Shown in pieces: positions 1 through 37,000 of a stretch of 37,000 bases of DNA. Source of the stretch: a virus (taxonomy: Duplodnaviria; Caudoviricetes); IMG/VR virus record IMGVR_UViG_3300017785_003765, positions 1 to 37,000 of that record. The stretch is one strand, 5' to 3'. Position numbers and translations under genes: made by a program. Each line of letters opens with the position of its first letter. The stretch's first letter is position 1. The notes under the pieces are model-generated. The model saw only the letters and a list, made by a program, of their open reading frames with translations, had not been told where the DNA came from and did no database searches.

Positions 1-123
1 ACTTCACTCGCCTCAAGGTCTCGTGCCATGCCCTGCATCGCAGCCTGTAACGCACGCGCCACCCGCACACGTCCACGGTCTTCCGGACGAATCCACGCCC
101 CGTCCATGTGCCACTTCCGCAAG
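1..123. repeat. Terminal direct repeat, copy 1 (circular overlap)
   Basis: 1-123 is identical to 36878-37000. Confidence 0.97.
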
Positions 124-281
124 AACGCCACACAGCCCACAATCGCCCCGTCGCATTCCACAACAATCACGCGGTCGTCAACGGGGTGCAAGGACGGCCA
201 GACCGTTTCCAACAGGGTTCCCACCAACCGCGCCCATTCTGTGGCTGGCAGTATCCGTGTAACTAGAGAACCTGCTCGCAC
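1..281 (-). CDS. N-terminal part of a GNAT-like acetyltransferase (P22 gp14 position); continues at 36877..36769
   Basis: Own translation from GTG 281: VRAGSLVTRILPATEWARL...RVIVVECDGAIVGCVAFLRKWHMDGAWIRPEDRGR. In frame with ORF 36769..36999; about 129 aa in total; lies between tail and ejection genes. Confidence 0.65.
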   Translation of the reverse strand, partial: MRAGSLVTRILPATEWARLVGTLLETVWPSLHPVDDRVIVVECDGAIVGCVAFLRKWHMDGAWIRPEDRGRVRVARALQAAMQGMARDLEASE

Positions 282-745
282 AGCACGTCCAAGTGATACT
301 GCATCGTCACCGCCCCCGAGCTGGCGTAGGTCGTCGCATACGTGATCGCCGTCGCCTCGTCCACCCGCACCAGGAACGTCAGACTGCCCACCGTCGCGGT
401 CGTGTTGCCGGTCATCGCGGCGCTGCTCGTCGTACACGCCACCGTCGAGGTCCACCCGAAGGTGACCGTCAACGAGGAACTGGTGGTCGCCGCTCGAGTC
501 ACCCGCGCCGCCATCGACAGGCGATACACGCCCGGCTGTACCAAGAGTACGGCAAAGGCCGTCGAGCCAATCGAGGCCGCGTGCGTCGAAACCGTCGCCG
601 TCGCCAATACCTGCGGACTCGCATTCACCAGATCCGCCAGCGAGAGCAGCCAATACCGCATGGCCTGCGTCACCCGCCCCGTGATCCGATTCGCCGTGAC
701 CGGTTGCTCCACCACGAAGTCCGGCACTGGCGCAATAATCACCAT
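263..745 (-). CDS. Tail-associated virion protein
   Basis: 160 aa, Thr/Ser/Ala-rich, directly abuts the gp10-like gene. Confidence 0.55.
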   Translation of the reverse strand: MVIIAPVPDFVVEQPVTANRITGRVTQAMRYWLLSLADLVNASPQVLATATVSTHAASIGSTAFAVLLVQPGVYRLSMAARVTRAATTSSSLTVTFGWTSTVACTTSSAAMTGNTTATVGSLTFLVRVDEATAITYATTYASSGAVTMQYHLDVLCEQVL

Positions 746-2215
746 TCATGCGCCCTGCCCTTGAAAGTTGCGACCTTCGACACTCGCCCCCACAATGCGC
801 CACAGAATCGGATCGGTGACCACAATCTCCGGCACCCACATCTGCTGGGCACTCGCCAGCCGCGTCCAGTAGACCGGCGTGTTGTACGCGCCCTGCGCGC
901 CCGCCGAGGCCGTCTGGCTGTTACTCCACGTCTTGAGGTTGGTACTGGTCCGCAGCTCCACCTGTGGGTCCGCGCCCTGCCCCGACCCCGTGCCCAAACC
1001 CGGCTCCATCAGCAACTGGAACCGAGACACGAACATCCGTCGTGCCTGCGGCCCCAGCCACAGCGGCGGTGGCACCCGCAACCGGCGAATGAGGTCGCCG
1101 TTGCATTCCGTGGTCGTAGTCGTGTCCATCGTGCAAAGCTGTCCGCTTTCCCGATTCCCAACCAAATGTTTCCCAAAGGCGTAGCAATGGCTCCGTGGCC
1201 CCCAAAAGTCATAACTGCCACTGGCGGTATCCCAGACACCACGCTCGTGCCACAGGCCAGTGGAGAGGTCGTAGACCCACGTTGCATTCGCGGAGGGAAA
1301 CGTCAGGCAATAGAACGTGTGCCCCTGGTCGCTATACACCACCGCTTCAGCATCAGTGATGATGCTCGTCCGGGCATATCCCGCAATGGCCGTCTCCACC
1401 GCATACGTGCTGATGCGGGCGGGAACCAGCCCTGTCGCCGCGACCACAATCCCTGCGCCATCCGCGGTCTGTGACAACCACAGCATCTTGTCCGCGGCCA
1501 GCTTCACACTGTACGGCGCACAGGTGCCATACCCAAACACGCTGCCGGGAACCGGCTGGAACGGGAACGGCGATGTGCCCGCGTCATACCAGACCTCACC
1601 CGTCTGCTCCCCAATCAGCCAAATCTGCCGACTGCCATCGACCACCATCGCCTTCCACGGGTCCGGGGCAATGCTGCGCTGGGCATACTGCGTCAAATCC
1701 CACGTCGCGCCATCGTTCAGTTCGCTGATGTAAAACTTCGAGGCGGCACTGTCAAACGCCAAGAAGTAGCCGTCAATCATCCCCACCATCGTGGTGATGC
1801 CCGCCAGATTCGCCACCGCGCTCAACGTGTTGGTGCTAATCGTGAGCAGGTAGCCATTCGTGGCCGAGGCAATCAGGAGCTGGCCTCCCGCGTCCCCGTT
1901 GCTGGCAATGCCCGCAGGATTGGGATCATTCGACACCGTGCCGCTGGTCACAATCGAGGCGCTGTTGGTGACCAGCACCTGGTAGACGTGTGCCCCCATG
2001 ACGGCAAAGCACCGACCGGCCATCGCGAACAACGCCCGGCAGTTGATGTCGCTGACCGTCACGTAACTCGCCTGACCCGGACAGGGATACAAGGCGGCGC
2101 TATAAGGAGACGCCGACGACTGAATCTGCTCGGGATACCAGTTGACCGTGCGCTCACAGTCCGCCCACGGGCTTTGGGACTCATTGGAGCCGTACACAAA
2201 GCCGGGATACTGCAT
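746..2215 (-). CDS. P22 gp10-like tail hub / packaged DNA stabilization protein
   Basis: 489 aa; CERTVNWYPE, DGYFL, FYISELNDG and GHTFYCLTFPSANATWVYDLSTGLWHER motifs typical of gp10 homologues; synteny. Confidence 0.85.
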   Translation of the reverse strand: MQYPGFVYGSNESQSPWADCERTVNWYPEQIQSSASPYSAALYPCPGQASYVTVSDINCRALFAMAGRCFAVMGAHVYQVLVTNSASIVTSGTVSNDPNPAGIASNGDAGGQLLIASATNGYLLTISTNTLSAVANLAGITTMVGMIDGYFLAFDSAASKFYISELNDGATWDLTQYAQRSIAPDPWKAMVVDGSRQIWLIGEQTGEVWYDAGTSPFPFQPVPGSVFGYGTCAPYSVKLAADKMLWLSQTADGAGIVVAATGLVPARISTYAVETAIAGYARTSIITDAEAVVYSDQGHTFYCLTFPSANATWVYDLSTGLWHERGVWDTASGSYDFWGPRSHCYAFGKHLVGNRESGQLCTMDTTTTTECNGDLIRRLRVPPPLWLGPQARRMFVSRFQLLMEPGLGTGSGQGADPQVELRTSTNLKTWSNSQTASAGAQGAYNTPVYWTRLASAQQMWVPEIVVTDPILWRIVGASVEGRNFQGQGA

Positions 2216-2217
2216 GA

Positions 2218-2952
2218 CTAGCTGTCCGAATAGATGTTGTAGTGCGGTCCCGAACCCCCGAAAATCAATCCGGCCACGCCGCTGGACAAGTCTAGCAGTC
2301 GCACATTGGCGCGTTTGATGTCGGCTTTACTTTCCATCGCGGCTTGCTGCAAGTCCGGCGTCAGCGGCGCATCAAAGGCGCTGGCGATTTCTTTCGCCAA
2401 TCCCGTGCGAAGAAACCGCCGATACCCCGGCGGCAAACTGATCGTGTCGCTAATCGCCGCAAACTCTGCGACCGGCACGGGCGTGTAAATCACCCCTTGC
2501 AACGTGGTGTTGGTCGGAATCGGCCACAAATAGATCAGGCCCAATCCTGACGTGAAGGTCGGGTTGTAATACATGGCCTGCGGATACACCGAGGTCAACG
2601 CCTTCTGGGCAATGCCCGCATAGGCGTCTTCGGTCAGCAGCGGCCCAAGGTTGTATTCAATCGTCGGAGAAACGCTGGTGTCCTGAAACCCCACGTTGGT
2701 CACGCCCATCGGCCCCGTAGGACGCGCACAATTGATGACACCCCCCGACCCAATCGTGTAACTCGCAGCCGTCGAAATCGTCCAGGTTGTCCGAGCCTGA
2801 CTGTAGACCGTCAGACCCTCTGTCGCTAGACCGTTGATCCAGTCATTCAAACGCGCCAGCGCATACGCGGCATCGTTGGCCGACACCGTCTCGCCGACCT
2901 GCAACACGCGCAAGTCTTGCAACGACGCCGTGATCAGTTCGCTAACTGTCAT
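2218..2952 (-). CDS. P22 gp4-like head-tail adaptor
   Basis: Start MTVSELITASLQDLRVLQVGETVSANDAAYALARLNDWI; C-terminal LPPGYRRFLRTGLA; ATG overlaps the upstream stop. Confidence 0.75.
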   Translation of the reverse strand: MTVSELITASLQDLRVLQVGETVSANDAAYALARLNDWINGLATEGLTVYSQARTTWTISTAASYTIGSGGVINCARPTGPMGVTNVGFQDTSVSPTIEYNLGPLLTEDAYAGIAQKALTSVYPQAMYYNPTFTSGLGLIYLWPIPTNTTLQGVIYTPVPVAEFAAISDTISLPPGYRRFLRTGLAKEIASAFDAPLTPDLQQAAMESKADIKRANVRLLDLSSGVAGLIFGGSGPHYNIYSDS

Positions 2953-3230
2953 TAGACCTGATACAACGCATTCATCAACGTGGCCGTGGTCGTGGTGCTG
3001 TTCACCCGGATGCACTTCAGGGGCAGCAAGGTGCCTGCCGCGACCGTAAATGCCCCGGAACTGCCGTCTTCAAAGATCGCGACCACAATCCCCGCCCCGC
3101 CGACAAAGATCGCATCCGACGGGATCGCTTTTGTCGCGGCACTCGCGCTGTAGGTGCTGCCGTCGAAGTTGACGGTGTCGCTCTTGGTAATCAAGACCGA
3201 CCGATTAAACGTGCCACTGGCTTGTGCCAT
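2952..3230 (-). CDS. Small virion protein
   Basis: 92 aa with AIFVGGAGIVV...GTLLPLKCIRVNSTTTTAT; coupled within the late operon. Confidence 0.65.
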   Translation of the reverse strand: MAQASGTFNRSVLITKSDTVNFDGSTYSASAATKAIPSDAIFVGGAGIVVAIFEDGSSGAFTVAAGTLLPLKCIRVNSTTTTATLMNALYQV

Positions 3231-3707
3231 TTACTGGACCTGTACCTTCCGCGGGCGTCCCGCTTTGCGCTTTTCGGGCAACGCAGGGAGATGTTCGTGC
3301 GTGGCGTCATCGGCCAGCTTCGCTTCCGCCTGCGCGACCTCGCCCATGCGCTGGTCCGTGAAATGCCGCATCGCCGCAATGTCCGCCATCGACCGCTGCG
3401 CCACTTCGTAGCCCGCAATCGCTAGGTCCGGCGTGTCGTACCAGCCCTGCTTCACTGACTTGTCCAGTTCCTCTTGGTTCTGGACAATCTGCTGACAGGA
3501 CCGGGCAAACGCTTCACCCACCGCATCCCCGACCGCCGCGAGTGGATCGCCGCACATGATCTTGCCGTTCTCACGCGCACGGGCCTGATAGACCATCTTC
3601 GGGAACGGCTCGTAGCCGTTCGCGCCCATCCCGCCGTGGCGTTTCTGGGTGTTCCACTTTGTCATCTCGCGGGAGTATTCGCTGTCGGGATTGTGAATGA
3701 TCGCCAT
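3231..3707 (-). CDS. Hypothetical head-region protein
   Basis: 158 aa, FPKMVY motif, basic KRKAGRPRK tail, GAGG RBS. Confidence 0.7.
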   Translation of the reverse strand: MAIIHNPDSEYSREMTKWNTQKRHGGMGANGYEPFPKMVYQARARENGKIMCGDPLAAVGDAVGEAFARSCQQIVQNQEELDKSVKQGWYDTPDLAIAGYEVAQRSMADIAAMRHFTDQRMGEVAQAEAKLADDATHEHLPALPEKRKAGRPRKVQVQ

Positions 3708-3717
3708 GTGTCCTCTG

Positions 3718-3748
3718 AAAAGAGAGGGACGGCACGGTGCCGCCCCCC
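3718..3748 (-). terminator. Intrinsic terminator after the capsid genes
   Basis: Minus strand GGGCGGCA-CCG-TGCCGTCC followed by CTCTCTTTT. Confidence 0.6.
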
Positions 3749-3764
3749 TTGTGAAAAGCCGAAC

Positions 3765-4397
3765 CTACGCGACAGTGCCCGTGATGTTCGTGACGGTTCC
3801 GGCAATCGGAATCGCCGCAAACGCATTCCACAGACCGTTGCACGCCACACACTGCATGGCAATCGGGGCTGTCGCGTTGACCGTCACCACGTCGTAAGAC
3901 GCGCCCGCGCCAGACAGCCCGCCCGTGAACGTCAGCACATGCGCCGCCGCGCCGTTGCCGATGATCATCAGCGTGGTGCCGTCCATGTCCTTCGTCGGGA
4001 CAGGGACCGTCAGGGTAATGACCGATGTGCCATTGAGAATGACACGCAGGTCCGTGCCCGCTGCCGGAAGCGTCAGGGTCGAAGTGGCCGTGATGCTCTG
4101 CACCACCACCGCCCGAGACGCCTGATACGTCACGACTTCCTGCGCCGATGGGGTTGAGAAATCTGTCGCCGCCCCATGCGTCACATTGGCCGTGATCTTG
4201 TGCGCGACCGTCGCGCTGCCATCAATGCCACGCTGCACCGGCACCGAGGTGCCAGACACGTAGCTCTGCATGACCTTCATCATTTCCTGATCGACCAACA
4301 CCAGTCGTCCCGCCGACACAGACGTAGCCGACGCGACCGTGATGCTGGTGTCGGCCAGGGCCACCGCCACCGACAGAGTCGTTGTTGCCAATGCCAT
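3765..4397 (-). CDS. Capsid decoration/cement-like protein
   Basis: 210 aa, Thr/Ala/Val-rich, immediately after the coat gene. Confidence 0.6.
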   Translation of the reverse strand: MALATTTLSVAVALADTSITVASATSVSAGRLVLVDQEMMKVMQSYVSGTSVPVQRGIDGSATVAHKITANVTHGAATDFSTPSAQEVVTYQASRAVVVQSITATSTLTLPAAGTDLRVILNGTSVITLTVPVPTKDMDGTTLMIIGNGAAAHVLTFTGGLSGAGASYDVVTVNATAPIAMQCVACNGLWNAFAAIPIAGTVTNITGTVA

Positions 4398-4400
4398 GAC

Positions 4401-5639
4401 TTAACCCCACACTCTCGCGGCAAGCCGCGCCTGAATAGTTGCCGCACCAATCAGGATGTCCAGACGGCTGGGATTCTGGTCCGTGCCAATCTGATACTGC
4501 TCAACCATCCGGATCGAGAACCCAAGTGCCTTGCTGCGTACCGTGGTGGACTCTGCGCCCGCTCCGGGCTTCATCAGGTCGGCCATCACGAAGGCAAACG
4601 CATCGGGGTGATAGACAAACGACTGCGGCGAGGTGGTCGTCGCCAGCGTGCCAGCCGTAGGCGAGGTCGCACCAAGGACCGTGACGACCGCGTTGTCCGC
4701 CGGGGACGCATCCACTGTCTGCAGCTGACCCGAGGTCACAATCGACGGGCTAATCGGCAGCGTAGCCATTGCGCCAGCGCTATCCGACGTGTCCGCCGTA
4801 ACCACGAACTGCTGGAGACGACCCGTGGACGAGTAGGACAGCGGGTTCACGCTGTTCACGCCAGCGATGGTGAAAATGTCGCCCTTCTTGAGGGACGACG
4901 CGCCAGACGCCCAGCCGTCAATAGCAATCGTGCTGCCGGTCTGGCTTGCGCCGTTGACCAGTGGAGTCGACGCCGTAAACGTGCCGGTCGTGTGCGTCGG
5001 ACGCACCGGGTCCTGCAGCCACTTATCCACGCCCAACTGCCGACGCCCAAACATGCCCTCTTCGTAGTTCTCAGAGATGATGGCCGTTGGGTTGAACAGC
5101 GACGAGGTGGTGTTGGCCAGCGTGGACATCGCCAGCGGGTCCAGCACCGCCACGCGACCCTTGAGCGGGGTCGAGAGGTCGGTCAGTTTGACGCCCGCCT
5201 GCAGATACGTAATGGTCGCGCTCGGCGTAGTGCCGGGGGTGCCCACCGCACTGTAGATGTCGCGATAAACCGCATTGAACGCCAGCACTTCTGCCGCGTT
5301 CGCCAGCGCCTCGGACCCCGGATCAACATACCGAGCACGGATGTTGTCCAGTTCAGTCGTCGCCTGCTGGCTGCTGTAGCCAAACGCGACGTTCTTCTGG
5401 TTGGTCAGCGAAATCGGCACCGTCTGGTCGTACAGGTTCTGCAGCTGCAGCGCCTGTCCGTCCGTCACGGTAAACCGCTGGGGCAGTCGGGCATTCACGG
5501 TATTGCCGACTTTCGCGCCAGCAATTTCGTACTGCGAATCGTAGGTCCGGTTGACGTTAGCCAGAAACACGAGCTTATTAATAAAGCCTCGTGCGACTTC
5601 CTTCGTCGTCCAGGACGGGGTGGCAAGTGTATTAGCCAT
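4401..5639 (-). CDS. Major capsid protein, P22 coat (gp5) family
   Basis: MANTLATPSWTTKE, GAKVGNTVNARLP, LKKGDIFTIAGVNSVNP and RLDILIG motifs. Confidence 0.92.
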   Translation of the reverse strand: MANTLATPSWTTKEVARGFINKLVFLANVNRTYDSQYEIAGAKVGNTVNARLPQRFTVTDGQALQLQNLYDQTVPISLTNQKNVAFGYSSQQATTELDNIRARYVDPGSEALANAAEVLAFNAVYRDIYSAVGTPGTTPSATITYLQAGVKLTDLSTPLKGRVAVLDPLAMSTLANTTSSLFNPTAIISENYEEGMFGRRQLGVDKWLQDPVRPTHTTGTFTASTPLVNGASQTGSTIAIDGWASGASSLKKGDIFTIAGVNSVNPLSYSSTGRLQQFVVTADTSDSAGAMATLPISPSIVTSGQLQTVDASPADNAVVTVLGATSPTAGTLATTTSPQSFVYHPDAFAFVMADLMKPGAGAESTTVRSKALGFSIRMVEQYQIGTDQNPSRLDILIGAATIQARLAARVWG

Positions 5640-5661
5640 CGATCATCCTCGCTTTAGAGAG

Positions 5662-6576
5662 TTATAGGCGACCCGCCTGACGGTCAGCAGCATTCATGCG
5701 ACGGAAATGTTCGTCCATCGACAGGTCATCGCTGATCTCAAACGGGTCAGACACAGGCGGCGAGGTGCCCAGCGGCTTGATAGGCGCTCTCGCGTTACTG
5801 ACGACTCGTGCTGGGCCGCGTGGTGAAGAAGCAGCTTCGAGTCGGCCTTCCAATTTCCCCATTTCCCGGTAGGTGTCTGCCGGGTGCAGCGTGGAGAGAC
5901 GCTGAGATTCGTCGGGATGCGCGGAGAGCCACTGAAGGAGTTCAATCCCGAGCGGCGAGTCTTTGACCAGATGTTGCATGGGCAAACTCATCGGCGTGTC
6001 GGGGTTCAGCTCCGCATCCAAGTTGGGGTTCTTGTCACGCGCCGCCGTCAACCGGTCGGTCCACGCGGTATCCATCTGGGTCTGATACTGCTGGACGCGG
6101 GACTGCTGGTCGCGCTCCTGTCGCTGCGTCTGGCGCTCTTCATCGCGGACATCCGAGACAAAGGTCGCCATCGCCATCGAGTAATCTTCGTAGGCGTCAA
6201 ACTGATCGACAGTCGGGACGCCCGGCATCGCCTTGAACCGCGCCCATTCACTCCCGTGGGCCGGGGGCGGCGTTGGCTCTGTTTCTGGCGCAGGCGGACG
6301 CGACAGTTCCGCGATCCGGGCTTCGGCGGCATCGGCCCGACGTTCCGCGGCCCGTTGCTTGCCGACCGCAGACGAAACCGCCTCGGACGCGCTGTCGCTG
6401 CGATTCCGACGTTTCTCTGTGGGTTTCTCAACTGGCGCGACCGCGATGGGCGCAGAAGCTTCTGAATCAGCCGCGGGGGGATCGTCGGCAAAGGCGGATT
6501 GAATCTGGTCCACGGTCTCGTGGTTGGAATCAATCGTGATGTCGCCGTCGGTGACCTGTCCTGCGTCTGTCGTCAT
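5662..6576 (-). CDS. Scaffolding protein
   Basis: 304 aa, coiled-coil; GIELLQWLSAHPDESQRL, REMGKLEGRL, APIKPL; directly upstream of the coat gene. Confidence 0.8.
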   Translation of the reverse strand: MTTDAGQVTDGDITIDSNHETVDQIQSAFADDPPAADSEASAPIAVAPVEKPTEKRRNRSDSASEAVSSAVGKQRAAERRADAAEARIAELSRPPAPETEPTPPPAHGSEWARFKAMPGVPTVDQFDAYEDYSMAMATFVSDVRDEERQTQRQERDQQSRVQQYQTQMDTAWTDRLTAARDKNPNLDAELNPDTPMSLPMQHLVKDSPLGIELLQWLSAHPDESQRLSTLHPADTYREMGKLEGRLEAASSPRGPARVVSNARAPIKPLGTSPPVSDPFEISDDLSMDEHFRRMNAADRQAGRL

Positions 6577-6602
6577 ACGCCTCTCAAAAAAAGGGGGGAC
6601 CT

Positions 6603-6648
6603 AAAACAAAAGGCGCGTCTCACGGCTATCTGCCGGAAACACGCCCCC
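6603..6648 (-). terminator. Terminator/attenuator-like hairpin in the scaffold leader
   Basis: Minus strand GGCGTGTTTCCGGC-AGATA-GCCGTGAGACGCGCC-TTTTGTTTT. Confidence 0.5.
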
Positions 6649-6754
6649 TTGTCGTGTGTCCCCTTGTCGTCTCACCCGCCGGGGAGCGGTTGTCGGCGCG
6701 GTCATGAGTCGCGCCCGAGTGAGAACGTCAGCTATTTATTCTAAAATCTCCCTA

Positions 6755-6784
6755 CAAATAGCACACATATAGCCAAATCGTCAA
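6755..6784 (-). promoter_or_regulatory. Possible sigma-70 promoter for scaffold/capsid genes
   Basis: TTGACG-N18-TATTTG with TG extension in an AT-rich intergenic patch. Confidence 0.35.
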
Positions 6785-6789
6785 TTCCG

Positions 6790-7080
6790 TTACGTATTTC
6801 GTTTGCTAATAGCCTTAGCTTTGGCGCGAGCGTCTTCTTTGCTCGATGCGCCCCACGCCTTGAGGGACAACGCCAGACGCGTCGGATCGCCGTCCGGTTC
6901 TGTCATCGGCCCCAGCATATTGCCCATCCGCGCCAGAAAACTGGCTCGGCGCGGGTTATCCCCGGCTTTGACCGGAGGACGTAGGGTGCCGCCAGTTTCG
7001 GCGTGATACGACGCTCGGCCCTTGGCGTTTAATCCGCCCGCAGGATTCTTGCCTTCTTTGCGCGTCCAGGCGGCACTCAT
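6790..7080 (-). CDS. Conserved small basic phage protein
   Basis: AWTRKEGKNPAGGLNAKGRASY...RRASFLARM...RLALSLKAWG, a family common in aquatic phages; ATGA-coupled to the portal gene. Confidence 0.75.
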   Translation of the reverse strand: MSAAWTRKEGKNPAGGLNAKGRASYHAETGGTLRPPVKAGDNPRRASFLARMGNMLGPMTEPDGDPTRLALSLKAWGASSKEDARAKAKAISKRNT

Positions 7081-9569
7081 ACCATTTCCTCCGGCAACTG
7101 CTGGGCGTCTGCGGCGACATCCTTAGGCGTGCCTTCCATGTTCATGCCGCCATTCTGAACCGACAAGGCGGCATCCTGCTGGGCGTCCTGCGCGGACGCG
7201 TCCTGTGCCTGCATCGCTTGCTGCTGCGCCATCTGCTGCGACTGGATGTGGTCCTGCGCCGACTGCTCCTGCGCCTGTCCCGCCTGCATCGCCGCCATCT
7301 GCTGGAGATGCTGCTGGGACGCGCCCGTGCCGACCCGGTTCACTTCCGCCGCGAAAATCGCCCCCGCTTCGTCGGCACGAATCTTCATCGCCGTAATCGC
7401 GAGTTGCGTCTCGTTCCGCATCCGCTCTATTTCAATCTTGGCGGCTTGATCACTCTGCGCGGTCTGGGCCTGCATCTGGAGTTTCTGGCCGTCCATCTCC
7501 AGCAGCTTCGTCTTCTCGTCCAGCGCCTTCGTCAACTGCTCGACCATCTGACCCGCCTGCTGCAACTGCTGCTGCAACTGCTGCGGGTCCGGGCCGTCGT
7601 CCTTCGCTTGCAATGGCGGCGGGAGCATCTTCTTCACACGTTCGGCGGCTTCCAAGTGACCGGGGAAATCGCGGAACTTGAGGTAGATGTCACCAAGAAT
7701 CGGGAACAGACTGGGATTGGCCTGGAACAGATTGCCCATCTCATCCGCGCCTTCTTCATTGCGGCTCTTGTACGACTTGCCAATGCTGACTACCACGCCA
7801 TACCGACCCTTCTTCAGGTCGTAATTCAACACCTTGCCTTGTGGACGCGGCGGAGGCGCGGGAGCCATGCCGTTCATGGGCATCGGACCGCCTTGCGGGC
7901 GCTGCGGAGGCGCAAGCGGCGCTCCTGGCATCCCCATCGTTAGAAGTTGACCCGGCGGCGGCATCCCCATGCCCATCTGCGGGGCGGCTGGAGGCTGCGG
8001 CTGCGGCAGCGCGGCGACCGGGCGCTTCGTTTGCGGGTTCATGGTAAACGGCTGGTTCAACATGACCGTCTTGGCGTTATCTTCGCGGTCCAGAATCCGC
8101 GCCACACGACCGGGCCGGTCATAGATGTGAGGGATCAGGTCCAACACCACCTTGGCTTCATACGTCAGGCTGATTTCTGCCAGATTGTCGAGAAAATGAC
8201 TCGACCCCGCGGTGTGCTGGTTCTGCAACGCCAGCACCGCTCGGCCACTCTTGGCATTCGTCGCTTGCTGACCCAAGGCCGACTCATATGCGCCCGTCCC
8301 CTCGTGGATAAACTCCCGCGCTTGCTGCAACAGCAACATGCTGGGGCCGAGACGCGACGTATCGACTTGGGTACGCTGCGGCGGTGGCGCAGGGGTGCCG
8401 TTCAGAGACACATTGCGATACCGCAGATACGGAAAGTTCCGCACGTTGGCGAGCTGCCACTCCTGCTCGTGGCCCTCTTCCTGCCCCTCCACCATCGTGT
8501 ACGGCGCTTTCGTTTCCAAACTCGCCATCTCGACCGCACTGCTGGCGCTGTAATTCAGGAGCCGCACCGCGTCCTTGTTCGGCTCAATCATGCCGACCCA
8601 CCGCCGCTCGGCTTCAAACGGAATCAGCTCCCGCCCCACCACCGGAATAATCGGGATGTACCGCCCGTCCATCGCCTGCTTCGGCTCAAGCTCCTCAATC
8701 GCGTTGATGGTGGACCAATACAGAATCGGCGTTTTCTCCACTTTCGTGCGGGCCTCTGCGCCCGTCCGCGCCGTGCGTCCGTCCGGAATCGCATCTTCTT
8801 CGGATTCGGACCCATCGTCCAGCAGCACCTTCCGGCTGGTTTCATACTCCATCCGGTAATACTCGGCCACGCGCACCGCCCGTCCCGCGCCTTCCGTGCC
8901 GGAAACCCAGTGCTGCGTATTCATCCCAATCGACGACAACTCGTCTTCGGAAAACGTCGCCATCTCACTGCGAGGATACCGACGTTTATACGTCTCCCAC
9001 GGCATATCGTTGATGAGAAACGCCCACTGCCCATCCGAAAAGTCCGGCTCCTGCGCGAACGGGTCCAGCACCACGCTCCCCTGCTGCAAGATGCGCTTAA
9101 TGATGATGCGCTGGTCAAAGGCATCATCGCTATCCGGGTCGGCTTCGGTAATGACGCGGTAATAGCCACGGCCCGCCTTCACGGCGCGCTCGAATGCCCA
9201 ACTCCGGGCCAGCCCCGCCCGACTTTCCACTTCAATCCGCCGATACAGCCCTTGAATCACTTCTGCCGTGTCGTCGTTGGCGTCCTCAGACAGCGGATGC
9301 ACCGTCACGCCCAAATGCGCGGCCTTCTCCGCGTTCAGCACCAGCTGAATCGGATGGTCGAGACTTGGAATACTCAGCATCGGGCGTTGCGGAATCGCAA
9401 CGCCGCCAATAATCTGTGGTTTGCGCTGATCCTTGACCTCGGTCGGCCAGCACAGGTCGGGCACTTGGAACCGCAGCGCATCGACTTCACGATTCCGCTG
9501 ATCCACGTCGGCATCGGACCCCATCTTGAACCGATCCAACGCCTGTTGCAGATCTTCAGTATGTGCCAT
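7077..9569 (-). CDS. Portal protein (P22-like)
   Basis: 830 aa following TerL; AFERAVKAGRGYYRV, YIPIIPVVG, SGRAVLALQ, GRYGVVVSIGKSYKSRNEE; Gln-rich C-terminal barrel. Confidence 0.9.
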   Translation of the reverse strand: MAHTEDLQQALDRFKMGSDADVDQRNREVDALRFQVPDLCWPTEVKDQRKPQIIGGVAIPQRPMLSIPSLDHPIQLVLNAEKAAHLGVTVHPLSEDANDDTAEVIQGLYRRIEVESRAGLARSWAFERAVKAGRGYYRVITEADPDSDDAFDQRIIIKRILQQGSVVLDPFAQEPDFSDGQWAFLINDMPWETYKRRYPRSEMATFSEDELSSIGMNTQHWVSGTEGAGRAVRVAEYYRMEYETSRKVLLDDGSESEEDAIPDGRTARTGAEARTKVEKTPILYWSTINAIEELEPKQAMDGRYIPIIPVVGRELIPFEAERRWVGMIEPNKDAVRLLNYSASSAVEMASLETKAPYTMVEGQEEGHEQEWQLANVRNFPYLRYRNVSLNGTPAPPPQRTQVDTSRLGPSMLLLQQAREFIHEGTGAYESALGQQATNAKSGRAVLALQNQHTAGSSHFLDNLAEISLTYEAKVVLDLIPHIYDRPGRVARILDREDNAKTVMLNQPFTMNPQTKRPVAALPQPQPPAAPQMGMGMPPPGQLLTMGMPGAPLAPPQRPQGGPMPMNGMAPAPPPRPQGKVLNYDLKKGRYGVVVSIGKSYKSRNEEGADEMGNLFQANPSLFPILGDIYLKFRDFPGHLEAAERVKKMLPPPLQAKDDGPDPQQLQQQLQQAGQMVEQLTKALDEKTKLLEMDGQKLQMQAQTAQSDQAAKIEIERMRNETQLAITAMKIRADEAGAIFAAEVNRVGTGASQQHLQQMAAMQAGQAQEQSAQDHIQSQQMAQQQAMQAQDASAQDAQQDAALSVQNGGMNMEGTPKDVAADAQQLPEEMV

Positions 9570-9572
9570 AGA

Positions 9573-11000
9573 TTAATGCGCCATCCAACTGGACACGGCG
9601 CCCCACTGTCGAGGCGGACGATGCGTCGGCGTCGGGGGCACCCGCATCTGCGACCGCCCCGAAATAATCAAATACCGCGTGGCGTCCATCAAGTGGTCGC
9701 CGCTTTTGACAATCTTGCCCTGTTCGTCCCGATGATACTTCCGAAACTCACTGCGCCAGTTACGGAGATGCTCCTGCACCTTCAGCCGCCCCGACACCAG
9801 CAAGTTCCATGTTTCGGTCAGTCCGGCTTCGACGGCATTGATCGCGGGGTCGAGGTGTAACCCTAATCGACCATAAATTTGTATCAAGGTGCGTCCGTCA
9901 ATCTGGCTGCTGCCCGAGGACGACGGGTCAATGACCCCAGCCATCCATGCGCCACGCGCCTTAATCGCTTCGGCATGACTCGCCGGTTCTCCCTGCCCCT
10001 GATAATGCTCGTCATACAGCACAATCTGCCCAGACCCAGGGTCTTGTGCGCCCCACACCACCGCCGTGCGGTTCCAGCCCACATCCATCGCGTACACCCG
10101 CCGCCACGTCTCGGGAATCTCGGCGGTCGGCACCAAAATATCTTTTTCGCTGATCGGGTAAATTGCGCCCGACCCCAAACTGGGTTCACCCTCCGTGCGT
10201 GCGGCAATCTGGTAGGGCGGCGTGGTCGCCATTAAGGCCCGACGCTCGTCCACATCCAGATGCGGCACATCCTTCCAGCCCGCTTGGATGAACGTCTTGA
10301 ACTCCGCCGACGCCTCCGTCTCCGGTTCAAGGAATCCCTTGACCACGGCACTCATGCCCTGCAACGGCGTAAACGTCACCATCACAATGCCCTTGGTGGT
10401 CACCGTGCGATAGAGCATCTCGGTGTAGCAATCCGCGGGGGGTTCTTCGTCACACCAAATGACGTGCTTACTCGTGCCTTCAAAGCTGGGACGGCCCTGC
10501 TCATACGTCTTCAAGCCCAACAAGCTCGACCCGCCGCTGCTGTGCTTAATGACCGCGCCTTCCAGTGCGCCGGGCAGACCGCGTGAGCTAATCGTGGACA
10601 GAATCAAGTGGGCCGGAATCATCCCGGTGCCGGGGAGTTGCACCGACCCCAACAGTTTGGCTTGCACAATGTCGCGGGTCGTCTGGCTATTGGTGCCCAC
10701 CGCCCAGCATTCGACCGGGGTGTCAAACCGACGACCGGCCCACCACGCCGGATACACGCCGGTCAGGTGACACGTCAGTTCGTAGGCCCCAGCCTCCGAT
10801 TTCCCGACCCGGTTGGCGGCCATAAACAGCCGCTCCTTGAAGACCTTGCCTTGAGCAAAGAACTCCAAGTGACGCGGATACAGCACTCTGGCGGTGGGAC
10901 CGCTGTCCGCAAAAAATGTATGAAACCGGGCGCTCGACCGACGCCCCGCCTCGTCCATCAGCCGCTGATACAGCGCCTGGTCGTCCAACGTGAGCGGCAT
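9573..11000 (-). CDS. terL: Terminase large subunit
   Basis: Walker A AANRVGKS, Walker B IWCDEEPP, TFTPLQG coupling motif, nuclease MDVGW and DHLMDATRY. Confidence 0.95.
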   Translation of the reverse strand: MPLTLDDQALYQRLMDEAGRRSSARFHTFFADSGPTARVLYPRHLEFFAQGKVFKERLFMAANRVGKSEAGAYELTCHLTGVYPAWWAGRRFDTPVECWAVGTNSQTTRDIVQAKLLGSVQLPGTGMIPAHLILSTISSRGLPGALEGAVIKHSSGGSSLLGLKTYEQGRPSFEGTSKHVIWCDEEPPADCYTEMLYRTVTTKGIVMVTFTPLQGMSAVVKGFLEPETEASAEFKTFIQAGWKDVPHLDVDERRALMATTPPYQIAARTEGEPSLGSGAIYPISEKDILVPTAEIPETWRRVYAMDVGWNRTAVVWGAQDPGSGQIVLYDEHYQGQGEPASHAEAIKARGAWMAGVIDPSSSGSSQIDGRTLIQIYGRLGLHLDPAINAVEAGLTETWNLLVSGRLKVQEHLRNWRSEFRKYHRDEQGKIVKSGDHLMDATRYLIISGRSQMRVPPTPTHRPPRQWGAVSSWMAH

Positions 11001-11480
11001 TTACTCGTGCAGTTTCTTCAGCAACGCCGCCATGTTCGCCTTCAGTTCCGCATCGCTCAGATTCGCCGTTGGCGTCGACGTGACATCCAGGTCCAGACTC
11101 TGCCGCGCCTGTCCAAACATCCGGTCCATGATGTCCTTCAGAATCGGCGCACTCGGCGCAATCGCACTCAGCCGATACGCCTGCTCTCCCGCATCCAGCT
11201 TGTCCGACATGACCTCGGGATCGACCACCGTCTGCCACTTGCCCTGCGCGTCCCGCGCCTGCATGTGCGTCACGCCCTCCGCCGCCGTCAACTGCGCTTC
11301 CACCAGCCGGTCAAACCGCTTACTCACCGCCATCTTCCACGCGGCCAGCAACTCCGCTTTCTCGCGCATTACAAACGACTGCCGGACCCGTGGTCCCTTC
11401 GCAATGTCTCGGAACTTCTTCCCCACCCCATTCCCATACGTCCCGCCCCGATACGGACGAGGCGGCAGTTTTAAGGTCAT
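11001..11480 (-). CDS. Terminase small subunit (probable)
   Basis: Abuts terL; ILKDIMDRMFGQARQSLD and NLSDAEL C-terminus typical of TerS; start uncertain. Confidence 0.65.
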   Translation of the reverse strand: MTLKLPPRPYRGGTYGNGVGKKFRDIAKGPRVRQSFVMREKAELLAAWKMAVSKRFDRLVEAQLTAAEGVTHMQARDAQGKWQTVVDPEVMSDKLDAGEQAYRLSAIAPSAPILKDIMDRMFGQARQSLDLDVTSTPTANLSDAELKANMAALLKKLHE

Positions 11481-11515
11481 AGACGCGGTTGTATCACAAG
11501 TCTTGTCAATTCCCC

Positions 11516-11543
11516 TAGACATTCGTCCGCAGACTGCTATACT
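11516..11543 (+). promoter_or_regulatory. Sigma-70-like promoter reading into a non-coding structured region
   Basis: TAGACA-N16-TATACT with extended -10 TGc. Confidence 0.5.
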
Positions 11544-11549
11544 GCGTGC

Positions 11550-11890
11550 ACTGCGCTGAGAGGGTCAACCGCTGGCGGCGCGGAGCACGACGTGATCGAT
11601 CACGAGGCGATTACCAGGACGCACAGTCGCCAAGGTGGGAGCCGAGTCGGCGCATCCCTGACACGGACAGGCGCACTCAACGACTCGATACGACTAGAGC
11701 CTGCGGGGAGTACCCGGCGGTCGGTACTGTAAGTCTTGGTCGAGGATAGGCGGGTTCAGCCTGCATCACGTCAGGCTGACTCTTGGGTTCCAAGAGGCCG
11801 CGCCCTATCTACCCGTGAACAGCCGCCCATTTCGACGGTGGTGACTCCAGGTCTGGCTTGCCCCACCGCGGGGAGAGCCACACCCGCTCA
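11550..11890 (+). ncRNA. Candidate structured non-coding RNA (family unknown)
   Basis: Consecutive stems CTGCGCTG/CGGCGCGG, CGTGATCGATCACG, GGCGATT/AGTCGCC, AGTACC/GGTACT, TCAGCCTG/CAGGCTGA and CTCTTGG/CCAAGAG, the last two enclosed by GATAGG/CCTATC; no credible ORF. Confidence 0.45.
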
Positions 11891-11923
11891 CGCCAACCCT
11901 TTCTCTGGTGGTCTTCGCTCTCT

Positions 11924-11961
11924 AAGACGTCGTCTCTAGAAGACGTCGTCTCTCCAAGACG
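11924..11961. repeat. Tandem 14-bp direct repeat AAGACGTCGTCTCT (2 copies plus a partial copy)
   Basis: Copies at 11924-11937 and 11940-11953; AAGACG at 11956. Confidence 0.8.
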
Positions 11962-12142
11962 AAGCGCCCGCACGGGCGCGCTCCCCCTCCCGTCCCACGC
12001 GCCCACCCACCCCCCACGCTGACACCCTGTCGTATCCAGATCGGTTTTTCACGCCGCGGGAGATAACGAGATCTAGGGAGGGGAACGCCGATCCAAAAGC
12101 GATTCGGTTCCTGCGCCGGCCTTGGGTAAACGCCCCATGGCA

Positions 12143-12158
12143 GCACTACATGTAGTGG
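12143..12158. promoter_or_regulatory. NrdR-box-like palindrome
   Basis: GCACTACATGTAGTGG versus consensus acaCwAtATaTwGtgt. Confidence 0.5.
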
Positions 12159-12224
12159 TAGGGGTAGGGGATAGGGCTAGGGGTAGGGGTAGGTCTAGGG
12201 GTAGGCGTAGGGCAGGGCCCTAGA
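12159..12224 (+). repeat. Degenerate (TAGGGG)n G-tract, potential G-quadruplex
   Basis: TAGGGGTAGGGGATAGGGCTAGGGGTAGGGGTAGGTCTAGGGGTAGGCGTAGGGCAGGGCCCTAG. Confidence 0.8.
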
Positions 12225-12354
12225 GCTCGAGCAAGCCACCAGCCTCTGGAGGGTGAGGGGCGGCCAACCGTATCAATAACTTTCCCGCAGAATATCCATA
12301 GGTTATGCATAGGTGATGCATAGTTGCATGTGGTGCGTCATGGGGAGAACAGGA

Positions 12355-12401
12355 CCACAACCTATTGTGGTGCCATATTCGTGTGCCACTACATTATGGG
12401 G
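12355..12401. promoter_or_regulatory. Tandem NrdR-box-like sites, 31 bp apart, abutting the early -35 element
   Basis: CCACAACCTATTGTGG (12355) and CCACTACATTATGGGG (12386). Confidence 0.45.
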
Positions 12402-12403
12402 TG

Positions 12404-12432
12404 TTGACAGCCTACTACGGCTGTAGTAGCAT
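12404..12432 (+). promoter_or_regulatory. Early sigma-70 promoter with an operator-like inverted repeat
   Basis: TTGACA-N17-TAGCAT; CTACTAC-GGCT-GTAGTAG overlaps the spacer and -10. Confidence 0.75.
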
Positions 12433-12477
12433 CCTCAATGCGAGCACTACAGCTCGTCACTCGAAAGAAGGCAGACG

Positions 12478-12717
12478 ATGACGCAAACAAGCACAGCAGA
12501 CCGACAGCAGACATTTATTGACTCGCTGCCCTACGGCACAGCATCAACCGTCGCAGTGACTAGGCGAGGCTCACGGCTGCAATTCGATACGACGCACCAA
12601 GCATCGTACTCGGATGTCCTTCATCGCGCAGTAGAGCGTGGTTACAGTGTTCAGCTTCTTCTATCCCGGGATGGACGCTATCGTCTCTGTGTCCGATTCG
12701 GCACCAAAACCCGCTAG
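12478..12717 (+). CDS. Hypothetical early protein
   Basis: First ORF after the early promoter, 79 aa, GAAGG RBS. Confidence 0.6.
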   Translation: MTQTSTADRQQTFIDSLPYGTASTVAVTRRGSRLQFDTTHQASYSDVLHRAVERGYSVQLLLSRDGRYRLCVRFGTKTR

Positions 12718-12737
12718 TCACTAAGGAGATTGCAACC

Positions 12738-12998
12738 ATGAGTCAGCACTACAGCGACCTCAGCCGAGAAAACGATACGTATGCGCTGCCAGATGTTGAA
12801 GTCTTCTACCTCTCACAGAGCGAGATTGAAGACTTGGCACAAGACTATGCGTATGACAAACGTAGAGCGCGCCACGCTGCAGGGCCTGAAGAGGGCTGGT
12901 ACTTCTGGCCCTGCTTCCCCGGCTGTATGCCGGATAGTGATCCAATGGGTCCATACGATAGTGAGCAGGCCGCCATTGATGCGTCGAGGGAGGAATAG
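12738..12998 (+). CDS. Hypothetical early protein
   Basis: AAGGAG RBS; GWYFWPCFPGCMPDSDPMGPYDSEQAAI motif. Confidence 0.75.
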   Translation: MSQHYSDLSRENDTYALPDVEVFYLSQSEIEDLAQDYAYDKRRARHAAGPEEGWYFWPCFPGCMPDSDPMGPYDSEQAAIDASREE

Positions 12999-12999
12999 C

Positions 13000-13215
13000 A
13001 TGACCACCACACAACGCTATAACGCACTCATCGATGCAGGATTCGATCGTTCACGCTGCGAAGAGCGCGACGACATGGGCAGATTTAGCAAGGCTATCTA
13101 TGTTCGATGCTCGCGCTGTGAGGCCTTGTGCATTAATGGCGTCGCTTGTCACGAGACAAGATGCCCTAATATGCGCCGTGACGATCGCGACGACTGGCAA
13201 GACGATAACGACTAG
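13000..13215 (+). CDS. Small Cys/His (zinc-binding) early protein
   Basis: GGAGG RBS; CSRCEALCINGVACHETRCPN. Confidence 0.7.
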   Translation: MTTTQRYNALIDAGFDRSRCEERDDMGRFSKAIYVRCSRCEALCINGVACHETRCPNMRRDDRDDWQDDND

Positions 13216-13274
13216 TTCTTGCCTTGCTAGAACCCTCTAGCAGCGTGTTAGAGGGTTCAATGGAGGGTATGAAT

Positions 13275-13538
13275 ATGACTGTTAAGATTTTCCACGTCGG
13301 CGAGAAGGTCCGCCTAACTGGCGCATTTCTCCGGAGCACAGGACAACGGGTCGGTGGTGACGGGCAGGCCCGGTGGACAGTGCAGGCATATCATCCCGTC
13401 GCAGGCGGGCGCTCAGCCATGGTATTGACCGACGCACTCCGGCTGGACGATGGCACGTTCACGCCTGCAGAAATTTCTGCCGATCCGACGCTCAAGTATC
13501 GTCGGATCAATGCTGCGAATTTGGAAAAGTGCCGCTGA
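13275..13538 (+). CDS. Hypothetical early protein (SH3/KOW-like start FHVGEKVRL)
   Basis: GGAGG RBS; preceded by hairpin AACCCTCTA/TAGAGGGTT. Confidence 0.65.
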   Translation: MTVKIFHVGEKVRLTGAFLRSTGQRVGGDGQARWTVQAYHPVAGGRSAMVLTDALRLDDGTFTPAEISADPTLKYRRINAANLEKCR

Positions 13539-13572
13539 GTCGACTAACGCGTTTTAACCATTAAAGGAGGGT

Positions 13573-13881
13573 ATGAGTATGTTTCGAGTGACGTACGAGG
13601 TCGTAACAGAAGAGTCCGCCGAGGAAGGTGACTACGCCGAGTCGGGTTTCTACTCTAGGGGCGGCTGGAAACATGATGATCCCTCCGATTGGACGCTGCA
13701 CGACCTTGTGTCGCAATTTGGACGTTATAGCCTCGAGGACGGCGGCCGATCGTTCTATTCGGTGGATAGTGAGCCGAACTACCTCACGGGCGAAGATACG
13801 TCGTACGCCGTGCACCCGCCTGAGGGAATTACGGCGGCATCGTATGCGCGTGTCCGGCGGATTCTGGCCGTGCGCGGATAG
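13573..13881 (+). CDS. Acidic hypothetical early protein
   Basis: AAGGAGG RBS; TYEVVTEESAEEGDYAESGF. Confidence 0.75.
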   Translation: MSMFRVTYEVVTEESAEEGDYAESGFYSRGGWKHDDPSDWTLHDLVSQFGRYSLEDGGRSFYSVDSEPNYLTGEDTSYAVHPPEGITAASYARVRRILAVRG

Positions 13882-13960
13882 GCAAGGGGCCGGGGCATCC
13901 ACCGGCCCAATCTCCCGCGCCGGGCGGCACCCGGTTACCGTTTGCACGAACGAGGGACAT

Positions 13961-14428
13961 ATGACCAAACGCGAAGCTCTCCGCCAATATACGCAACAGC
14001 AGACACTTCAGGCGCTGGGGTTTACCCCGACCGAAGCCCAGGCACTACGCCGGATCAGTATGACGCTCTCACGTTGGGCCGAGAATGAGTGCGAAGGCGT
14101 GATCGAGCGCGACGAGGACCGCAACAATCGCCCGTTCTGGTCGCAACCAAGCACAGGCCGGCACTTCGTCGCACCAGTAGCGGATCGCGAAGCTGGCGCG
14201 ATGAAGCGCCTAAAGACCATCGTCTCAATGCGGAATCAGCGCGCGATTACAAACCTCGTCGAACCGGCCACGCTGCAAGGTTGTCTCGACCAAGTTTTGG
14301 ATATTTCGCTCACGTACTACGTGCAGGGCGATCCGCGCGGCGCGGCGCTGTATATCCTGCGGCCCGGTGACGTGCCAGTGGGCGCGGACGTGGAAAGCTG
14401 CTACAACCGGGGAATCGCGATTTACTAG
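13961..14428 (+). CDS. Hypothetical early protein
   Basis: GAGG RBS; LRRISMTLSRWAENECEG and YYVQGDPRGAALYI motifs. Confidence 0.75.
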   Translation: MTKREALRQYTQQQTLQALGFTPTEAQALRRISMTLSRWAENECEGVIERDEDRNNRPFWSQPSTGRHFVAPVADREAGAMKRLKTIVSMRNQRAITNLVEPATLQGCLDQVLDISLTYYVQGDPRGAALYILRPGDVPVGADVESCYNRGIAIY

Positions 14429-14482
14429 GCCGACACCCGAGCTGGGGCGGTTTCTCCGGCCACCGTAACGAACGAGGAACAT

Positions 14483-14695
14483 ATGACAAATTCAAAACAC
14501 AGACTCGAACAAGCGATTGAAGCCGCGCACAAATATCGCAGGATCGCAGCATCAGGGGACGTGGCACGCGCAGAGCAGGTGTCGCGCACGATAGACGATC
14601 TGGTCGGCTACTGGGATTGGGAGGAAAGCCATGGGCGATACAGATTCCTGTGGCCGCGCGTCGTGGCGCGGGTTGTGCGCGGGGCGGCGCGATGA
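14483..14695 (+). CDS. Hypothetical protein
   Basis: GAGG RBS; ATGA-coupled to the next gene. Confidence 0.6.
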   Translation: MTNSKHRLEQAIEAAHKYRRIAASGDVARAEQVSRTIDDLVGYWDWEESHGRYRFLWPRVVARVVRGAAR

Positions 14696-14871
14696 CACCA
14701 CAGATCGCACGACTCACGCAGGCTTTAGTGCTGGCCCTGACCGCCCCAGATGCCGCCCGAGAACGCGCCGCCGACAAGCTAGTGGATCAGCTTGCCTACG
14801 GAATGACCCCAGCCGATATCGTAGAGAGTCAGCGGCAGGCGCTGGACATCCTGGACGGGGTGCCAGCATGA
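14692..14871 (+). CDS. Small helical protein (paralogue of 17626..17817)
   Basis: ARLTQALVLALTAPD...; ATGA overlaps on both sides. Confidence 0.65.
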   Translation: MTPQIARLTQALVLALTAPDAARERAADKLVDQLAYGMTPADIVESQRQALDILDGVPA

Positions 14872-15164
14872 TCGACATCGACATCGCCGGAACGTGCCTA
14901 CAGGGACAGATCATCGCCAACTACGCCGAACTCGTCCGCGCCTTTGGCCCCCCGATGGCCGGAGACGCATATAAAACTGACGCCGAATGGCACGTCGAAT
15001 CGTACGCCGACCACACGGTTGCCACCATCTACAACTGGAAAAACGGCCCCGCCTACTGCGGCCCAGACGGGACGCCGGTCGAGCAGATCACCCGGTGGAA
15101 CATCGGCGGGCGGTCCTATGCGGCGGTCGAACTAGTGGAGCGGCTGCTGGGGGGGATTCGATGA
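14868..15164 (+). CDS. Conserved phage hypothetical protein
   Basis: GTCLQGQIIANYAELVRAFGPP...YKTDAEW...ATIYNWK...WNIGG. Confidence 0.75.
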   Translation: MIDIDIAGTCLQGQIIANYAELVRAFGPPMAGDAYKTDAEWHVESYADHTVATIYNWKNGPAYCGPDGTPVEQITRWNIGGRSYAAVELVERLLGGIR

Positions 15165-15256
15165 CTGCGCCGACCTGGCGCGACGTCATCCTATTTAGTT
15201 TGCTCGTCGGACCCGTGCTGGCGTTCGTGTTCCTCGGCGCGTCGGGCTGGCTCTAA
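15161..15256 (+). CDS. 31-aa single-TM peptide
   Basis: ATGA overlap; hydrophobic VILFSLLVGPVLAFVFLGA. Confidence 0.5.
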   Translation: MTAPTWRDVILFSLLVGPVLAFVFLGASGWL

Positions 15257-15280
15257 CCATGCCAGCGAGGAGGAGTTTTC

Positions 15281-15709
15281 ATGCGTGACATGCCGCTGTT
15301 CGATCTCGGTGTCGGCGGTCGGAAGACCACCATTGACAACATCCCCGTGAAGGCCAGAGCCGCTGACCCCCTCACGTCGCACGCGGCTGCGGCGGCGTTG
15401 CAAGCAAACACCCGATTGCGCGGCGAGTCGGTGGAGATCGTCGTCCAACTCCTCGACCGGCACGGGCCGATGACGGACCTCGAACTCGCCCCGCTGTTCC
15501 TGGTCGAAAAGCGGCGGTGCTCACCGCACCTGCATCGCATGGCGCGAAAATGGGGGCGCGAACTCGGGCTTGTGCGTGATACCGGCGACCGGCGCACCAA
15601 CAGCACCACGAAACGTGCAGGCATTGTGTGGGGTCTGGGGCGCGACCTGGCGCACCTCGCCGCCGGGTTTGAGACGTGCGCGTGTTGCGGCCACACCTCC
15701 CGTGTGTGA
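15281..15709 (+). CDS. Winged-helix-like DNA-binding protein
   Basis: GGAGGAG RBS; ARAADPLTSHAAA motif, GPMTDLEL, LGLVRDTGDRR wing. Confidence 0.65.
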   Translation: MRDMPLFDLGVGGRKTTIDNIPVKARAADPLTSHAAAAALQANTRLRGESVEIVVQLLDRHGPMTDLELAPLFLVEKRRCSPHLHRMARKWGRELGLVRDTGDRRTNSTTKRAGIVWGLGRDLAHLAAGFETCACCGHTSRV

Positions 15710-15733
15710 TTCACTCAGAGATGTCGCGGTGCG

Positions 15734-16594
15734 ATGAATTATTACAACGAGCACGACGCTAAAGCCGCCGCATGGCTGCGCGAACTGATACGTGCGGGGG
15801 AGATTCCCGCAGGAGACGTCGATGAACGATCCATTGTGGATGTGCAACCCGCCGACCTCGCCGGATTTACGCAGTGCCACTTCTTCGCAGGCATCGGCGG
15901 GTGGAGTTACGCCCTCCGACTCGCCGGATGGCCCGATGACCGACCTGTTTGGACAGGTAGTTGTCCCTGCCAGCCCTTCTCGGCCGCAGGCACCCAAGCT
16001 GGCGGCACCGATCCCCGCCATCTTTGGCCGACGTGGCATCGCCTCATCCGCGAGTGCCGCCCTCCAGTCGTCTTTGGTGAGCAGGTTGAAGCAGCGGTTG
16101 GACACGGCTGGCTCGACCTTGTTTGCGATGACCTGGAGCGAGAAGGCTACGCCGTCGGGGCGGTCGGTCTGCCTGCTGCGTGCGTCGGGGCACCGCACAT
16201 CCGGCAGCGGCTGTGGTTCGTGGCCGAGTCCGAAAGCGCAGAACGCAAACGGAGCGGGGCTGCATGGTCAGGGCGCTCAGGATTTACAGACGATGGCGAG
16301 TTGGGCGACACCGGCAGCGCGGGACAGCAAGGGGCCGAACTCCGAGGCGCACGTTACGACGAACGGCACGGGCCGGATGCACCTCGACCAATTAGCGAAC
16401 CAGGCGGTTCACCTTGGGCCGATCTCATCTGGCTCCCCTGCCGAGACGGCAAAGCCCGGCCAACTCAACCCGGCCTTCAGCCGCTGGCTCATGGGGTATC
16501 CGCCCGCGTGGGACGCCTGCGCGGGTACGGCAATGCCATCGTCCCGCAGGTCGCCGCAGAAGTAATCCGCGCCTACCTAGAGACCATACGATGA
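15734..16594 (+). CDS. C5-cytosine DNA methyltransferase, large (alpha) chain, lacking motif IX
   Basis: FFAGIGG (I), GSCPCQPFS (IV), FGEQV (VI), PHIRQRLWFVA (VIII), GYGNAIVPQVA (X). Confidence 0.9.
   Translation: MNYYNEHDAKAAAWLRELIRAGEIPAGDVDERSIVDVQPADLAGFTQCHFFAGIGGWSYALRLAGWPDDRPVWTGSCPCQPFSAAGTQAGGTDPRHLWPTWHRLIRECRPPVVFGEQVEAAVGHGWLDLVCDDLEREGYAVGAVGLPAACVGAPHIRQRLWFVAESESAERKRSGAAWSGRSGFTDDGELGDTGSAGQQGAELRGARYDERHGPDAPRPISEPGGSPWADLIWLPCRDGKARPTQPGLQPLAHGVSARVGRLRGYGNAIVPQVAAEVIRAYLETIR
15822..16565 (+). CDS. C5 methyltransferase small (beta) chain in the +1 overlapping frame
   Basis: Open for 247 aa inside the alpha gene; GGAG RBS; WPSP/WATP TRD-like repeats; motif IX-like LNPAFSRWLMGYP. 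Confidence 0.7.
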   Translation: MNDPLWMCNPPTSPDLRSATSSQASAGGVTPSDSPDGPMTDLFGQVVVPASPSRPQAPKLAAPIPAIFGRRGIASSASAALQSSLVSRLKQRLDTAGSTLFAMTWSEKATPSGRSVCLLRASGHRTSGSGCGSWPSPKAQNANGAGLHGQGAQDLQTMASWATPAARDSKGPNSEAHVTTNGTGRMHLDQLANQAVHLGPISSGSPAETAKPGQLNPAFSRWLMGYPPAWDACAGTAMPSSRRSPQK

Positions 16595-16788
16595 CCACCA
16601 GACGCACGCCCAATCCGCACGCGGCTGGCCTACGTGCGTGGCCGTTTGACCGTCCGGCGGACCGGCACCGTGCCGGCAAACGCCCGGAGCTGGTGCTCCA
16701 GCGCCTCGACGCGATCCGCCAGCCGTACGGCGATTTTTTTATAATGGACCCAGTTATACGTGTTGCTGTCGGCTTCGAGACCCAGTAG
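16591..16788 (+). CDS. Hypothetical protein
   Basis: ATGA-coupled to the MTase gene; 65 aa. Confidence 0.4.
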   Translation: MTTRRTPNPHAAGLRAWPFDRPADRHRAGKRPELVLQRLDAIRQPYGDFFIMDPVIRVAVGFETQ

Positions 16789-16859
16789 ATCCTGCCAGTC
16801 GGCAGACACGGTCGGATCGTCGGCGTGGATGCGGCGGGGCATTTTATGGTAGGCTCAGA

Positions 16860-17240
16860 AAAGCGGTGGAGGGAATGGCAAAATCCCCTCCACCAGTCAG
16901 ACGGCAGTGAAACCCTGCGGTATGACGGAGACCACGTCTCTATCCTACCTTAGTTTTCCTGCTCAGGTTTTCCCACGCTGCGGGGCACGTTGTATGTGTT
17001 CGCGCTCTCGGATGCTGGGGTCAGCCGTCGCGTCACCCCATACCCTTTCGTCGTGCGACTGGCAAGGGAGCAATGTCGCGCCCTGACAACTCTCGACCAT
17101 GCCATCTCCGCAAGGAGTCCAGTCAGCGCACTTAGTCTGGTTGCTAGGTTCTTTCGGGGACCGAGGCGGGGCCAGACACGGGAGCTTCGCGAACGTGCCG
17201 TGCCTCTTCCTACGAAGATGGCGGGAATAGAGGGCGTCTG
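16860..17240 (+). ncRNA. Candidate structured non-coding RNA (family unknown)
   Basis: GGTGGAGGGA/TCCCCTCCACC, GCAG-TGAAACC-CTGC, GAGAC/GTCTC, TCC-GCAA-GGA, GGTTCT-TTCG-GGGACC and long-range GCCATC(17101)/GATGGC(17217). Confidence 0.45.
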
Positions 17241-17264
17241 TCTTCGGTGGTATACTACCGACAC

Positions 17265-17543
17265 ATGCAGACCTTGAACTTCGTCGTGTGGTCCCCTGAG
17301 CAGATCGTGTTCTTCCGGCGCGTCGTGCTCCAACAGAACACCCGCGCCTTCGCCCACCACTGGATTCACGAAGCCAGCGGGACGCCGCTCTCGTTCCGCA
17401 CGATTGAAGCGTGGGAGCAGGGCCTGCGTCGGCCCTCCTATTGGATACGGGCACAGATGTCGAGCGACTGGCGCAAGCTCGAGCGCAAGCACATCCACCT
17501 GCGGGGGATGCTCCCGGCCAACCCCGTGGAGGGAGAGGCTTGA
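17265..17543 (+). CDS. XRE/Cro-family HTH transcriptional regulator
   Basis: WSPEQIVFFRR..LQQNTRAFA...LSFRTIEAWEQGLRRPS; extended -10 TGgTATACT lies 8 nt upstream of the ATG (near-leaderless). Confidence 0.7.
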   Translation: MQTLNFVVWSPEQIVFFRRVVLQQNTRAFAHHWIHEASGTPLSFRTIEAWEQGLRRPSYWIRAQMSSDWRKLERKHIHLRGMLPANPVEGEA

Positions 17544-17569
17544 CACGCCCTACTGTAGTCGTATAGGAT
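17540..17569 (+). promoter_or_regulatory. Sigma-70 promoter for the recombination/middle operon
   Basis: TTGACA-N18-TAGGAT with a CTAC-T-GTAG palindrome in the spacer. Confidence 0.65.
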
Positions 17570-17625
17570 TGCGACTTCGTCGCCCCGCCATCTCGCGAGG
17601 CCACACTCACAAGGTAGGTATCACG

Positions 17626-17817
17626 ATGACCGCAGACATTCCGACCGAGCCCACGGCACGACTCGCCCACGCGCTCCTCCTCGCCCTCACCGCCCCCGTG
17701 GGACGCGAGGCGGCGATTGATGACCTCGTGCAGTTCTTTGCCCTAGGCTTGGCCCCTGATCAAATCACGCGCGCCTGTGACGCCGCGCAACGTGCGGCGC
17801 GGGCGGTGGCATCGTGA
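17626..17817 (+). CDS. Small helical protein (paralogue of 14692..14871)
   Basis: AAGGTAGG RBS; ARLAHALLLALTAPVGREAAIDDLV. Confidence 0.65.
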   Translation: MTADIPTEPTARLAHALLLALTAPVGREAAIDDLVQFFALGLAPDQITRACDAAQRAARAVAS

Positions 17818-17978
17818 CCTACGACGACTGGAAGACGACCGACCCGCGTGACCGGGATCGCTGGTCGGACGACCCCGACGAGCGCGACCCCGACGAGCGC
17901 GAACCCGACGAGCCGGAGCCTGACCCGGACCCGGACCCGGACCCGGATCGCACATACGGCTGGGGGGTATCGCCATGA
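17814..17978 (+). CDS. 54-aa acidic Asp/Pro-repeat peptide (absent from the ORF track)
   Basis: GTGA and ATGA overlaps at both ends; MTYDDWKTTDPRDRDRWSDDPDERDPDEREPDEPEPDPDPDPDPDRTYGWGVSP. Confidence 0.6.
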   Translation: MTYDDWKTTDPRDRDRWSDDPDERDPDEREPDEPEPDPDPDPDPDRTYGWGVSP

Positions 17979-18163
17979 TCCTGCGTGTGCGACTGCCCGG
18001 CGCGCTCTACCGGCTGGTGTTGGATGTCTGCCGACACAACAACAGCCTGATCAACGCCGTCATTGTGCGACTACTGGAGACAGACGCGCTGGTGGAACAC
18101 GCCCTTGACGAGATCCTTGCTGAGAAACTGGAACTAGACACCCGCAGAGCGGAGGCAGAATGA
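17975..18163 (+). CDS. Ribbon-helix-helix (Arc-like) protein
   Basis: LRVRLPGALYRLVLDVCRHNNSLINAVIVRLLE. Confidence 0.55.
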   Translation: MILRVRLPGALYRLVLDVCRHNNSLINAVIVRLLETDALVEHALDEILAEKLELDTRRAEAE

Positions 18164-18939
18164 CTGAGATTACCTACGCCGACCTCGCCACGATCAACGT
18201 CAACGACCACACGGAGAAGAAGGGCGGGCTGACCTACCTGTCGTGGGCATGGGCTGTCGATCAGCTCCTGCGGCGCGACCCTGACGCCGCATGGGACTAT
18301 CGGCTGTGGAACGACCAGCCCGTCTGCCTTTTGCATGACAGCACGGCGCTGGTCTGCTGCACCGTGACGGTCGGGGGCCGGTCGAAAACCGTGTGGCTCC
18401 CCGTGATGGACCATAAAAATCGCGCCATCGTCTCGCCGGATGCGTTTGCCATCAACACGGCCATGCAGCGGGCGCTGGTCAAGGCGATTGCCCTGTGTGG
18501 ACTCGGCTTATACATCTACGCCGGGGAAGACCTGCCGATGGAAGATGACGCGGTCGTGGCGTCAGCACAGGACGCCTACGCGGCGTGGCTGGAGTCGCTG
18601 ACGCCCATTGCGGATACCGGCAACTTTCAGGCACTGGTGGCGACGATTCGGCTCCAGCCCGCGTATGCCGCTGTGCTGCGGGGAAAGGACATCGCCGTCT
18701 GGACGGCCCTGAAGGCCCGTCAGGAGGCCGTGGTGGCCCCCGCCTTAGCGCTGGTCCAGACGATGGCCGCGTCGGGTCTGCCGGTCCGTGCGGCCACGGT
18801 GACGGCGGGAGACGCCCCGCCGTTTTCGCTCCCGCTCAACGCACAAGAAGATGCCCAGTCTGGTGACGAGCACTACGCTGTGGGGATCGCCAAGGTCAAG
18901 GCTGCGGTGAAGCGCACGGTCAAGGCGATGCCGTCGTGA
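18160..18939 (+). CDS. Sak/DUF1071 Rad52-like single-strand annealing protein
   Basis: INVNDHTEKKGGLTYLSWAWA, WLPVMDHKN, INTAMQRALVKAIALCGLGLYIYAGEDLP. Confidence 0.9.
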   Translation: MTEITYADLATINVNDHTEKKGGLTYLSWAWAVDQLLRRDPDAAWDYRLWNDQPVCLLHDSTALVCCTVTVGGRSKTVWLPVMDHKNRAIVSPDAFAINTAMQRALVKAIALCGLGLYIYAGEDLPMEDDAVVASAQDAYAAWLESLTPIADTGNFQALVATIRLQPAYAAVLRGKDIAVWTALKARQEAVVAPALALVQTMAASGLPVRAATVTAGDAPPFSLPLNAQEDAQSGDEHYAVGIAKVKAAVKRTVKAMPS

Positions 18940-19604
18940 TCGAGCATCACGTCGCGCAACGGACTACCGCTTGGTATGCCCTGCGGTGCGGACGGGTGTC
19001 AGCGTCACAAGCCGAGCATGTCCTCGCGAAAGTCAAGGGGAGTGGCGAAGCGGCGGGTCGGCGTGACCTGCGGATGCTGCTGGCACGGGAGCGACTCTCG
19101 GGCTTGCCCGATGACGGCCCGACGTTTGTGTCCGCCGACATGCAGCGTGGAATGGACCTGGAACCCGAGGCCCTGGCCGCGCTGGAACTCTCCGGGCTGC
19201 TGCCGGGGGCTATTCGGGCCGTGGGGTATCTCACCCATGACACCCTGCCGGTGGGCTACTCCCCTGACGGAGTTTGTGGTCCCGGCTACGACGTGCTGGT
19301 GGAAACCAAATGTCCGCGCATGGCGACCCATCTGGACTATCTGGACGCGCCGACGACGATCCCGGCCCGCTACGTCGCGCAACTCACCCATGCGCTGTGG
19401 CTGACGGGCGCGTCTGTCATCCATTTCGCCGCCTACTGTCCGGCGTTTACCCGCGCCCCGTTGTTCCATTTGCCGGTGACGCCGGATCAGGTCGATCTAC
19501 TTGCCTACGAGACGGCGCTTCGCTCGTTCCTCGACGAGGCCGATACCCTCGTCACGCATCTCAACGCGAAATATCCCGTGAAGGAGTCTGTGTATGCCGT
19601 TTAA
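18936..19604 (+). CDS. YqaJ/lambda-exonuclease family nuclease
   Basis: QRTTAWYALRCGRVSAS, MQRGMDLEPEA, GYSPDG, ETKCP, YVAQ. Confidence 0.9.
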   Translation: MIEHHVAQRTTAWYALRCGRVSASQAEHVLAKVKGSGEAAGRRDLRMLLARERLSGLPDDGPTFVSADMQRGMDLEPEALAALELSGLLPGAIRAVGYLTHDTLPVGYSPDGVCGPGYDVLVETKCPRMATHLDYLDAPTTIPARYVAQLTHALWLTGASVIHFAAYCPAFTRAPLFHLPVTPDQVDLLAYETALRSFLDEADTLVTHLNAKYPVKESVYAV

Positions 19605-19860
19605 GAAAGACGAGAACGAACTCGGAGTGCTGTGGATCAAAGCCGCCGCGACCGGGAAGGTGTTTATGTCGGGAAACGTGACCTGCCCCGCCTGCGCGCA
19701 CGAACAGCGCGTGGTCGTGTTCAGCACTCCGTCCCCGAAGAAACACGAGAAGATGCCCGACTGGCGCATCCTCAAAAGTGAACCCCGTGACGGGGCCGCG
19801 CCCGTCAGTGCCGCGCCCCGTGCCGGGCGACCGGCGACGAGCGATGACATCCCCTTCTGA
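19594..19860 (+). CDS. SSB-like protein (DUF736-like) with DDIPF tail
   Basis: LGVLWIK..GKVFMSGNV, PDWRI, C-terminal SDDIPF; CxxC insertion. Confidence 0.7.
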   Translation: MPFKKDENELGVLWIKAAATGKVFMSGNVTCPACAHEQRVVVFSTPSPKKHEKMPDWRILKSEPRDGAAPVSAAPRAGRPATSDDIPF

Positions 19861-20035
19861 GCGGTACGACGCCTATTGCCGCCTTCTGTCGCAGCCCGAT
19901 GAGCCGGAGCTGCGGCGGCGGCGGGCGCATCTCACCCAGCCGGGGGACGCTGACCGGTACCCCCGCGTCTGGCTGCGCCTCGTGGATGCCTATACCGCGT
20001 GGCTCGGTTTGCAATATGACGAACGCCGCATGTAG
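19844..20035 (+). CDS. Hypothetical protein
   Basis: 63 aa filling the gap between overlapping neighbours. Confidence 0.4.
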   Translation: MTSPSERYDAYCRLLSQPDEPELRRRRAHLTQPGDADRYPRVWLRLVDAYTAWLGLQYDERRM

Positions 20036-20399
20036 CGCGGACTTTGCCGCCTTCTGGGCCGCGTATCCCCGGAAGGTGGCGAAGCGATCCGCGCAAACGG
20101 CGTATACGAAGGCCCGTCGCCTGACCGACGCCCAGACGCTGCTGGACGCCGTCGCGGCCTATATCCAGCACAAGCCCGACTACCAGGACTATTGCCATCC
20201 GGCAACATGGCTGCATGGCGGGCGCTGGGAGGACGAATATGCCACGGCCCCGCCCGTTGTCCCTGACGTCTCGGTCGGCGGCATTCAGTACGACTGCCCC
20301 CATCCCACCCCCTGCGCCTCGCGCTGGGCCTGTGGCACCCGTCAACTTGCGGAGCGCGTGGCCTGGCGACACGCCTCATCACAGAGGAACCTATTATGA
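20016..20399 (+). CDS. Protein resembling the C-terminal domain of phage replication initiators
   Basis: FAAFWAAYPRKVAKRSAQTAY...HPATWLHGGRWEDE. Confidence 0.7.
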   Translation: MTNAACSADFAAFWAAYPRKVAKRSAQTAYTKARRLTDAQTLLDAVAAYIQHKPDYQDYCHPATWLHGGRWEDEYATAPPVVPDVSVGGIQYDCPHPTPCASRWACGTRQLAERVAWRHASSQRNLL

Positions 20400-21067
20400 G
20401 TGTCACGAAATACGCGATTACCCTGACCGGCGAGTCTCCGCTGCTGATGCACGCCGACGATCTGAAGTGGCGGTCGGAACTGGACCGCTGGCTGGCGAAC
20501 CCCGAAAACAAACGCCTGAGCAAAGCCGGGGATGACCGGACCCCCGCGTGGAAGTGGCTGGGCTACTGCTATCACGATGGGGTCCGGCTGGGGATGCCCG
20601 CCGACAACCTGATGACGCTGCTGCGCGAAGGCGGTGCACGGGTGCCGACCGGCAAGAAGGGCGCAACGTACAAACGCCAGTCGCAGAGCGGGCTGATTGT
20701 GGACCAGATGCTCTGGCCGCTGCTGACCGGCGACGGCAACCAGGTGCCGTGGGCGAAACTCTCGCCGCTGACGGCGGAGAAGGACTACGCCGTCCACGAA
20801 ACGACCGCCGCCTCGCTGGGGTTTGAATTGTTTGCGAAGGCGGCGAAGGTCGGGATGTCCAAGCATGTGCGGGTGCGTCCTCGGTTCAATGCGTGGAGCG
20901 TCAGCGGCAGCATCACCGTGGTGGATGAGACGATCACGGGGGAGATTCTTGCGCTGATTCTGGAGATGGCGGGGACGTATTGTGGACTGGGCGATTGGCG
21001 TCCCAGTAGCCCCGGTAAACCGGGGCCGTGGGGACGGTTTCGCGCCACGGTGCAGGTGCAGCGATGA
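20396..21067 (+). CDS. Solo Cas7/RAMP-like RNA-binding protein (candidate Vipr-like effector)
   Basis: N-terminal strand ITLTGESPLLMH, MPADNLMTLLREGG, RVRPRFNAW and Gly-rich loop GLGDWRP..GPWGRF, a RAMP/Cas7 layout; no other cas genes present. Confidence 0.75.
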   Translation: MSVTKYAITLTGESPLLMHADDLKWRSELDRWLANPENKRLSKAGDDRTPAWKWLGYCYHDGVRLGMPADNLMTLLREGGARVPTGKKGATYKRQSQSGLIVDQMLWPLLTGDGNQVPWAKLSPLTAEKDYAVHETTAASLGFELFAKAAKVGMSKHVRVRPRFNAWSVSGSITVVDETITGEILALILEMAGTYCGLGDWRPSSPGKPGPWGRFRATVQVQR

Positions 21068-21525
21068 CGAAGTCCCCTCTGTTTGCGGCGGGGATTCCCA
21101 CGGACGCGGATGTCCATCGGCTCTTCGCTGTCTTTGGGGTACCCGCCGAAGGGGTCAAGATGACGTATGCCGAGGTGTCGGAGGTGATCCATGTGGCCCC
21201 TGCGGCCTCACGGTTCCGCACGGTCACGCAGGCGTGGCGGAACCGCCTCGTCCGGGAACACAATATCTACCTCCGGGCGGGGGAGGGCGCGTATGTCGCC
21301 CTCGCGCCCGGCGAACGGGTAGACCTGAGTGCGACGAAACTGCGGATGGGGGTGCGGAGTTTCCGACGCGCCCATGCGGTCGCGACCAGTACGGACTGGA
21401 CGCGTCTGTCGGCAGAAGAGCGGCAACAAGCGGAGCATATCCAGCGGGTGGCGACGACGGTCATCCAGTCAGCCCGGCTGCAAGCGCGGACGACTAAGCC
21501 GGTGTTGCCCGCGGCGATTGGCTAA
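21064..21525 (+). CDS. Accessory protein with a winged-helix-like N-terminus
   Basis: ATGA-coupled to the RAMP gene; MTYAEVSEVI...RFRTVTQAWRNRLVREHNIYLRAGEGAYV; stop codon directly abuts the array. Confidence 0.75.
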   Translation: MTKSPLFAAGIPTDADVHRLFAVFGVPAEGVKMTYAEVSEVIHVAPAASRFRTVTQAWRNRLVREHNIYLRAGEGAYVALAPGERVDLSATKLRMGVRSFRRAHAVATSTDWTRLSAEERQQAEHIQRVATTVIQSARLQARTTKPVLPAAIG

Positions 21526-21984
21526 CAAGGAACGGGGCCTGGCACGGCGTGTCCAGGCGTGGCCGGGCATGGCGTGGCACGGCTGGGTGAGGCAAGGAAC
21601 GGGGCCAGGCACGGCTAGGCACGGCGCGGCGAGGCTTGGCTAGGCGAGGAACGCGGCTCGGCAGGGCAGGGCAGGGCAGGGCGTGGCTTGGCCCGGCAAG
21701 GCTGGGCGAGGAACCGGGCGGGGCGGGGCGGGGCGTGGCTTGGCTAGGCGAGGCTAGGCGGGGCAAGGAACACGGCTCGGCAGGGCGGGGCGTGGCCCGG
21801 CGTGGCAAGGAACGTGGGTAGGCCCGGCGCGGCTGGGCCAGGCTGGGCAGGGCAGGGCACGGCGAGGAACGCGGTCCGGCAGGGCGGGGCGTGGCTTGGC
21901 TAGGCAGGGCACGGCGAGGAACAGGGCCGGGCTCGGCAAGGCATGGCTGGGCGTGGCAGGGCGAGGCACGGCGAGGAACAGGGT
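21526..21984 (+). repeat. Non-coding (GGY-NN)n pentamer array, 8 units delimited by RAGGAAC-NN (candidate guide-RNA array)
   Basis: GGAAC at 21529, 21596, 21648, 21710, 21767, 21809, 21866, 21918, 21975; units of 12, 9, 11, 10, 7, 10, 9, 10 pentamers; 74 of 78 start with GGC and 2 with GGT. Confidence 0.92.
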
Positions 21985-22120
21985 TGAAATCAAAGACGGC
22001 GCGAAGGTCAAGAGCAAGCAGCAGCTGACTGAGGACGAAGTGCAGTTCCACGCGCTGATGGCGGCGGCGGGGGTGACCGTGCAGGTGGTGACCAGCGTCG
22101 AGGAGGCGCTGGCGCTGTGA
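21983..22120 (+). pseudogene. Orphan C-terminal half of a VRR-NUC nuclease
   Basis: VEIKDGAKVKSKQQLTEDEVQFH...VQVVTSVEEALAL has ExK but no upstream PD half or start codon. Confidence 0.7.
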
Positions 22121-22149
22121 GTGTTTACTTTGACAGGACAGGAGCCGAA

Positions 22150-22413
22150 ATGAAAAAGATTGTGAACGTGACGGAAGTGACCGGCGAAGGACTTGATAAA
22201 CTTCTCGGTGAGGTGATCACATTGTTCTGCATGAACTACATCTACACCGGCACACTGGCGGGCGTGAACGGCGAGTGCGTGCTGCTAGAGAATCCGTCCA
22301 TCGTGTATGAGACTGGCCCCTTCTCAGACACGGCGTGGCAGGACGCGCAGCGGCTCCCGAAAGATCTGTATGTGATGAAAGCGTCAATCGAGGCGTTCGG
22401 GATCGTGAAGTAG
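22150..22413 (+). CDS. Sm/LSm-like small beta-barrel protein
   Basis: GGAG RBS; LLGEVITLFCMNYIYTGTLAGVNGECVLLENP (Sm1-like) and LYVMKASIEAF (Sm2-like). Confidence 0.65.
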   Translation: MKKIVNVTEVTGEGLDKLLGEVITLFCMNYIYTGTLAGVNGECVLLENPSIVYETGPFSDTAWQDAQRLPKDLYVMKASIEAFGIVK

Positions 22414-22419
22414 CCGTCA

Positions 22420-22569
22420 ATGCAAGCGCTGGCGCATAAATATCGGTCGCGGGCGCGGTTGTGGTCGCGGTCGTGGTCGGGGTCGCGGTCGGCGTCGTGG
22501 TCGCGGTCGGGGTCGCGGTCGCGGTCGTGGTCGGGGTCGGGGTCGCGGTCGCGGTCGGGAGCGTTGTGA
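22420..22569 (+). CDS. 49-aa Arg/Ser/Trp/Gly repeat peptide (absent from the ORF track)
   Basis: MQALAHKYRSRARLWSRSWSGSRSASWSRSGSRSRSWSGSGSRSRSGAL; its stop overlaps the GTG of the next gene. Confidence 0.5.
   Translation: MQALAHKYRSRARLWSRSWSGSRSASWSRSGSRSRSWSGSGSRSRSGAL
22444..22557 (+). repeat. 19-copy hexamer repeat (C/G/T)GGTCG
   Basis: 16 of 19 hexamers are exact BGGTCG. Confidence 0.9.
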
Positions 22570-23126
22570 TTCATTCAGCCATCGGCCCATTACTGAGGCA
22601 TCTCTACGTGTTCGTGGACACCACGTTTACCGGTCGCGAGACTGGTCAACTCTGCCGGTTCGCCCCAGCGGTGTGGTTTGGCCTGACCAGCACACCGGGC
22701 CGGATGTGGGGCTGCACCGTGCTGTTGGAGAGCGGCGCGGTCTATCGCTCTCTGCCGCCTCAGGCACTGGCGTTCTCGATGCATCCCGATGACCCGTGGA
22801 CCGCGCAGGACGCGCAGACCTGGGACTGCTACAGCAGCGACTTCTCGACGGTGGAATACCCGTATCTGTCGGGGCTGCGGTGTCTCGCCAAGACCGGAGC
22901 GACCACGTCCGAGGGGCGATACCTATTCTCGATTGGGCCGGTCGGTGACGGGTTCTCCGCCCAGCCGGAACAGGCCAAGGAGTTTCATTTTATCGAGCTG
23001 GAGAATGGACGGCTGACCATCCAGCCGACTGACCGGGTGGTCTACGAGGAGAAGAGCTTCACGTCCGGCCCATTGGCCTTCCCGCATGGGCTGCGGGCGC
23101 AAACTGAGGTGTATCGCTGTGAGTAA
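22566..23126 (+). CDS. Conserved phage hypothetical protein
   Basis: GTG start after the repeat; AVWFGLTSTPGR, LLESGAVYRSLP, QTWDCYS, IELENGRLTIQPTDRV. Confidence 0.75.
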   Translation: MIHSAIGPLLRHLYVFVDTTFTGRETGQLCRFAPAVWFGLTSTPGRMWGCTVLLESGAVYRSLPPQALAFSMHPDDPWTAQDAQTWDCYSSDFSTVEYPYLSGLRCLAKTGATTSEGRYLFSIGPVGDGFSAQPEQAKEFHFIELENGRLTIQPTDRVVYEEKSFTSGPLAFPHGLRAQTEVYRCE

Positions 23127-23319
23127 CTTGACCCGCGTCGTCAAGCGGTTGATCTGCCCGCGATGCCGACGCCGCACCGACCGCAAATGGATCGACGAGC
23201 GCGGCTCGAACGGCTATGGCTGGTGTCGCACCTGCGTCCCCGCCGTCGTGGTTGTGCCCTATGACGCCGCGCAGGCGATCCGGCATCGGGCACGGGCCAA
23301 GGCGCAGATTCTTCCATGA
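23119..23319 (+). CDS. Small zinc-ribbon protein
   Basis: CPRC...WCRTC; overlaps both neighbours. Confidence 0.55.
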   Translation: MSNLTRVVKRLICPRCRRRTDRKWIDERGSNGYGWCRTCVPAVVVVPYDAAQAIRHRARAKAQILP

Positions 23320-23597
23320 CATTCCGACGCGGCGGGGCCGGGAAACGTCGAGATGCCATCGAACCGGCCATTGTCGAGGCGCTGAAGGCGCATGGGGTGA
23401 CGGTCTGGCAGATCAGCGGCAGAGGCCTCCCAGACCTCCTGTGCTGGCATCGCCGTCGCTGGACGCCCCTCGAGGTGAAGACAGGCCCCAAGGCCCGTCT
23501 GAGCGCTGTGCAAGCCCTCCAGCAGGCCCCGTGGGCGATCGTGCGGTCGGTGGACGAGGCGCTCCATGCCGTCCTGATGCCGGGGCCGGGGCGGTGA
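23316..23597 (+). CDS. VRR-NUC family nuclease / resolvase
   Basis: RRDAIEPAIVEALKAHG, GLPDLL, LEVKT, IVRSVDEAL. Confidence 0.8.
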   Translation: MTFRRGGAGKRRDAIEPAIVEALKAHGVTVWQISGRGLPDLLCWHRRRWTPLEVKTGPKARLSAVQALQQAPWAIVRSVDEALHAVLMPGPGR

Positions 23598-24040
23598 CCT
23601 CCCCTGTCCTCTTCTCGCGCCGGTCAGACGAGTGGGCCACCCCCGCTGGGCTGTTCGCGGACCTCGATGCCGAGTTCCATTTTGATCTTGATGCCGCCGC
23701 CACGCCCAGCAACGCAGCCGTCCCGCGTTATCTCACCAATGCGCTCAACGCCCAGTGGGAACGCTGTGGCACACGCATCTGGTGCAACCCGCCCTATAGC
23801 CAGATCCGGTCGTTCCTGCATCGCGCCAGTCGGGCCGCTCGGTGTGGGGCCGTGGTGGTCTGTCTAGTTCCTAGCCGCACCGACACACGCTGGTGGCACG
23901 AGTATGTCTGGGATACCGAGCGGCAGCGGCCTCGCGCCGGGGTTAAGGTGCGCTTCCTGAAAGGCCGTCTGAAGTTTGGCGACGGGCACGGCAGTGCGCC
24001 CTTCCCGTCCGCCGTCATCATCTTCCGGTCCCGGGCATGA
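23594..24040 (+). CDS. Phage DNA N6-adenine methyltransferase (Dam-like)
   Basis: DEWATP, FDLDAAA, WCNPPYS, LVPSRTDTRWWH, FLKGRLKF, APFPS. Confidence 0.92.
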   Translation: MTSPVLFSRRSDEWATPAGLFADLDAEFHFDLDAAATPSNAAVPRYLTNALNAQWERCGTRIWCNPPYSQIRSFLHRASRAARCGAVVVCLVPSRTDTRWWHEYVWDTERQRPRAGVKVRFLKGRLKFGDGHGSAPFPSAVIIFRSRA

Positions 24041-24189
24041 CGCCCGACTGCCCCAAGTGCAAAGACATCCAGACCGAGGAGATTGTCACGCATGGCCGAC
24101 GTGAGTATTTTTGCCCGACCTGTGCGTATAGCTGGCCCGTGCCCGTATTGCGACCAGCCACTCCCGCGCCGCCTGAACCAGCACCGTAA
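24037..24189 (+). CDS. 50-aa zinc ribbon (absent from the ORF track)
   Basis: ATGA-coupled; [34 protein letters not shown]. Confidence 0.6.
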   Translation: MTPDCPKCKDIQTEEIVTHGRREYFCPTCAYSWPVPVLRPATPAPPEPAP

Positions 24190-24292
24190 GTTCTGCGGTG
24201 CCGCCTGTCGCCAGCGGTATCACGCGCTCGGACGTGTCCCTGCGCCTGCGGCAGTGCCCGTGCGCGGCCTCCTCATGGAGCGAACTCGATGA
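24092..24292 (+). CDS. Small zinc-finger protein
   Basis: CPYCDQPL...[13 protein letters not shown]; stop overlaps the next ATG; start uncertain. Confidence 0.5.
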
Positions 24293-24954
24293 TCGAAGAC
24301 GCCGAAGTCCGCATTGAATATACGTTCAAGAATGCGCGGCTCTATCACGCGATTTGTGACGCCGCGTATCAAGACAAAGATTATCGCCGGTCCTTTAGCC
24401 GGGGGTGCGTGTCGTCGTTCTGCCGCTTCTACAGTCTGCCGCAGGGGCAAATCAATGAGTTATTGAACCTGCGGATTAGTCCCCTCTTAGCGATCCGTCC
24501 GACCGGGACATATCGCCCCATCTGCATCACGCTCTCCAACATTCTCGGGATCGACTGCCACGTCCTGTTCCCTCACGCCCTGTATGCCCAGGTGTGGCCG
24601 CGTGGCGTGGCGAGGGACGTTCCCCTCGCGATGTTCGTCGGACTTGGAGCCGCTCGTCATCTCACCCTCCCCGAATCCAGCGCCGAGGCCGTGGTGCAAC
24701 GCGAGATGCGCGAACGACTCGCGGGGGCGCTGGAAACCCTCACGCCGCGAGAGGCGCTCGTGATCACGCAGCGGTTTGGGCTGGACGGCAACGGGGAGCG
24801 GACGTTGGAGGAACTCGGGTCGGAACGCGGGTGTTCCCGCGAACGCATCCGCCAGATCGAAGCCAAGGCGCTTCGCAAGCTGCGCCATCCGTCACGAACG
24901 CGGAAACTCTGGCCCCTGCTCTGGTCAAAAGCGCCCGACGCGGCGAAAGCGTAA
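24289..24954 (+). CDS. Sigma-70 region-4 domain protein
   Basis: [27 protein letters not shown]...[21 protein letters not shown]; no recognisable region 2. Confidence 0.85.
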
Positions 24955-24977
24955 CGCGGGGTGCGTCACGACGTGTC

Positions 24978-25069
24978 TCTGCGCCTGCGGCCCCCCAGCG
25001 TGGCGGCGGAGCGGACGTGTCCCCGAGGCCACCCACTACGCAAGGACACGTAGCAGACGCAGGCGCAGA
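24978..25069 (-). ncRNA. Three-way-junction RNA element at the convergence of early and late transcription
   Basis: 12-bp closing stem, 8-bp inner stem ACGTGTCC/GGACACGT, third stem GCTCC/GGGGC, complementary loops GTGGC/GCCAC. Confidence 0.45.
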
Positions 25070-25074
25070 AACCG

Positions 25075-25695
25075 TTACGGTGTCGGTGCGCCGACGGGAC
25101 GCTTCCCGCAATAACTCGGGTCGCCCTGACCCGCTGACATCGAGAACGCCGTCGCCGGAGCCACAGGTCCACCCGCCAGATTCTCGCCCGCGGGACACCG
25201 GCAATCCGCCAGTCGCACGCCGTTGACGCTCGTTGTCTCGGTGCAGGCGAAGCTGAAGCAGTTGGCGAACGTGGCCCCCAGGTTCAGGCTGGCTCCACAC
25301 TGCTGTGGCGTGACCTTGGTGTCCGCCAGCACACGGGACCAGTCGTTCATTTGTTGCGGCAGATGCTCCGCGACCGCGAAGAAGCTCCACACTTGCTGCG
25401 CGCCGGGAGGCGTGCAACTGCCCGCCATGTTGCCGCCCTGCACGTCCGCAATAGCCGGTCCCGTCTTAATGGGACAGGTGCAGGACATCTCGGGATACTG
25501 CGCGGTCCCGCCGCCCTGCACGTTGACCGTGATCAGTTTAGGACTACCGTCTGCGTTGAGAACCGGCGTACAGGTCGAAGACGCACAGAGCGCGTACTCG
25601 CCCGTGCAAATCTGCACGCCCGGCGGAACGGGGGACTGCGCCTCGAGCGTGGCCGCGAGACAGAGGCACACACCCAAGGCGAAAACGTATCGCAT
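25075..25695 (-). CDS. Secreted cysteine-rich protein
   Basis: Signal peptide MRYVFALGVCLCLAATLEA; 12 Cys in the mature part; internal two-fold repeat. Confidence 0.75.
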   Translation of the reverse strand: MRYVFALGVCLCLAATLEAQSPVPPGVQICTGEYALCASSTCTPVLNADGSPKLITVNVQGGGTAQYPEMSCTCPIKTGPAIADVQGGNMAGSCTPPGAQQVWSFFAVAEHLPQQMNDWSRVLADTKVTPQQCGASLNLGATFANCFSFACTETTSVNGVRLADCRCPAGENLAGGPVAPATAFSMSAGQGDPSYCGKRPVGAPTP

Positions 25696-25697
25696 GG

Positions 25698-25880
25698 CTA
25701 CTGTTCTTTCAGACACACGCCACTCGACGTGACGAGTCGCAGCATGATATTCGCCGCAGCGAGAATCTCCGGCGCGTGCGGAATAGTGATCCCGAGCTGT
25801 CCGCTCCCCACAGCGACCACGCCCGCGATAATGTTCGTCCAAAACGTCTTGCTAACAAAGAGGCTCTTCTTGTGCTGCAT
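25698..25880 (-). CDS. Holin-like membrane protein
   Basis: KSLFVSKTFWTNII, two hydrophobic segments, NIMLRLVT; GGAG RBS. Confidence 0.7.
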   Translation of the reverse strand: MQHKKSLFVSKTFWTNIIAGVVAVGSGQLGITIPHAPEILAAANIMLRLVTSSGVCLKEQ

Positions 25881-25904
25881 CGGTGTCTCCTGTAAAGGAA
25901 TCGA

Positions 25905-26981
25905 TCAGAGTGTGCTGCCGTCCGGGTTCCGAGCGCCGTTCCCGTACCCACTCATCCCCAGTGTGGCCCCGACATCCGAGGTCGTGCAGGTGAGGATATA
26001 CCCGGTCCTGTCGCCAATCTCTTCTGAACACTGGCCGTCGAACTGGAGCTGCGCCGTGCTCTCAAACGTATCCAGCTTGAAATTGCTGCCGCTCCGCAGC
26101 GAGTGCCCCATTCTGCCGTCATAGAACGGGTTCAGCGTGTCTTTCATTTTGTCTTGATAGAGCTGCGGATCGTCAATCGCCGTCTGCCCGTTGCCCTGAT
26201 GATGTCCGCCGGTCAGGTAGTAGTTCATGCACTGCCACCACGTAAAGCGGTCGTACACGTTGATCGTCTGGTACGGGTCCGACCACACTTCCCCGCCGGT
26301 CTTCCACCACGCGAGGGCTTCGTTCACCCAGTGGGTATAGACCGGAATAGACGGCGAGAGCTTCCCGGCGACGTAGGCGATGATCGAGATCGTCGGATTC
26401 CCCGGTGCGCCCTGATTCAGTTGATCCATCTGCCAGCTTGGGCAGCAAAGGTCCATCACGCCTGCCCCGAGCATCTGGTCGATGTAGGGGCCGAGAATCG
26501 GTGCCCAGTAGGTCGCATCCTGGTTGTTCGCAAAGCCGGGAATCTCGTTGCTAATCAACCACTGGTCGCAGAACAACCCATAGGACTGCGCCTTTCGCGA
26601 GAGGTCTAAGAACGACTGCATCGAACTGCCGTAATAGAGCGCGTGCCCGATGGACCGCTGCAAATGCGTATAGCCGCATCGGTAGGCGTAAATGTTCAGG
26701 AATTGTTCCTGCCATGCCTGCGGATAGTTATCCAGCAGGCACGCCATCATCAGGTCCGTATCGGCGGAGCCGCCCGGAACAGCAGGCGCGCCGGGCACGC
26801 GAATGCCGCAGAAGTTCCCGCGATAGAACGCGAGGTCCGGCTGCGACGGCGGCGCAAACGGCATCACCTTGTCGTAATCGCCAGCGGGCAAGGGCGGCAA
26901 GGGCGCACGCGGCGACGGGGGCCACGGCGGTTGAGGCGCAGAGCCGAGCAGCAGCAGCGCGCCGTCGTCGCTAGACGCCAC
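25905..26981 (-). CDS. Hypothetical protein, possibly a glycoside-hydrolase-like barrel
   Basis: Long aromatic-rich ORF with a Pro-rich N-terminal linker; GYTHLQRS; start uncertain. Confidence 0.6.
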   Translation of the reverse strand: MASSDDGALLLLGSAPQPPWPPSPRAPLPPLPAGDYDKVMPFAPPSQPDLAFYRGNFCGIRVPGAPAVPGGSADTDLMMACLLDNYPQAWQEQFLNIYAYRCGYTHLQRSIGHALYYGSSMQSFLDLSRKAQSYGLFCDQWLISNEIPGFANNQDATYWAPILGPYIDQMLGAGVMDLCCPSWQMDQLNQGAPGNPTISIIAYVAGKLSPSIPVYTHWVNEALAWWKTGGEVWSDPYQTINVYDRFTWWQCMNYYLTGGHHQGNGQTAIDDPQLYQDKMKDTLNPFYDGRMGHSLRSGSNFKLDTFESTAQLQFDGQCSEEIGDRTGYILTCTTSDVGATLGMSGYGNGARNPDGSTL

Positions 26982-27222
26982 GGTACGCAATCGAATACGG
27001 CACACCGGGATTGACGTGCAGCACGTTCACTGATCCGTCCATCGTGAACGTCTCCCACGGCCCCACCGCATCCCGTTCCTGATAACTCCCGTCAGGCTGC
27101 ACCGACAGATACGTGCCGTTCGGCTTCTGGATCGCCACGCCGCCAATGAGCGGCACCGTTGAGCCGGGCAGAAAATCTGTTGCGCCGAGAAACACGGGCG
27201 CGTTCGCATACTGCAACGTCAT
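26971..27222 (-). CDS. Small fascin/beta-trefoil-repeat-like protein
   Basis: VAIQKPNGTYLSVQPDGSYQERDAVGPWETFT. Confidence 0.6.
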   Translation of the reverse strand: MTLQYANAPVFLGATDFLPGSTVPLIGGVAIQKPNGTYLSVQPDGSYQERDAVGPWETFTMDGSVNVLHVNPGVPYSIAYRGV

Positions 27223-27713
27223 TCGTTCGCCTCTAGAAGTGCTATGGGTGGATATTCAGAAGAGATCGCCCCTGCGCCAGCCTCGGCACCGCTCGTCACC
27301 GGTCGCTGCCTGATGTCGATGGTACAGACGCCTTGCGCGTCAGTCAACGCCGCCGCGATGCGCCGCTGCACCTGCGCCATCGCCGCCTTGCTACTCACGA
27401 TGTTATCGTGTGTGCCCCGAGACGTCGCGACCAGAATGCAGCCTTCGGTGTCAGCCGTCGTGTTACCGGGATGAATTCGGATTCCGGTGAACAACGGCAC
27501 GTCAGAGAGCAGCGGGAGCATGTAGCCAAATCTCGTGCTCTTGGTAATCGTCACTGGGTACTGCCCTGCCGGAATGGCCGTGTCTCCGGCGAACTTCACC
27601 CCGTCGGGACGCACAGGATCTTCCAGCGTCTGGCACACAAAGCCGTCTGGGAACGTCAACGTACCGAGCGTCCGCGTGGTCGTGCAATCGTCACGCACGA
27701 GCACCATCGTCAT
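27219..27713 (-). CDS. DUF5675-family putative endolysin (L,D-transpeptidase-like)
   Basis: TLED, TAIPAGQY, DVPLFTGIRIHPGNTTADTEGCILV. Confidence 0.8.
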   Translation of the reverse strand: MTMVLVRDDCTTTRTLGTLTFPDGFVCQTLEDPVRPDGVKFAGDTAIPAGQYPVTITKSTRFGYMLPLLSDVPLFTGIRIHPGNTTADTEGCILVATSRGTHDNIVSSKAAMAQVQRRIAAALTDAQGVCTIDIRQRPVTSGAEAGAGAISSEYPPIALLEANE

Positions 27714-27925
27714 TTCATAAACCAATAAATCCCGGCGGCAAGCACGGCACTCAGGGCGCTGACCGCAATCGCATTGCTGCGTCCACTACGATCATCCAGC
27801 ACCGCGAGGCGCTGTTCCGTCTCACGGGTTCGACCGTTCAACAGGTCTAGCCGTTCACTGATGCCCAGGATGGCGACCATAAGCGCCGCGTGTCGTTCGT
27901 CGAGCAACTGTTGCTGCGCGTCCAT
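27710..27925 (-). CDS. Coiled-coil protein with C-terminal TM segment (lysis accessory)
   Basis: ERLDLLNGRTRETEQRLAVL followed by a hydrophobic C-terminus. Confidence 0.65.
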   Translation of the reverse strand: MDAQQQLLDERHAALMVAILGISERLDLLNGRTRETEQRLAVLDDRSGRSNAIAVSALSAVLAAGIYWFMK

Positions 27926-27937
27926 TGTGATATTGAA

Positions 27938-28390
27938 TCAAGAAGAATACAGCACAGACGCCGCGATCATCTCCGCGTAAATCGCATCGGCTCGCACGGC
28001 GCTGAGAATGGAAATAGAGACGCAATAATCCAGGAGCTCCTTGACGTTCGGATCGTTCGTGAGGAACGGATCTGAGGCGGCTTCGTACAGCGCCGTGCCC
28101 CACTCAAGCATCGCGTCTGTGGCATGTGGCCCAAGGATCGAAACGTATTCCTGCGGCGTGAGTATTTCAATGAACGTCGTTTTCTTGATCCGCAGCTGCT
28201 GGACAACCGGCGGGACGATAGGCGTTGTCCACGTCTCGGTCGCGGGATCATACGTATCGCCAAGCGCCGCCGTGGTGTCAGTGACATCCACAAAACAGTA
28301 CGTAGCGTCGGGAGGAATAGGACCGGGAGCCTCACCGTTCCATTCGGCATATGCGATGTAATCTGTGATGCGCGTTTGTAGTTGTCGCAT
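27938..28390 (-). CDS. Tail fibre assembly chaperone-like protein
   Basis: LGDTYDPATETWTTP...ILSAVRADAI; follows the fibre genes. Confidence 0.55.
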   Translation of the reverse strand: MRQLQTRITDYIAYAEWNGEAPGPIPPDATYCFVDVTDTTAALGDTYDPATETWTTPIVPPVVQQLRIKKTTFIEILTPQEYVSILGPHATDAMLEWGTALYEAASDPFLTNDPNVKELLDYCVSISILSAVRADAIYAEMIAASVLYSS

Positions 28391-28391
28391 T

Positions 28392-28961
28392 TTAATTAAA
28401 CTCCAAAGCCGTCCCAGCCAAGGCCACGTTCCCATCGGTGCCATGCCGAGCGCCTGTAACCGTTGTGGTATTCGTCAGCGTCAGGCTTAGACCCCCAGAT
28501 ACGGAAATCGTCTGGGAGGTTGCTGTAACCGTCCACCCCCTTGGGATAATCATCGTATTGGCCACCGCAACCGCCGAAATGGTCACTGTGCCAGAGGCCA
28601 CTCCAGTCAGGGCTATCTCGAAATCCTGATTGGTCTTGATAAACCCGGCCTTAAACTCAATCACCACGGCTTTCGCCGTGATGCCAGAGAAGGTGGGGTT
28701 CGTGTTCACTGTGAATTGGACGTTCGTGGTGCTGGTCAGAGTAACTTTCATCCTCGCCGCATTAGCGTCGTTGTCTGCACTCAACCCAAGAAACAGAACC
28801 ACCGTATCGGCTACGGTGACAGCATTTATCGTCGTATTCGTCGTGAGTGAAGACCCAGAGGGAGTGACCGAGACATACTGGATAGACTTAATGAGTCCCG
28901 GCGACCGACCCCAATTCGAAACAACTGCGTTCACTAACCCTGTCGCTCGTCCACGTCGCAT
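28392..28961 (-). CDS. Tail fibre/spike-associated protein with an internal duplication
   Basis: IKSIQ...TINAV...LTSTTNV...VIEF repeated as IKTNQ...TISAV...LTNTTTV...ALEF. Confidence 0.65.
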   Translation of the reverse strand: MRRGRATGLVNAVVSNWGRSPGLIKSIQYVSVTPSGSSLTTNTTINAVTVADTVVLFLGLSADNDANAARMKVTLTSTTNVQFTVNTNPTFSGITAKAVVIEFKAGFIKTNQDFEIALTGVASGTVTISAVAVANTMIIPRGWTVTATSQTISVSGGLSLTLTNTTTVTGARHGTDGNVALAGTALEFN

Positions 28962-28970
28962 GATTTTCCT

Positions 28971-29318
28971 CTACGTGATGCGATTGACGTATCCGTTTAA
29001 CAGGATCACGTTTGCGGTGGCCGCGAAGGCTTTCACGACAAGGCTGTTGGTCAGCAACAGGCCGGGAACGACCAGCGTATAGCCGCCTTCGTTTGGAATT
29101 GTAACCTCGATATTTCCATCTGGCGCAGTCGCTTCGCCCCATTCCAGCGTGAGCTTCACCGTAGAGGTACTTGAATTGACGGCATAGATCCAAATTTCAT
29201 CAAGCGAGGTCGCGCTGGCGGTATGGATGGTCGTGCCCGCCGTGGCGGTGGCAGCGACCTTGATCTGCTTGCCATTGGTCGAACCGCTTAATACAACTTT
29301 TGCAAAGGTAGTCGCCAT
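28971..29318 (-). CDS. Conserved virion protein
   Basis: LSGSTNGKQIKVAATATAGTTIHT...DEIWIYAVN...GYVNRIT. Confidence 0.7.
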   Translation of the reverse strand: MATTFAKVVLSGSTNGKQIKVAATATAGTTIHTASATSLDEIWIYAVNSSTSTVKLTLEWGEATAPDGNIEVTIPNEGGYTLVVPGLLLTNSLVVKAFAATANVILLNGYVNRIT

Positions 29319-29330
29319 AATTTAAACCGC

Positions 29331-30467
29331 CTAACTAAACACCTGATTGGCCAAAATATTATCCTGATCAACCACCTCGGTTCCGCCCACCGCCCACGTC
29401 GGCACAGCCGACGACCCGGCGCTGGTCAACACATACCCCGACGTGCCAGGGGTGACGGTCTGCGTTGCCGCCGTGCTGGTGGTGCCGCCCACAATCACGC
29501 CATACGCGGTGTGCGAGGCCACGCCCGAGCCGCCCTGTGCCACCACCAAGGGGGTGTTCAGTCCACCGGTCAGCGTGGTGGTCCCCGTGATCGCCAGGGT
29601 CGAAGAGACGGTCGCTGTGCCCGTCACCGTCAGTGCCCCCGTGGACACAGTCGAGGACAGGGTGGTGGCCCCCGTGACGCCCAACGTGCCGCCAATCGTG
29701 GCATTGCGCGACGCGAACACGTCCCGAGGCCGTGACGCGCCCGACTTGCCGATGTCGTAGGTGGCGTCGGTGAACAGTAAGTCTTGGGTGATCGGATTGG
29801 GGAGCTGTGCCACCACTGCCGATGTCGCGGCCAGCAACAGCGTGGAAGTGGTCGTTGCCACCCCCACCGTGCGCGAGAACGCCGGAGCGACCGTCGTGAT
29901 CGCCCCTGCCGTGGCCGACACGTAGTACGTGCTGCCGGTCACCACCGCTGAGGCCGACGACACCACGCCCGCCAACCGAATCGTGCCCGCCGTGTTGATC
30001 GCGATCGCACTCACCGCCACACCGATTGACTGACACGTCGTGCTGCTCACCGCAAAGTCGGCATCGGTCAGATACCAGAGTCCCGCCGTCAACGGCGTGG
30101 CTTCTGCGCCCGACGACAGATAACACACCTGTCCCGCCGTCACCGCAACGCCGACCGTGCCCTGAATGTCGAGGTTCACCGCCGAGCCAGGGACCGACAG
30201 GATGTCATCCTGCGTTCGAATGGTGGCCCCTGCCGCCGTCTTGAACACAAACTTCATGTTCGCGCCAGCGGTCAGGTAGGCGACGTAGCGCCCCCCTGCG
30301 TCGGCCACGATGGGGTTCGCATTCGCGACCGACAAGTCCGCGGTCGTGTAGGTGGCCGCGGCGGTCGAGGTGCCTCCGGTATACGTGTAAATCAGCGCCC
30401 CAGAGACGGCCACACCGTCGGCGTCGAGGACGGTCTGGTAGGGGGTTGGAGTGAGTGTGCCTGCCAT
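29331..30467 (-). CDS. Tail fibre with a podovirus head-binding N-terminal domain
   Basis: DADGVAVSGALIYTYTGGTST...NANPIVADAGGR; fibre repeats LVVAQGGSG and GTSGYVLTSAG. Confidence 0.75.
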   Translation of the reverse strand: MAGTLTPTPYQTVLDADGVAVSGALIYTYTGGTSTAAATYTTADLSVANANPIVADAGGRYVAYLTAGANMKFVFKTAAGATIRTQDDILSVPGSAVNLDIQGTVGVAVTAGQVCYLSSGAEATPLTAGLWYLTDADFAVSSTTCQSIGVAVSAIAINTAGTIRLAGVVSSASAVVTGSTYYVSATAGAITTVAPAFSRTVGVATTTSTLLLAATSAVVAQLPNPITQDLLFTDATYDIGKSGASRPRDVFASRNATIGGTLGVTGATTLSSTVSTGALTVTGTATVSSTLAITGTTTLTGGLNTPLVVAQGGSGVASHTAYGVIVGGTTSTAATQTVTPGTSGYVLTSAGSSAVPTWAVGGTEVVDQDNILANQVFS

Positions 30468-30481
30468 TTAGGTTGTCCTTC

Positions 30482-32980
30482 TTACCACGTTGCCGTGGGA
30501 ATCTTTGGCTTGCTGACCGGCATCGGGCTTTTGACGTTGCCCACACCTTGCCATGCGCTGCTTGATGCGCCTGTAATACGCTTCATCACAGCGGTAATCG
30601 CGTCAGGCGTTCGAGGGATACGGAACGCTCCATCGCCTGGAATGGTCAGCAATATCGTCTCAGTATACGGGCTTGGCACATTGACACGCCGTCCTTTTTT
30701 GTCAATACCTGACGTGTCCCATTTCTCTAAAGATTTCTTTGCCGGTTCCATCTCTTCCATCAACGCGGCCAATACCCGTCGTTTGATTTCCATCGCTTTA
30801 GTAACGCCATCCACATCAATCACCCGAGAGACTTCCGACTGTATTTCCTTCGCGGCCTCTGCTGGTGTATCCGTGGCTTGTGCCGTCTTTGACACCGTGG
30901 CGTTTGCTGGAGGGGCCTTTTCAACAGTAGGCTTCGCTGTTCGCAGTTTCCGCGCAGATCGTTCCTGTTTCGCCACGTTCGTCTCTCCGTTGCTTACACG
31001 AACAGGAGGGACTACTGGCGCGTTACTTTGAAGGATTTCACCTTCCAACACGTTGGCTGGAGGAGACACACGATTCGGCACAGGTGTCACAATCACGTCA
31101 GGGTCAAGCACTGGCGGTATTGTCCGCACCCGTGGCTCACCACGCGAAGGTTGTCCACCTATAGGAGCAGAACCTGTGAATGGCACCTGTTCTGGCGGCA
31201 TTACACCACCGGGTGATATAATGCCTCCAAATCCACCCGGCTGATTGGCTCCACCTGCGCGTAAGGGAGACTGCGGAATCGAATTAGGATCTCCGGCATT
31301 CTGCTTAACACGACCTCTACCTGTCATATAGCTTGTGCTTCCGCGAGGTGGCAGTCGAGGTTGCACTTGTTGAATGACTGGGCCTTCTCCAGCCCTGACA
31401 AACGAAGAGTCGCCTGTCGCGTATTGCTCGATGCGCGTAGCACCGGGACCAAGTTCTCCACGTATCGTCGTTGTCGGCAAGTCACCAACTTGAGGAATTT
31501 CATCAAGTCGATTCCCAGCGACGTAGTTCAACATGTTGCCTAGCACAGCACGTGCCCGTGGGCTTTCCGCTACCTTCTTGCGAACAAGGCCAGCCACAGC
31601 AATGGTCGCCGCAGCCGTTTTGCTGACTGGAGCAGAAGACAACGTAGCAAGACCGGCAAGGTAATCAGCCGTTGACAAACCGCTTGGGCGATTGGCTCCA
31701 GACTCCGCAAGATTGCTCAACAGCCCATAGTTGCCGTGTTGGTAGTCAAGCAACGCAGCGATAGACGGCAATGCGTCTTTGAGGTCGCTTCTGACGCTGT
31801 TTGATAAATCCACAAGCGCCGACTGTGACGACAGTTGGCCTGGGTCTTTTGAAAATGATGCGTCTGACCGTGCGCCGTCTATGAACTTCTTGATGTCATA
31901 CACAACCTTCGGGTCAACGCGAACTTTCCCTCTGACCGCATTCGCAAGACGATTCGCAGCGGCTGACCGCGCATCGGCTTTGCTTGACCCACCAAAATAT
32001 GCAGACAACGAATCCAGTTGCTGCGTCAGATTGCCTGTATCGGACAACGGGATTGTCGAGACATCTGACTTTGATAAACCTTCTTCAATACGTTTACTCG
32101 CTTCAACAATGCCAGCAGACGCTTGGTCAAGTTGATCGTTAATCGTGCCCGTATATCCGCGACTTGCCGCCACGGACGCAGGGCTTGACGTTTCAGGACG
32201 ACCAGCCGCCCTGTCTGCCGTGTTATCAAGAAGTCTGCGCGGGTCATCGACGTACTCTTTCTGCCTAACTCGGACAGGGATACCTTCTCCTGCGCGAGGA
32301 GCCGCTTTACGGAACGGCAACTGCGCCACTTTAGGCGCAACGCGGGCCGCTCCGCCGATCAACGCGCCCAGCGTCAAGTCTTGTCCTATGTCTTGAAGGC
32401 TTATGCCTTGTCCTTGCACGGCACGGTTTATCGTGTTTTCAATAGCAGCAGTTGGCGCACCGACGGCAGCGCCCTTTACCGCAAGGCCAAGCGCGTTTGC
32501 CGCCTTCGCTCGCTCAAACACGTTTGCGCCAATCGGCACAGCCGCTGATGCTAGTTTGCCCGCTACATATCTTTCTGCTTGCGGAGAGACTGCGCGAAGA
32601 GCTGCTTTGCCAGCGCCAACCACATACTTCCCAACGGGAATTGCATTTAAGGCTCCAGATGCAACAATGTCCATCGGGTTGAACTCTTGACCTTGATATA
32701 ACTGGTCAAGATATGCGCCAACTGCGCCGCCAGCTGCACTAAGAACAGGCACGGCAATTGGAGCAAGTGGGCCAGCAAGCGTGCCAGCTAGTCCACCCGC
32801 CACCGCTGGCACAATACGTAAGCCCGTTGAGATAGCCGCGTCCGTCCATGACCGTTCAGGCGCTGGCGTGTCTGCCGCGTCAACAACCTTGACCCATGTT
32901 GACCCGTTCCATTCGCCAGTGACACCACTTGCGTTTGTATGCCGTGCGCCAACGACTGGAGCAACCTTACTTGTCGCCAA
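30482..32980 (-). CDS. Large ejection (DNA transfer) protein
   Basis: Probable TTG start after GGAG; Gly/Ala-rich hydrophobic segments; P22 gp16 position. Confidence 0.65.
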   Translation of the reverse strand: MATSKVAPVVGARHTNASGVTGEWNGSTWVKVVDAADTPAPERSWTDAAISTGLRIVPAVAGGLAGTLAGPLAPIAVPVLSAAGGAVGAYLDQLYQGQEFNPMDIVASGALNAIPVGKYVVGAGKAALRAVSPQAERYVAGKLASAAVPIGANVFERAKAANALGLAVKGAAVGAPTAAIENTINRAVQGQGISLQDIGQDLTLGALIGGAARVAPKVAQLPFRKAAPRAGEGIPVRVRQKEYVDDPRRLLDNTADRAAGRPETSSPASVAASRGYTGTINDQLDQASAGIVEASKRIEEGLSKSDVSTIPLSDTGNLTQQLDSLSAYFGGSSKADARSAAANRLANAVRGKVRVDPKVVYDIKKFIDGARSDASFSKDPGQLSSQSALVDLSNSVRSDLKDALPSIAALLDYQHGNYGLLSNLAESGANRPSGLSTADYLAGLATLSSAPVSKTAAATIAVAGLVRKKVAESPRARAVLGNMLNYVAGNRLDEIPQVGDLPTTTIRGELGPGATRIEQYATGDSSFVRAGEGPVIQQVQPRLPPRGSTSYMTGRGRVKQNAGDPNSIPQSPLRAGGANQPGGFGGIISPGGVMPPEQVPFTGSAPIGGQPSRGEPRVRTIPPVLDPDVIVTPVPNRVSPPANVLEGEILQSNAPVVPPVRVSNGETNVAKQERSARKLRTAKPTVEKAPPANATVSKTAQATDTPAEAAKEIQSEVSRVIDVDGVTKAMEIKRRVLAALMEEMEPAKKSLEKWDTSGIDKKGRRVNVPSPYTETILLTIPGDGAFRIPRTPDAITAVMKRITGASSSAWQGVGNVKSPMPVSKPKIPTATW

Positions 32981-34706
32981 AATTGACTCCAAGGTCTTCG
33001 CCGGGATTAACAACTTCCTCAGTGGGCAACGCTGACATGCTACGGACCAGTCTCCATTTCATTGTTGCGCTGTCTCTTGTGTCTGAGTACGCATCTGGCA
33101 CCAGCGGCAACCAAATGCGAATGACATCGGCGTCGCTTGGACGTGAACCTTGTTGCCCAACAGCTAGATTGCCAGCAATCGCAAGACGCGCATCTTGATA
33201 CGTTTTAAATGCAGGGTCGTTACCAAACACCGCAGCAGAACCGCGTTTGATTGCGTTCGCGCGTTGTTTTACTCCAACTTTGTCAATGATTGACAAAGAC
33301 AAGGCCTGGACCTCATCAACAGTCCTAGCCAAATTGCCCCTGCCAACTTGCTTGTTTCTCATGTCAGCCGTATCTGGACGCGTGGCTCCGCTTGAACGAA
33401 TTTCGTCAGGCGTCATGTATCGCTCTTGCTCATCAGCGTCCTTTGCCCAAGACATGCCTTGCTTCTTAGACGAGTTCAACGCGATGTTCCACGAGTTTTG
33501 CAATGAAGCGTTGCTGCGAGAGTTCCTACCTTTTTCAAGCTTGTCAGCAGCATCAATCTCCGACTGCACGTATCGCACAGGGTCGTTGTTGACTGCCGCC
33601 AATCTCACTTCAACTTCGGTTGGTGCCCTCTTCGGAGACGAAGCGCCTTGAGCTACAACTTCGTTTGTATCGGCATCTACAAGCTTTTGGTCAACGCCAA
33701 CACTTACAAGCCTGGGCGTTACGTCGCCAACAGCTTGAACCAGCTTCTTATACGCAAGCAATTGCTGGTCTTGTGGCAGTTGCTTGATAGCACCAATCTG
33801 CTGCTTGACCATCTCCAACTGTTGCGTTGGGAACACGCCGTTGTTGCTGTATTTCTCAACCAGTTGATCGACCGCTGATGGAATCTGAGAGTCCGCAAAC
33901 TTCAAGATACGCGCGGCATCGTTTCTTGCCACCGCGAGTGCGGATGCCTGGTGTTTTTCCATGTCCTCGTTTGAGGCCCGCATCAACGCCAATGATGGTT
34001 GTGCTTCCGCACTCAGACCAGCCGCCGCCATCTGTTTGGCATACGCATCAATGTCCCACAAGTCCAGCCCGTTGACACCACCAACGCTCATGCGTTTTGA
34101 AGTGTTGGTGACGTTCGTTATCTCAGGAACAGACATCGTCGGCGTCAAACGAGGCGCTCGCGCTGCGTTGCCTGACATCGATACCGAAGGAAACACGTCA
34201 GCCAGTCGTTGCGATGCCGGTTGTTGACCAAAGACGTTGGCGTTCCGCAGCATTCCACCAAACGTGTCTGAAGACGTGGCTGTGCCATCAGGCACAAACG
34301 TATCAGGGCTAAACGATGGCAACATCCGGTCTGACAAACTCCCAGCTTGACTAGGCGTAACCGTTGTCACATTCGGATTAGCTTGAAACTCGCTAAACTT
34401 CACACGCGCCGCATCTTGACGCGCCTGCGCGGCGTCTTCAAGCTTCTGCTGCTGCACCAGCCGCGCTTGCTGTGCCGTCTTAAACGCTTGATCCTTACCG
34501 GCTTGAATCTGAGCGGGGATGCCGCTCACAATCTTGCCCACGCTCTCGACGGCCCCGCCATACGCCTGCCCACGCACCTGTGCCGCCTGCGCCTGGGCAT
34601 TCGCCACGTCAATCAGCGCCTTCGCCTTCGCATCCTCGCCACGACTCAACAGCTCGGCAATGGTGCCGACGTAGGGGTTCCGATACGCCTGAAAGTTAAA
34701 CGCCAT
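32967..34706 (-). CDS. Ejection (DNA transfer) protein
   Basis: 579 aa, Ala/Gln-rich, helical; synteny. Confidence 0.65.
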   Translation of the reverse strand: MAFNFQAYRNPYVGTIAELLSRGEDAKAKALIDVANAQAQAAQVRGQAYGGAVESVGKIVSGIPAQIQAGKDQAFKTAQQARLVQQQKLEDAAQARQDAARVKFSEFQANPNVTTVTPSQAGSLSDRMLPSFSPDTFVPDGTATSSDTFGGMLRNANVFGQQPASQRLADVFPSVSMSGNAARAPRLTPTMSVPEITNVTNTSKRMSVGGVNGLDLWDIDAYAKQMAAAGLSAEAQPSLALMRASNEDMEKHQASALAVARNDAARILKFADSQIPSAVDQLVEKYSNNGVFPTQQLEMVKQQIGAIKQLPQDQQLLAYKKLVQAVGDVTPRLVSVGVDQKLVDADTNEVVAQGASSPKRAPTEVEVRLAAVNNDPVRYVQSEIDAADKLEKGRNSRSNASLQNSWNIALNSSKKQGMSWAKDADEQERYMTPDEIRSSGATRPDTADMRNKQVGRGNLARTVDEVQALSLSIIDKVGVKQRANAIKRGSAAVFGNDPAFKTYQDARLAIAGNLAVGQQGSRPSDADVIRIWLPLVPDAYSDTRDSATMKWRLVRSMSALPTEEVVNPGEDLGVNFGDK

Positions 34707-36238
34707 TAGGCCCCCGCCGCGAATTGGATGTCGTTCATCCGGTCGCGCTCGTATTGCCGCTGCTGATTCGTTTTCAGGGTAAACGCTGCGACCGCATCAT
34801 TGTAGGCTTGCTGCGAACGGTTGTAGGCGTCTGCCTGCTGCTGCTGATACAGATTCGTGTTCACGCCAAATGCGCCAGACCGCCGCGCTTCGGTATCCTG
34901 GTTGTAGGCGTTCTGCGCCAACGCATTCGTGGAATATTGCTGATAGGCGTTCTGCGCGTTCGTGTTGTACGCCCCGGCCCGATTCGCTTCGTTCGCGTTG
35001 TACGCGCCAAAGGCGTTGCCGTAGTTCGTCTGATACGCGCCAGCGCGATTCGCCTCGTTGGCGTTATACGCATTGAGCGCGTTCCCGTAGTTCGTCTGAT
35101 ACGCCCCGGCCCGATTCGCTTCGTTCGTGTTGTACGTGTTCAGGTTGCGGTTGTAGACGTTCCCGTACTCCTGAGACGCGGCCTGCTGGCCATAGTCTAA
35201 GATGCCCTTCATGTTGCCACCCGTGTTGGTGACCCCACGCGCTGCACCCGACCGTTCCAACGCTTTCTGGCCTTCGCTCAAACGGAACTGATAGCCGGGA
35301 TCTTGCCCCATGTCTGCCGCGGTCGGCGCGGCAAACGGCGTGGCCGCTTGATACTCATCTCGGCCAAACGGCGTGGCCGCCTGATACTCGTTCCGCGCAA
35401 ACGGCGTGGCCTGCTGATACGGAGCCGGAGCCTGATACTCGGGCGCTTGATAGGCCGCACCGGGCGTATACGTGCCGGGGTTCTGAATCGGGCCTTGCGG
35501 CTGCATCAGGTCGCCCAGCGTGCGCGGTGTGGGCGCTTCGCCCGGACGCTGATTCTGTAAGCCTTCCGGACCCAGCCCAAACGTCGCTAATCGCGCCGCT
35601 CGATCGGCAGGTGTTTCCTTGGCTGCGGCGGTGGGGCCATCGGCAGACTTCGGCCCTTCCGGCCCTCGCGGGACATTCTTCCATTGCCCGTTTTCGAGGA
35701 CCAAGTAGCCAGTCTTCAGACCGATGGTGCCATTGCCGGAATAGTAGAACGGCGAACCGTCTGTCCCGGGCGGCAGATTAAATTCTGTAGCCGCCAACGC
35801 AATGGCCGCATCGCGATCCCTCGTGCCGCCGGATGCATCCTTGGTGTTGAGCATCCGAACCAAGTAGTCATTGATCGTTTCACCAGCGTTTTTCGCCGTG
35901 TCAGGAGTATCAGTGGTTTTACGAGGATCGAGAGCCTTCGGATCGACATCTTCAGAGGTGCCAAAGTCGTACCCCGCAGGAGGGGTTCTTGTACTGGTTT
36001 TTTCGTTATTGTGATCGCGCCTCGCCTGCTGAGCACGGGGCGAACTCGGGATGTCATTCGTGATCCTTACCCAATCAGTCTCAGGGACCAAAACGGGAGA
36101 ATCATCAAAATCACTAGGCTCATACGCTAGACCCTCAAACTCCGCTTGTGTCGGCAGGCGGAAGTAATTCTGCCAATACAGCTTCCGCAATAACGCGATG
36201 CGGTTGCTACGAGTGACAGCGTCGTCTTTTTCTGACAT
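34706..36238 (-). CDS. Ejection protein with internal repeats
   Basis: DPGYQFRLSEGQKALERSGAARG...DYGQQAASQEYGN motif typical of P22-like DNA transfer proteins; YQAATPF and YNANEANRAGAY repeats. Confidence 0.75.
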   Translation of the reverse strand: MSEKDDAVTRSNRIALLRKLYWQNYFRLPTQAEFEGLAYEPSDFDDSPVLVPETDWVRITNDIPSSPRAQQARRDHNNEKTSTRTPPAGYDFGTSEDVDPKALDPRKTTDTPDTAKNAGETINDYLVRMLNTKDASGGTRDRDAAIALAATEFNLPPGTDGSPFYYSGNGTIGLKTGYLVLENGQWKNVPRGPEGPKSADGPTAAAKETPADRAARLATFGLGPEGLQNQRPGEAPTPRTLGDLMQPQGPIQNPGTYTPGAAYQAPEYQAPAPYQQATPFARNEYQAATPFGRDEYQAATPFAAPTAADMGQDPGYQFRLSEGQKALERSGAARGVTNTGGNMKGILDYGQQAASQEYGNVYNRNLNTYNTNEANRAGAYQTNYGNALNAYNANEANRAGAYQTNYGNAFGAYNANEANRAGAYNTNAQNAYQQYSTNALAQNAYNQDTEARRSGAFGVNTNLYQQQQADAYNRSQQAYNDAVAAFTLKTNQQRQYERDRMNDIQFAAGA

Positions 36239-36768
36239 TACCTGTACCTCGGCTGTCCGGTCAGAGGGTCAAGGCTGTCATCCACCGGCGCATCGCCGTA
36301 GTCCATCTCTTTCGGAACGATCAACTGAGCACGACGCAATGCGTCTGGCTCGACAAACGTATCCAGCGACTCTTGCGGCTGTCCGTAGCCCAGCAGATCC
36401 CGGAGATAGTTCATCTGATTCGTGCGCTGCCCACGCTCTTTGCTGGCCGTGCGCCCCGACGAAAGATACTCGGCCCGTTGGTTATACGCATTAGCGGCAG
36501 ATGTCTCGCCAGAGTTGAATTGTCCAGCTACATCAGCTCCGTACTGCGCCTTTGCCGCCGCGATGGCCCGCACTTCATCCCGAAACGACTGGTGCTGCAT
36601 GAAGCCTAGCGACCGCTTCGCCGCCGAATCGGACAGTACCGCTGCGCTGTTGGTCGCATCTGCCTGCAACTTGGCGACATACTTCGCCGCACTGGCCTGT
36701 TGCTTCGCGGAATAGATCGACCCAATCCCTTGCAGCGCCGCACCCACGCCAAACGTCACATTAGGCAT
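36238..36768 (-). CDS. P22 gp7-like small ejection protein
   Basis: GVGAALQGIGSIYSAKQQASAAK N-terminus; follows the GNAT gene. Confidence 0.65.
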   Translation of the reverse strand: MPNVTFGVGAALQGIGSIYSAKQQASAAKYVAKLQADATNSAAVLSDSAAKRSLGFMQHQSFRDEVRAIAAAKAQYGADVAGQFNSGETSAANAYNQRAEYLSSGRTASKERGQRTNQMNYLRDLLGYGQPQESLDTFVEPDALRRAQLIVPKEMDYGDAPVDDSLDPLTGQPRYR

Positions 36769-37000
36769 TTAGTCCACTCCAAACTGTACGGCAAAATGGT
36801 CGCACTCCAGATGCGTGGCGTGCATCCCGACATGCTCACACAGCCGACGCGCCTCATCGTCCATCGCCATCATCCAGACTTCACTCGCCTCAAGGTCTCG
36901 TGCCATGCCCTGCATCGCAGCCTGTAACGCACGCGCCACCCGCACACGTCCACGGTCTTCCGGACGAATCCACGCCCCGTCCATGTGCCACTTCCGCAAG
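36769..37000 (-). CDS. C-terminal part of the origin-spanning GNAT-like protein
   Basis: In frame with the ORF starting at 281 through the 123-bp overlap. Confidence 0.65.
   Translation of the reverse strand, partial: LRKWHMDGAWIRPEDRGRVRVARALQAAMQGMARDLEASEVWMMAMDDEARRLCEHVGMHATHLECDHFAVQFGVD
36878..37000. repeat. Terminal direct repeat, copy 2
   Basis: Identical to 1-123. Confidence 0.97.

Follow-up and report, generated by a model that had tools for sequence, protein, structure and literature searches.

A phage VIPR locus with a compact, tail-less array of GGY/NN units, one of which is predicted to guide against primase-helicase zinc-finger codons

The locus described here is a plus-strand cassette with the order vipr, vap1, array and without a nuclease: the vipr ORF (20396-21067) overlaps a vap1-like ORF (21064-21525), and eight units of GGY/NN pentamers follow at 21536-21974. 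The window, that is, the whole 37,000-nucleotide stretch that we analysed, covers an entire 37 kb record with a 123-nt direct terminal repeat, and a domain scan of its ORFs found portal, terminase and P22-like coat genes. The available parts of four preprints (10.64898/2026.04.26.720920, 10.64898/2026.04.26.720927, 10.64898/2026.10.15.759431 and 10.64898/2026.10.21.760802, all of 2026) describe VIPR, a CRISPR-related system, as the Vipr protein, a vap gene and vrRNAs made of GGY/NN repeats; the NN bases of the vrRNA pair with double-stranded DNA with one base skipped, and the transcription of rival elements is repressed. VIPR loci are usually encoded by phages or prophages, and the structural genes and the terminal repeat place the present one in that setting.

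The array is not an assembly artefact. Single contigs of two sequencing runs (X2 and X5) bridge the array, match both flanking parts without differences and keep the spacing of the 201-base middle, the flanking parts having been compared base by base and the middle by length. The runs that match this phage best are freshwater metagenomes. One IMG/VR locus (L001) has an identical array and a single difference from the window in 10747 bases; it may share the window's source. The array end is directly adjoined by the 3' half of a VRR-NUC/resolvase-like gene (21983-22120, plus strand), which is not part of VIPR; in the phages L004/L005 the gene is intact (94 aa; 7144-7428 in L004), and its C-terminal 45 aa there are 87% identical to the half found here. 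Its first 49 codons, present in L004/L005, are absent in the window; this 5' half was probably lost by a deletion, which may also have removed further units from the array end.

No sigma-70 promoter site and no terminator site were found at 19500-22700, and the array gave no Rfam match, hammerheads included. Among the runs listed, we found no RNA run containing the array; two RNA-labelled wastewater runs yielded only short or unlike pieces. One such run (X19), compared with window positions 21772-21963, contained GGY/NN-like contigs of other organisms at a summed depth in the thousands and vipr-like pieces at depths in the tens; the run is marked as probably DNA, depth is a poor measure in it, and we record it as a lead only. 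Elsewhere the window encodes a C5 methylase, a Dam-type methylase and a sigma-70 region 4 protein (15734-16594, 23216-24040 and 24289-24954). An intergenic segment between divergent gene blocks (11900-12330) contains a 16-nt repeat (11919-11961), ten GTAGGG-like copies (12152-12217) and an 11-nt repeat (12293-12323), all of them possible signals for packaging or an origin. At 22444-22557, about 470 nt downstream of the array, a 6-nt CGGTCG-like unit that is unrelated to the pentamer code occurs nineteen times, and 33-nt coding repeats at 34957-35136 and 35331-35420 lie in a minus-strand gene (34706-36238) for an unannotated structural-region protein.

The vipr gene encodes a 223-aa RAMP (Cas7-like) protein that is predicted from profile, model and residue alignment to bind guides. 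The protein has 1611 relatives, and a profile of 84 homologs retrieved one significant solved structure, PDB 36pp_D ("SUSP1 Vipr protein", E 3.5e-16). Its structural model (pLDDT 94) resembles Csm/Cas7 RAMPs by structure comparison. Residues H19, R161, C196, D200, W201 and R202 align with SUSP1 H17, R138, C173, D177, W178 and R179, six of the positions given as SUSP1 guide contacts in the available text of 10.64898/2026.04.26.720927; the SUSP1 contact positions K33 and E71/M72 have no counterpart in the aligned protein. It is a single RAMP with G-loop and thumb, homologous to a known Vipr, and the sole RAMP-like match in the window, where no Cas6-like second RAMP was found. Its identity to matches in the phage collection is only ~27-30%, and it sits on a distant branch of a quick-method tree of 71 proteins, built without L001, L007 and duplicates.

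The vap1-like accessory gene was assigned by family HMM and linkage and encodes 153 aa with a predicted winged-helix-like fold, the fold matches to winged helix being weak (E 0.02 or worse). In a search of 4 sequences, the HMM of its family matches SUSP1 vap1 with 41 bits and E 3.5e-14, and a homolog of the 153-aa protein lies near vipr in 73/80 related loci. The locus thus carries the vap1 accessory gene of type II (SUSP1-like) VIPR and has the minimal VIPR make-up, in which a vap gene accompanies vipr and a CRISPR array is absent: no CRISPR-type repeat-spacer array with contiguous spacers is present in the window, and no cas1, cas2, cas6 or other cas families were found among the ORFs scanned (30 per library, part of the ORFs). 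Judged by its sequence, its identity as VIPR appears nearly certain.

The eight units lie on the plus strand between nine GGAAC delimiters (21529 to 21979). In order, their NN strings are, for U1 (21536-21595; 12 pentamers, one of them non-GGY), CT AC GT CA GT CG AT GT AC TG GA AA; for U2 (21603-21647; 9 pentamers), CA AC TA AC GC GA TT TA GA; for U3 (21655-21709; 11 pentamers), TC AG AG AG AG GT TT CC AA TG GA; for U4 (21717-21766; 10 pentamers, 4 NN in common with U7), GG GG GG GT TT TA GA TA GG AA; for U5 (21774-21808; 7 pentamers), TC AG GG GT CC GT AA; for U6 (21816-21865; 10 pentamers, the predicted primase-helicase guide), TA CC GC TG CA TG AG AG AC GA; for U7 (21873-21917; 9 pentamers, with a core conserved in related phages), CC AG GG GT TT TA AG AC GA; and for U8 (21925-21974; 10 pentamers), CG TC AA AT TG GT AG GA AC GA. 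Re-reading the sequence reproduced all eight strings of the original prediction and its count of 78 pentamers with no indel inside the units (12, 9, 11, 10, 7, 10, 9, 10); what that account had left out were the variable 2 nt after GGAAC, the two adjacent genes and the identity as VIPR. GGY-NN accounts for 76/78 pentamers, the exceptions being GTC-CA (21551-21555) and GGG-TA (21816-21820).

Runs of at least 4 contain 73 of the pentamers, the longest run being 11, compared with at most 8 pentamers and a longest run of 5 in 2000 dinucleotide-based shuffles; elsewhere in the window the longest run is 3. Like VIPR arrays, this one consists of adjacent YNNGG tandem tracts of at least 4 repeats with variable NN, here eight tracts of 7-12 pentamers. 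The fixed GGY with variable NN, the linkage to vipr and the distance from chance uphold the claim that it is unlike a neutral microsatellite, and the proposal of a dinucleotide code read with gaps is borne out in the form of a predicted VIPR guide array. Its folding signal (z -4.8) vanishes when only NN is permuted (z +1.2) and is therefore an effect of the scaffold.

After each unit come GGAAC and two variable bases; unit length is therefore 5n+2, and every junction shifts the register by 2 nt. The first GGAAC-NN junction (21529-21535, plus strand) stands 3 nt after the vap stop codon, and no 40-nt tail follows the last (21975-21981, plus strand). The last NN pair is AA or GA in 8/8 units. 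That this final RA belongs to the delimiter, as had been proposed, agrees with two observations: GA/AA makes up 109/140 last pairs before GGAAC in the family versus 256/1238 internal pairs, and the final GA of U6 matches the target in only 1/69 of the metagenome hits described below. The 7-nt junction is the commonest in the Vipr family (124/258 distinct junctions), and 26/81 family loci, with duplicates dropped, have at least two junctions of 7 or 12 nt. In the 71-protein tree, a 32-member branch (support 99) contains 0 of 25 short-junction loci, a pattern that we take as clustering only, because kin share labels. Nine loci of the same Vipr family have tracts offset by 1 nt, like published staggered arrays (e.g. 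L071 11391-11542), and very long tracts occur as well, with 18 pentamers in L004/L005 (L004 6847-6936) and 40 in L071 (10665-10864); published tracts have 9-16. Each type II guide is capped by a conserved ~40-nt structured tail, and sequence comparison found long tails on the SUSP1 guides; the junctions here are 7 nt. We assign no VIPR type because the locus combines a type II-like working and vap1 with junctions that are yet too short for that tail.

Units had been proposed to diversify by duplication, slippage and recombination of pentamer blocks rather than by Cas1-type acquisition, and no Cas1-type acquisition genes were indeed found among the ORFs scanned. Block duplication stood up across the family, where 13/62 arrays have a block of at least 4 NN common to two units (2.1 expected), but is marginal in this array, with a longest common block of 4 NN (U4/U7, p 0.021) and two pairs with at least 3 NN (p 0.06). 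Slippage was not supported: identical neighbours number 6 versus 4.3 expected here (p 0.26) and 214 versus 234.5 expected in the family. Parts of the core said to be common to U3, U4, U5 and U7 do recur, but not as an array-internal matter alone; the core is also carried by the phages L002 and L004/L005, and for this reason we regard it as inherited and probably selected. Across relatives, the vipr genes of L002-L004 are 83-85% identical in DNA and their arrays mostly different; close relatives with 92-93% identical Vipr have almost wholly different arrays. U7 has 7 NN in common with one L004 unit, and U7, one L002 unit and two L004 units all begin with the uncommon GGT scaffold (21/342 pentamers). 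The conservation of U7 points to inheritance under selection, as far as sequence comparison can tell.

Targets were sought in the large collections by the published 1-nt-skip rule, with exact matches only and for the seven units other than the short U5. U6 had 38 hits in IMG/VR, of which 26 lie antisense to the codons of a single protein motif, so placed that the skipped base is the third of the codon; 25 of these were assigned by a motif rule and one (L083) by inspection and Pfam, and three pairs are near-duplicates. The motif corresponds to zinc-finger codons of primase-helicase genes, the skipped base being the wobble, and 20/21 such ORFs scanned carry Toprim, AAA_25, D5, DnaB or CHC2 domains. 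In metagenomes, a longer U6 pattern that also takes in the non-GGY pentamer, with one two-fold position, and the 2 nt behind GGAAC had 69 hits from 52 distinct contexts. The primase motif contained 62/69, all 62 at 19/20 bases with one U-G pair; there was no 20/20 primase match, and the only one of the 69 hits that is exact lies elsewhere than in a primase. Of the viral hits, only 3/26 have the 2 nt that follow GGAAC. A domain scan of 85/130 ORFs covered 13 U6-target loci, not counting L265: an integrase or recombinase occurs in 7, a terminase in 1 and a capsid gene in 1. In an underpowered comparison over 401 genomes of an arbitrary phylum, U6 with 2 mismatches had 5 hits, one of them a primase, and its reversed control had 2. 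The window itself encodes no such primase zinc-finger motif, and none of the units finds a self-target in it at the 80% level; a target with the 1-nt skip on the wobble was found for U6 only. A selection effect bears on U6 because it was scanned first, its translation having looked familiar. That U6 is a guide against primase-helicase zinc-finger codons is a strong prediction from sequence, and its target site is most likely the start region of the primase-helicase gene.

A convergent target was found for only 1/7 scanned units, the hits of U1, U2, U3, U4, U7 and U8 being chance-like. Exact 16-base cores had 2 (U1), 15 (U2), 16 (U3), 6 (U4) and 5 (U8) hits in IMG/VR; none spans a whole unit, and no plausible gene family converges. 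The U7 core (14 fixed and 2 two-fold bases) had 41 hits, many of them near-identical copies and one at 18/18 (L145); they include small groups, among them three satellite-type primase loci at 16/18, and are not decisive. U7 gave 5 hits in GTDB genomes (3 independent, no convergence), and 5 related records lack its pattern. Among the hit elements compared, none matched two units. Guides of the window matched 79 unmasked related loci no better than shuffled ones, and hence these loci give no sign of anti-vipr or anti-vrRNA targeting. In skip controls, a weak test confined to 1.1 Mb of related loci, 1, 4, 0 and 3 of 234 family guides reached 90% at skips 0-3; the sole perfect match was at skip 1, for the L052 and L064 guides against a 305-aa gene in L019, in codon register. 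A conserved guide of the hairpin-tailed VIPR loci L052, L064, L072 and L073 matches this NTPase-like gene (8277 region) at 16/16 and 17/18, and L019 is a Vipr-bearing phage. A 22/24 match of an L004 unit to L132 was judged to be chance, as the gene at the site looks structural and the phage is unrelated.

Taken together, we consider it quite probable that the array is a vrRNA array of a phage VIPR locus, that U6 matches a primase-helicase zinc finger with one base skipped, and that the locus silences replication genes of rival integrated elements, the last because of what the one-skip reading of U6 matches. The array would be transcribed together with vipr and vap1 or just after them. By homology to SUSP1, one Vipr protomer would cover each pentamer, hiding GGY and presenting NN. 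The 2-nt shift at GGAAC-NN would end each filament, and trimming of the unprotected junction would leave ~40-65-nt guides, the last RA serving as a cap that is not read. The NN pairs would bind double-stranded DNA with every third base, the codon wobble, skipped, as homology suggests and U6 supports here; binding would then, again by homology, block transcription with the assistance of Vap1. Statistics support a picture in which arrays change by duplication of units or blocks, by NN point change and by turnover of units, some of which selection retains.

The match of U6 to primase could be a coincidence in a true VIPR array, the real targets of all units being missing from collections. It is one hit among seven units and two strands, chosen after the motif was recognised, with no second unit on the same elements and no primase hit at 20/20. 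However, 62/69 hits converge on one motif of a replication gene that mobile elements carry, in frame and with the wobble as the skipped base; six other scans show nothing comparable, and a rough estimate for eight random guides is ~1% or less. We consider such a coincidence quite improbable. Most units (U3, U4, U5) might instead be non-functional by-products of duplication or decoys of U7, given the blocks in common with U7 and the lack of targets found; the common blocks in this array are nevertheless of marginal significance (p 0.02-0.1), slippage does not exceed chance, all three units keep an intact scaffold and exact-match scans miss one-mismatch targets, and we judge this reading unlikely.

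A serious, if less probable, alternative is that the array remains one unprocessed RNA with several Vipr filaments, in which GGAAC is only a register break and no cut site. The array has no tail, no Rfam match and no terminator-like site, and there is no Cas6-like second RAMP; on the other hand, the RA bias before GGAAC suggests a recognised end, and the legend of fig. S18 in 10.64898/2026.04.26.720920 describes staggered arrays as individually processed vrRNAs. Short reading frames cross the array, as a low-complexity coding region (or a neutral microsatellite) might have it, but they lie in different frames and match no family, whereas GGY is fixed and NN variable, linkage to vipr is tight in related loci and the U6 targets converge. 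This last reading has next to no chance and is refuted by the link of the array to Vipr and by what is published on how arrays of this kind function.

Returning to the vrRNA array, a broader interpretation is offered tentatively, and we would not ourselves expect it to hold in full. The locus may represent a tail- and ribozyme-free VIPR subtype in which the 2-nt shift at GGAAC-NN is the guide boundary and eight to twelve guides fit into ~500 nt; its guides would be directed at motifs that entire protein families conserve, the primase zinc finger in this case, and so give broad cover against many satellites and integrated elements, while the arrays would record how blocks are duplicated and recoded into new guides. 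As a multiplex guide format, compact arrays without tails would be the smallest in VIPR, and primase adds a predicted target class to the system. Relatives with near-identical Vipr but different arrays make guide turnover directly comparable. The locus is also useful because the available parts of 10.64898/2026.04.26.720927 and 10.64898/2026.10.15.759431 do not address vrRNA processing and acquisition.

Among known systems, type II VIPR (the SUSP1 and P. fulva clades), as described in the available parts of 10.64898/2026.04.26.720920, 10.64898/2026.04.26.720927 and 10.64898/2026.10.15.759431, resembles the present locus in having vipr, vap1 and a downstream GGY/NN array in a phage, in its guide-binding residues, in skipping one base at the wobble, in having as target a gene that is conserved in rival elements and in the lack of a self-target. 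It differs in having four units of 9-16 pentamers, where eight contiguous units of 7-12 are found here, a 40-nt pseudoknot tail instead of a 7-nt GGAAC-NN junction, and a recombinase rather than a predicted primase-helicase target. The staggered vrRNA arrays of fig. S18 (10.64898/2026.04.26.720920) are likewise tail-less and joined end to start with a register shift; according to the legend they have 1-nt overlapping positions, in contrast to the 2-nt shift via GGAAC-NN here. The two may belong to the same class, and as the staggered arrays were compared by description only, we do not claim the GGAAC-NN junction as new. "GGAAC" is absent from the supplement text of 10.64898/2026.04.26.720920, and "primase" from the available main text of the October preprint 10.64898/2026.10.15.759431; data S1-S4 of the former may already include this locus type, and a literature search found no further VIPR paper beyond the four preprints. 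The backbone RAMPs of class 1 CRISPR-Cas (Cas7, Csm3/Csm5) share the RRM fold with thumb and G-loop and the filament on guide RNA, whereas here no cas1, cas2 or cas6 was found, a repeat-spacer array is lacking and pairing is non-contiguous. The VIPR system itself is already published, and the locus in the window is a further VIPR locus.
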